DNA from: an uncultured delta proteobacterium
Lineage (GTDB): Bacteria > Desulfobacterota > RBG-13-43-22
Reading direction: 5' to 3'
DNA: 64,000 bases
Assembly (NCBI GenBank): GCA_963711835.1
Contig: CAVQFQ010000017.1
Coordinates: 224,001 to 288,000 of the forward strand
Below the pieces are notes generated by a model, which saw nothing but the letters and a program-made list of their open reading frames with translations, was not told the origin of the DNA and did not search any database. The position numbers were made by a program, and so were the translations under genes. Position 1 is the first letter of the stretch. The number at the start of each line of letters is the position of its first letter. Positions 1 through 64,000 of the stretch are shown one piece after another.

Positions 1-1025
1 CGCCGCCAGATACGGTCGGCCTGAGCCAGCCGGGATCGAAAGGGCCGCCAGCGGGAGTAATAGGGAGAAAGTAGGAGGGAGAGTAACAGCGTCCTGGGTT
101 CACCCTCTAAAACGAACCGCAAGGGCAGGAGACCGGCTTGGACCATCGGATGCTTTTGAAGGGGCTGCCCCAGGGAGATATTGTAATGACCGGCTTTTTC
201 AGTGACGGAAGGGCCGATTACCTCCTGAAAAGCCCTTGAAAGCTTGGGCGCATAGAGGTCCAGGTTGGGCGATACGACTGCGATTTGATGGAGCGGGAAA
301 TCCTGGGCAGAAACGAGAAGTTGGTCAACCAGAAAATAAATTTCCTCCTCGACATTGTCCAAGGTGAAGGCCGAAAGATGGGGCTCCTGATGCAATTGGG
401 TCATGGTTTCTACGGCCCCATACCGCTCTTTTAATACCTCCAGCAGATCCCTTTCAATCGGGGCGGGGTATTCAAAGCCTGCCAGAATGATCTTCCGGGG
501 TAAGGGTAGGGATTTCTGTTGAGCCCGTTGATGAAGAATCCCAGGGAGCCAGGCCGGGTGTAGTCTTCCGGCTTCCTTAAGCCACCGCCTAAACCTGGAG
601 AAAACCTCCTCCCTCCAGGAGATGAGCGGGCTGATTAACGTGTTCCGAAGGGGAGGGAGCTTGTCCCTGATTTTTACCCGAAAGGTTTCATCCAGGAGAC
701 GGTACAATTGCAGGTCGGCCGCCAAACCATCAGGCAGCTCGGTTCCTTGGACGGCCGATTCCCAGGTTTTCAGGATTCCAACGACCGAGGCCAGGGATTC
801 TTCCGGCCAGGAGCTGCGCCAGGTCTCTTCCAGCCAGGCATTGAGGCTCAGGACCCTGGGCGGCAGCCAGCCGGAATAACCCTTATTCATCCGGTCCAGG
901 CGGAAGGCATGGCGCAACTGTCGGGCCAGCCGGCCTCCCGAGGTCAGGATCAGGGTCTGCTCATCGGCTTCGGCGATGATCCGGGCCTGCAAGGCTTTGG
1001 TGGTAGGGGCGATCCAGTCGGCCAT
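1..1025 (-). CDS. AddB/RexB-like putative DNA repair helicase-nuclease subunit, N-terminal part (runs off window)
   Basis: Hand translation from ATG at 1025: MADWIAPTTKALQARII...LILTSGGRLARQLRHAF...PRVLSLNAWLEE...IAVVSPNLDLY...YNISLGQPL, open to the window edge; resembles the inactive-helicase N-terminus of AddB-like proteins. Not in the ORF track. Confidence 0.6.
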   Translation of the reverse strand, partial: MADWIAPTTKALQARIIAEADEQTLILTSGGRLARQLRHAFRLDRMNKGYSGWLPPRVLSLNAWLEETWRSSWPEESLASVVGILKTWESAVQGTELPDGLAADLQLYRLLDETFRVKIRDKLPPLRNTLISPLISWREEVFSRFRRWLKEAGRLHPAWLPGILHQRAQQKSLPLPRKIILAGFEYPAPIERDLLEVLKERYGAVETMTQLHQEPHLSAFTLDNVEEEIYFLVDQLLVSAQDFPLHQIAVVSPNLDLYAPKLSRAFQEVIGPSVTEKAGHYNISLGQPLQKHPMVQAGLLPLRFVLEGEPRTLLLSLLLSPYYSRWRPFRSRLAQADRIWR

Positions 1026-1030
1026 ATTTT

Positions 1031-1309
1031 TTAAACAATACGACGAGTTACTTGGGGGTAGACATCTTTCCGGTGAATGATTCCCAGGATGAGAATCTTA
1101 TTTTTTATTATTTTAAAAACGATACGGTAATCACTGACCCTTATTTTCCAATAGCCTTTGAGAGTCCGCCGCAATGGTTTTCCATAATATTCAGGTTGGG
1201 TGGTAAGGCGATCTTCAATGGCCTTTTTAATCAGGGCTTTATTTCTTGAATCGATTTTAGGCAAATCAATTTTTTTGACATCCGGGTGGTATCTTATTTC
1301 AAATGTCAT
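1031..1309 (-). CDS. RelE/ParE family type II toxin
   Basis: 92 aa, basic; YGKPLRRTLKGYWKIRVSDYRIVF...GIIHRKDVY is RelE-like. Confidence 0.87.
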   Translation of the reverse strand: MTFEIRYHPDVKKIDLPKIDSRNKALIKKAIEDRLTTQPEYYGKPLRRTLKGYWKIRVSDYRIVFKIIKNKILILGIIHRKDVYPQVTRRIV

Positions 1310-1331
1310 GGTTTTGGAGGTGCGATTCGTT

Positions 1332-1559
1332 TCAGGACCAGACTTCCTCGTGTTTCAGGGCCTTGGAATCCTTAAAGGACTTCTCGCGATTTTCTGCAAA
1401 CTTCCCCAGAAGCATATCCTCCTGAACATCCAAAGCCTCTTTCACCAGGTCCCTTAACTTGGTGGACAAGGAAACACCTTCTTTTTTCGCCAGAAACTTA
1501 ACGTTCTGGTAAAGAGGTTCCTCAAGAACAACATTGATCCTTGGATTTTTGGTGGGCAT
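1332..1559 (-). CDS. RHH-type antitoxin, partner of RelE
   Basis: 75 aa, N-terminal RINVVL strand plus helices, acidic end HEEVWS; directly upstream of the toxin. Confidence 0.75.
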   Translation of the reverse strand: MPTKNPRINVVLEEPLYQNVKFLAKKEGVSLSTKLRDLVKEALDVQEDMLLGKFAENREKSFKDSKALKHEEVWS

Positions 1560-1639
1560 AATGATTCTCCCTCAAAGTAGTAACTTCAAGTGTACCATAA
1601 GTGATGAACCTGGTCAAGACCAACCGAAACAAAGCTGAT

Positions 1640-2572
1640 TTATTTATTGCGGTGCCGCTTCAACGTAAGTTGAAGATCCATGACTATTCTCTCCTGCAAT
1701 TCCTTGGGAGAAACCACCTCCACATGGGGCAGCCAGCGATAAACCCAGCGGCTGATCCCTTCCAGGCCGTTGACCCGAAACCGTAGTTCCAGGCGCCCGT
1801 CTTTGAGATCCCTTTCCCGCTGGCTCTGGTGCCATTTTTTTCTCTGGACATAGGGGCGGCAGACGGGGTCAAAACGCAAGACCACCTCGACGGGCTTGCC
1901 ATCCACTACGGAGCCGAAGGAGCCGGAAAGCTCGTCTTCCGGGGAGAGGTTCTGGGGAACGAAATAGTCATTCAGGACCTTTAAACCGGCAATCCGGTCC
2001 AGGGCGAAGGTCCGGGGTTCCGTCCGGAGATGGCAATAGCCCCTTAGATACCAGAAGTCCTCCTCAAAAAAGAGATAATAGGGGTCGACTTTTCTTTTGG
2101 TTTTTTGATCCGATGAGAGGGGCCGGTAGATTAATTTGAGCCGCTGGAAGTTTTTAATAGCCTCAGAAATGATTCCGATCCGGCCGGTTATATCGGCTTG
2201 CAGGATCCCACCGGCCAGAACGATGTGTTCCGGAACCCTCGCCTTTTTGAGGGAAAGCTTCTCCTCAATCCGGTCCAGGCTGTTTTCCCAGCCGGACCCC
2301 ATTCGGCCCATGATCTTCTTGGAAAGGGCCAGGGCCAGGGTCTCTTCCACCGATACTGCGGGTTTTTTCAAGGCGTATCCTTCCATAAAACCGTAACTCC
2401 TTTTCTCGCGATCGAAATGAATGGGGAAGCCGGCGGCCTGGATGGTATCCAGGTAGCGATAAACCGTCCTGTCGCAAATCCCCAGCTCTTCGGTCAGGGA
2501 TTGGACGGTCACCTTTTCCCGGCTGTCCAGCCGGTTCAAAATAAGCATCAAGGAATCAAATTTATACGACAA
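1640..2572 (-). CDS. WYL-domain transcriptional regulator (wHTH-WYL-WCX; YafY/PafC/CapW/BrxR-like)
   Basis: HTH LTEELGICDRTVYRYLDTI; RKVDPYYL, FWYLRGYCHLR, RTFALDRI; C-terminal VEVVSPKELQE. Confidence 0.93.
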   Translation of the reverse strand: MSYKFDSLMLILNRLDSREKVTVQSLTEELGICDRTVYRYLDTIQAAGFPIHFDREKRSYGFMEGYALKKPAVSVEETLALALSKKIMGRMGSGWENSLDRIEEKLSLKKARVPEHIVLAGGILQADITGRIGIISEAIKNFQRLKLIYRPLSSDQKTKRKVDPYYLFFEEDFWYLRGYCHLRTEPRTFALDRIAGLKVLNDYFVPQNLSPEDELSGSFGSVVDGKPVEVVLRFDPVCRPYVQRKKWHQSQRERDLKDGRLELRFRVNGLEGISRWVYRWLPHVEVVSPKELQERIVMDLQLTLKRHRNK

Positions 2573-2604
2573 CGCCGGTCCTCAGAGTATTTTATGGGAA
2601 GTAA

Positions 2605-2637
2605 TGTACTATAGCAAACTGACAGGGGCCTGTCAGT
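2605..2637 (-). promoter_or_regulatory. Sigma70-type promoter of the WYL gene overlapped by a palindromic operator
   Basis: Minus strand CTGACA-N17-TATAGT with extended-10 TG; inverted repeat ACTGACAGG-gg-CCTGTCAGT at 2618-2637. Confidence 0.7.
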
Positions 2638-2699
2638 CTTATTTGTAAAAAATTGCACTATTCAATAAAGTCGTCATCCCGGCGAACCCCGGATCACAG

Positions 2700-2837
2700 G
2701 CCGAGGCCCTTTTCGACCTTGAGGCCGAAGCCGTCGCCCGGCGCCACATCATGACCGACCTTAAGGAGGAGGGTTGGACCGAGCAGGACCATTTCCCTAA
2801 GGAGGAGGCAGATTTTGTCAGGATTTGATTTTTCTAG
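2700..2837 (+). pseudogene. Headless 3' gene remnant of unknown family, following a REP-like half element (2670-2695)
   Basis: Reads AEALFDLEAEAVARRHIMTDLKEEGWTEQDHFPKEEADFVRI*FF*; protein-like, no start, internal TGA. Confidence 0.3.
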
Positions 2838-2895
2838 ATCAGGAAGATTTATGGAAAGGGGGAGGAAGAGATCCGGAAGGTCTTTCAGATGAATA

Positions 2896-3300
2896 CTAAT
2901 CCTCAAAAGTATCCTCAAAACTCCTTGGCGTAACTATCTTTGTCCGGCCATATTGTTTGATTACCAACAAGTCCTGATCGCCGGTCACCAGGTAATCGGC
3001 ATGTGTTTGTTTCGCACAGGCCAGGATTTTATCGTCCTCCGGATCCCTGCAGGCAGGCAAAATCGGTGAGACCTTTTGGACTATCTTTCCAGCGGCCTCT
3101 ACCAAAACAGTCCAAGCATCTTTTATCTCAGAGGCTGAAACGGAAAATTTTTTACGAAGGTTCCTTTCGAATTCCTGAGCAATGTCGTTGCTCAGAATCA
3201 AATCAAATTCTCTCCGGCGCGCCCGGACAAGAAGCTTGGAACAAACGCCTTCGGTAAGAAAAGCGGCGATCAACACATTGGTGTCGAAGACGACTCTCAC
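2896..3300 (-). CDS. PIN-domain toxin (VapC-like)
   Basis: MRVVFDTNVLIAA...CRDPEDDKILACA...YLVTGDQDLL. Confidence 0.9.
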   Translation of the reverse strand: MRVVFDTNVLIAAFLTEGVCSKLLVRARRREFDLILSNDIAQEFERNLRKKFSVSASEIKDAWTVLVEAAGKIVQKVSPILPACRDPEDDKILACAKQTHADYLVTGDQDLLVIKQYGRTKIVTPRSFEDTFED

Positions 3301-3524
3301 GATACCCGACTGAATACGTCTTCTTCCGTAATGACTTTGGCCGCTTTGGCTTTTTTAGCCAGCCTTTTCTTAATTTGCCGGAATCGGGCCTCCCAAAGGA
3401 AAAGGCTCAGGGATTCCTTCACAATATCGCTTTTATTTCTGCCGGCGGCCTTGGCAAAAGCCTCCAGTTCGGCGGCCATTTGATTCGGCAGGCTAACAGA
3501 TAAAACGGTCCTCATACGCTTCAC
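3297..3524 (-). CDS. CopG/RHH antitoxin
   Basis: VLSVSLP...GRNKSDIVKESL...ITEEDVF; 4-bp overlap with the PIN gene. Confidence 0.85.
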   Translation of the reverse strand: MKRMRTVLSVSLPNQMAAELEAFAKAAGRNKSDIVKESLSLFLWEARFRQIKKRLAKKAKAAKVITEEDVFSRVS

Positions 3525-3691
3525 CTCTTGTATTACAATACACTACTTAGACCTGAGGTCAAGAAAAAACGTCCGAATGTGCGAGTTAGAACCAACATCC
3601 TCAAAACCAAACCAAAACTGAATGGAATGGACAACGTCCCCTCCCACACTGAATTTGCGATATTTTTCCGGTTAGTCCGATTTCAGGTAAA

Positions 3692-3979
3692 TCAAGAAAC
3701 GTTCAACTCGCTTTTGATTTTCTCGGATAACCAATGGCGGATCAATGTCTGGTAGGGCATGGATTTGGTGACCGCCAATTTTCGGATCATCTGGATTTGG
3801 ATCGGGTCCACCTTGATGGTTATATTTTTAAGTTTTTTAACCCGGTTGCCGGCTAAAATTTCCTTTTGGAGTTCCGGATCCAGGCTGAAATGGACGGGTT
3901 CTTCTACCAGTTCTTCAAGGATATGGGAACGGTCGTAATAATCCGGCCAATTTTCAATCCGGTCTTTATGTTTGCCCAT
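3692..3979 (-). CDS. BrnA/CopG-like antitoxin
   Basis: C-terminal RHH KNITIKVD...SMPYQTLIRHWLSEKI; immediately downstream of BrnT. Confidence 0.75.
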   Translation of the reverse strand: MGKHKDRIENWPDYYDRSHILEELVEEPVHFSLDPELQKEILAGNRVKKLKNITIKVDPIQIQMIRKLAVTKSMPYQTLIRHWLSEKIKSELNVS

Positions 3980-3982
3980 AAT

Positions 3983-4279
3983 CTACCTCCGGGTCCTTTT
4001 ATAATACCTGATTTCCGCCGGTTTCATGTCCCATCCCGTTATCATCCGTACAAGATTTTTCGATCTTAATTCAAAAATAATGGTCAGATATCTCCCGGCA
4101 CCCGTTGATCCAAACACCGCATAATGACCTTTTCGAGTTTTCCTGAAAAGGGGTTGATTAAGAAAGACCTCTTCCGCTTCGTCAGTCGTAATGCCATGAC
4201 CGAGCTCAAGATGAAGGGCGTTGCCCTCGTCCCATTCAAAATCGGATACCCGCACAAAGTTCCCTTTCAAGTCATACAT
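3983..4279 (-). CDS. BrnT family toxin (DUF497)
   Basis: FEWDEGNALH..HGITTDEAEEVF...GRYLTIIF...RMITGWDM..EIRYY; toxin-first order as in BrnTA. Confidence 0.87.
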   Translation of the reverse strand: MYDLKGNFVRVSDFEWDEGNALHLELGHGITTDEAEEVFLNQPLFRKTRKGHYAVFGSTGAGRYLTIIFELRSKNLVRMITGWDMKPAEIRYYKRTRR

Positions 4280-4334
4280 AGTATGACCTTTGTTTTGCTG
4301 AAAATCAAGGGATAATGTTGCCCTACTCCCTCTA

Positions 4335-5979
4335 TCATAATCTCAATTTTTTCAAAAGGGAGGGATTACCGAGACCTTCATGGAATTTCTTCTGGTCGTG
4401 GGGCACGGTAACGGTCGCGGTCCCTGCCGACCGGTTGCCGTTCTGGTCCTTGCACTCGATGGTCAGGGTATAAATCCGGTCCTCTTCTTTTCCAGACCTT
4501 TCCGCCCGGAGTTTTACCGTCAGGTCATCCACGATTTCCCAGTCTTTCACTTTAGGCCCAGCGCCCCGACCGGTTTCGGGTTGGTTACTGGAAACGGAGG
4601 TGATCCGGCAAACAGGTCGAGGATCGCAGGCATCCTCCGTGGAAACCTGGATATGGACCGGGACCATCCGGTGGTTGGGGGGCCAGAGCCGGTTGGGATG
4701 GGCGGCCAGGGTCAGGATCTCCGGCGCCGTCCCGTCGTGCACCGTAATGGTTACCGAATCCGTGGAACTCCCGCCCTTCCCGTCGGAAACGGTCAATTGA
4801 ATGATATGGACCCCGGTCGGCAGGGTGACTGTCGGCCTGGACCCGGTAACGGTCCCGAAAGGGCCGGTCCAGGTGAAGGCCAAGGGGTCCCCATCCGGGT
4901 CGGATGATCCGGAGCCGTCCAGGGTCACCACCGTTCCTTCGGGTCCGGCGCACTCCATCGTCTGGTCCGGGCCGGCATCGGCCTTTGGTGGAAGGTTCGG
5001 AGGGATGTACAGGATCGGATGATGATAAGGGTATTTGAGGACGCTTTCCCCGACAATCTGGCCCAGATTGTTGATGCCATAAGCCTGACACCAAATATTC
5101 AGGTCGATCATCCGTCCGTTTTCATAAAGGAAGAAATAGTCCGCCTCTCCGGGACGGGCGGCAAAACCCGCCACCTGGCCCCGGTCATTGATCGCGGCGG
5201 CCACGCTTGAACTTCCTCCCAGTGTTCCCAGATCGGTCATGACACCATTGACATAGAGAAAGGCCCGATAATGCCCGTCCGTGGTATCCGACTGGCCCAC
5301 GATCCAGCCCTGGCTGTTGATTGCCCGGGCGACACTGTTGAGCCCGCCCAACGTGCCCAAATCCTGCATCCCCGCTTCCGGGGTCCAGAGGAAGGCATGC
5401 CAGTCCCCGGAAGGAATCTGGGCCGATCCAACCACATTTCCATGAATATTGAGGCCGTAAGCAAGGCTCTGCCGGCCCCCCAGGGTGCCCAAGATCGATC
5501 ATGCGTCCATGGTCATAAAGAAAGGCCCGCCGGTCCTCCTCCAGGGTGCAGGTCTCCCCAACGATCTGCCCGTTATCGTTGATCCCATAGGCGATGCTGG
5601 AACACCAACGGTTGCCGATGACCCCCAGGTCCGTCATTTGCCCCCCGGAATAAAGGAAGGCATGTTGTAATCCATCCGTGGTGTCGGCATAGCCGACCAC
5701 CTGCCCCAAATTATTGATGCCCCGGGCCATGCTCCAGCCCCCGCCCAGGGTCCCCAGGTCGGTCATGGCCCCATTCGAGTACAAAAAGGCATGGACGATC
5801 CCATCCGATTTATCGGTGTAACCCGCCGCCTCTCCCCGGTCATTGATGGCAAAGGCGCAGCCGTTCCGCTCCGGCCCGCCCAAGGTTCCCAGGTCAATCA
5901 CCTCACCATAGCCTAGACCTGTCCCAAAAAACCAAAAACTGAAGACCAACGGTATTCTCCATAATTTGAGGCCTTTCAT
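4335..5979 (-). pseudogene. Secreted HAF-repeat protein with PKD/Ig-like C-terminal domains, split by a one-base frameshift near 5490
   Basis: Signal peptide MKGLKLWRIPLVFSFW; repeats DLGTLGG..A..IN..G.VVG....HAFLY in both ORFs 5185..6063 and 4335..5492; one extra base in GATCTTGGGCACC breaks DLGTLGG; ADAGPDQ/LDGSGSSDPDGD PKD motif. Confidence 0.85.
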
Positions 5980-6155
5980 CTTTTCTTCCTCCTTTTTCAT
6001 GTTTTTTCCGGGGTGCCCAGCACCCCTTCTTTCAAGGGGAAGGTTATCAGACAACCGTTCCATAAAACGAAACGCTTCTTAATTATTTTATATTGCTTTT
6101 ATATAATTATTGAAATACAATTATTGCATTACAATAATGCTCGGAGACCATAAGA

Positions 6156-7298
6156 ATGGGAAACCCTTTTTACCTTCAGGAACTTCCGGATGACGCCCCA
6201 TTTTGTGATCGGGAAACCGAATTACAGGAGCTGATCTCCTATGCCCAGGCCAAGGCCAACCTGGTAATTTATTCTCCCCGGCGTTTCGGAAAAACTTCCC
6301 TGGTCCGGCGGGTACAGAAAGCGTTAGCCGCCCAGGGCGCCGTTACCGTTTTCGTTGATTTTTTTGGAGTCGCCTCGATCGAAGACGTGGCCGGCCGGTT
6401 GGCAAAATCGGTTTATGTGGTCACCCGAGGGAAGGAATCCCTATGGAAAGCAGCCTTGAGGGTCATTCGTTCATTTCGTCCGATACTGAAGCCTGATCCC
6501 GAGGGAGGGCTGACCCTGAGCGTTGAACCGGTTTCCAGAGGGCAAACCGGGTTGACCTTGTTGGATGACACGCTCGAGTCATTAGGAGAATTCATTCACG
6601 CCGTTCCTGAATTGGTCCAGGTAGCTCTGGACGAATTTCAGGAAATTGTCTTGCTGAAAGAGGCCTTAAAAATAGAAGGTGTGCTTCGGACCCATATTCA
6701 ACGGCAACCGGCATCTTACTTTTTCATTGGCAGCCGGCGGCGGATCCTCCTGGCTCTTTTCAATGATCGCCAGCGGCCTTTTTTTCAGAGCGCCATCAAT
6801 TATCAACTGAAGGCCCTGCCGCCTGACGATTTGGTTCATTTTATTCAGGATCAATTTAGGCGCGGTAAAAGGTCCTGCCGCCCGGAGATGGCCTCACGTT
6901 TGGCTGCCTTGGTCCGTAACCATCCCTATTATGCCCAAAAACTTGGGTTTTTCGTGTATGAGCTTGGCGGGGCGGTCACGGAAGTAACGCTGCAAAAAGG
7001 CCTGGAACGGCTTCTTTTGGTGGAAAAACCGGTTTTTGAAGCGGTTCTTCAAGGACTTTCTCCCCATCAACGGCTTTTATTACAGACCCTGGCTCAGGAA
7101 CCCACCCCTCAATTAATGGCCGGCGCTTACCTTCGAAAATATGGTCTCGAATCAATCGGCGGGGTTCAGCATTCTGTCCGTCAACTGACCAGTTTGGATT
7201 TGATTGAGAAGGAAGAGGAGACCGGGCTTTGGCGGCTGGTGGATCCGATCCTGGCCCTTTGGTTAATAAGCCGAATCGAAGAAAAGTTGAAGGAGTAG
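6156..7298 (+). CDS. AAA-type ATPase (archaeal-ATPase-like) with C-terminal winged helix
   Basis: FCDRETEL, Walker A SPRRFGKTS, Walker B VALDEFQ, FIGS, HPYYAQ, C-terminal WRLVDPIL. Confidence 0.85.
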   Translation: MGNPFYLQELPDDAPFCDRETELQELISYAQAKANLVIYSPRRFGKTSLVRRVQKALAAQGAVTVFVDFFGVASIEDVAGRLAKSVYVVTRGKESLWKAALRVIRSFRPILKPDPEGGLTLSVEPVSRGQTGLTLLDDTLESLGEFIHAVPELVQVALDEFQEIVLLKEALKIEGVLRTHIQRQPASYFFIGSRRRILLALFNDRQRPFFQSAINYQLKALPPDDLVHFIQDQFRRGKRSCRPEMASRLAALVRNHPYYAQKLGFFVYELGGAVTEVTLQKGLERLLLVEKPVFEAVLQGLSPHQRLLLQTLAQEPTPQLMAGAYLRKYGLESIGGVQHSVRQLTSLDLIEKEEETGLWRLVDPILALWLISRIEEKLKE

Positions 7299-7519
7299 AA
7301 ATGCGTCCGTTGGTTGAAAATTTCCTCCATAGGGATTCCTTCCAACCTTCCTGCTCGATAGGCGTTAAGCCTCTTTTCCGCTTCTTCGGCCCATATTTCA
7401 TCTATTGAACTGTTTGGTTCGTCGAGGCTCTTTATTATCCCTTCGACCACCATAAACCTTTCGTCTGGTTTTAGTTTTAATGCCGCTTCAAGAATTTCTT
7501 TGCTTTTCATAAGCTTCAC
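7181..7519 (-). CDS. Putative addiction-module antitoxin component (orphan; reads through into the ATPase 3' end)
   Basis: EILEAALKLKPDER...IDEIWAEEAEKRLNAYRAGRLEGIPMEEIF is the typical ~65-aa family; the extension overlaps the convergent ATPase by 118 bp. Confidence 0.75.
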   Translation of the reverse strand: MKLMKSKEILEAALKLKPDERFMVVEGIIKSLDEPNSSIDEIWAEEAEKRLNAYRAGRLEGIPMEEIFNQRTHFYSFNFSSIRLINQRARIGSTSRQSPVSSSFSIKSKLVS

Positions 7520-7642
7520 CTCCCATTAAAAAAGGGGACTGAATAAACTTATTAATTCTCCCCTATCTGGAGCCCTTCCTCTATAATTTTAACAACCATC
7601 ATATCATTGTTAATCATTTAAATCCGCCAATAACTTCAATCA

Positions 7643-7860
7643 CTATGGTCCAAGTAAAAACAAAACCAGGGGCAGGCAGCGGATTTCCTTTTTCCCCACC
7701 TTTTCCATCCGCTCCAGATCATTCGTGATAAGAATGCATTCGCCGGAGTCCCCGAGCGAAGACGGGGTTCGAAGGCGGCCAGTTCACGGGCCGGGAACCT
7801 CGTCTCAGAAGCATCGGCCTGCCAGACCTGAAGCGCCCTTACAATCCGCATTCCCTCTTT
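7643..7860 (-). pseudogene. C-terminal remnant of a COG1373/DUF4143-type ATPase, frameshifted
   Basis: KEGMRIVRALQVWQADASETRFPARELAAF / ECILITNDLERMEKVGKKEIRCLPLVLFLLGP* resembles the AIQV...RE...LIIT...IKVIPL tail. Confidence 0.5.
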
Positions 7861-8020
7861 TTATCGCTCCGGTCTTATGCCGGAAAGATCGGCCAGCGGC
7901 AGGGCCTCGACGCGCTTTTGTAGGGGATAGCGTTCCTTGCCCGGATAGACCACATACAACTTTTCCAACCGTAGGTCTTCCAGGGCAATATGCATCGCCC
8001 TTATATGCTTTGTTAATCGT
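7861..8020 (-). pseudogene. C-terminal remnant of a second DUF4143-type ATPase
   Basis: RLTKHIRAMHIALEDLRLEKLYVVYPGKERYPLQKRVEALPLADL..* matches the SMHIALEDL..L.VVYPG..RYPL tail; upstream body is absent. Confidence 0.6.
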
Positions 8021-8035
8021 GGTCGGAGAATTAGT

Positions 8036-8079
8036 TGTTGTATATCGGTATGTTAATTACCGATTTACAACATTGTCAA
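8036..8079. promoter_or_regulatory. 15-bp-arm inverted repeat (operator) next to a minus-strand TTGACA
   Basis: TGTTGTATATCGGTA-N7-TACCGATTTACAACA (1 mismatch) at 8036-8072; TGTCAA at 8074-8079. Confidence 0.55.
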
Positions 8080-8191
8080 TTAATTTCCTGACCAGTCCCG
8101 GGAAAGACCTTCAAGGTGAAAATGTCTTTATGCGTTCTGTCTTATGGAACGGCCATATGTTATCCTTCTTGGAAACAAAAGGAGGGTTGCC

Positions 8192-8874
8192 ATGGAAAAA
8201 CCGCCGCTTGTTTTCAGAAAGGACCATTTATTTGTCCGATATGGAAAAGACCTGCTGCTTATGGACACGGGGTCGCCTCAGAGTTTCGGTTCGCTGCCTT
8301 CCCTGACCATAGCCGGGAAACAATTCGAGAACCTTCCCGGCGATTTCCCCGGTGTCAATGTGGAGGAACTATCGCGGTTTATCGGGGTAAAGATGGCCGG
8401 TCTCCTGGGGACGGACGTGATGAACCAATTTGACGTCCTGATTGACATACCCGATGGGACCGTAACCTTCTCCGAATCGGAAATTAAATTCAAAGGCAGG
8501 AAAATCCCGATTGAAGGACTGGTGATGGGGGTCCCGATCATTACGGTCAAAATCAAGGGAAAGCCCTTTCGGATGTTTTTTGACACCGGGGCAAGCATTG
8601 CTTATTTGAACGGTGATATTTCGGACGGATTCCAGTACCTGGGGCAGGTCAGGGATTTCTACCCCACGGATGGCTGGTTCATGGCCGAGGTTTTCAACCT
8701 GGACTTCCTGGTCGGCAAGAATCCCTACAGGGTCAGGTGCGGCCTGCTGCCTGAAAAGCGGAAAAACTCCGCCGAGGGTTGGAAATTATGGGAGTCGCGG
8801 GCTTGATTGGAATTGATCTCTTCAAGGGAAGGCCAATCGGTTATTTCCCAAGAAGGAAACTGATCCTATTATAG
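8192..8874 (+). pseudogene. Two-domain retropepsin-like aspartyl protease, frameshifted near 8755
   Basis: LLMDTGS...GLLGTDVM, then FFDTGAS; the second G-x-x-G-x-D motif (GVAGLIGIDLF...RRKLILL*) is in another frame ending TAG at 8874; RBS GGAGG before ATG 8192. Confidence 0.75.
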
Positions 8875-8906
8875 ACATTGAAAATAGGAAAGGGGGTTAG
8901 AAATAC

Positions 8907-8939
8907 TGTACTATAGCAAACTGACATGGGCCTGTCAGT
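8907..8939 (-). promoter_or_regulatory. Second copy of the WYL promoter/operator
   Basis: TGTACTATAGCAAACTGACATGGGCCTGTCAGT, 32/33 identical to 2605-2637 and in the same orientation. Confidence 0.7.
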
Positions 8940-9130
8940 AAGAATGCATAAGAAAAAATTTTTGAATTCCAGTTCAAACTATGCAAATCCTACTTTGAAA
9001 TATTTCTTTGTTTTTTAAGGTGTTATGGGGTGAAACAGGGTATTCGAATTTCATTCCTAAATATCCGCTTTTGCTATATAGTAGGTCTTTGAAGGTAAAA
9101 AAATGACCCAATGTTCAATGGGTTTTTGAC

Positions 9131-12100
9131 ATGACATCCGAGAAAAAGATCTGGCAACTTAATATTGAGAAGTTGGCGCAGGAGATCCTTTCCAAGACCC
9201 GCACGGCCAAAACAGAAGAGGACGTCAAAATGCGGGTGGAACCTATCTTGCGGCGGGCCTTTTCCGATATCGGTGTGGATGTCAATATTGTTGCTTACGA
9301 AAAGTCAACAAAGTTAACAGCCAAGCGTATGGATGCCGTTTATGGATATTTAATCATTGAATACAAAGGTCCTGGAAAATTAGATTCTCCTTCATCCCTC
9401 CGGAATGCCAAATTACAATTACAGACTTATCTGGAAGAAGAGGCCCAACGCCATGGCCCACACGAGGAATCATTTCTTGAGAAAGCAGTAGGCGTGGCCC
9501 TGGACGATCAACGGATCCTTTTCTCCCGTTACAGTAAAACTGCCCGGGTCCTTAACACGCCCGTACCCGTAGAACCCGACCAACGTCTCCTTTTTCCTGA
9601 GACTGTCCCCCAACGCGGTTTTCAATTTCAAGGACCTTTCCCAATCAGTGCTGCCAGTCTCAGCAGCCTCCTTATTTATGTCCGATCTGCAGCCCGCAGG
9701 CCGCTTACGGCGGAAGATTTAGCAACGGTCTTTGGACCGGATCATGAAGTGACCAGAGTCCTGATTTCTGAGCTTTACGCTGCGGCCATGCGCGGGCAGC
9801 GACGCAGCCAATTCCCCCGTGTTGCCACCTTCTATGGGGAATGGGATCGTATATTTGGGGTTGTTTATGGAGAAAAACTGGAGAAAGCCGAAAAAGCGGT
9901 CGAAGAGACTGCCCGTCTGTACAATCTGCCCACCGGTATCCGCTTGAAATCTCTTTTGTTCGCCATCCATACCTTTTATGCCCTGTTGATGAAACTGATC
10001 GCCATAGAGTTGTTGGCCCTTCAAAGGGACGTTCAGGTCACTTCGTTTGTTGAAGGACTGGCGTCCCAAAATGATGATGAGATCAAGGCGAAACTCTCTG
10101 AGCTTGAAAGTGGCCTGGGTTTCATTGATCGAGGGATTTCCAATTTCCTCGAGGCCGATTTCTTTTCCTGGTATTTGGACGTCTGGACGGGTAAGGTTGC
10201 TGCAAATATTCGCGGGATGATCCGGGCTTTGGCTGATTTTGAGCCGGCCACCCCTGTGCTGGAGCCGGATTGGACTCGAGACCTTCTTCAAAAACTTTAT
10301 GAACTTTTGGTCCCCAAGATACTGCGCCACGGACTCGGCGAGTATTACACACCTGACTGGCTGGCGGGGTATCTTATAGATAAAACCGGCTATAACGGGG
10401 TGATGGATAAACGTTTTCTCGATCCGGCCTGCGGCTCGGGGACTTTTTTAGTGCAGGCCATCCATCGGGCTTCACGTCAGGCCGAAAAGCAGAAAAATGT
10501 AGACGCAGGTGAAGTCGGGCGGGCTATCTTAAATAACATTATGGGTTTTGATCTTAACCCCTTAGCGGTGCTGGCCGCTCGCACCAACTACCTCATCGCC
10601 TTCTCTCGATTTCTGCCCTATGTCCGACCGGTTTCCATCCCGGTATTCCTTTGTGATTCCGTGGCGCCTCCCGACCGCGATCCGGAGGATCAAAAACAGA
10701 GAGAACTTTTCAGTCCGGACACGGTGGTCTTCCGAACCAAAGAACACGATTATATCTTCCCCATATCCATGAAAAACAAGGAACGAATCGACCGGTTTAC
10801 CTCTCTGGTCATGAATGGATTACGGGCCAAGATGGATATAGAACAATTTCAGCGTTTATTGACAGGGAAGATGGATCTGAATCCCGGTGAACTCATCCAT
10901 CTTGCTGAGGTTTATTCCCAGATCAAAAAATTGGATGATGAAAAACGTGATGGTATCTGGGCCCATTATATTAAAAATGCCTTTGCGCCTGTTTACGTCG
11001 GGCAGTTTGATTTTGTTATCGGAAATCCACCATGGATTCGTTGGGGATATCTTTCCGATGATTACCGCAAAGTCACACTCAAACTCTGGCAAAGTTATGG
11101 GTTGTTTTCCCTTAAAGGTCATGAAACCCGTCTTGGTGGGGGCGAAAAAGATTTTTCCATGCTCTTTACCTACGCCTGTGCCGACCGTTATCTCAAAGAC
11201 GGCGGTGTATTGGGCTTTGTTATCACCCAGGAGGTCTTCAAATCCAAAGGGGCAGGAGAGGGTTTCCGCCGCTTCCGTATCGGGGAGAATGGGCCGGGGC
11301 TAAAAATCCTTGGTATGGAAGACATGGTCCATCTGCAACCCTTTCAAGCAGCCAATAAGACCACCGTCTTTACTCTGGAAAAAGGGCAGGCCACCCGTTA
11401 CCCGGTGCCGGTTATTGAATGGCGGCGTAAACCCGGAGTCGGCCATATTTCACCTGAATGGCTGCTCCCGGAAGTGCTGGGGAAAACAGAGCGCACAATA
11501 ATGCGGGCCGTTCCGGTGGACTCCAATAATCCGGTTTCTTCCTGGCAGACCGCCAAAAACAGGGCTATTCTTCTGAGCGCCAAATTGAAAGGCAAGAACC
11601 AATATCTTGCTCGTCTTGGTGCCAGAGTCGAGCCATATGGTGTCTTTTGGTTGCGACTAAAAGAAGTCCGGCCGGACGGCAAATTGGTGGTGGAGAACCA
11701 GCACGACCGGGGGAAACGGGAAGTTAAGTTGCATTCATCCGCCATCGAACCCGATTTGGTCTATCCAGCGGTGAGCGGCGGCGACATTGTCCGCTTCGGC
11801 ATCAAAGAACCTTTCTATCTTCTAATCTCCCAGGACCCGGCAAAACGCAGACCTTTTCCGGAAGAGTGGATGTTGGATCATGTCCCCCTTACCTATGCTT
11901 ACCTTAAACAATTTGAGAAGGTCCTTTTGACCCGCGGCTCTAAGGTGGTGAAACAATTTGCCGATCGCACGGAGTTTTACGCCATGTTCGGCATCGGTGG
12001 ATATACTTTTGCCCGTTACCGAGTTGTCTGGAAACGCATGGCCGCCAAGATGTCGGCTGTGATCTTAAGCACCTTGAAGACCCCTTTTGGTACCAAACCG

Positions 12101-12415
12101 ATTATCGCTACGGACACCTGCTCCCTTTTTACCGCCAAAAACGCCGAGGAAGCCCACTATCTTTGCGCCATTCTGAACTCGACAATTGTCGGTGATTATA
12201 TTCGCAGCTTTTCTTCCGGGGGCCGTGGGTTTGGCGCACCTTCGGTATTCAAGAACCTGGCTATACCACTCTATGACGCCCGAAATAAAATCCACTTTAA
12301 ACTAAGCAATCTTTCCCAAAAGGCTCATCATGGCGTCGAACGGGGCCATGACATCTCTGAATTTGAGAAAGAAATCAATCGAACTTCCGAGGAATTATGG
12401 AATTTAAAACCCTGA
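9131..12415 (+). CDS. Type IIG-like fused restriction endonuclease / N6-adenine methyltransferase
   Basis: N-terminal D..E-x-K (MDAVYGYLIIEYK), GEYYTPDWLA, motif I FLDPACGSGTF, motif IV IGNPPW, C-terminal TRD-like region (AHYLCAILNS). Confidence 0.88.
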   Translation: MTSEKKIWQLNIEKLAQEILSKTRTAKTEEDVKMRVEPILRRAFSDIGVDVNIVAYEKSTKLTAKRMDAVYGYLIIEYKGPGKLDSPSSLRNAKLQLQTYLEEEAQRHGPHEESFLEKAVGVALDDQRILFSRYSKTARVLNTPVPVEPDQRLLFPETVPQRGFQFQGPFPISAASLSSLLIYVRSAARRPLTAEDLATVFGPDHEVTRVLISELYAAAMRGQRRSQFPRVATFYGEWDRIFGVVYGEKLEKAEKAVEETARLYNLPTGIRLKSLLFAIHTFYALLMKLIAIELLALQRDVQVTSFVEGLASQNDDEIKAKLSELESGLGFIDRGISNFLEADFFSWYLDVWTGKVAANIRGMIRALADFEPATPVLEPDWTRDLLQKLYELLVPKILRHGLGEYYTPDWLAGYLIDKTGYNGVMDKRFLDPACGSGTFLVQAIHRASRQAEKQKNVDAGEVGRAILNNIMGFDLNPLAVLAARTNYLIAFSRFLPYVRPVSIPVFLCDSVAPPDRDPEDQKQRELFSPDTVVFRTKEHDYIFPISMKNKERIDRFTSLVMNGLRAKMDIEQFQRLLTGKMDLNPGELIHLAEVYSQIKKLDDEKRDGIWAHYIKNAFAPVYVGQFDFVIGNPPWIRWGYLSDDYRKVTLKLWQSYGLFSLKGHETRLGGGEKDFSMLFTYACADRYLKDGGVLGFVITQEVFKSKGAGEGFRRFRIGENGPGLKILGMEDMVHLQPFQAANKTTVFTLEKGQATRYPVPVIEWRRKPGVGHISPEWLLPEVLGKTERTIMRAVPVDSNNPVSSWQTAKNRAILLSAKLKGKNQYLARLGARVEPYGVFWLRLKEVRPDGKLVVENQHDRGKREVKLHSSAIEPDLVYPAVSGGDIVRFGIKEPFYLLISQDPAKRRPFPEEWMLDHVPLTYAYLKQFEKVLLTRGSKVVKQFADRTEFYAMFGIGGYTFARYRVVWKRMAAKMSAVILSTLKTPFGTKPIIATDTCSLFTAKNAEEAHYLCAILNSTIVGDYIRSFSSGGRGFGAPSVFKNLAIPLYDARNKIHFKLSNLSQKAHHGVERGHDISEFEKEINRTSEELWNLKP

Positions 12416-13248
12416 CACCCAAAGATCCGCAATATCCGAAGAAGCTATTGAAACGCTTGGGGGCGGAAGCGCCGATATTATATTTCCACGGCCCTCTGAA
12501 ACTGTTGGACCGCTTCACGATGGCCGTGATTTGCGCCGATCTACACGACGGCCATGCCATGCTGGCGGCCAATGACATGCTTTTCAAAATACGCGAATAT
12601 GCGCTTAATTACATTGGACCCTGGCATGCGATAATGGAAACGGAAATCTTTCGACTAGCTTTGGACACGCCAACCGACCCTGATCGTCGGCGTTCCTTGA
12701 CTATATGCACGGCCAGGGGTCTGTCTCGGGAAAACTGGGACAATTTTTTGGGGGATCGTTTCGGGTATCAGGGGCCATTCACCGGTTTTCCCCAAAAGGA
12801 CGAATTTTATCGCCGGGCCAGCGAGGAGGAGCTGCTTTGGCTTTCGATTACCGAACCCGATTTAAAACGCTTTGAACGGCGAAATATTCTTTTACGAAAT
12901 TGGGTGGCTTGTGCCTTGGCCGATGTGGTTTTTGTCCCTTATGCGGAGAAAGGGAATAAAACTTTGATTACAGTAAAAAAGGTAGTCGAAGCCGGTATAC
13001 CAATTTTCACTGTTGATCACGAGGTCTGCAAAGACCTCTATAATTTGGGTCTGCCGGGTTTTTCGCGAAAGACCATCGGTGCCTATTTGGAATCCCTTGG
13101 GGCACGAAAAGATGACCCCCCTCCTTTTTCGCCTCGAGATATGAACACATCTCCTGAAAATTTGGAATTACCACCTGCATTGATAAGTAAACCCCGCCAA
13201 TTATCTCTTTTGGAGAAAATGGAGCATCCAACAAACAATCAAAAATAA
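12397..13248 (+). CDS. Divergent DprA/Smf (SLOG)-like Rossmann-fold protein
   Basis: DPQYPKKL...PILYFHGPLKLL, ICTARGL, RNWVACALADVVFVPYA..G.KT; no N-terminal SAM or C-terminal wH domain; overlaps the R-M stop by 19 bp. Confidence 0.65.
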   Translation: MEFKTLTPKDPQYPKKLLKRLGAEAPILYFHGPLKLLDRFTMAVICADLHDGHAMLAANDMLFKIREYALNYIGPWHAIMETEIFRLALDTPTDPDRRRSLTICTARGLSRENWDNFLGDRFGYQGPFTGFPQKDEFYRRASEEELLWLSITEPDLKRFERRNILLRNWVACALADVVFVPYAEKGNKTLITVKKVVEAGIPIFTVDHEVCKDLYNLGLPGFSRKTIGAYLESLGARKDDPPPFSPRDMNTSPENLELPPALISKPRQLSLLEKMEHPTNNQK

Positions 13249-13289
13249 GTTTAAACGTTTCCCAAAAAAGGAGACACGAACTTCTCGCT

Positions 13290-14390
13290 TTAACTCTGCT
13301 GAAGGCGTTTAAGTTTGTCCTCCAGATCCGCTTTGGCCTGGGCCCTCGTTTGGGCCCGCAGGGCATGGGCCTCCATGGTATTTTTGGGAACCGGGGTCTG
13401 CAAGGCCTCCGGTTTGCGCTCCAGCATCAGGGCTCCCTCAGGGCAGGTGGAGACACAGAGCCCGCAGCCGATGCAGCGGTCGGCATCCAGCAGCACCCGC
13501 CCGTCCTCCATGGCCAACGCCCCCATCTGGCAACGGTCCAGGCAGATTTCGCAGCCCAGGCAGGCCTCCGGATCGGCTTTCGCGACGAAAGGAGAGGAAA
13601 CGATCAGACCTGGCTTGGGGTGCCTCTTGAGGTTAATGAGTATCTGGCAGCAATCGCCGCAACACAGACAGATATTGACGATCTCCTGGGCATTGCTCGG
13701 CTGCAGGACCAGGCCATCTTCTTCGGCCCGTTTGAGGATAGAAAGCGCCTCCTCCGCTTCAATGACCCGGCCCAGCTTGTTGCGCTGGTAGTAATCAGCC
13801 CCCCAGCCGAAGATCAGGCAGGCCTCCATCAATTTATCGCAGCCGTCACCTTTCAATTGGTGCTCGCGGCGGCAGATGCAGGGGGCCACCAGGATTTTTT
13901 TCTGCCTCCTGATCAGTCCCTCGGCCTGCTCATAGGGCAATATCTTCATATCGGCGGTCAGGCTCTTGCCCACCGGGATAGTTCGAAGCTGGGGGACATG
14001 GTCAAAGGCTTCCCTGGCCAGAACCGGGAAATATTCGTCCATATCCTTGATGAAATCCTTATCCAGATTATTCAGGTGGTATTCCCAGATGCCCACCAAG
14101 AACTGAGCGGCCATGTAGGCTGGCGGCCGGTCCGGCACCTCAATGCTGAAGATCAAGCCCTTCCGGGCCATTTCGTGAAGACTGGAAGAAACGGTCTCAT
14201 AATCCCGGCCAAGCCTTTCGGCGATGGCCTCAGCGGTTTCCAGCTTCAGACTCAGCTTCTGGGCCAGTTCGGCCTCTTCGGGCGTGAACAACCGTTTGAG
14301 GATTCGAAGCTCCACTTTCGAATCAGTGGCCGGGAATCCTCCCGGCAGGCGGTCAAGATGCTCTCTCAATTTTTCGTAAAGGGGTTCCAT
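13290..14390 (-). CDS. 4Fe-4S binding protein (N-terminal HTH-like, C-terminal 2x[4Fe-4S])
   Basis: CICR, ICLCCGDCC, CLGCEICLDRC, CIGCGLCVSTCP. Confidence 0.85.
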   Translation of the reverse strand: MEPLYEKLREHLDRLPGGFPATDSKVELRILKRLFTPEEAELAQKLSLKLETAEAIAERLGRDYETVSSSLHEMARKGLIFSIEVPDRPPAYMAAQFLVGIWEYHLNNLDKDFIKDMDEYFPVLAREAFDHVPQLRTIPVGKSLTADMKILPYEQAEGLIRRQKKILVAPCICRREHQLKGDGCDKLMEACLIFGWGADYYQRNKLGRVIEAEEALSILKRAEEDGLVLQPSNAQEIVNICLCCGDCCQILINLKRHPKPGLIVSSPFVAKADPEACLGCEICLDRCQMGALAMEDGRVLLDADRCIGCGLCVSTCPEGALMLERKPEALQTPVPKNTMEAHALRAQTRAQAKADLEDKLKRLQQS

Positions 14391-14406
14391 GTCACATCCT
14401 CCTTGA

Positions 14407-15120
14407 TTACTTCGGGGCCGTGGCGTTGGGCTTGACCGAGACGGTTATGGGGAGGGATAATTTGAAGACTACCTCCGAACCGGTTTTGTAGGTGAGTTCT
14501 TCTTTGCCGGTCACATAAGCCAGAACCGCCCCGGTTCCGCCACCAAGTCCGATCCCGATTATAGCCCCGGAAATCTGGCCTAAGGCCGATCCGATTCCGG
14601 CGCCCAGGATGGCCCCGCCCCCGATAAGCCCTATATTGCGTAACAGATGAGCCCGGCCTTGTTTTAGGACCGGTTCGGTGGCCAGGACATAGGCCGATTG
14701 GTCAGGCAGGGTCACCCGGTTTAATCGGATTTCCAGGAAGGCTGTCCCCTGAAAGCGGCTCGATTCTATAACCCGGGAGAGAAATCCTTCAAATTGAGCC
14801 CCCACCGGCACCAGCACCTGACCGCCCAGCATGATGGGGTCTTTCAGGGAAGCGCTAAAGGATTGGCCGGTTTTGTTTTTCGAGGAGCTGAGGGCCTGGT
14901 TCATGGTCACTTTGAATGAGGTCCCTGAGGGCACCGTAATCTGGATGGTTTCCGGAATAGGACCCTTCGGGACTCCCTTCTGAGGGGCCGCTTTAGTCGG
15001 TTTTCCGCCTTTGCTCCCCATGGCCTGAAGGGCCAGGGGATTCGAAAGAGAAAATATGAAAAAGGAGATGATTAAAAGAACAGGGTGAATTTTAAGGATT
15101 CTCATCTTATTCCTTTTCAA
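14407..15120 (-). CDS. Hypothetical exported protein with glycine-zipper region
   Basis: Signal peptide; VPSGTSFKVTMNQALSS..GQSFSASL; GGGAILGAGIGSALG. Confidence 0.7.
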   Translation of the reverse strand: MKRNKMRILKIHPVLLIISFFIFSLSNPLALQAMGSKGGKPTKAAPQKGVPKGPIPETIQITVPSGTSFKVTMNQALSSSKNKTGQSFSASLKDPIMLGGQVLVPVGAQFEGFLSRVIESSRFQGTAFLEIRLNRVTLPDQSAYVLATEPVLKQGRAHLLRNIGLIGGGAILGAGIGSALGQISGAIIGIGLGGGTGAVLAYVTGKEELTYKTGSEVVFKLSLPITVSVKPNATAPK

Positions 15121-15134
15121 TTGGTATCCAATGA

Positions 15135-16289
15135 CTATCCCAAGCCATATTCCCTGGCAATGATAACCTGTAATATCTCGGAGGTGCCCCCGCCGAAGAG
15201 CAGGAATCGGGTGTCCCGGTAGAAACGCTGGACCGGGTATTCCATGGAATAGCTGTAGGCCCCGTAAATTCGGGTGGCTTCATCGGCGGCCCGGCAGGCC
15301 GTTTCCGAGGCGAAAAACTTGGCCATGGAGGCCTCTTTCATGCAGGGAATCCCCTGATCGAGCATTCGGGTGGTATTGTAGACCATCAGCCGTGAGGCCT
15401 CGATCTCGGTGGCCATCTTGGCGATCTTGCTCTGGACAAGCTGGAACTGGCCGATGGGTTGGCCAAACTGGGTCCGTTCCTTGGCATACTGGAGGGAGGC
15501 GTCAAAGGCCGCCCGGGCCAGGCCTAAACTCAAGGCTGCGGTCATGGTTCGGATCTCGGAGAGGATTTTCATCAGGTTGGCCAGGCCGCGGCCTTCTTCT
15601 CCGAGCCTGTTTTCTATTGGGATGCGGCAGTTTTCAAAGGCAATCTCGGAGATCTCCGTTCCCCAGGTCCCCAGTTTATCGAATTTTTTGCTGATGGAAA
15701 AACCGGGTGTTCCCCGCTCGACCAGGAAAAAGTTCATGCCCCGGAATCCCTTGCTCCGATCCGTCTGGGCCAGCACCGTAAAGAAGTCCGCCACCGGCGC
15801 ATTGGTGATCCAGGTCTTCATGCCGTTTAAGACCCAGCCGTCCTGGGTCCATTCCGCCTGGGTCCGAATGCCGGCCAGGTCCGTAGCCGCATCGGGCTCA
15901 GTCAAGGCAAAGGCAGCCACCTTTTCTCCGGCCATGGCCGGCAGAAACAATCGCTGATAATGGTCTTCGGTTCCAAAATGAAAGAGGAAGTTGGTGCCCA
16001 TAAGACATTGCATGGCCGTGACGGCCGCCACACTCATGGAACCCCGGGCCAATTCTTCGCACATGATACAGAACAGGGTGCTGTTGCCGCCGGCCCCATT
16101 CCGTTCCCGGGGGTAGCGCATTCGGAAGGCTCCCATCTTGCCCAAGGTCCGAAAAATCTCAAAAGGGAAGGATTTGTTGTCGTCAATTTCCTTAGCCCGG
16201 GGGATAAGTTCCCGATCAACAAAACGGGCCATGTTTTTCCGTAAGAGCGCTTCGGCAGAAGGTCGGATAAGCTGCGGCTGGGGTTTCAT
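15135..16289 (-). CDS. Acyl-CoA dehydrogenase
   Basis: AFALTEPDAATD, LNGMKTWITNAP, ERTQFGQPIGQFQ, GGGTSEI. Confidence 0.95.
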   Translation of the reverse strand: MKPQPQLIRPSAEALLRKNMARFVDRELIPRAKEIDDNKSFPFEIFRTLGKMGAFRMRYPRERNGAGGNSTLFCIMCEELARGSMSVAAVTAMQCLMGTNFLFHFGTEDHYQRLFLPAMAGEKVAAFALTEPDAATDLAGIRTQAEWTQDGWVLNGMKTWITNAPVADFFTVLAQTDRSKGFRGMNFFLVERGTPGFSISKKFDKLGTWGTEISEIAFENCRIPIENRLGEEGRGLANLMKILSEIRTMTAALSLGLARAAFDASLQYAKERTQFGQPIGQFQLVQSKIAKMATEIEASRLMVYNTTRMLDQGIPCMKEASMAKFFASETACRAADEATRIYGAYSYSMEYPVQRFYRDTRFLLFGGGTSEILQVIIAREYGLG

Positions 16290-17479
16290 AAGGCCCTCTC
16301 TTTTTGAACGGCCTTGGTCAAGGCCGGGACAATATCCTGGAGGTCTCCCACAATCCGGTAATCGGCAATTTCAAAGATAGGCGCCAGGGGATCCTTATTG
16401 ACGGCGATAATATATTTGGAATTCTGCATGCCGGCTTTATGCTGGATGGCCCCGGAAATACCGCAGGCAATATAAAGATCGGGATGGACGCTCTGGCCGG
16501 TCTGCCCCACCTGGCGTTCAGCCGGGACCCAGCCCGATTCAACGGCCACCCGGGACCCGGCCACCTCCCCGCCCAGGGCCTCGGCCAAGGCCTGAAGGGC
16601 CTTGACCCCTTTCTCGGAACCCAGCCCGCGGCCGCCGGCCACGATGACCCTGGCCTGGGAGAAATCCACCCGCCGCTTCTTTTCCTTGACGATCTCCACC
16701 AGCCTGGTGGTTAAATCCTTTTTTTTCAGGAGCGGTTTAAAGGGGATGAGCTCCCCTTTCCGGGTCCGGTCAGGCGGCAAGGCTTTCATAATTCCGGGAC
16801 GAACACTGGCCATCTGGGGCCGGCTCCGCCGGCTGAGAATGGTGGCCATGACATTGCCCCCGAAGGCCGGTCGGGTTTGCAGGAGATGCCCTTCCTTCGG
16901 ATCAATGGACAATTCCGTACAATCGGCCGTTAGACCCAGTTCCAATCGCCGGGCCAGACGGGGAGCCAGATCGCGGCCGATATGGGTGGCACCGACTAAA
17001 AAAATGCCGGGCTTGTGCCCTGCCAGCAATTCAGCCAGAACGGTGGCATAGGGATTGGTCTGATAATGACCCAGGTAAGGATGTTCAGCCAGATAGACCT
17101 TTTGTGCCCCGCCGGCGATTAATTCACGGCTCAGGGCTTTGACCTTATCCCCTAAGAGAACGGCGGAGACCTCCTGGTTTAATTCCCGGGCCAACCGGGC
17201 CCCACATCCCAATAACTCCAGGGAGACCGGATGCAGTCGGCCTTCCCGTTGTTCGGCGAAAACCCACACGCCTTGATAGGCGCTAAAGTCCGGGATAGGG
17301 AGTTCGGCCAGGTCCGATGAAATGGCCTTTTGTTTGCAACTTTCAATGCACGCCCCGCAATAGATGCAGCGGTCCGTTAGAACAGCGACCTGGCCGTCAA
17401 TGTTCACTCCCCCATAGGAGCAGGCCTTAAGACAGCGCCGGCAGGCATTACATTTTGAAGGGTCTATGAATATGGCCAT
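16286..17479 (-). CDS. etfA: Electron transfer flavoprotein alpha subunit with N-terminal 2x[4Fe-4S] domain
   Basis: CNACRRC/CIYCGAC; GLTADCT, RPAFGGN, QVGQTG, GISGAIQH. Confidence 0.95.
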   Translation of the reverse strand: MAIFIDPSKCNACRRCLKACSYGGVNIDGQVAVLTDRCIYCGACIESCKQKAISSDLAELPIPDFSAYQGVWVFAEQREGRLHPVSLELLGCGARLARELNQEVSAVLLGDKVKALSRELIAGGAQKVYLAEHPYLGHYQTNPYATVLAELLAGHKPGIFLVGATHIGRDLAPRLARRLELGLTADCTELSIDPKEGHLLQTRPAFGGNVMATILSRRSRPQMASVRPGIMKALPPDRTRKGELIPFKPLLKKKDLTTRLVEIVKEKKRRVDFSQARVIVAGGRGLGSEKGVKALQALAEALGGEVAGSRVAVESGWVPAERQVGQTGQSVHPDLYIACGISGAIQHKAGMQNSKYIIAVNKDPLAPIFEIADYRIVGDLQDIVPALTKAVQKERAL

Positions 17480-17499
17480 ATTGGTCTCCTAAATACCCT

Positions 17500-17630
17500 A
17501 AATTCGAAATCCGAAGCACGAAATCCAAAACAAGCACGAATTTTCAAAATCTAAATTATTCAAACTTGGCCGCTCGTGTTTTGATATTGAGTCATTTGGA
17601 TTTGTTTCGGATTTCGAGATTCGAGTTTAT
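17500..17630. repeat. Palindromic heptamer-repeat intergenic element (REP-like), related to 57995-58120
   Basis: AAATTCG AAATCCG AAGCACG AAATCCA ... TTTGTTTCGGATTTCGAGATTCGAGTTT. Confidence 0.65.
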
Positions 17631-17632
17631 TT

Positions 17633-18427
17633 TTAAAGGATATGGATCTCCTTCAGACGGTCCACCAACTGTTCGGCTATTTCCCGGGTGCTGCCGCTCA
17701 GGGTTTCCCCGTCCTTTTTCCTTTCCGGGGGAAAGGTCCGCACCACCTGGGTCAGGGAACCGGTCAATCCGACCTCATAGGCCTTTACCCCCAGATCAAC
17801 CGGGTTCCAGATGTGTATTTTGGAATTAGGGGAACAGGCTTGGATGATCCCGGGGATGCTCGGATAACGCGGTTGGTTTAAATCCCGAAGCACGGTGACC
17901 AGGGCCGGCAAGGGGGCCTCGATCTTTTCATAGCCGTCCTCCATAACCCGCTCGGCCAGGATCTTTTTCCCGGTCAGGGTCAGGGAACGGACATAAGTAA
18001 TTTGAGGAATACCCAGCATCTCAGCCACCTGGGGTCCGATCTGGGCCGTGTCTCCGTCAATGGCTTGGCGTCCGCAGAGAATCAGGTCATAGCGGCCTAT
18101 TTTTTGGATGCACTTTCCCAGGGTATGGGAGGTGGCCCAGGTGTCGGCCCCGGCAAAGGTCCGGTCGGACAGGAGGACGGCTTCGTCCACTCCCATGGCC
18201 AGGGCCTCGGCTAAGGCTTCCACAGCCTGAGGCGGCCCCATGGAAATGGCCGTTACTTTCCCTCCATAGCGCTCTTTCAGGCTTAGGGCGGCTTCCAGGG
18301 CATGGAGATCGTCGGGGTTGATAATGGTTTGAATCCCTTCCCGGATGAGGGTGCCGGTCTTAGGATCTATTTTTACTTCCTGGGTATCCGGGACCTGTTT
18401 TACTAAGACGATGATGTCCATGGGCAT
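17633..18427 (-). CDS. etfB: Electron transfer flavoprotein beta subunit
   Basis: LVKQVPDT, INPDD, SMGPPQA, FAGADTWATS, GRQAIDGDTAQIGP. Confidence 0.95.
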   Translation of the reverse strand: MPMDIIVLVKQVPDTQEVKIDPKTGTLIREGIQTIINPDDLHALEAALSLKERYGGKVTAISMGPPQAVEALAEALAMGVDEAVLLSDRTFAGADTWATSHTLGKCIQKIGRYDLILCGRQAIDGDTAQIGPQVAEMLGIPQITYVRSLTLTGKKILAERVMEDGYEKIEAPLPALVTVLRDLNQPRYPSIPGIIQACSPNSKIHIWNPVDLGVKAYEVGLTGSLTQVVRTFPPERKKDGETLSGSTREIAEQLVDRLKEIHIL

Positions 18428-18456
18428 GCTCCTGTTTTAGGTCATAAGGCCGGAGA

Positions 18457-18837
18457 TTACTTTTTGTATTTTTCGTGACAGGTTTTTTTAAGGGCCCTTA
18501 TATCATCCATCAGGGTGAAAATATGAGGGTTGTCCCCGGTGGTGATCTTTTTTCCCAACTGCTCCGTCAGCTCCAAAAATGATTTCAGGCCGTCCGCGGG
18601 GATCTTTTTTGTTTCCCGGCAAAAATCGTGACACGCCTTTTCAAAGACAGGAAAAATTTCTTCCGGGGTTCCCCTTCCCTTTTCCAGGGCCACCTTCAGA
18701 TCGGAAAAACTTTGGGACATCTTTTTCTTGGATTCCAGCATAAGCGCTTCTCCGTTCCCCTTTTTCCCCTCTATTACCATAATATGCCGGTCCTGAAAAT
18801 ATTTAAATTGAAATTCCGGACGGAGAATCCTTCCCAT
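18457..18837 (-). CDS. XXXCH-domain protein (GAK-system-like helical domain)
   Basis: KKKMSQSF...C-terminal LKKTCHEKYKK. Confidence 0.65.
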   Translation of the reverse strand: MGRILRPEFQFKYFQDRHIMVIEGKKGNGEALMLESKKKMSQSFSDLKVALEKGRGTPEEIFPVFEKACHDFCRETKKIPADGLKSFLELTEQLGKKITTGDNPHIFTLMDDIRALKKTCHEKYKK

Positions 18838-18971
18838 TAATCAAATCCCAGGCCCGATCGGCGCAATAGCCTGGGTTGAATTTACCTCTTTCCGGCAGGC
18901 AGAAATCTCTTGCTATCTATTGGTGATTTATTACAATAGTGTCTATTACGTCTTGAAAGGAGTGAAGGGCA

Positions 18972-19532
18972 ATGGGTAAAAAAATCGATTTCTTTACCGC
19001 CTTGTATCATGTGGCCCGGGTGGTTAATGCCTCGCTGGATTTATCCCAGGTTTTACAGGAAGTCGTCCGCTCGGCAACGGAAACCATGCAGGTAAAAGCC
19101 AGTTCCTTGCGCCTCTTGGATCCCCGAAAGAAAAAATTAGTCTTGGCTGCCACCCAGGGACTCACTGCCGGCTATATCCGCAAGGGACCGGTCCTGGTTG
19201 AAAAAAGCGGTCTGGACCGGAAGGCCCTTAAAGGACAGACCATTTGGCTTCCCGATGCCCAGATCGATAAAAATTTTCAATACGGACAAAGGGCCAAGGA
19301 GGAGGGGATAAAATCGGTTCTGGTGGTTCCCCTGGGTGTCGGGAAGAAGATTATCGGGGTGATGCGGGTCTATACCGATAAGATTCGCGAGTTCACGAAA
19401 CAAGAGGTCCAATTTTTGGAAGCGGTGGCCAATTTAAGCGCCATAGCCATTGAAAATGCCCGTCTCCATGAGAATTTAAAAACCGAATGCGATCTCTTAA
19501 CCGCCCACAAATATCGCCTGGATGATAATTGA
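18972..19532 (+). CDS. Stand-alone GAF-domain protein
   Basis: ASSLRLLD...[10 protein letters not shown]...IGVMRVY...[18 protein letters not shown]. Confidence 0.88.
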
Positions 19533-19545
19533 TAAGGAGGAAGCT

Positions 19546-20556
19546 ATGGTACGCCTTGGAATAAACGGATTCGGTCGGATCGGCAGGCAGGTCTTAAAAG
19601 CTACCCTGGAAAAATATCCCGACGTGATGCAGGTGGTGGCCATCAACGACCTTTTTGATACGGAAACCAATGCCCACCTTTTTAAATATGACACCAATTA
19701 CGGCCGTTTTCAGGGGAAAGTGGCCGTCGAAAAAGACCGCTTTTTTATCAACGATCAGCCGGTTAAAAGCTTTGCCTTTAAGGACCCGGCCACCATCCCC
19801 TGGGATGACGAGGGCGTTGAGATCGTAATTGAAAGTACCGGCCTCTTTACCACCGGCCCCAAGGCTGCGGCTCATCTGGAAGCCGGGGCCAAGAAGGTCA
19901 TCATTTCCGCTCCGGCCAAGGAAGTGGATTTGACGGTCGTGATGGGAGTCAATCAGGAGGCTTATAATCCTCAAAAGCACCGGATTGTCTCCAACGCCTC
20001 CTGCACCACCAACTGCCTGGCCCCGCCGGCCTTTGTGGTTCATCAGGCCTTCGGGATTGAAAAAGGCATGATGGTGACCGTCCACTCCTATACTAATGAC
20101 CAGCGTATCCTGGATTTACCCCATAAGGATCTTCGACGCGCCCGGGCCGCAGGCCAGAATATCATTCCCACAACCACCGGGGCGGCCAAGGCCCTGGCCT
20201 TAATCATTCCCGAGCTGGCCGGTCGGGTCGACGGCTATTCTCTGCGCGTGCCCACCCCGACGGTCTCGGTGGTGGATTTTACCGTTCAACTGAAAAAAGA
20301 AACGCAGACTGAGGAATTTCGGGAGGTCCTGAAGAAGGCCGCCCAGACCCGCTTGCAGGGGATCATGGCCTGTGAAGAGGAAAGACTGGTTTCCATGGAC
20401 TTCAAGGGTGATGAGCACTCCTCTATTGTGGACCTGGAATTTACCCAGGTCTTAAAAGGCACCATGGCCAAGGTGGTAGCCTGGTATGACAACGAATGGG
20501 GCTACTCCTGCCGGGTGGCCGATTTGGCCCGTTATATGGTGGAGAAAGGGCTGTAG
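19546..20556 (+). CDS. gap: Type I glyceraldehyde-3-phosphate dehydrogenase
   Basis: [29 protein letters not shown]; RBS AAGGAGG before ATG 19546. Confidence 0.97.
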
Positions 20557-20706
20557 GGCGTTAGCCACAGAACCACACGGACAAAGGCGGACGATAGATT
20601 TTGCCTGTTCGACCCCGTATTAATACCTACGGGGCAGGCTAATGAACAGGCAAAACAAGCCAATGCTTCGCGAGGAAAAGTTTATATGCGCCAAAGGCGC
20701 TGACGG

Positions 20707-22332
20707 TTAGGGTGTCGTAAGGGGTTCAAAACGAACCACCTCCGGCAGGCCGTTTTCCATCCTGACATACAGGTGCCCCAGCCAATCTGGATTTTCCCGG
20801 GGAAAATCGCTGCGGAAGTGGGCCCCCCGGCTTTCGGTCCTTTTCAAAGCCGCTGCGGCAATGGCTCTGCCGATGAGTAAGGCGTTCCTATCCTCCCAAA
20901 CATACGGGAAGACCTTTGGATTATCTAAGTTGAATTGCTGGTGAGTTTCCCTGAGCCGATCCAGAGAGGCAATCGCCGCCTCCAGGCCCGCAGTCTCCCG
21001 GATGATGCCCACCTGTTCCCAGAGAATCCGCGCCACTTCCCGGCGTAAAGGGCCATAAGACTGCGGGGCATTCTTTTTGTCTTGGAACACGTTAATTCGT
21101 CCTTTAATCCATTCTTTTATTAGTGAATCAAGACCGGATGAAGGGGCCGGCGAAGGAGCCGGCGATTGGGAATAACGGGCAGCCTCCCGGCCGGCCAAGG
21201 CCCCAAAAACCAGAGCTTCGGACAGGGCATTGCCTCCCATGCGGTTGGCTCCGTGGATGCCGCCTACGCATTCACCGGCCGCATAAAGGCCCTGAATGGC
21301 CGTTGCGCCGCTGCTGTCGATAGGGAGACCGCCCATAGTATGGTGGCAGGCCGGCGTGATTTTTATCGGTGTCTGGTCGAAGCCGATTTTTTTCCTGTAA
21401 AAATCAAGGAGAGTAGGGGTTAAAGGAAAATCCGTGTCTTTAACCTGGCGGAGGTCCAGAAGCAGGGCCCCCTGGATCGAGTTGCCCAAAAGGATTTCAC
21501 GGAAAAGGGCCTGGGAAAGGCGATCCCGAGCCACAATGGCCAGGGGCCTTTCATGGAGCTGATATTTTTCCTTGAGATCCTCTCCGAGGCGGTTAGTCAA
21601 CCGTCCTAAATCAGCAAAAGAGGTCGGCAGGATCATTCGGGCCTTGGGAGATCCGGCATAGACCAATGGATAAAATTGAACAAACTCCAGGTCCAAGAGT
21701 TCCAGACCTGCCTCCAGGGCCAGGGCATAACCGTCTCCGGTAGCTCCGGGGGCATTGTCCTGTATGGCATAGAGGGCGCCGGCCCCGCCGGTGGCCAATA
21801 TAACCGCCTGGGCCTGGATCCCCAAAAGGTCCCCCCCCTCTTTTTGAAAACCGATAGCGCCCTGGCAAGTCCCATCCCGGACCACTAAATCCGTAATAAA
21901 AGTTTTTTCTAAAAGATGGATCTGGTCGTCCCGACAAGCCCGTTTCAGGGTAGAAATTATTTCCGGACCGCCGGCAGGGCCCTCCAGCCAGCAGGTGACC
22001 CCTGACTTGGCCCAGGATCCCTTTAGACCCAGGGCTAACAGATCCTTTATCCGCAACGGAGCCTGGGAGATAAATAGCCGCACCAAGTCCCGGTTGTTCA
22101 GGGATCGACCGCTTTTAATCGTTTCCTGGAAATGTTTTTCTTCCGGAAATGAATCCGTCGCCAAGGAAAAAAACCCCCCGGCCAGATAGGTGTTACTGGC
22201 CTTTCCGATGGCCGATTTGGAAACCAGCAGGACTTTCTGCCCGCTCCGGGCCGCCTCAGCGGCGGCGCATAAACCGGCGATGCCGCTGCCGACAACCAGG
22301 ACATCCGCTTTAATAGTCTGAAAAGGGATCAT
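20707..22332 (-). CDS. FAD-dependent oxidoreductase, SdhA/FrdA/NadB flavoprotein family
   Basis: GSGIAG, LATGG, EFVQFYP, HHTMGG, HGANRMGGNAL, ESRGAHFRSDFP. Confidence 0.88.
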   Translation of the reverse strand: MIPFQTIKADVLVVGSGIAGLCAAAEAARSGQKVLLVSKSAIGKASNTYLAGGFFSLATDSFPEEKHFQETIKSGRSLNNRDLVRLFISQAPLRIKDLLALGLKGSWAKSGVTCWLEGPAGGPEIISTLKRACRDDQIHLLEKTFITDLVVRDGTCQGAIGFQKEGGDLLGIQAQAVILATGGAGALYAIQDNAPGATGDGYALALEAGLELLDLEFVQFYPLVYAGSPKARMILPTSFADLGRLTNRLGEDLKEKYQLHERPLAIVARDRLSQALFREILLGNSIQGALLLDLRQVKDTDFPLTPTLLDFYRKKIGFDQTPIKITPACHHTMGGLPIDSSGATAIQGLYAAGECVGGIHGANRMGGNALSEALVFGALAGREAARYSQSPAPSPAPSSGLDSLIKEWIKGRINVFQDKKNAPQSYGPLRREVARILWEQVGIIRETAGLEAAIASLDRLRETHQQFNLDNPKVFPYVWEDRNALLIGRAIAAAALKRTESRGAHFRSDFPRENPDWLGHLYVRMENGLPEVVRFEPLTTP

Positions 22333-22535
22333 AGGTTTTTTCTTTACCGATCTTGGAATTTATTTGTGTTTTATACGATAACTATCCCATATTTCTTGCA
22401 GTTTTTGAACAAAAAAGATAAACTTTGAGGCTAAGGGAAAAGAAAGTGACCTCCGTTAAAAAGTAAATAACTTCCGAGACAGAATCCATATCAGGAATAA
22501 AGGGGCTGCCATGATAGCCTATTGGGGAGGGGACC

Positions 22536-22949
22536 ATGATCACCTTCAGTGAAATCCATGATGCCTTTCTGTTTGTGAGTTCGGCCGGGTATGGCCAAAA
22601 CTCGGCCTTTCTCTGCCCGGATACCGGCCGGATATTTTTTCAGTCAGACCTAGGCGGGATTGATGAAATCAAGGATGAGGGTGTTGAACTGGAGGATTGC
22701 CTGGAGATTCCCCATAATAACGATCTGGATTTAGGGCAGCAACTGGTTTTTGAGTTTGTAGATAGGCCATTGCCGGAGGACAGTGACCGTGTCCGATTGA
22801 TTTTCAGAAAAAGCGGAGCCTACAGCCGGTTCAAGGATCTCCTGGAAAGCAAAGGCCTTTTGGAGATGTGGTATGATTTTGAAGGTCAACGGGAGGAGCA
22901 GGCGCTTCGGGAATGGTGCCTTGAAAAGGAGATCACCTTTTCCGGCTGA
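22536..22949 (+). CDS. UPF0158 family protein
   Basis: AFLCPDTGRIF...GAYSRFKDLL...WYDFE...LREWC. Confidence 0.75.
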   Translation: MITFSEIHDAFLFVSSAGYGQNSAFLCPDTGRIFFQSDLGGIDEIKDEGVELEDCLEIPHNNDLDLGQQLVFEFVDRPLPEDSDRVRLIFRKSGAYSRFKDLLESKGLLEMWYDFEGQREEQALREWCLEKEITFSG

Positions 22950-22986
22950 TAACTAACGAATACATGGGGACATTATTAGGATGTCC

Positions 22987-23088
22987 TCCCGCAACTATGT
23001 CCTTTCCTCCGGCAAGATCATCGCCGAAGGCACCGCTTCCCGACTTCTCGAGGACGAGGTCCTGCGCAAAACCTACTTCGGCCTATAA
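22987..23088 (+). pseudogene. 3' remnant of a LivF-type ABC ATPase
   Basis: SRNYVLSSGKIIAEGTASRLLEDEVLRKTYFGL*; upstream body absent. Confidence 0.65.
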
Positions 23089-23094
23089 GAAAAT

Positions 23095-23133
23095 AAAAAA
23101 CCCTCTCTTTTTTTGCGAAAGAGAGGGTTTTTT
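23095..23133. terminator. Bidirectional intrinsic terminator
   Basis: AAAAAACCCTCTCTTT...AAAGAGAGGGTTTTTT between convergent genes. Confidence 0.8.
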
Positions 23134-23144
23134 ATTCGTAGCTA

Positions 23145-23840
23145 CTAAAAAGTCAACTGGTCAACCTTCATACCCGCACGTCTCAATCGTTCACTATCTC
23201 TTTTCAGACGCTTGCTGGCCACAGCCTTTATTTCTTCCTGGTATCCCTTGGTATCATCGTAGGACCCAACGCCGTACAGTTTTTCTATGGTTGTCCGGCC
23301 TTCTTTCGTTGTAAAGGAAAAACTGGCCATGCAGGCAAATCCTTTCTTTTCAAGACCTTCCTGCTTTAACGCCAGATCCGGATATTTGAGGGTCACATCA
23401 GCTTTAACCGAGACCCCGGCGAGGGAGAGGTGAATAAAGTCCTGAAGCCTTACCGCCGGCTTTTTAAGCGAGGCATCCCCCGAAAGACCTATGAAAGAAT
23501 TTGCGAGGGTAAAGAAATCTTCCTTTACGTTAATACCGGACTCTTTTAGCCTGTCGTAGTCCATCTGCAATCGGTTATTGGCAATTAGAAGACATTCCAG
23601 GGCGTAATCCACCTCGTCCTCAGTGAAGGAATAATTCTTCTTGAATTCAAATGGGTGGCCATCAACCGTGCCGGAATATTCTACCGATAATATAATGGTA
23701 TCAGCGGGCTGGCCTTCTCGTTCTATTTTGATAACCTCCCGCACAAATTTCGTATTCAAAACCACCTTTTTCCCTGAAGCGGCCTCGTCAATCAATACGG
23801 CCAACATGTTTACCTTTTGAGCCGGGGTGCTTGCCATCAT
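23145..23840 (-). CDS. Hypothetical protein with an apparent internal duplication
   Basis: 231 aa, RBS AAGGAG; both halves end similarly (IANNRLQMDYDRLKESGINV / VASKRLKRDSERLRRAGMKV). Confidence 0.7.
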   Translation of the reverse strand: MMASTPAQKVNMLAVLIDEAASGKKVVLNTKFVREVIKIEREGQPADTIILSVEYSGTVDGHPFEFKKNYSFTEDEVDYALECLLIANNRLQMDYDRLKESGINVKEDFFTLANSFIGLSGDASLKKPAVRLQDFIHLSLAGVSVKADVTLKYPDLALKQEGLEKKGFACMASFSFTTKEGRTTIEKLYGVGSYDDTKGYQEEIKAVASKRLKRDSERLRRAGMKVDQLTF

Positions 23841-24085
23841 GCCTTCTCCTTTCGGTTAGTGTTTTTCGAACCTATTCAAAACCACTGATTGCGGTTCCAG
23901 GTTTCGTTGTCCTCCCAAGGGATTTGAGCCGGGAATCCTCAGGTAAGGATTCGAGGGTAAAGGGGATACTCGATCCCCGTATAAAGGACTCTTTATCACA
24001 AATAGCGCCAGGATAACAACTGCAAATGACGGTTCGGGAAAAGACTTGGCTTGCTGTAGTTTAACTTACTGAAAATATTTTTAAT

Positions 24086-26092
24086 TTACAACTGATTCCT
24101 GACAATCTCGGCGATATCAAAGATCTTGGCCTTGTCTTCTGCGTCTAAAAATTTGAGCCCATCTTGAAAATGGATCATACAAAAAGGGCAGGCCGTCACA
24201 ATGTAATCCGGATTCTTAGCCAGGGCCTGTTCAGTGCGCATGGCAAAGACCCTTCGCCCCCTTACCTTTTCCATCCACATTCTTCCCCCTCCTGCGCCAC
24301 AACAGAAGGCATATCGTCTGTTTCGGTCCATTTCTATTATCTTGGTCTTGGGGATGGACGCAAGAATTTGGCGGGGGGCGTCATAAATACTATTGTATCG
24401 TCCCAGAAAACAGGAATCATGATAGGTAACCGTCTTGGCCAGTTCTCCCTTTAAAGTAATCTTTCCTTCCTGAATGAGTTGCCAGATAAACTCAGTATGA
24501 TGCATGACCTCAAATTCTCCCCCAAACTGAGGGTACTCATTTTTTATGGTATTATACCCATGGGGACAGGCAACTAATATCTTTTTGATATTATGCTTAT
24601 AAAAAGTCGAAATATTCTGCTCGGCCATGGTCTGGTAGAGGTATTCATTGCCTATTCGTCGCGCGGAATCTCCGCAACATCCCTCTTCCCTTCCCAGGAT
24701 GCCGAAATTGATACCGGCCGCCTGAAGTATCTTGACGATAGAGGCGGCTATTTTCTGATTGCGATCGTCAAAGGAGGCAGCGCAGCCCAGAAAAAAGAGT
24801 AGGTCCACCTCGCCTCCGTCCTCGGAAAGGTTCCTGATGCCCAGGTCCTTGGCCCAGTCTCCACGGGTGGAACTGCCGATGCCCCAGGGATTATTATTTC
24901 TTTCCATACCCCGGAAGGTCGCCTTTACCTCTGAAGGGAAATTGCATTCCATTAAGACCAGGTAACGGCGCATATCAATGATCTTATCGACATGCTGAAT
25001 GTCTACCGGACAGACTTCCATACAAGCCCGGCAGTTGGTGCAGTCCCAGAGCACGTCTTCGGTGATCAATTCTTTGATCATGGCGTCATCGATTTCTTCT
25101 TTTTTTTCAGCTCCTTTTTTGTCCAGGAGATCCTTTCCGTGGGTCAGAAGGGTTTTCTTGAGGGACAGGATAACCTCTTTGGGGTTAAGGGCCTTCTCGC
25201 TGAGGGTCGCCGGGCAGTTTGCGGTACACTGTCCGCACTCCGTACAGGCGTAAAGGTCAAGGAGGTGTTTCCAGGTGAAATCGGTAATTTTGGGAGTGCC
25301 GAAGCTCTCAGCCTCCTCCATGCCGACAACGGGCTGCAGCGCCCCTTTGGGTTCGAGGGAATGGAAATAGAGATTGAAAGGGGCGGCTAAGATATGGAGG
25401 TGCTTGGAATAAAGGATGTAGATGCCAAAGGCAAAGATAAGGACAATATGCAGGAACCAAAAGACCAGGAACAAGGCTCGGGCATTTTGCTCCAAACCCA
25501 GGCTGCTGAACAGGTTGGAAAAGGCCATGCCGACAAAGGCCCAGTCGGCAAAAGGCCGGTCTTCAGCCAACAACCGAAACCCCTCAACGGAGAAGCCGAC
25601 AATCATGAGCAAAAAGATTCCGGTCAGGATAATCGCCGGCCCTTTCCCGGTAATGGGCTGCAAGCGAAAAGGCCGGATCAGGTAGCGTCGAATGGCCGCC
25701 CATATTAAGGCGAAGATAACGAGCAGTCCGGCACTATCAAGCAGTAAGAAAAAGATATTATTAAAAACCTCTCCGAAAAGCGCCGGCGATAATTTCTCGT
25801 AGAATCCCTCTGCAATATGAAAACCATAGCTGATGACAAAAAGGGAAAACCCGTAGAATATGAGCATATGGCCCACTCCGGCCAGGTCGTTTTTTTTGAC
25901 ATTTTTTAAGACACAGCGCTGGAGTAGCATCTGGCCTAAGGCAAATTTCAGCCTCTGCCCGGGCCGGTCGAAGCGGTTCTCAGCCTTTCCCAATTTGAGG
26001 AGGCTGATAAGATAATTGGCTCTCTGGGTGAAGAAATAGACAACGGCAATCATCAACACTAACAGTAGAATTTTACCTTCTAGTGGCAACAT
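24086..26092 (-). CDS. Membrane-bound Fe-S oxidoreductase (FadF/HdrD-like: TM + 2x[4Fe-4S] + 2 CCG domains)
   Basis: CTECGQCTANCP, CTNCRACMEVCP, EGCCG, YHDSCFLGR, CCGAGGG, TACPFC. Confidence 0.9.
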   Translation of the reverse strand: MLPLEGKILLLVLMIAVVYFFTQRANYLISLLKLGKAENRFDRPGQRLKFALGQMLLQRCVLKNVKKNDLAGVGHMLIFYGFSLFVISYGFHIAEGFYEKLSPALFGEVFNNIFFLLLDSAGLLVIFALIWAAIRRYLIRPFRLQPITGKGPAIILTGIFLLMIVGFSVEGFRLLAEDRPFADWAFVGMAFSNLFSSLGLEQNARALFLVFWFLHIVLIFAFGIYILYSKHLHILAAPFNLYFHSLEPKGALQPVVGMEEAESFGTPKITDFTWKHLLDLYACTECGQCTANCPATLSEKALNPKEVILSLKKTLLTHGKDLLDKKGAEKKEEIDDAMIKELITEDVLWDCTNCRACMEVCPVDIQHVDKIIDMRRYLVLMECNFPSEVKATFRGMERNNNPWGIGSSTRGDWAKDLGIRNLSEDGGEVDLLFFLGCAASFDDRNQKIAASIVKILQAAGINFGILGREEGCCGDSARRIGNEYLYQTMAEQNISTFYKHNIKKILVACPHGYNTIKNEYPQFGGEFEVMHHTEFIWQLIQEGKITLKGELAKTVTYHDSCFLGRYNSIYDAPRQILASIPKTKIIEMDRNRRYAFCCGAGGGRMWMEKVRGRRVFAMRTEQALAKNPDYIVTACPFCMIHFQDGLKFLDAEDKAKIFDIAEIVRNQL

Positions 26093-26376
26093 GAGACCGT
26101 CCTTTTTTGTGAATGTGAAATTTATAACATGAGTCGATTATAGTTTGAAGAAGGAATGGAAATCAAGAAGAAAAAAATAAATTATCTTATAAGGATAAGG
26201 TCAGGCCCGGCTGAGGTATTAATGATTTATGCCCCGGGTCTGATCCATGGCCTCTCATTGGCGTCACGTCCTTAATCTCGCTATTTCCAATGAAAAATGA
26301 TAGGGAGCAACAAGGTCTAAACCAGTAGTATCGTTCAAAAGTTGTGGCACTGGCGCATTATTGCCTGACTGGGGAC

Positions 26377-26593
26377 CGGGGGTCTCGATTTCAAGGCTTG
26401 TCCAAAGGGGGATCCTTCCCGCCAATCCGGCCCAGATTTCTAGGGTTGGTTTAGAGCCGGGCATTCACCCAACCGGACAAACAGCTTTGGTGAAGGCCTG
26501 CTTAAGGCATTATCGTCACTCTTCCAGTCCCGCTAAAAGCGGGATTTCAAGGTGAGGAGTTTATGGTGGACAACCTTGAAATCAAGACCCCCG
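26377..26593. mobile_element. ~217-bp MITE-like element with ~27-bp terminal inverted repeats (copy A)
   Basis: CGGGGGTCTCGATTTCAAGGCTTGTCCA ... TGGACAACCTTGAAATCAAGACCCCCG; interior homologous, inverted, to 61495-61712. Confidence 0.65.
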
Positions 26594-27011
26594 TCATTAA
26601 TCCGGCGCCAACACTCCATTTGCTCAGAGATATAAATCACCCATCCTATACCCAACTACCGGTTGTTCAATCACGATGAAGTTTAAAAGGATCAAAGGGC
26701 GTCTGTTTTCCGGGCAGCTATCCGGTTTGGATGGTAAATAGAAAGGTATGAATCGTCCTCAGCGTATTGAAAAAACGGGCGGCCTAGAGGCAACTAAAAT
26801 AGACCCCCTTTTTTTTATTCAACAATATAACCTATTAATTTATTAATATAATTTTAATATATCCCCGAATAACCACTATCCCACCTTTGAGATTTACCAA
26901 GGATATCAGAAGATTTTGTGATGGATTTCCCTTGACACCTATAGGGCGGTTTCCTGTATATTTCCCTCAAAACAGTTTCTCCTAAACCCAATCTCAAACA
27001 AGGAGGTCGTA

Positions 27012-28205
27012 ATGTTCGAGAAAGTATTTATCCCCCATAAGGGCTATTGGTCTTCGCCGTTTTCCCGCTGGCAGATGTCCTTTCAAAACATCCATCCCAT
27101 CGAGCTGGCGGCCCAGACCGCCCGAAAGTTCTTTGAGCTGCGAGGATACTCGCCGGACCTGTTTGACGGCTGCGTCCTGGGTATGACGATCGGACAACCT
27201 GCCTGGTTCTATGCCAATCCCTGGTTTTGCGGTCTGTTAGGCAATGACAAAATCAGCGGGCCGACCATCAGCCAGGCTTGTGCCACCAGTGCCACAGCCA
27301 TTTGGACTGGCGGTCTGTGGGTGGAAACGGGTTCTCATAAGAATGTCCTGGTGGCGACCATGGACCGCTGTTCCAATGGTCCTCACACGATCTGGCCCAA
27401 TCCTAACGGACCGGGAGGTGAGGTGATCAGTGAGAATTGGAATATGGACAATTTCAACCGCGACCCCTATGCGGGAGAAGCTATGGTCAAGACATCCGAA
27501 AATGTGGCCGTGATGTTCGGCGGAATTACCAAGGAAGATTCGGACGCCATGGCCGTTCGGCGTTATGAACAGTACCTGATGGGCCTGGCCAACGACCGGG
27601 AATTCCAAAAGGGGTATATGATTCCGGTGGAAACTCGACTTTCCAAGAAGAAAACACTTTTGGTCGAAACGGATGAAGGTATCACGCCCTGTACCCCGGA
27701 AGGTCTGGCACCGCTCAAACCGGTTATTGCCGGGGGGTGCATCTCCTTTGGGGCCCAAACCCACCCGGCTGACGGCAATGCCGGTTTGATCGTGACCACC
27801 AAGGAAAAGGCCAAGGAGTTGAGTCAAAATAAAGAGGTAACTATCCAACTCGTCAGCTACGGCTTTGCCCGGGCCAAGAAGGCCCACATGGCGGCTGCGG
27901 TCACCCCGGCAGCTGAAATGGCTTTAAAGAAGGCCGGGATTGAAGTAAAGGACCTGAAGGCCGTTAAAACCCATAATCCCTTTACAGTCAATGATATCGT
28001 TATGGGAAAATTAATGAAGATTCCCGAAGAGATATTTAATAATTACGGAAGTTCTCTTGTTTTCGGCCATCCCCAGGGCCCGACCGGTACCCGTTGCACA
28101 GTGGAACTGATTGAGGAGCTGGTAAAAATCGGCGGTGGGTATGGATTATTTGGAGGCTGTGCCGCCGGAGATACAGGAGCTGCTTTGGTTTTAAAAGTAT
28201 ATTAG
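27012..28205 (+). CDS. Thiolase family protein (HNPF variant)
   Basis: QACATS catalytic Cys, THPADG, THNPF, GHPQGPTG, GCAAGDTG. Confidence 0.9.
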   Translation: MFEKVFIPHKGYWSSPFSRWQMSFQNIHPIELAAQTARKFFELRGYSPDLFDGCVLGMTIGQPAWFYANPWFCGLLGNDKISGPTISQACATSATAIWTGGLWVETGSHKNVLVATMDRCSNGPHTIWPNPNGPGGEVISENWNMDNFNRDPYAGEAMVKTSENVAVMFGGITKEDSDAMAVRRYEQYLMGLANDREFQKGYMIPVETRLSKKKTLLVETDEGITPCTPEGLAPLKPVIAGGCISFGAQTHPADGNAGLIVTTKEKAKELSQNKEVTIQLVSYGFARAKKAHMAAAVTPAAEMALKKAGIEVKDLKAVKTHNPFTVNDIVMGKLMKIPEEIFNNYGSSLVFGHPQGPTGTRCTVELIEELVKIGGGYGLFGGCAAGDTGAALVLKVY

Positions 28206-28223
28206 AAGGGTCTCGGCTGACTC

Positions 28224-28258
28224 AAACCCCCTTCTCTTTGCCGGGAGGGGGTTTTTTT
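28224..28258 (+). terminator. Intrinsic terminator
   Basis: AAACCCCTTCTC..GGGAGGGGGTTTTTTT after the thiolase gene. Confidence 0.75.
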
Positions 28259-28268
28259 CCGTTCAGGA

Positions 28269-29633
28269 TCAAGTCAAGGGATTTTCCCGGCAATGGGACA
28301 GAATAAAATCTTCCAGAAGAAAAGCCGGGGTGGTGCCGCTGGTTTTGAGTAGGCGATCGGTTTCATGAAGGGATTTCAGGGCTGTTAGGAGTTCTTCCTG
28401 GGTAAAATTATTGGCCGCTTTGAGGGTGTTAAAAAGGACGTAGGGATGGGTTTTGGAAAGGTGTTCCGGCAGGGGAGCCTGTTTCAGGCGAGGCATGACC
28501 CTGGCGGAAAAGGCGCTGAAATCCCTCCAGGACTGCTGCGGGAGATCGGAAGTCCGCTGCAGCAATTCATGGGCCACTAAAAGCCGGCGGAAGGCATTGA
28601 TAATTCCCGTCAGGATCTGCAGAGGGTTATAGCCCTGCTCCCAGAGCTGACGGAGGACCCTCAGCCCTTGCTCGGGATTCCGGTCCCCTAAAAAGGCGGT
28701 CAACTCATACAGGGGTTCTTCCCGGCCGGCCCCAACCACTTCGCTGATGTCCTTGGGGAGGATCTGCTTTCGGTCTCCCAGATAAGAGATCAGCTTCTGG
28801 ATTTCCATTTCCAAAAGGAAGACCTCGGCCCCGACCCGTTCCAGCAAGAGGGCTTCGGCCTGGGGGTGAATCGTTCCGCCCTCTTTAAGAAGGCGCTCCC
28901 GGAGATAGCTTTTCAGGGTAGCGGTCTGCTCCCCTTTCTTGGACTGTCTCAGGGAAAGATCAATCACGATCCCGTATTCCTCCAGGATTTTCAGGATCTT
29001 TTTTTTCCCTGGAAGGGTTTCAGTCAAGAGGATTAAGAGGTGGTTTTTCGGAAAGCCTTTTTTAAGGGCTGATTCCAGCATTTGATCAGGGTGGTCCCCT
29101 GAGGAGGGTCCAAACCTTTCTTTCGGAAGGTGTTGAAGGGCTTCTTTGAACCAAGGCGGCAGAGCGCTTTCCTTCTCCGGCAGGATCTTCCGGGCCAGGG
29201 AGTCGGCTTCTCCATTCAAGCCCTCCTGCACATCGTGAAGAGACAGGCCGGCATTCCGGAAGAGGGTCAGAAGATAGGTGCCGCAGCGATCGGCCTGGCC
29301 TTTTTGCCAGGCTTCCTCGGCCTTTTTCCAGAGCCGCTCTTCTTTTTCGGCTGAGAGGATTTGAATCGGATTCCTGACTGAAACGACTTTTCGTCCCGGG
29401 AAGAAGGGAAAGGTCTGAAGATGTTCCAGGATAGAAGGCAGATCCTCTTTTTCGCCATCCAGGGCTTCAAGATTAAAAGAGCGCACCTCTTCCGGGATAA
29501 GGCGATCAATCAGTTGCTGATGGACTTCCTGGGTCAGGTAGGGGTCCCCGGCCAGGAGATATACCGGAGCGGTCCGGCCTTTTTCAACCTGTTTTAACAA
29601 TCGGGGAACATCTTTATAAGCAAAAATTGGCAT
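28269..29633 (-). CDS. holA: DNA polymerase III delta subunit
   Basis: PVYLLAGDPYL, FNLEALDG, TFPFFPGRKVV, EIQKLISY, LHETDRLLKTS. Confidence 0.85.
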   Translation of the reverse strand: MPIFAYKDVPRLLKQVEKGRTAPVYLLAGDPYLTQEVHQQLIDRLIPEEVRSFNLEALDGEKEDLPSILEHLQTFPFFPGRKVVSVRNPIQILSAEKEERLWKKAEEAWQKGQADRCGTYLLTLFRNAGLSLHDVQEGLNGEADSLARKILPEKESALPPWFKEALQHLPKERFGPSSGDHPDQMLESALKKGFPKNHLLILLTETLPGKKKILKILEEYGIVIDLSLRQSKKGEQTATLKSYLRERLLKEGGTIHPQAEALLLERVGAEVFLLEMEIQKLISYLGDRKQILPKDISEVVGAGREEPLYELTAFLGDRNPEQGLRVLRQLWEQGYNPLQILTGIINAFRRLLVAHELLQRTSDLPQQSWRDFSAFSARVMPRLKQAPLPEHLSKTHPYVLFNTLKAANNFTQEELLTALKSLHETDRLLKTSGTTPAFLLEDFILSHCRENPLT

Positions 29634-29819
29634 GAGGTACCTGTCACTAAAAGAGAAAAAGGGCCATGGCCGGGCCGGCCGGCCGCTTGATCCAAACCTT
29701 CAAGCCTACCAGGAGCAGGATCGGGGTCCAGGAGAGCAGGAAACGACGGAAATTCATAACCGGGTTTATATCAGGTAATCGCTTAAAAAAGAAGACTTGA
29801 AAATTCAAGAGGGGACAAT

Positions 29820-29848
29820 AAAAAAAGGCCCCTCCAGAGAGGGGCCTC
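29820..29848 (-). terminator. Intrinsic terminator of the dodecin gene
   Basis: AAAAAAAGGCCCCTC-CAGA-GAGGGGCCT. Confidence 0.75.
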
Positions 29849-29868
29849 AAAATTCCTTTTAAGCCCGG

Positions 29869-30078
29869 TTACGATTCCAAGACAAAGATAACTTCCAGTT
29901 TGACGCGATATTCGATCACCTTGTTGTTTTCCACTGCTATTCTCTGCTCCAGAACCCTCATCCCAGTGATTCCCCGCAAGGTCTTGATAGCTCGCTTGAA
30001 CCCTGCCTGGATCGCATCATCAAAGCTTTTTGGTGAAGCGGCGATAATGTCAGTAACTCTGGCAACCCGACTGGCCAT
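29869..30078 (-). CDS. Dodecin family flavin-binding protein
   Basis: MASRVARVTDIIAASPKSFDDAIQAG..RAIKTLRGI...EYRVKLEVIFVLE; RBS GGAGGT. Confidence 0.9.
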   Translation of the reverse strand: MASRVARVTDIIAASPKSFDDAIQAGFKRAIKTLRGITGMRVLEQRIAVENNKVIEYRVKLEVIFVLES

Positions 30079-30350
30079 ATGATCACCTCCTTTCTCCGTT
30101 AAACAGTAGAACCTCCTTTTAATCATCCAAGTCTGAAGGGTAAGGCCATTCCCTTTCCTGGCCGGTAGAGTAAAACACCTTTTCGTAATATTATCCGCTA
30201 ATATTTTTAGCATATCCTGCCGTGATTAGCAAGGAAAAGATGGCCTTATAATCATTATTTAGTTGAAATAATTATTCTAATTACTCCTTGACTTTTAACC
30301 GCAAGGGAATATATAACTGCAATTAAACCAATTCAGATTAGGGAAGGGCT

Positions 30351-45816: not shown

Positions 45817-45947
45817 TTTCCGGTGGCATATGGCGAAGGGAACACACCCGTTCCCATCTCGAACAGGTAAGTTAAGCCCTCCAGCGCCGATGGTACTACC
45901 TGGGCAGTCCCGCTTGGGCGGGATGGAGAGTAGGACGCTGCCGGGAA
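45817..45947 (+). pseudogene. 5S rRNA copy 2 (degenerate; palindromic insertion at 45908-45923)
   Basis: Colinear with 40794-40913; 5'-half substitutions, CGG>GGT in helix III, TCCCGC-TTGG-GCGGGA insert. Confidence 0.85.
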
Positions 45948-45954
45948 TTTTTTT

Positions 45955-45992
45955 AAGCCCGTTTTCAGTTTCGATTGAAAACGGGCTTTTTT
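45955..45992 (+). terminator. Copy of the rrn terminator
   Basis: Hairpin identical to that at 40921. Confidence 0.88.
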
Positions 45993-46088
45993 CATTTTTA
46001 TTGACATTCCTTGTCCGCTGGATAGATCTTCTACCTGGCAGCCCAATTTCCAATTCCGGTCCTGACCAAAAGCCCAGGATATTTTTTC

Positions 46089-46117
46089 GGTCACACCAGA
46101 GGGCTTCTAAGCGTCTA
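46089..46117 (+). promoter_or_regulatory. Putative ECF-sigma autoregulatory promoter
   Basis: GGTCACA-N16-CGTCTA about 35 bp upstream of the ECF gene. Confidence 0.45.
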
Positions 46118-46151
46118 AACCAATAAGAAAGGCGAAAAGAAAGAAAAAACT

Positions 46152-46991
46152 ATGGGATCCGATCTGGAATGGCTGGTAGAGGCGGCTAAAGAAGGAGATA
46201 AGGGGGCCCTGGAAGATCTTATCTCGAAGATTCAAAATAAAGTTTATGGGTTGGCCTTACGGATGCTCTATAATCCTGCCGATGCCGAAGATGCGGCTCA
46301 GGAAATTCTATTAAAAATTATTACCCGCCTGAGCACCTTCCGAGGAGAAAGCGCCTTTACCACTTGGATGTATCGGGTAGCCGTCAACCATTTATTGACC
46401 TTGCGCCGACGTCAACCCGAACTGGAGGCGGTTTCTTTTGAAGACTATGAAAAAAGCCTGGAATTGGATGCGCCTGTAGACTGGCAGGAGTCCCGCTCCA
46501 GCGCCTTGCAGCATATCTATGTGGAAGAGATCATGATCAGTTGCCTGCAAGGACTGCTGCTCTGCCTGGATAGGGACCACCGGATGGCCTTCCTCCTGGT
46601 GGAGGTTTTCGATGTCAGCAGCGAACAGGGGGCGGCCATCCTGGAGATTACCCCCGCGGCTTTCCGCAAACGTCTTTCCAGGGCCCGGGAACGGCTGCAG
46701 GATTTTCTGAGGAGAAATTGTGCGCTGATCAATCCGGACAATCCCTGCACCTGCGAACGCTATGCGCTTTCTCAGCATTACCCCGAACAAGTGGCGGAAA
46801 AAGATCTGGTTTTTGCCAGACACCCCTGCCGGCTCAAACCAGAAAGAGGGATCGTCCAGCGTATCCAGGAGATGGATGAACTGAGCCGGATTGCCGCCCT
46901 GTATAAGCAGTACCCCGATTTGCAGGCCCCGGCTACTTTGATCGAAAATATCCGAGATTTGGTCCATTCGAATAAATATGAATTACTATAA
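46152..46991 (+). CDS. ECF sigma factor with Cys-containing C-terminal extension
   Basis: DAEDAAQE, FRGESAFTTWMYRVAVN, RKRLSRARERL, NCALINPDNPCTC. Confidence 0.9.
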   Translation: MGSDLEWLVEAAKEGDKGALEDLISKIQNKVYGLALRMLYNPADAEDAAQEILLKIITRLSTFRGESAFTTWMYRVAVNHLLTLRRRQPELEAVSFEDYEKSLELDAPVDWQESRSSALQHIYVEEIMISCLQGLLLCLDRDHRMAFLLVEVFDVSSEQGAAILEITPAAFRKRLSRARERLQDFLRRNCALINPDNPCTCERYALSQHYPEQVAEKDLVFARHPCRLKPERGIVQRIQEMDELSRIAALYKQYPDLQAPATLIENIRDLVHSNKYELL

Positions 46992-47011
46992 AAAATTGAA
47001 AGGAGCTTCCC

Positions 47012-47359
47012 ATGGAAAAGATGATTGCGGTCTGCGGAATTGAGTGCCACCAATGCCCGACCTTTTTGGCCACCCGAGAAAACGATGACCTCAAGAGGAA
47101 GGAGGTCGCGGAAATGTGGTCCAAGGATTTTAAGGCAGAAATCAAACCGGAAGACATCAATTGCGAAGGCTGCACCTCCGGTAAAGAGCGGCTTTTCAGC
47201 CATTGTCATGTTTGTGAAATAAGAAAATGCGGCCGGGAAAAACAGTTGCAGAACTGCGCCTACTGCGCTGACTATATCTGCTCCAAATTAAATGGATTGT
47301 TTCAAATGATCCCCCAGGGTAAAGTGGTTTTGGATGAAATTAGGAAAGGTCTGTCCTGA
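47012..47359 (+). CDS. DUF3795-like Cys-rich protein
   Basis: CGIECHQCP, CEGC, CEIRKC, NCAYCADYIC. Confidence 0.8.
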   Translation: MEKMIAVCGIECHQCPTFLATRENDDLKRKEVAEMWSKDFKAEIKPEDINCEGCTSGKERLFSHCHVCEIRKCGREKQLQNCAYCADYICSKLNGLFQMIPQGKVVLDEIRKGLS

Positions 47360-47388
47360 TGATACCCGGCCACGAAGGGGGAAATTAT

Positions 47389-47952
47389 ATGGCATTTCGA
47401 AAGACGATCGCTTTTGAAGCCCCTGGTTTCAGTCAGGCGCTGCTTGCTGCGGCACCGGCTTTGGATCGTGCCGAGAAGATGATGCTGTACGGACAGTTCA
47501 TCGGATCTTGGGAGGGAACAGTTATTGTCCACCGCCCGGACGGTCAACGTTTCGAGAACTCCTGCGAAGTCCATTTTGGTTGGATACTCGGGGGCCGTGC
47601 CATCCAAGACGTTTGGATCGCGCCTTCCCGCCAGACGAGGGTCCCCGGAGCGGAAGACGGGATGTATGGCACCACCTTGAGAGTCTACGATCCGAAGCAG
47701 GATCAGTGGGAGATCACCTGGATCGATCCGGTCCGGCGAAACTTCAACAGAATGCTTGGTCGCCCGGTGGGGAATGAGATAATACAGGAATATCGTGATG
47801 AAACCGGGAATATCTGCCAATGGTGTTTCACGGATATTCACCCGGATTCGTTTCATTGGATCAGCCGCGAATCCAAAGACGAACGAATAACGTGGAACCT
47901 GACCGCTGAGTTTTTTCTTCATCGACGGGATGAGGATACCAGTCGGACCTGA
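47389..47952 (+). CDS. Hypothetical protein (beta-barrel, DUF1579-like)
   Basis: YGQFIGSWEG...FGWILGGRAIQDVW...YGTTLRVYDP. Confidence 0.7.
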   Translation: MAFRKTIAFEAPGFSQALLAAAPALDRAEKMMLYGQFIGSWEGTVIVHRPDGQRFENSCEVHFGWILGGRAIQDVWIAPSRQTRVPGAEDGMYGTTLRVYDPKQDQWEITWIDPVRRNFNRMLGRPVGNEIIQEYRDETGNICQWCFTDIHPDSFHWISRESKDERITWNLTAEFFLHRRDEDTSRT

Positions 47953-47972
47953 CGCAGGAAGGAACTGTTGAT

Positions 47973-49142
47973 ATGGACCAGGCTTCATTCTGTCTTTTCG
48001 AGACACCGCTCGGTCCTTGGGGGATCGCCTGGAAAGAACCGGCCACAGCGCCCCGGGCGCCGGTGGTGACCTTTATCCAGCTTCCCGAAGCGACCAGGGC
48101 CCTGACCGAAAAACGTATCGCCGAAAGGTCCGGGGGGCGCAGGACGCGCTTAATACCGACCGGCATTGCCGGGATCATTGAAAGAATCCAGAAGCATCTG
48201 CAGGGGCATCTCCAGGATTTTCAGGACATCGCCGTAGATCTGAACAGCGCAGCACCTTTTTCCAAGCAGGTATACGAAGGGGCCCGAAAAATTCCGGCAG
48301 GGCGAACCGTAACCTACGGCGCTCTGGCGAAGGAGATCAATCGACCCATGGCTTCCCGAGCCGTAGGGCAGGCTTTGGGCAGGAATCCCATCCCCTTAAT
48401 CATCCCCTGCCATCGGATTCTGGCTTCAGGTAATAAAGCGGGGGGATTTTCCGCACCGGGCGGAGTAACCACCAAAGGCAGGCTGCTGTCCATCGAAGGG
48501 GTTACGCTCGGTGGCCCGATTACGATTAAATCGAAAAAAGACCTGCTCCGGGCGGCCTCGTTATTGAAAAAACAGGATCCGCGCCTGATCGATTGTCTGG
48601 ATAAGCCGATTGAATTCCATTTGCGACCGGGCCATTCTCCCTATGCCACCTTGATCGAAGCCGTGGTGCACCAGCAATTGTCGCCCAAAGCCGCAGCGAC
48701 GATCCTGGGCCGGGTGATGAATCTTTATCCGGATCAGAAAATTCCCAATCCCGCTGAGTTGCTGAAGACCAAAGATGAACTCTTAAGGAAGGAGGGCTTG
48801 TCCCAGGCGAAAATCAAAGCGGTAAAAGATATTGCCCTAAAGACAGTGGAGGGGACCGTACCTTCAGCAAAAGAGATCGTTAAGCTCGGCAATGAAGAGA
48901 TCATCAAAAGGCTCACTTCCATATATGGGGTAGGTCTCTGGACCGTAGAGATGATGCTGATCTTCAACCTGGGGCGTCAGGATGTCCTCCCAGTGGATGA
49001 TTACGCCCTTAGAAAGAGTATATCGGGAGTATTCGGCATGAAGGAAGTTCCCACGCCGAAACAAGTGGCCGCCCTGGGCGAGTTATGGCGGCCCTATCGC
49101 ACAGCGGCAGCGTTGTATCTCTGGAACAGCATCAATTCGTGA
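47973..49142 (+). CDS. Fusion of O6-methylguanine-DNA methyltransferase (Ogt) and AlkA-type 3-methyladenine glycosylase
   Basis: IPAGRTVTYG, RAVGQAL, IIPCHR; then VVHQQLS..AA.TI, HhH GVGLWTVEM, LPVDD, WRPYRTAA. Confidence 0.9.
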   Translation: MDQASFCLFETPLGPWGIAWKEPATAPRAPVVTFIQLPEATRALTEKRIAERSGGRRTRLIPTGIAGIIERIQKHLQGHLQDFQDIAVDLNSAAPFSKQVYEGARKIPAGRTVTYGALAKEINRPMASRAVGQALGRNPIPLIIPCHRILASGNKAGGFSAPGGVTTKGRLLSIEGVTLGGPITIKSKKDLLRAASLLKKQDPRLIDCLDKPIEFHLRPGHSPYATLIEAVVHQQLSPKAAATILGRVMNLYPDQKIPNPAELLKTKDELLRKEGLSQAKIKAVKDIALKTVEGTVPSAKEIVKLGNEEIIKRLTSIYGVGLWTVEMMLIFNLGRQDVLPVDDYALRKSISGVFGMKEVPTPKQVAALGELWRPYRTAAALYLWNSINS

Positions 49143-49191
49143 TTCCGAATCCAACGGAAAATTAATGGGGACGGTTCTCTTTATTTTCATT

Positions 49192-49311
49192 TTACTGGTG
49201 GCGATAGCGAAGGGGCCACACCCGTTCCCATCCCGAAAAGGTCAGTTAAGCCCTTCAGCGCCGATGGTACTACCTGGGCAGCTGGGTGGGAGAGTAGGAC
49301 GCTGCCGGGAA
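49192..49311 (+). pseudogene. 5S rRNA copy 3 (variant 5' half, 3' half identical to the operon copy)
   Basis: GGTGGCGATAGCGAAGGGG...CCGAAAAGGTCAGTTAAGC..., identical to copy 1 from GTTAAGCC onward. Confidence 0.85.
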
Positions 49312-49318
49312 TTTTTTT

Positions 49319-49356
49319 AAGCCCGTTTTCAGTTTCGATTGAAAACGGGCTTTTTT
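49319..49356 (+). terminator. Copy of the rrn terminator
   Basis: Hairpin identical to that at 40921. Confidence 0.88.
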
Positions 49357-49455
49357 GTATCCCTTTCGAGAGAGGGTTAAGAGAGTCTTTGAGCCGTGAA
49401 TTTAAAAGGTTGTTTCAACCTGAGGATATTTTCCGGATGGCAAAGTGTCGAATCA

Positions 49456-49860
49456 TTACAGGAACTTTACCATTTTGAGCCCCCTCACTTTTTCAAATAA
49501 CTTCTTGTCGAAGGTGACAAAATCACATCCTAATTTTTTCGCCAATTCAATATAAGAGGCATCATACAGAGTTATCTGAAATCTTCTGGATAAGTTCAGG
49601 CCGCTTAAGAATTCATCCCAGCCCAGGCTGAAGACCTCCAAATCAAAGTTCCATAACAAGGAAAAAGCCTCGGAAGCGGTTTCGTTACCGAGGGATGTTT
49701 TCGTGGCCAGAACATTGCCTATTTCATAAAAAAACAATTCGGGAACGGCAATAACTTCCTCACCCGATATATGCCTGTCCCGATATCGGACGGCCCGATC
49801 CTCTCCTTCTTCGTCCGTGAAAATCCACTTTAGGGCTATTGAAGCGTCAAGAACGATCAT
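49456..49860 (-). CDS. VapC PIN-domain toxin
   Basis: MIVLDASIALKW, FYEIGNVL, ITLYDASYIELA, FVTFDKKL. Confidence 0.9.
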   Translation of the reverse strand: MIVLDASIALKWIFTDEEGEDRAVRYRDRHISGEEVIAVPELFFYEIGNVLATKTSLGNETASEAFSLLWNFDLEVFSLGWDEFLSGLNLSRRFQITLYDASYIELAKKLGCDFVTFDKKLFEKVRGLKMVKFL

Positions 49861-50134
49861 GACCGTTCCGGATATCCCTGACCGCCTGAACAGTATCAAT
49901 GGGTCTGGTTTCCAATTGATGGTGCTTTTTCCACTCATCCATCCGTACGGATATCTTTTTAAGACGCCCTTCTCTGTTTTTTCTTAATACTTTTTCCTCG
50001 AAATCTTCAACAGAAATGATAACCGCCATGGGTTTATTCGCCCGGGAGATTACTACCGGTTCTTTCTGTTGCGAAACCTCGTTTAAAACGGTTCCCAGTT
50101 TCTTCCTCAAATCAAGGGCCGAGATGGTTTTCAT
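49847..50134 (-). CDS. Phd/YefM family antitoxin
   Basis: MKTISALDLRKKLGTVLNEV...VVISRANKPMAVIISVEDF. Confidence 0.9.
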   Translation of the reverse strand: MKTISALDLRKKLGTVLNEVSQQKEPVVISRANKPMAVIISVEDFEEKVLRKNREGRLKKISVRMDEWKKHHQLETRPIDTVQAVRDIRNGHDRS

Positions 50135-50194
50135 CCCCCAGACCTCCGCTTAGATTTTTTATTTGAATTTTGAATAAACTTTCTTATGTAATGC

Positions 50195-50208
50195 TATGCT
50201 ATAGCATA
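50195..50208. promoter_or_regulatory. Perfect 14-bp palindrome, likely TA operator
   Basis: TATGCTATAGCATA about 60 bp upstream of the antitoxin. Confidence 0.45.
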
Positions 50209-50233
50209 TACTATGATAATAACTATGTCAATA

Positions 50234-50308
50234 TGTCTATTCCGGACCAAAGTGACCACCGATTCCGGCGGGAAACTGACCAGTAATTTCAGTGGTCCGG
50301 AATAGACA
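50234..50308. mobile_element. 75-bp internally deleted IS21-family-like element
   Basis: TG...CA ends, perfect 16-bp IR TGTCTATTCCGGACCA, subterminal repeats (ATTCCGG..AAAGTGACCA / ATTCCGG..AAACTGACCA); no transposase. Confidence 0.75.
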
Positions 50309-50312
50309 GGTT

Positions 50313-50465
50313 ATGGGTTTGGATCATTTTCAACTTGAAAACCGAAGTAGGGTCCTCCATCAGGCGATTGCCGAACGATTGAAAAGGGATCCGGGGCTGT
50401 TGAATGTGGCCAAAGAAACTTTACATAGGATGCTGCCGGGATTTTTTTGGCCCTATTGCGAATGA
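50313..50465 (+). pseudogene. Truncated hypothetical gene interrupted by a 5S 3'-end remnant
   Basis: MGLDHFQLENRSRVLHQAIAERLKRDPGLLNVAKETLHR, then reads into TAGGATGCTGCCGGG. Confidence 0.5.
50426..50453 (+). repeat. Remnant of the 5S rRNA 3' end and terminator start (copy 4)
   Basis: TAGGATGCTGCCGGGATTTTTTTGGCCC versus TAGGACGCTGCCGGGAATTTTTTTAAGCCC; followed by GGGGCCTTTTTTT. Confidence 0.65.
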
Positions 50466-50588
50466 GCTGGGAAGGGGCCTTTTTTTATGACTACCCCCGG
50501 CCCTGGACAACCTGGAACTAATGATTTAACTTTATCAAATAAAGACAGGGTTAAGGTCTGAACCGTAAAAAGGAAGGAGACTCAAGGT

Positions 50589-51095
50589 ATGGCTAATGCG
50601 GAAAGTATTCAATATGCGGAAGGATTTCGACAGAAGGTAAACGAATTCAAAAAGGTCTGCCAGGGGCTGAACGAAGAAACAGCCTCCAGTGCCCCGGGGG
50701 ATCGCTGGTCGCCGAAGCAGATTATTTCCCACCTTCTGGGCCCTGAGGGGATAGGCATGTTTCCCAGTATCAAGGCCTTCCTGGATCAGGATACGCCTCG
50801 GTTGGATATGGAGGCCGAGAACCCTTTCTTTACCGAAGCACGGAAACGGATGCCCTTTGGAGAACTTTTTGCGGAGTTCGAAAAAGAATACGGTCGGATT
50901 GCCGATCTGGTGGCTGGTTTGTCTGCGGAGCAGCTCAAGCGAAAGGCCCGCATCCCCATGCTCAAGGAAACCCCCATAGGTGAATATCCCACCTTGAAGG
51001 ATTGGATCGCTGCCCTTGGAGATTACCATCTGGACTTTCATTTGGACCATCTGAAGGAAATTTTACAGGCCCTGGAAGTTACAGCCGGGAAGTAA
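50589..51095 (+). CDS. DinB/YfiT-like four-helix protein
   Basis: RWSPKQIISHL...YHLDFHLDHL. Confidence 0.8.
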   Translation: MANAESIQYAEGFRQKVNEFKKVCQGLNEETASSAPGDRWSPKQIISHLLGPEGIGMFPSIKAFLDQDTPRLDMEAENPFFTEARKRMPFGELFAEFEKEYGRIADLVAGLSAEQLKRKARIPMLKETPIGEYPTLKDWIAALGDYHLDFHLDHLKEILQALEVTAGK

Positions 51096-51506
51096 GAAGG
51101 CCGGACAACACATCCCGATTTCAAGACCATCCCAAAGTGGGCCAAGACCCAGGTAGAGCTTAACCATCTAAATAGGTTTGAAGCCAAACATTTATTCAAA
51201 CATTAAACCAACCCTGGCCTTGCGCTTACGGGGGATAACCGGGAGTGAGCAAAGGCCGCCGAAGAAATCCCAATTAAAAACGCCTACCTAACTCCTTTAA
51301 CCTTTTATCGGTCCATCAGACCGATTCCATCCAATTTAAAAATCCCTACCTGTTGAGGGGTTGACTCGAAAATTAATCCTGTTGCAAAGTCTGCCATTCT
51401 GGTTTAAGGGTATCCGACGTCTAAGAAGACCTTGAAGCTTTAATTATAGTAAAGGGGTCTCTTTGCCGAACAAATTTAAAAAGTGATAATTCAAGGAGAT
51501 ACACAT

Positions 51507-52343
51507 ATGAATAGAAAGGTTAGCGTTTACTCGATCTTGCTGGTGGTTCTTTTCTCTTTCTGTTTGCTGCCGTTTGATGGGTGGACGGCCTGCAGCCCGG
51601 CTCCCTCCGGGATGGTTTCCTGGTGGCGGGCTGAAGGGGATGCCAGGGACTTCTGGGACGGCAACCACGGCACCCTCCAAAACGGGGTCGCTTTCGCTGC
51701 CGGGAAGGTAGGCCAAGCTTTCAGTTTTGACGGGGATAATGATACTATTTTTGTTCCCAACACCCTGAACATCGACGGGGGGGCGCAGGCTACGTACATG
51801 GCTTGGGTATACCCAAAAGCGACCCCTGCTGCTGGAAACTATTTCGGCCTTTTAGGGGTGGGAGATTCGACCCAACCGGTATGGACAACCCAACAATGCC
51901 GTCTCCTCTACTTCACGACGGACGATTCTCCTGTTGGAATGGCAAAATTTTACATGGATTGCGGAACAAACGATTCTGAACCCTCATACAAAACACGGTA
52001 TTCCGCCAATGACTATTCGATTAATCGATGGCATTCGGTTACCGGGGTTTTTAACAACGGGGCCTTGGACATCTATGTAAATGGAGTCCTCGACAATGGG
52101 ACAGAAGGTGGTTTAAGTCCGGGAACATTTATAAACACCGACGCCAACACCTATGTTTGGATGGGAGCAGAGGTTCGATTTGATCAGACTTCTTTTTTTG
52201 TTCCTTTTAATGGTCTTGTCGATGAGGCGGCTATTTATAACCGGGCTTTGACCGCCAATGAACTCTCCGCCATTTACAATGCCGGCAGCGCTGGGATCTG
52301 TGCGGTGAAGACGATCTATTTACCCCTGATCCTGAAAAATTAG
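51507..52343 (+). CDS. Secreted LamG/concanavalin-like jellyroll protein
   Basis: Signal peptide; MVSWWRAEG, GKVGQAFSFDG, WHSVTGV, IYVNG, FNGLVDEAAIYNRAL; ends IYLPLILKN. Confidence 0.85.
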   Translation: MNRKVSVYSILLVVLFSFCLLPFDGWTACSPAPSGMVSWWRAEGDARDFWDGNHGTLQNGVAFAAGKVGQAFSFDGDNDTIFVPNTLNIDGGAQATYMAWVYPKATPAAGNYFGLLGVGDSTQPVWTTQQCRLLYFTTDDSPVGMAKFYMDCGTNDSEPSYKTRYSANDYSINRWHSVTGVFNNGALDIYVNGVLDNGTEGGLSPGTFINTDANTYVWMGAEVRFDQTSFFVPFNGLVDEAAIYNRALTANELSAIYNAGSAGICAVKTIYLPLILKN

Positions 52344-52632
52344 TCAGATTTATTATTCCTCATTTTTCCCTTGACTCGGATCCTCAATCCATTTTAGCAT
52401 GAGGTCCTTTCATAAGGATTTCCCATTAAATCAAATTGTTATTAGAAAAAACGCAATCAATTCCATTATCACCACCGAAATAGCCAGACTTCAGGGGTGA
52501 TTGAAACCCTGATTTTTCGTTGCTTCAACGATAGATACATCCGCTGCATAAAGTGCCGGCAGCACAGTCAAGCCATTCCAAGCTTTAATTAAAATCAGAA
52601 ACCCTTTCCTGCTCGACAGCCTCGAGGTAACC

Positions 52633-53520
52633 TTGGATCTGATCAACGAAGTGTTGCAGACCATTTTATCCGGTGTATCCATTGGTTGCGTTTATGGACT
52701 GGTGGCCCTGGGATTTGTCTTAATCTTCAAGGCTACAGAGGTCATCAATTTTGCCCAGGGCGAACTCCTCATGCTCGGGGCTTTCATCAGCTACAGCCTG
52801 ATCACTTTCCTTCATTTCCCTTATTGGGCGGCCTTGCTGGCGACGATCTTCCTCATGGGCCTTTTCGGCCTGGCGCTCGAAAGGACGGTTTTGCGCTCTT
52901 TGGTCGGTGAGCCGGTCTATGCCATCGTCATCGTCACCATCGGCATCTCGTTTTTCTTAAGAAGCGTTGTCAGCATGATCCCCGGCTGGGGAACGGACAC
53001 TCACGGGTTTCAAACCCCTTTTACGGAGCAGTTTGTGCGGACCGGCCCATTGGTCATCTCCTGGGAGTATCTGTCCATCATCTTGATGACTACCGCCCTG
53101 ATCTTGATTCTCTTTTCCTTTTTTCGCTTTACCCGGATCGGCACGGCCATGCGGGCCACATCGCAAAACCAACTGGCGGCCGTTTACATGGGTATCAGCG
53201 TGACCAAGGTGTTTTCCCTCACCTGGACGATCGCCGCGGCCCTGGGCGGAATCGGGGGAATCCTGTTGTCGCCGATTACCTTTGTTCACATGAACATGGG
53301 ATTTATCGGACTTAAAGCCTTTCCGGCCGCCGTCCTGGGCGGCTTCGGCAGTCTTCCCGGGGCCATTGTCGGCGGACTCATTATCGGTATCAGCGAAAGC
53401 CTGTCCGGCTATTATTTGCCGGAAGGTTGGAAAGACGTTGCCGCCTGGATCATCCTGATCGGCGTTTTGATTGTTCGTCCCCAGGGTCTGTTCGGGATTC
53501 AGGAGAAGAAAAAGGTCTAA
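52633..53520 (+). CDS. Branched-chain amino acid-type ABC permease (LivH-like)
   Basis: YGLVALG, INFAQGE, TRIGTAMRA, AVLGGFGS. Confidence 0.92.
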   Translation: MDLINEVLQTILSGVSIGCVYGLVALGFVLIFKATEVINFAQGELLMLGAFISYSLITFLHFPYWAALLATIFLMGLFGLALERTVLRSLVGEPVYAIVIVTIGISFFLRSVVSMIPGWGTDTHGFQTPFTEQFVRTGPLVISWEYLSIILMTTALILILFSFFRFTRIGTAMRATSQNQLAAVYMGISVTKVFSLTWTIAAALGGIGGILLSPITFVHMNMGFIGLKAFPAAVLGGFGSLPGAIVGGLIIGISESLSGYYLPEGWKDVAAWIILIGVLIVRPQGLFGIQEKKKV

Positions 53521-53525
53521 CCCTC

Positions 53526-54599
53526 ATGCGCTTTGTCATGAAAACCCATTATGTTCAGGATATCCGGCTTTTTAAATACCGGAGCACCTTTTTCTGGTAC
53601 CTGGCCCTGGTTATCGGCTGCTTTATTCTGCCCGGGCTGTTGGATGACTATTTGATTTCCCAGTTGACTTTTATCTGCGTCTACGCCGTGGCGGCCGTAG
53701 GCCTGATGCTTCTAACCGGTTACACCGGGCAGGTCTCCATGGGTCACGCCGCCTTTTTTGCCATCGGTTCCTACGTCTCCGCCATTCTTACTTCCAAAGG
53801 GATCCCCTTTTTGCTGTCCTTGCCGGCCGCCGGCGTTTTTGCCGGGGCGGTCGGGATTATCGTCGGACGTCCCATTCTTCATCTGACCGGGCTTTACCTG
53901 GCCATTGCCACCATGGGTTTTGCTTTTATCGTGGGTGAGATTTTGGTCCGCTGGGAGAGCCTGACCAAAGGCAACATGGGTTTTTCAGTGGCTCCCCCTT
54001 CCATCGGACCCCTGGTATTCGATAGCGAAACCCGTTTTTACTACTTAGCGATCGTGGTCCTGATTCTTTCCCTCCTGGCGGCCCGAAACATTCTACGCGC
54101 CCCCAGCGGAAGGGCCATGATCGCCATCCGCGACAGCGAGGTGGCGGCCGAAAGCCTGGGTATCAACCTGGCTAAGTTTAAAACCATGGCCTTTGCCGTC
54201 AGCGCCTTTTTTACCGGCCTGGCCGGCAGTCTCTATGCCCATAAAATACTGTTTATCAATCCCGAAAGTTATACCATCATCCTCTCCATTGAGCTGCTGG
54301 CCATGGTCATCATCGGCGGGTTGGGCAGTCTCCATGGGGCGGTATTCGGGGCGGCCTTTTTTATTTTCCTTCCCCAGTCCATCATTATGACCAAGGACTA
54401 TATGCCGGTCTATCTTCAAAACCAAACCGGTCTGGAAGGGGCGCTGTTCGGATTGCTGATCATTTTGGTCATGCTCTTGGAGCCCATGGGCCTTTACGGG
54501 AGATGGCTGAAAACCCGGTTTTATTTTGAAATGTTTCCCCTCTACAAAAAAGATTCCTTTAAAAGAGAAAAGAAATACCAGAAGGCGGAAAGGCGTTAG
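53526..54599 (+). CDS. ABC permease (LivM-like)
   Basis: GYTGQVSMGHAAF, GRAMIAIRDSE, IIGGLGS. Confidence 0.92.
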   Translation: MRFVMKTHYVQDIRLFKYRSTFFWYLALVIGCFILPGLLDDYLISQLTFICVYAVAAVGLMLLTGYTGQVSMGHAAFFAIGSYVSAILTSKGIPFLLSLPAAGVFAGAVGIIVGRPILHLTGLYLAIATMGFAFIVGEILVRWESLTKGNMGFSVAPPSIGPLVFDSETRFYYLAIVVLILSLLAARNILRAPSGRAMIAIRDSEVAAESLGINLAKFKTMAFAVSAFFTGLAGSLYAHKILFINPESYTIILSIELLAMVIIGGLGSLHGAVFGAAFFIFLPQSIIMTKDYMPVYLQNQTGLEGALFGLLIILVMLLEPMGLYGRWLKTRFYFEMFPLYKKDSFKREKKYQKAERR

Positions 54600-55379
54600 G
54601 TGGCTTTTTTTAAGGCTGAAAACCTATCCATTAGTTTCGGCGGGCTTCAGGCCTTGAGCCGGGTCAGTTTTGAAGTCCGCCAGGGAGAAATTTTCTCCAT
54701 CATCGGACCCAATGGCGCCGGGAAAACGACCATTTTTAATTGCATCAACCGTTTTTATGATTTGAACGAGGGCTCGTTTTCTTTAAAGGACCGCACTATT
54801 TCAAAAATCAAACCCCATACCGTAGCCGATATGGGGATCGCCCGGACCTTTCAAAACATCGAACTTTTTAAAAACATGACCGTTCTCGACAACCTGATCC
54901 TGGGCCGGCATCGCCGCCGCCGCTCCAATCTTTTTAGCGAAACCTTTTTCAGCCGGTCCGTTCAGGAACAGGAAATTGAAAGCCGTCAAAAGGCGGAAGA
55001 AATTATTGATTTTTTGGACCTGGAGGCCTATCGCCAGCAACGGGTCATCAACCTTCCCTATGGCGTCCAGAAAACCGTTGAACTGGGCCGGGCCCTGGCC
55101 ATGGACCCCATACTCCTGCTCCTCGATGAGCCTTCCTCCGGCCTGAATGTGGAAGAGACGGAAGATCTGTCTTTCTGGCTGAGCGATATCAAAGAGGCTT
55201 TGGGGATTACCATCATTTTGGTGGAGCATAACATGCGCTTTGTGCAGCAGGTGTCGGACCGGGCGCTGGCCTTGGATTTCGGCCAGGTGATCACCCAGGG
55301 ACACCCCAAAGAAGTTCTGAACCACCCGGAGGTGATGAAGGCCTACCTGGGAGAAGAAAATGTCCCTGCTCCAAGTTAG
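54600..55379 (+). CDS. ABC ATPase (LivG-like)
   Basis: GPNGAGKTT, ARTFQ, LPYG, LLLDEP. Confidence 0.93.
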   Translation: MAFFKAENLSISFGGLQALSRVSFEVRQGEIFSIIGPNGAGKTTIFNCINRFYDLNEGSFSLKDRTISKIKPHTVADMGIARTFQNIELFKNMTVLDNLILGRHRRRRSNLFSETFFSRSVQEQEIESRQKAEEIIDFLDLEAYRQQRVINLPYGVQKTVELGRALAMDPILLLLDEPSSGLNVEETEDLSFWLSDIKEALGITIILVEHNMRFVQQVSDRALALDFGQVITQGHPKEVLNHPEVMKAYLGEENVPAPS

Positions 55380-56127
55380 GAACATAGAGACCTACTACGG
55401 TCCGATCATGGCCATCAAAGGCGTTTCTTTCGATGTGGCCGAAGGGGCCATCGTCACCATTTTAGGCGCCAACGGCGCCGGCAAGACCACCATTCTGAAG
55501 ACCATTTCCGGCGTCATGGATCCGGAAAAAGGCAGCATCGAATTTTTAGGACAGCGCATCGATTCCCTGGCGCCGGATAAGATCGTTCGCCTGGGAATTT
55601 CTCAGGTGCCCGAAGGCCGGGAAGTTTTCCATGACTTGACGGTAAAAGAGAATCTCCTCATGGGCGCCTATCTGAGAAAGGACCGGGAAGGCATCAAAAA
55701 AGATCTCGAAACGGTCGCTGAGTATTTTCCAATCCTGAGGGAGCGCGCCGCCCAGTTGGCCGGAGACATGAGCGGCGGGCAGCAGCAAATGATCGTCATT
55801 GCCCGGGCCCTGATGGCCCGGCCCCGACTCATGCTCCTGGATGAACCTTCCCTGGGTCTTTCGCCTTTGCTGGTAAAAGAAATTTACGGCATCATTAAAC
55901 GCATCAATACCGAGCAAAAAACGACCATCCTGCTGGTCGAGCAGAATGCCCCCATGGCTCTTTCCGTGGCCAGCCATGGATTTGTGTTGGAACTGGGCCG
56001 GATCGTCATGGACGATACCTGTGCCGCCCTTTTGGCCAATGAAGATGTGAAGGAATTTTATCTGGGCATCAAAGAGGAAAGCATCCGGGGGGCACGACGG
56101 TGGAAGCGGAAGAAAAAATGGCGCTAA
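55360..56127 (+). CDS. ABC ATPase (LivF-like)
   Basis: GANGAGKTT, VPEGR, MSGGQQQM, LLDEPSLGL. Confidence 0.93.
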   Translation: MSLLQVRNIETYYGPIMAIKGVSFDVAEGAIVTILGANGAGKTTILKTISGVMDPEKGSIEFLGQRIDSLAPDKIVRLGISQVPEGREVFHDLTVKENLLMGAYLRKDREGIKKDLETVAEYFPILRERAAQLAGDMSGGQQQMIVIARALMARPRLMLLDEPSLGLSPLLVKEIYGIIKRINTEQKTTILLVEQNAPMALSVASHGFVLELGRIVMDDTCAALLANEDVKEFYLGIKEESIRGARRWKRKKKWR

Positions 56128-57935
56128 CCGCTCGGTTATCCGAAGCCGATACCATTCCCCGGCTGTTCTGGAAGCGGGTTGCCCAGTGGTCGGACCGCAC
56201 GGCGTTACGGGAGAAGGTCTACGGCATCTGGCGGGAGATCACCTGGCGCGAATACGGTCTGAAGGCCAGGCAGGCCGGGCTTGGACTTGTGGCGCTGGGT
56301 CTGGAGCCGGGCGACCGGGTAGCCATCATCAGCGAGAACAACCCGGAATGGCTGTACAGTGACATGGGCATTCTGGCCGTCGGCGGCGTGACGGTGGGCA
56401 TCTACCCCACCGATTCCCCGAACCAGGTTGAATATGTCCTCAACCACAGCGGGGCCAAATTTTACATTGCCGAAGATGAAGAGCAATTAGACAAAATCCT
56501 GGAGATCCGCGGAAATATCCCCCAGCTTCAAAAAATCGTCATCATGGACATGGAAGGACTGCGCCATTTTTCCGATCCCATGGCCTTACCTTTCGCTGAA
56601 TTAATGGAGCGGGGGAAACAACTGGACCGGAAGGATCCCGGACTTTTCCCAAGGCGGCTTCAGGAGCCGCAACCCGAAGACCTGGCCATTCTCATTTACA
56701 CCTCCGGCACCACCGGTCCGCCGAAAGGCGCCATGATTTCCCATCGGAACATTATCAGCACCATGGAGATGCAGGAGGCGGTCAATCCGGGGCTTGAAAA
56801 CGACGAAGTCCTCTCTTTCCTGCCGCTCTGCCACATCGCCCAGCGCATGGTCTCCGTATATAATCCTTTGTTGGCCGGGTATAGGATCAACTTTGTCGAA
56901 GAACTGGATACCATTCCGGAAAATATGCGAGAAGTTTCACCCACTGTTTTTTTCGCCGTGCCGCGCATCTGGGAGAAATTCTATTCCTCTCTGGTGCTGA
57001 CCATGAAGGATTCGACCTCCCTGGAAAAGCTGGCTTTCCGGTGGGCCACAGGCATCGGCCGGAAAATCTCGGACTATCGGCTGAACCGATCCGAACCGCC
57101 CCTTTATCTGAAGGCGCTTTTTAAGCTGGCGGACTGGACGGTGTTGAAGAACCTCAAAAAGATACTGGGGCTCAACCGGGCACGCTACTGCCTTTCCGGG
57201 GCCGCCCCCATAGCGCCCGACTTGTTGAAATTTTATCACGGCCTGGGCATCGATGTGAGGGAGGTCTACGGACAAACGGAAAACTGCGGTCCCACCTCGA
57301 TTCATTATGATAACGATGTTCGCTTCGGCACGGTCGGCAAGCCGCTGCCCGGGGCCCAGATCCGGATTGCCGAGGACGGTGAAATTCTCCTGAAAGGCCC
57401 CCATGTCTTCATGGGCTACTACCAGGATCCTGAAAAGACCCGGGAAACCATCGTTGACGGCTGGTTGCATACCGGAGATGTGGGCCGGATCGACGAGGCC
57501 GGTCACCTGGTCATAACGGACCGGAAGAAAGATATTATCATCACCGCCGGGGGAAAGAACATCACCCCCTCGGAAATCGAAAACCAGCTTAAATTCAGTC
57601 CCTACATCAATGATGCGGTGGTTATCGGGGACGGGCGGAAGTATCTGACGGCCCTGATCATGGTCGATGATGAAAATGTGATGAAATATGCCCAGGACAA
57701 CCGGGTTCCCTTTACCACCTATGCCAGTTTAACCAGGGCCAAAGAAATCATCGAGCTGATCCAGAAGGAGGTGGATGAAGTCAATAAAAAATTTGCCCGG
57801 GTGGAGACCATCAAAAAATTTCGCCTGATGGACATCCAGTTGACCACCGACGATGAAGAGATCACGCCTACGATGAAACTGAAGCGGAAGTTTATCAATG
57901 AAAAGTTCCGGGAGGTTATTGAGTCCATGTATTAG
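56118..57935 (+). CDS. Long-chain fatty acid--CoA ligase (AMP-dependent synthetase)
   Basis: YTSGTTGPPKG, YGQTE, WLHTGD, ITPTMKLKR. Confidence 0.92.
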   Translation: MALTARLSEADTIPRLFWKRVAQWSDRTALREKVYGIWREITWREYGLKARQAGLGLVALGLEPGDRVAIISENNPEWLYSDMGILAVGGVTVGIYPTDSPNQVEYVLNHSGAKFYIAEDEEQLDKILEIRGNIPQLQKIVIMDMEGLRHFSDPMALPFAELMERGKQLDRKDPGLFPRRLQEPQPEDLAILIYTSGTTGPPKGAMISHRNIISTMEMQEAVNPGLENDEVLSFLPLCHIAQRMVSVYNPLLAGYRINFVEELDTIPENMREVSPTVFFAVPRIWEKFYSSLVLTMKDSTSLEKLAFRWATGIGRKISDYRLNRSEPPLYLKALFKLADWTVLKNLKKILGLNRARYCLSGAAPIAPDLLKFYHGLGIDVREVYGQTENCGPTSIHYDNDVRFGTVGKPLPGAQIRIAEDGEILLKGPHVFMGYYQDPEKTRETIVDGWLHTGDVGRIDEAGHLVITDRKKDIIITAGGKNITPSEIENQLKFSPYINDAVVIGDGRKYLTALIMVDDENVMKYAQDNRVPFTTYASLTRAKEIIELIQKEVDEVNKKFARVETIKKFRLMDIQLTTDDEEITPTMKLKRKFINEKFREVIESMY

Positions 57936-57994
57936 TACCGTTGAAATAAATTTGTTGTTTTTTCGGTAAAGCATTTTTCAGGACCGCTAAGACA

Positions 57995-58120
57995 AAAAGC
58001 ACGAAACAAATTCAAATGACCAAATTTCAAAATTCGAGAAATTTTTGTTTTAGTCATTTAGATTTTGGACCTTTGTGCTTGTTTCGGATTTCGGATTTCG
58101 TGCTTCGAGTTTCGAATTTA
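57995..58120. repeat. Palindromic heptamer-repeat element related to 17500-17630
   Basis: AAGCACGAAACAAATTCAAATGAC...GTCATTTAG...TTGTTTCGGATTTCGGATTTCGTGCTTCGAGTTTCGAATTT. Confidence 0.65.
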
Positions 58121-58190
58121 TAGATTTTCTCGTTGAATGGTTAGAGAAAAATTCTCAGAAAATACGTAAGAATCTAACAGGAGGTGTATC

Positions 58191-59372
58191 ATGAAAAAGG
58201 TATTTTGGACAGGACTGTTGGTTTTAGTGATGGGCTTGGGGTTTTCCGGACTGGTGATGGCCGAAGAAGGGGTGACGGATACCGAGATTGTCATCGGATC
58301 CCATCAGGATCTGAGCGGACCTATCGCCGGTTGGGGGACCCAGACCAAATTGGGGTTGGAGATGCGAGCCCGGGAGATTAACGAGGCCGGGGGAATTCAC
58401 GGCAGAAAAATCCACCTGGTGATCGAGGATAGCGCCTATGATCCCAAAAAGGCCATCATGGTGACCAACAAGATGATCACCCGGGACAAGGTCTTTGCCT
58501 TTGTCGGCAACATGGGATCCCCCACGGCCGGGGCCACCAAACCGATCATTTCCGCTAAAAAAATCCCCCAGATGTTACCTCTTACGGCGGCCTCATTATT
58601 TTTTGATCCTTATGACCGTTACAGCTTTGGCGGTTTTGTCCCTTATTATGATCAGGCCAGGTGCATCGTCAAGTATTTCGTGGAAAAGAAAGGCACCACC
58701 AAAATCGGCCTCTTGTACCAGGATGACGAAATGGGGGCCATCATGAAAAAGGGGGTGGAGGACCAACTGGCGGTTCATAAACTGAAAATGACCGCTGCGG
58801 AATCCTATAAACGGGGGGATACGGATTTCAGCTCCCAGATCGCCAAGCTCAAAAAGGCCGAGGTCCAGCTCGTGGTCCTGGCCACAGTCATTCGTGAAAC
58901 CGTCGGGGCCCTCAAGGAGGCCAAGAAAATCAACTGGAATGTGGATATGGCCGGTATGTCTCCTTCCTTTCTTCATATGGTCATTGACCTGTGCCTCAAG
59001 GCCGGTTTCTCTCCGGACGGCTATTATGCCACGAACCATTCCCCCTATATCTATCCGGAAAGCCCCCTTGCTTCGGTTCGGGCCTTTTATAAAAAACACA
59101 GGGAATGGTTTGGAAAAGATCCCGACATGCCCACCACAGCCGGCTACGCGGGAATAGACTTTTTCGCCAAGGTCGCTGCCAAGGTGGGCAAGGACCTGAC
59201 CCGGGAAAAATGGATCGATGCCGCCGAACATTACGGGGTGTATAAGGATGAGAATTTCGGCGGGGTTGATATCCAGTTTACGACCACCAACCACCAGGGG
59301 GCCTTCGGTGCCATCCTGACCCAGGTGCAGGGCAACAAGTTCGTCAAGATAGCCGATGTGAGTTATAGATAA
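58191..59372 (+). CDS. ABC substrate-binding protein (LivK-like)
   Basis: Signal peptide, EGVTDTEIVIG, INEAGGIHGRKI, DFSSQIAKL. Confidence 0.92.
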   Translation: MKKVFWTGLLVLVMGLGFSGLVMAEEGVTDTEIVIGSHQDLSGPIAGWGTQTKLGLEMRAREINEAGGIHGRKIHLVIEDSAYDPKKAIMVTNKMITRDKVFAFVGNMGSPTAGATKPIISAKKIPQMLPLTAASLFFDPYDRYSFGGFVPYYDQARCIVKYFVEKKGTTKIGLLYQDDEMGAIMKKGVEDQLAVHKLKMTAAESYKRGDTDFSSQIAKLKKAEVQLVVLATVIRETVGALKEAKKINWNVDMAGMSPSFLHMVIDLCLKAGFSPDGYYATNHSPYIYPESPLASVRAFYKKHREWFGKDPDMPTTAGYAGIDFFAKVAAKVGKDLTREKWIDAAEHYGVYKDENFGGVDIQFTTTNHQGAFGAILTQVQGNKFVKIADVSYR

Positions 59373-59377
59373 TTTGG

Positions 59378-61084
59378 TTAAAACTCCAAGCCCAGTTTTT
59401 TGAGGGCGGCCACGCCGCCCTGAAGATTCAGGCAGTCTCCTAGACCGGACCGATCGAGGGTGATCTGGGCCTCGTAGGAACGCACTCCGGTGTTGCAGAC
59501 CAGGATCAACTGTTTGTCCCTGGGTACTTCGGTCAGCCGTTGTTGGAGCTGATCCTGAGGGATGCTTTTCCAGATCTCGGGATATTTTTGGACAAACGGT
59601 TCGGCGTTCCCCCAGCCCCGGCAATCCAGAAAGAGGAACCGGTCAGGGTCTTTTTGTTTCCACAGTTCCAGCACCTGTTCCGGATTGATGGTTCGATTTT
59701 TGCCGGCCAGGATATTTTCCGCGGTGTTGCCGAGGGCGTTCAGGATGTCCATGGCCGCTGAAAAGGGCGGTGAATAGGGGAGCTCCAGGTTGCTGATCTC
59801 GGAAACATGGGGCGTTTGATGCAGCAGTCCGGCCACGGCGCAGAGGCGGGCGAAGAGCCCGTCGCCCCGGTTGCCCAGACCCTGGACACCCAGGACCCGG
59901 CCGCCGGCCTTTTCGACCACGATTTCCAGGTACATGAGATCCTTATCCGGAAAGAAATGGGCCCGGTCGAGCTGGACCACAAAGGCGCTGATAGCCTCGA
60001 AGCCTTCCTGTTCGGCTTTCCGGAGAGACAACCCGCAGCCGCCCACGGAGAGCTCAAACAGCTTCAGGATAAAGCTGCCCACGGCCCCTTTGAAAACCGC
60101 TTTCCCTCCGGCCAGGTTGGTGCCGATGACCCGCCCCTGCCGGTTGGCCAGGGAGCCGAAGGGAAAAAATCCCGGTTTCCCAGTAACCAGGTTCGGAACG
60201 GTCACACAATCCCCTCCGGCATAAATGTCCGGGTCCGAGGTCTGAAGAAATTCATTGACCCGGATGGCACCGGAAGGGGCCAGCTCCAGACCGGCTTGCC
60301 GGGCCAGGTCGCTGTTGGGGTTGACCCCGATGGAGACAATCACCAGGTCGGCCTCCAGGCTTTGTTTCCGGGTGACGACCCGTTCGACCCTTTCCCGTCC
60401 TTCGAATCGCAGGACTTCGTCACTAAGATCAAGGACCACCCCTTTTTCCTCCAGATGGTGCTGGGCCATCCCGGCCAGGGTCGGGCTGATCAGGTCCGGC
60501 AGAATCTGGTCCTGCATCTCCACCACGGTAGTCTCGATGCCCCAGAGATCGGCCAGGGCCTCGGCCATTTCCAGGCCGATCGGACCGGCCCCGATAATAA
60601 CCGCCCGCTCTACTCGGCCCTGGGAGATTTCCTCCTTGATCCGGATCGGCTCCACCAGGCCGGTGATGGAATAGATGCCTTTCAATCCGGCTCCTTCTAT
60701 CGGTAATTTTCGCGGGCTGCTGCCGGTGGCGATGACCAAGCGGTCATAATCGAGCCGAATGTGCTCACCGGTTTCCAGCCGCTCGATCAGGATATTTTTC
60801 TGTTTTCGATCTATCTCCAAGGCCCGGGTTTGGGTTAAGACCTCAATCCCTTTGGCTTCCCTGAAAAAATTTTTATCCCGCAGCATGTGAAAGCTGGTGG
60901 TCTGGAGCTGATCCGGGTCGCTGACATCCCCGGAGATATAGAAGGGGATTCCGCAGCCTCCGTAAGAAATACGGTCGGATTGATCCAGCATGATGACGCG
61001 GGAGTCGGGCTCCAGCCTTTTGAAACGACAGGCGGCTTTGGGGCCCAAGGCTACGGCCCCGATAATGACTATGGTTTGAGCCAT
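59378..61084 (-). CDS. CoA-disulfide reductase-like FAD/NAD oxidoreductase with C-terminal rhodanese domain
   Basis: SYGGCGIP, ATGS, GAGPIGLE, YAGGDC, YSPPFS, rhodanese CNTGVRS. Confidence 0.9.
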   Translation of the reverse strand: MAQTIVIIGAVALGPKAACRFKRLEPDSRVIMLDQSDRISYGGCGIPFYISGDVSDPDQLQTTSFHMLRDKNFFREAKGIEVLTQTRALEIDRKQKNILIERLETGEHIRLDYDRLVIATGSSPRKLPIEGAGLKGIYSITGLVEPIRIKEEISQGRVERAVIIGAGPIGLEMAEALADLWGIETTVVEMQDQILPDLISPTLAGMAQHHLEEKGVVLDLSDEVLRFEGRERVERVVTRKQSLEADLVIVSIGVNPNSDLARQAGLELAPSGAIRVNEFLQTSDPDIYAGGDCVTVPNLVTGKPGFFPFGSLANRQGRVIGTNLAGGKAVFKGAVGSFILKLFELSVGGCGLSLRKAEQEGFEAISAFVVQLDRAHFFPDKDLMYLEIVVEKAGGRVLGVQGLGNRGDGLFARLCAVAGLLHQTPHVSEISNLELPYSPPFSAAMDILNALGNTAENILAGKNRTINPEQVLELWKQKDPDRFLFLDCRGWGNAEPFVQKYPEIWKSIPQDQLQQRLTEVPRDKQLILVCNTGVRSYEAQITLDRSGLGDCLNLQGGVAALKKLGLEF

Positions 61085-61127
61085 GTGAAAAACCTCCTCA
61101 AAAATAAAGGCCAACATTCAAAATATA

Positions 61128-61203
61128 GAGTTTGTCATAGTTACCTGATTTTTGAGCACTCCATTCATAGAGGGCTTCGGGGGTCTTGATTTCAGGGCTG
61201 TCC
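61128..61203 (+). repeat. Imperfect direct repeat of 61449-61528, including one arm of the MITE-like IR
   Basis: GAGTTTGTC..TGATTTTT..CACTCCAT.CATAGAGGGCTTCGGGGGTCTTGATTTCA.GG.TGTCC in both. Confidence 0.7.
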
Positions 61204-61494
61204 AATCAATCCGCCTGGACGGACGGAATTCAAAAGTCGGACGGAAAAACAGTCCCCAAATATACCAGAAGACCTCTTTGAAGGACAGGATAAAGGATTA
61301 AGCCCCAGCGGGAAAATTTTTCAGGGCCGGCGATACGGTTCGATTCTCCGGGTAAGGGAAAGGGACCCTGCCGGGATAGTTATTTATCCATGACAGAAAT
61401 TGCCCGTCTTTGATATACTGGTGGAAAACGGTCCATCTCTCACTCTTGGAGTTTGTCCCAACTTTACGTGATTTTTAAACACTCCATATCATAG

Positions 61495-61712
61495 AGGGCT
61501 TCGGGGGTCTTGATTTCAAGGATTGTCCGCCAAAACGCCGGCAGTTTGAACCCGGGCAGGAAGTTTATAATGGGGTTTAGAAACAGGCCAACACCAAAGT
61601 GATTTGTCGTCTTGGGTGAATGCCCGGCTCCCAACCAACTTAGAAATTCGGGCCGGGTTGGGGCTGCGGATTACCTTTCGGACAACCTTGAAATCAAGAC
61701 CCCCGAAGCCCT
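61495..61712. mobile_element. ~218-bp MITE-like element with ~34-bp terminal IRs (copy B)
   Basis: AGGGCTTCGGGGGTCTTGATTTCAAGGATTGTCCG ... CGGACAACCTTGAAATCAAGACCCCCGAAGCCCT. Confidence 0.7.
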
Positions 61713-61799
61713 TTCGGTTTGAGAATGACGTAACTTTGGGACTATCTCTGCTCTCGTGTCCAACAGTGATGGTTCAGGCAGATTTTCTTCCGACAAAAA

Positions 61800-62171
61800 A
61801 TGAAACTTGACCTCGAAGAATTTGAAAAGCTGGTTTCCCGGGCTCTCGTAGAGATCCCCCCGGTTTTTCTGGAAAAATTGGAGAACCTGGAAATAATAGT
61901 CGAGGAAGAACCTTCTTCGGAGGTTTTGGAAAGCCTGGGATTGAATCAGGGGGAACTCCTTTTTGGACTATACCAAGGGGTCCCGAGGCCCGATAAAAGC
62001 TTCTTTCAAGTCACCCTCCTGCCGGATCGGATTACCCTCTTTCGCCTCCCCCTTCTAAAGGCCTGCCGTACTAAAAAGGAAATCATGGATCAGATCGGAA
62101 AAACCGTGGTCCATGAAATAGCCCATTATTTCGGATTTTCGGAGCAGGAGATCCGGAAGCTGGGCTATTGA
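61800..62171 (+). CDS. Zincin-like metallopeptidase (DUF1025 type)
   Basis: LFGLYQGVP, PDRITLFR, TVVHEIAHYFG (HExxH). Confidence 0.88.
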   Translation: MKLDLEEFEKLVSRALVEIPPVFLEKLENLEIIVEEEPSSEVLESLGLNQGELLFGLYQGVPRPDKSFFQVTLLPDRITLFRLPLLKACRTKKEIMDQIGKTVVHEIAHYFGFSEQEIRKLGY

Positions 62172-62332
62172 AGGCCGGTTTAGCGGTTCTTCGGGAAGGG
62201 CGGGGACCGGGAGCTTTTCTGTTTGACAAGGGGCGGTTGCCTTTACTATAGTTTTTTTCAAGGCGGCTATCTGCGCTTTTCCTCGCCCCTTTCTCACACC
62301 AGTTACTCATAAAAACCATCAAGGAGGTGGGT

Positions 62333-63274
62333 ATGGGCCTTCAGGACCAACCCCAGGCGGCCATCCTGGTCATTGATGATGAACCGATCGTCCATGAAAG
62401 TATCCAACGCATCCTTTCCGAAGAAGGCTATCTGGTAGACGGCGACCTGCGGGTCAAAGATGCCATGGAAAGGTTGAAAAAAACCCCTTATGACCTGGTA
62501 TTGACCGACTTGATGATGCCGGAACAGAACGGGCTCGAAGCCGTGAAGGCCATCGGCCGGGAACATCCGGGCATCGGCGTCGTTATGTTTACCGGCTATC
62601 CCAATGTCGATTCCGCCGTGGAATCGATCAAATTAGGCTCCCTGGATTATCTGCCCAAACCCTTTACCCCGGACGAGCTGATTGCGGTCGTGGTCCGGTC
62701 TCTGGAGAAGGTCCAAAAAGCCAGGAGAGACCGGGAATTGGAGCAGCTTTTTGTCGAGGCCGAAAAGGCTATCCAATCGAGTCTCGATCTTAAGGAAGTC
62801 CTTCAGATTATCAACACCAATATCGTCCGCATCTTCCGGGCCAAGGGAAGTTCGGTTTTTTTGTACAACAAGAGAACCAATTCCCTGGACCTGAACTCCA
62901 CCTGCGGACTGAGTGACGGCTATTTGAAAAAAGGACAACTCGATGCGGCCAGGAGCATCCCGGAAGTATTGGCCTCCAACGAACCGGTTTGCATCGAGGC
63001 TGCCCTCTTTGATCAACATCTCCAATATCCGGAGGAGGCCCGAAAAGAAGGCCTCTCGGCGATTTTATCCTTGCCCCTCGGAATAGACGAAAAACCCTTG
63101 GGCGTCCTGCGCCTGTACCGGGCCGATGCCCGGTCTTTTAATGCGGAAGAAATCACCCTCTTGAAAAGACTGGCCGACCTGGCGGCCCGGGCCATCCAGA
63201 ATGCCAAGTCCTTTCAGCGGATCCGGCATGATATGGAAGAATTAAAAAAATACATCCCCAATGCCAAAGATTGA
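62333..63274 (+). CDS. Response regulator (REC + GAF)
   Basis: ILVIDDE, LTDLMMP, FTGY, KPF; GAF ...ILSLPL...GVLRLY...AARAIQNA. Confidence 0.9.
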   Translation: MGLQDQPQAAILVIDDEPIVHESIQRILSEEGYLVDGDLRVKDAMERLKKTPYDLVLTDLMMPEQNGLEAVKAIGREHPGIGVVMFTGYPNVDSAVESIKLGSLDYLPKPFTPDELIAVVVRSLEKVQKARRDRELEQLFVEAEKAIQSSLDLKEVLQIINTNIVRIFRAKGSSVFLYNKRTNSLDLNSTCGLSDGYLKKGQLDAARSIPEVLASNEPVCIEAALFDQHLQYPEEARKEGLSAILSLPLGIDEKPLGVLRLYRADARSFNAEEITLLKRLADLAARAIQNAKSFQRIRHDMEELKKYIPNAKD

Positions 63275-63403
63275 CAAGTCGGATATCATCCCGACTGCCC
63301 ATATACACAAGACCTCAAAAGCCATCAAGGATGGAATGGTTTATTAATCACCCAAGGTAGGGATAACCCCTATTTTTATCGGATTTATAAAGGAAGGAAT
63401 ACC

Positions 63404-64000
63404 ATGAGCGGAGAGGTGAAAGGCAGGATTCTAATCGCGGATGCCGAACAGGCCTTCCAGGACGGCCTCATCCCGGCCCTGAGGAAGGAAGGCTACCGGG
63501 TGTTTGGTTGCGGAACCGGCGCCCAGGCCTTGGAGCTTCAAAAAAGCGAATCCTTTGATGTCCTGATCGTGGATTGGAAACTGCCGGACCTGGAGGGGCT
63601 GCAGATTATGGAGGCAGCCCGGCAGCAAGATGCCGCAATTTCCATGATAATGACCACCTATCAGTCTGATGTGGACTCGGCTGTAAAAACCATGAAACTG
63701 GGAGCGGCGGATTACCTTGCCAAACCGATTTCTCCGAACCAAGTCCTTAATCTGGTAAACCAGATCATGGAGGGGCGAAGGGTTTTGGCCGAAAAAGCCG
63801 AGAGAGAGCGTTCCTTTGAAGCCCTTAAAAAGGAAATCGCCTCCACCCTAAGCCTTCAAGAGGTGCTCACCCTCCTAGCCAAGGGCGTGGTGCGCATCAT
63901 GGGAGTCAAAGGCAGCACCTTAAGCCTGGTCGGGAAATTTCAAGCCGAGCTGCGACTCATGGCTTCCGAGGGATTGAGCCCCCGATATTTAGAAAAAGGG
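63404..64000 (+). CDS. Response regulator (REC + GAF), partial
   Basis: Hand translation MSGEVKGRILIADAE...IVDWKLPD...DYLAKP...IASTLSLQEVL...GVKGSTLSL...EGLSPRYLEKG, open to the window edge. Confidence 0.85.
   Translation, partial: MSGEVKGRILIADAEQAFQDGLIPALRKEGYRVFGCGTGAQALELQKSESFDVLIVDWKLPDLEGLQIMEAARQQDAAISMIMTTYQSDVDSAVKTMKLGAADYLAKPISPNQVLNLVNQIMEGRRVLAEKAERERSFEALKKEIASTLSLQEVLTLLAKGVVRIMGVKGSTLSLVGKFQAELRLMASEGLSPRYLEKG

What the first reader, a model, noticed from the sequence alone, without database searches (positions are those of the whole stretch)
45817..49311. Extra 5S copies share the same helix-III-breaking change and have a diverged 5' half
Seen: copy 1 CCCGAACACGGAAGTT, copy 2 CTCGAACAGGTAAGTT, copy 3 CCCGAAAAGGTCAGTT. 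Both extra copies carry CGG>GGT, which disrupts CCGU/ACGG pairing. Copy 3 begins GGTGGCGATAGCG rather than GGTGGCAATGGCG but is identical to copy 1 from GTTAAGCC through the terminator. Inference: the 5' halves come from a common non-ribosomal donor lineage (attP-like arm), the crossover lies near GTTAAGCC, and the copies act as recombination sites rather than rRNAs.
Basis: partly seen in the sequence, partly recalled or inferred. Interest (0 to 1): 0.7.

Follow-up and report, generated by a model that had tools for sequence, protein, structure and literature searches.

The report
Decayed 5S copies mark gene insertions
Behind the only ribosomal RNA operon of an uncultured sediment bacterium, small gene blocks are separated by damaged copies of the 5S rRNA gene and its terminator, a pattern shared across its family, which likely records repeated gene insertion at this conserved gene by ordinary homologous recombination rather than by a dedicated integrase.

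Summary
Copies 2 and 3 (65 and 78 bits, versus 100 for the operon copy) both carry CGG>GGT. Copy 3 matches copy 1 exactly over 113 bp, terminator included. A weak fourth 3' remnant lies at 50426. This is a family trait: 13 of 15 family genomes with any 5S match hold displaced copies or fragments, and 4 of 96 genomes from other families show it too. Flanks reassort across the copies, and one relative shows an empty site where another carries a 4.7-kb insert closed by a 5S 3' fragment. The copies look like pseudogenes (85 of 414 stem cells broken versus 0 of 184) and likely serve as recombination arms. Breakpoints are scattered, no integrase is adjacent, and the cargo also occurs without 5S flanks. 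GGT is the only change copies 2 and 3 share, and it also arose in an in-operon Heliobacterium 5S gene, so no common non-ribosomal donor is needed. Best reading: an integrase-free additive island anchored on 5S, like tRNA-fragment islands. The scan noted a similar 16S-tail array in another genome. Unexplained: helix III is a mutation hotspot in the copies.

The parts
35327..40657 (+). 16S, tRNA-Ile, tRNA-Ala, 23S: the only rRNA operon in the assembly (context and conserved anchor)
40796..40912 (+). c1, the operon 5S rRNA gene (100.4 bits)
40921..40954 (+). intrinsic-terminator-like hairpin (15 pairs), identical after c1, c2 and c3
40931..45640 (-). cargo block 1: FmdE, molybdopterin oxidoreductase, 4Fe-4S protein, HxlR regulator
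   Evidence: also in relatives, with and without 5S flanks
45705..45818 (+). leader A: conserved non-coding stretch before many displaced copies in the family (partly deleted here); unlike the 23S-5S spacer
45819..45946 (+). c2, degenerate 5S copy (65.3 bits): GGT at 45866-45868, mini-hairpin at 45908-45923
45955..45988 (+). terminator copy 2 (inside the 68-bp tract identical to c1)
46152..49142 (+). cargo block 2: ECF sigma factor, DUF3795, protein without Pfam match, Ogt-AlkA-like alkylation-repair fusion
49165..49193 (+). leader B, shared with a displaced copy in G013; begins with a motif like the ends of this genome's Y1 (TIRYT-type) elements
49194..49310 (+). c3, degenerate 5S copy (77.6 bits): GGT at 49240-49242; identical to c1 from 49244 to 49356
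49319..49352 (+). terminator copy 3
49456..50134 (-). cargo block 3: PIN toxin and Phd/YefM antitoxin pair
50426..50484 (+). c4, probable short remnant of the 5S 3' end and terminator (weak, E 0.025 genome-wide)
61800..62171 (+). Zincin_1 gene: the gene that directly follows the 5S terminator in G012; likely far border of the 21-kb variable region

Best explanation
The two extra copies are damaged duplicates of the 5S gene plus terminator that border accessory gene blocks, and they likely arose, and keep being renewed, by RecA-type homologous recombination that inserts or swaps gene blocks behind the single rRNA operon without an integrase of their own. Shown: the repeats, their decay, long tracts identical to the host gene, and reassorted flanks between genomes. 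Inferred: incoming DNA from a relative pairs through the conserved rRNA end. If its far end also carries a 5S piece, or joins inside the host 5S, the block is added and part of the host 5S with its terminator is pushed downstream; this gives copy 3 (variant 5' half, 113 bp of host sequence). A block bounded by two such copies would then excise, re-insert or swap by recombination anywhere in the shared tracts, and the same recombination or gene conversion would keep 3' parts host-like. The CGG>GGT change is likely a recurrent hairpin-templated mutation that then spreads with the copies, not the mark of one donor.
For: Pseudogene state: 85 of 414 stem cells are broken in 18 displaced copies versus 0 of 184 in 8 operon copies. 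Family-wide: 13 of 15 family genomes with any 5S match have displaced pieces; 44 pieces were catalogued, 2 of them from metagenome contigs. Empty versus filled site: in G012 the 5S terminator is followed by the zincin gene; in G019 the same gene (89.7% over 764 nt) follows a 4.7-kb insert closed by a 5S 3' fragment. G011 versus G013 shows the same with a 1.3-kb HigBA insert. Flank reassortment: the FmdE flank follows an operon 5S in G000 and G001, a degenerate copy in G008 and a fragment in G017; the HxlR-leader flank precedes 5S pieces in 4 genomes with 4 different right flanks. The order of the HxlR and thiolase blocks is reversed between G008 and G014. Host-like 3' parts: beyond position 52, c2 and c3 match their own operon copy better than 7 other operon copies. 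Breakpoints are scattered. No recombinase is in the window blocks or on the array contigs of 4 outside genomes. recA is present and comEC is in 18 of 20 relatives. GGT recurs in Heliobacterium mobile and G070, and it extends an inverted repeat to 7 pairs, a level reached by 24 of 486 comparable double changes.
Against: No excised circle, empty site of this strain or crossover was observed; only contigs were available. The cargo is not tied to 5S: genes of block 1 occur with no 5S piece nearby in 9 of 14 relative loci scanned and genes of block 2 in 6 of 7 (block 1's G001 locus was not in that scan). The clusters in G008 and G020 lie 49-61 kb from the operon copy on the opposite strand, and some pieces are on other contigs. 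comEC was not found in G000 itself (89% complete) and DprA only below its cut-off. Identical tracts of 68-113 bp are short for efficient RecA recombination (recalled). 71 of 221 integrase matches in the family were not listed. Own-host similarity is weak or tied in several relatives' copies. The GGT hairpin is not unusually stable as DNA. Hairpin templating does not explain the other changes at C47.
Confidence: 0.55

Rival explanations
1. Passive scars. The 5S gene plus terminator duplicated locally (as 5S pseudogenes do in Peptococcaceae and Pseudoalteromonas), unrelated mobile genes later landed between the copies, and the copies persist as terminators and through occasional gene conversion, with no real part in moving genes.
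For: Cargo mostly occurs without 5S flanks. Terminator stems mostly still fold in displaced copies, and c1's terminator overlaps the convergent FmdE end. 5S remnants downstream of operons are in print (PMC7812874).
Against: Left and right flanks reassort across the 5S pieces between genomes and genera, and a relative's operon-adjacent flank sits behind a displaced 3' fragment, which needs recombination within or at the 5S segments.
Confidence: 0.2
2. Site-specific system. A recombinase encoded elsewhere (tyrosine recombinase, integron-type integrase or TIRYT-type Y1 enzyme) recognises the 5S copies as attachment sites. Loop C offers 4-bp inverted arms around a 7-nt spacer, GGT lengthens those arms, and GTTAAGC fits the integron core consensus GTTRRRY (recalled).
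For: Positions 17-44 are unusually conserved in displaced copies (5.6% versus 30.6% changed at 45-52). 6 of 15 3' pieces start at positions 45-51 and 4 of 7 5' pieces end at 36-50. G000 has 7 integrase and 12 Y1 matches, and c3's leader starts with a TIR-like motif.
Against: Four of the six early starts belong to one orthologous junction, and the remaining breakpoints are spread out. If the crossover were in loop C, downstream copies should have the host sequence at 47-49, but they carry the variant. TIR-like motifs precede only 7 of 44 pieces against a 5-11% background. No enzyme gene is linked to the arrays.
Confidence: 0.15
3. Functional variant RNAs. The copies are transcribed from cargo or leader promoters and act as alternative 5S rRNAs, as decoys for uL5/uL18, or as stable 5' or 3' modules.
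For: Both copies are above the Rfam gathering score. An in-operon H. mobile gene has the same variant at 96.7 bits. Some relatives' copies keep helix III and only add the helix IV hairpin, like published expansion segments. Leader A is conserved.
Against: One stem cell in five is broken, with almost no compensatory change. Many pieces are truncated or split. The helix IV hairpin is a genome-wide mini-repeat, 77 matches versus 2 in a shuffle. No promoter-like site lies before c2 or c3 (consensus scan only).
Confidence: 0.06
4. Assembly artefact: repeats or reads from co-occurring organisms were joined or homogenised, creating the layout or the identical tracts.
For: The bin has 6.4% contamination. 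G001:C52 looks chimeric and breaks at c2. The identical tracts were not bridged by independent contigs.
Against: Independent contigs bridge both left junctions with the variant sequence. Homologous junctions occur in 3-4 other genomes.
Confidence: 0.04

Closest known systems
Additive flexible genomic islands at tRNA genes with tRNA-fragment direct repeats ('Ca. Actinomarinales' fGI1, PMC7771536; Alteromonas, PMC5217437; passages read)
   Same: Small gene blocks accumulate at a single-copy RNA gene; a duplicated part of that gene closes the insert; blocks move between genera.
   Different: The anchor here is the 5S rRNA gene. Repeats run from short 3' tails to full-length copies with their own leader, and fragment ends vary. 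These papers ascribe such islands largely to site-directed recombination, for which no enzyme is linked here.
5S rRNA pseudogenes and expansion-segment 5S genes of Peptococcaceae and Pseudoalteromonas (Stepanov and Fox 2021, PMC7812874; Results section read in full)
   Same: Truncated or insertion-bearing 5S remnants downstream of the normal gene, sometimes multiple, next to terminators; suggested as homologous recombination donors.
   Different: The Results text describes no gene cargo between the remnants and lists no member of this lineage; supplements were not read. Here kilobase cargo blocks separate the copies and flanks reassort.
SAR11 HVR2, flanked by the sole 23S and 5S genes (PMC2217521, PMC4033161; passages read)
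   Same: rRNA genes proposed as homologous-recombination anchors for an accessory region.
   Different: HVR2 is a replacement island in a split operon with one 5S gene; here the operon is intact and 5S pieces multiply.
5S-rDNA-targeting fungal Starships (PMC11162782; passages read)
   Same: Cargo inserted at 5S genes, several internal positions used.
   Different: Eukaryotic, carry their own tyrosine recombinase, leave 6-16 bp direct repeats and disrupt one of many 5S genes; here the single gene stays intact and the repeats are 60-170 bp.
Homology-facilitated illegitimate recombination (PMC3240628, search listing and start of abstract only) and quasi-palindrome template-switch mutation (PMC7202029, listing and start of abstract only)
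   Same: Known processes that would give variable far-end joints and a one-step CGG>GGT change.
   Different: Neither was tested here; both are inferred.

Membership tests
Functional 5S rRNA (RF00001) | Score above the gathering threshold | tested here: met
   65.3 and 77.6 versus 38 bits, but 23-35 bits below c1
Functional 5S rRNA (RF00001) | Helices I-III intact or compensated | tested here: not met
   helix III 2 of 4 pairs in c2 and c3; 85 of 414 cells broken in 18 displaced copies
Functional 5S rRNA (RF00001) | Transcribed, processed and present in 50S subunits | not testable with these tools
   no RNA holder listed
Integrase-driven island at an RNA gene (attL/attR) | Intact gene at one end, displaced 3' part at the other; empty site in a relative | tested here: met
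   G012 versus G019, G011 versus G013; c1 to c3 and c4 in the window
Integrase-driven island at an RNA gene (attL/attR) | Integrase gene next to the site | tested here: not met
   none in the window blocks, among 54 cargo proteins scanned (an IstB fragment and a Mu transposase apart) or on the 5 outside array contigs; 150 of 221 family matches seen, the nearest 18 kb from a G016 cluster
Integrase-driven island at an RNA gene (attL/attR) | One fixed crossover position | tested here: not met
   3' pieces start at profile positions 45-138, 5' pieces end at 36-92; later decay could blur a fixed point
Additive flexible genomic island | Same locus, variable number of small blocks among relatives, blocks shared across genera | tested here: met
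Integron cassette array | attC sites (RYYYAAC...GTTRRRY hairpins; consensus recalled) after single promoterless ORFs, and IntI | tested here: not met
   the blocks are multi-gene, in both orientations and with own regulators; by inspection the 5S holds GTTAAGC without a matching inverse core; no integrase adjacent; no attC model was run
TIRYT/TIRtron non-autonomous element (PMC3733652, PMC6006769; passages and one section read) | Paired terminal inverted repeats with a GGGGWSAS-like motif at both ends | tested here: inconclusive
   one TIR-like motif before c3, no partner seen after it; 7 of 44 pieces versus 5-11% background
RecA-dependent repeat-bounded cassette | Movement depends on recA and on repeat identity | not testable with these tools
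   recA present; needs experiment

The most novel reading that the evidence does not exclude
Sediment Desulfobacterota run an integrase-free gene-capture platform on their single 5S rRNA gene. Decayed 5S-plus-terminator copies are kept as self-targeting homology arms that let toxin-antitoxin and metabolic blocks insert behind the operon of any relative, across genera and families. Helix III is selectively knocked out in the copies (21 of 25 differ from all operon genes in positions 42-49, 17 distinct forms, against 5-9 of 25 in windows covering 20-45) so that they stay good recombination substrates but cannot act as rRNA, or escape a 5S-cutting enzyme.
Probability: 0.2. Interest if true: 0.8.

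Novelty: new variant of a known kind. Interest (0 to 1): 0.55.

Why it matters
Bacterial islands are known to pile up at tRNA and tmRNA genes, and 5S targeting is known from fungal Starships. My literature searches (open-access library only) found no bacterial cargo array punctuated by 5S rRNA copies. If the reading holds, the end of the rRNA operon is a cross-genus landing pad that needs no integrase and that island finders keyed to integrases and tRNAs would miss. It also warns that 5S counts and annotations in these genomes include pseudogenes above the Rfam threshold. The copies give a natural read-out of how an rRNA gene mutates when freed from selection: a helix III hotspot, repeated mini-hairpin insertion in helix IV, and the same multi-base change in two phyla.

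Tried and rejected
Viral contigs: 0 matches to the GGT variant pattern, so no phage-borne attP-like copy was found. GTDB pattern scan: 10 loci, of which 3 were family copies, 1 H. mobile, 1 an ordinary 5S with a different 5' arm, and 5 not 5S. Ribosomal donor for c3's 5' end: no match with up to 1 mismatch in 400 other genomes of the phylum, so the donor is unidentified. Leader A as the rRNA spacer of another lineage: the order holds only the same 21 genomes and a leader query matched 2 of them; a leader-like stretch occurs without 5S before a HigBA pair in G017. TIRYT involvement: motif enrichment weak. G16>C (7 of 25 copies) as a second hairpin-templated change: 5 pairs, reached by 67 of 168 single changes, so not counted as evidence. 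Expression: no RNA holder listed; no evidence either way. Read mapping gave only short contigs of relatives and no credible excision joint; the one 45897-49287 joint has 14 foreign letters and a 23-letter side. G001:C52 as proof of cross-genus transfer: its tyrS is 90% like G004 while its rRNA is like G000 and G012, so it may be a chimeric contig and was not used as key evidence. G147 and G128 extra hits are operon copies cut at contig ends, and G007's second hit is a very divergent operon (71-78%); all three were dropped before counting. A possible fifth remnant at 61320-61432 has E 0.95 and was not counted. One search had helix III pairs indexed one base off; one search is the corrected count. 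The structure-pair tool was not run successfully, so its shuffle controls are missing. No tree was built, because the copies are short and recombinant.
Full report
Observation. The window holds one rRNA operon (16S 35327-36885, 23S 37492-40657, 5S c1 40796-40912) and two further 5S matches on the same strand, c2 45819-45946 and c3 49194-49310, at 100.4, 65.3 and 77.6 bits. This is the only operon in the 3.9-Mb, 89% complete assembly. Each copy is followed by the same 15-pair terminator. c3 equals c1 over 113 bp and c2 equals c1 over 68 bp. c2 also has a mini-hairpin in helix IV. A weak fourth remnant, 3' end plus terminator, lies at 50426-50484. Contigs from two independent runs bridge the left junctions of c2 and c3.

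What lies between. Block 1 encodes FmdE, a molybdopterin oxidoreductase, a 4Fe-4S protein and HxlR. Block 2 encodes an ECF sigma factor, DUF3795, an unknown protein and an Ogt-AlkA fusion. Block 3 is a PIN/Phd pair. None of the 13 proteins scanned is a recombinase. GC content is like the genome. The zincin gene that directly follows the 5S terminator in relative G012 lies 21 kb downstream here.

It is a family trait. Of 21 family genomes, 15 have a 5S match and 13 of those have displaced copies or fragments; G004 and G007 have none detected. Titled records that match two of these genomes read 'uncultured Thermodesulfobacteriota' and 'delta proteobacterium'. G014 has four copies about 4 kb apart and G013 has six pieces in 16 kb. 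Outside the family, 4 of 96 genomes with a match have weak extra hits that proved real (G071, G105, G164, G070); this is a lower bound because only 21 candidates per genome were scored. In G071, G105 and G164 the layout is the same: operon 5S, small genes (toxin-antitoxin pairs in G071 and G164, a NucS-like gene in G105), then a 5S piece. The cargo scanned in relatives includes many toxin-antitoxin modules and small metabolic operons (54 selected proteins).

The copies are decayed. In 18 displaced copies 85 of 414 cells in helices I-III are unpaired, against 0 of 184 in 8 operon genes, with almost no double changes (valid for helices I and II). The helix IV insert is a genome-wide mini-hairpin, 77 matches versus 2 in a shuffle. 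Other hairpins sit at the same place in G071. Terminator stems mostly persist.

Evidence of exchange at the 5S segments. I clustered 700-nt flanks of 58 pieces (14 operon, 44 displaced). The same right flank follows an operon gene in one genome and a displaced piece in another in four cases: the FmdE flank, G011/G013, G012/G019, and G003 versus a metagenome contig. G012 is an empty site, and G019 has 4.7 kb inserted and closed by a 65-nt 3' fragment at 96.9% identity. The HxlR-leader junction of c2 recurs in G008, G014 and G016 with a different right flank each time. Beyond position 52, c2 and c3 match their own host gene best among 8 operon genes; in other genomes this holds weakly or as ties. 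Against an obligatory cassette system: genes of block 1 lack nearby 5S pieces in 9 of 14 relative loci scanned and genes of block 2 in 6 of 7, and the G008 and G020 clusters lie 49-61 kb away on the opposite strand.

No fixed crossover, no linked enzyme. The 15 3' pieces start at profile positions 45, 45, 45, 47, 51, 51, 58, 58, 66, 85, 94, 96, 102, 113 and 138. The 7 5' pieces end at 36, 38, 41, 50, 66, 77 and 92 (the profile includes the hairpin insert, so numbers above 89 run about 11 ahead of 5S numbering). Four early starts are one orthologous junction. No tyrosine recombinase was listed beside any array (150 of 221 family matches shown; all 41 for five outside genomes). G000 has about nine TIRYT-type Y1 elements with GGGGAC/GGGGTC ends (family described in PMC3733652 and PMC6006769). 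c3's leader starts with such a motif, but only 7 of 44 pieces have one, against 5-11% background. recA is present. comEC is in 18 of 20 relatives but was not found in G000.

The GGT change. It is the only change shared by c2 and c3. G47 is seen in 13 and T49 in 11 of 25 displaced copies, so it is common in the family, but the G014 copy at c2's orthologous junction lacks it. It also occurs in 1 of 12 full-length 5S genes of Heliobacterium mobile, right after a 16S gene, and on the different 5S backbone of G070. It makes the strand complementary to the upstream ACC, giving a register-shifted hairpin of 7 pairs; 24 of 486 comparable double changes do as well. A one-step template switch at a quasi-palindrome is therefore a likely origin (inference; mechanism from PMC7202029 abstract and recall). 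c3's other 5' letters are states found in working 5S genes of the phylum, and no exact donor was found in 400 genomes. A common non-ribosomal donor is thus not needed.

Unexplained. Positions 17-44 are only 5.6% changed and positions 45-52 are 30.6% changed. In the window 42-49, 21 of 25 copies differ from every operon gene, in 17 distinct forms, and C47 goes to G, A or T. Copies are related, so these are not independent events, and detection favours a conserved core; still, hairpin templating covers only the GGT type. Selection against a working helix III, or a cutting enzyme, remains possible. The conserved 105-nt leader A has no known role.

Mechanism. Most likely (0.55), homologous recombination anchored in the conserved operon end adds gene blocks and displaces or duplicates 5S plus terminator, and the copies then act as short homology arms and conversion partners. 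Passive scars (0.2), a recombinase in trans (0.15), functional variant RNA (0.06) and assembly artefact (0.04) are the rivals. Movement itself was not observed.

Comparison. It works like additive islands marked by tRNA-fragment repeats (PMC7771536, PMC5217437), and it joins that picture to the 5S pseudogenes of Stepanov and Fox (PMC7812874) and to rRNA-anchored recombination in SAR11 (PMC2217521). It fails the integrase and fixed-crossover tests for a classical island. Five searches of the open-access library for 5S-anchored or tandem bacterial islands found no such array; subscription papers and all supplements were not seen. Verdict: a real, family-wide new variant of a known kind; interest 0.55.

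Noticed in passing
window 41645-43781 (-): The molybdopterin oxidoreductase is 664 aa here but 741-747 aa in relatives; its C-terminal part continues in another frame, so there is a frameshift or a sequencing indel.
   Followed up: no
window 50237-50310: A 74-nt element with inverted ends and no gene, resembling an IS21-type end pair (label recalled); variant letters at this place appear in three runs.
   Followed up: no
window about 38760-38920: The 23S gene carries a long insertion, variable among relatives, that contains a small GC hairpin like the genome's mini-repeats.
   Followed up: no
G000:C17:619269-619301: Lone 33-nt internal 5S fragment (E 2.7e-05) 345 kb from the operon, with relatives' letters rather than the host's.
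   Followed up: partly
whole genome G000: 77 copies of one mini-hairpin (2 in a shuffle) sit inside several unrelated short repeat families; about nine TIRYT-type Y1 elements, one 97.7% identical to DNA in G020.
   Followed up: partly
L045 (G001:C52): Identity to the window rises from 72% (tyrS) through 98% (rRNA) to 99.9-100% (HxlR and leader), and the contig ends at copy 2: very recent transfer or a chimeric contig.
   Followed up: partly
L072 286-402 (Heliobacterium mobile): One of 12 full-length 5S genes has the GGTCAG variant and lies directly after 16S; a cultured system for testing whether the variant works.
   Followed up: partly
L033 6500-11200 (G019): A Mu-like element sits just beyond the 5S island, between the zincin gene and the flank seen in G012.
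   Followed up: no
L042 8118-8623 (G016): Two 5S pieces back to back on opposite strands, 330 nt apart.
   Followed up: no
window 61150-61720: A cluster of short dispersed repeats before the zincin gene, with a non-significant 5S-like stretch at 61320-61432 (E 0.95).
   Followed up: partly
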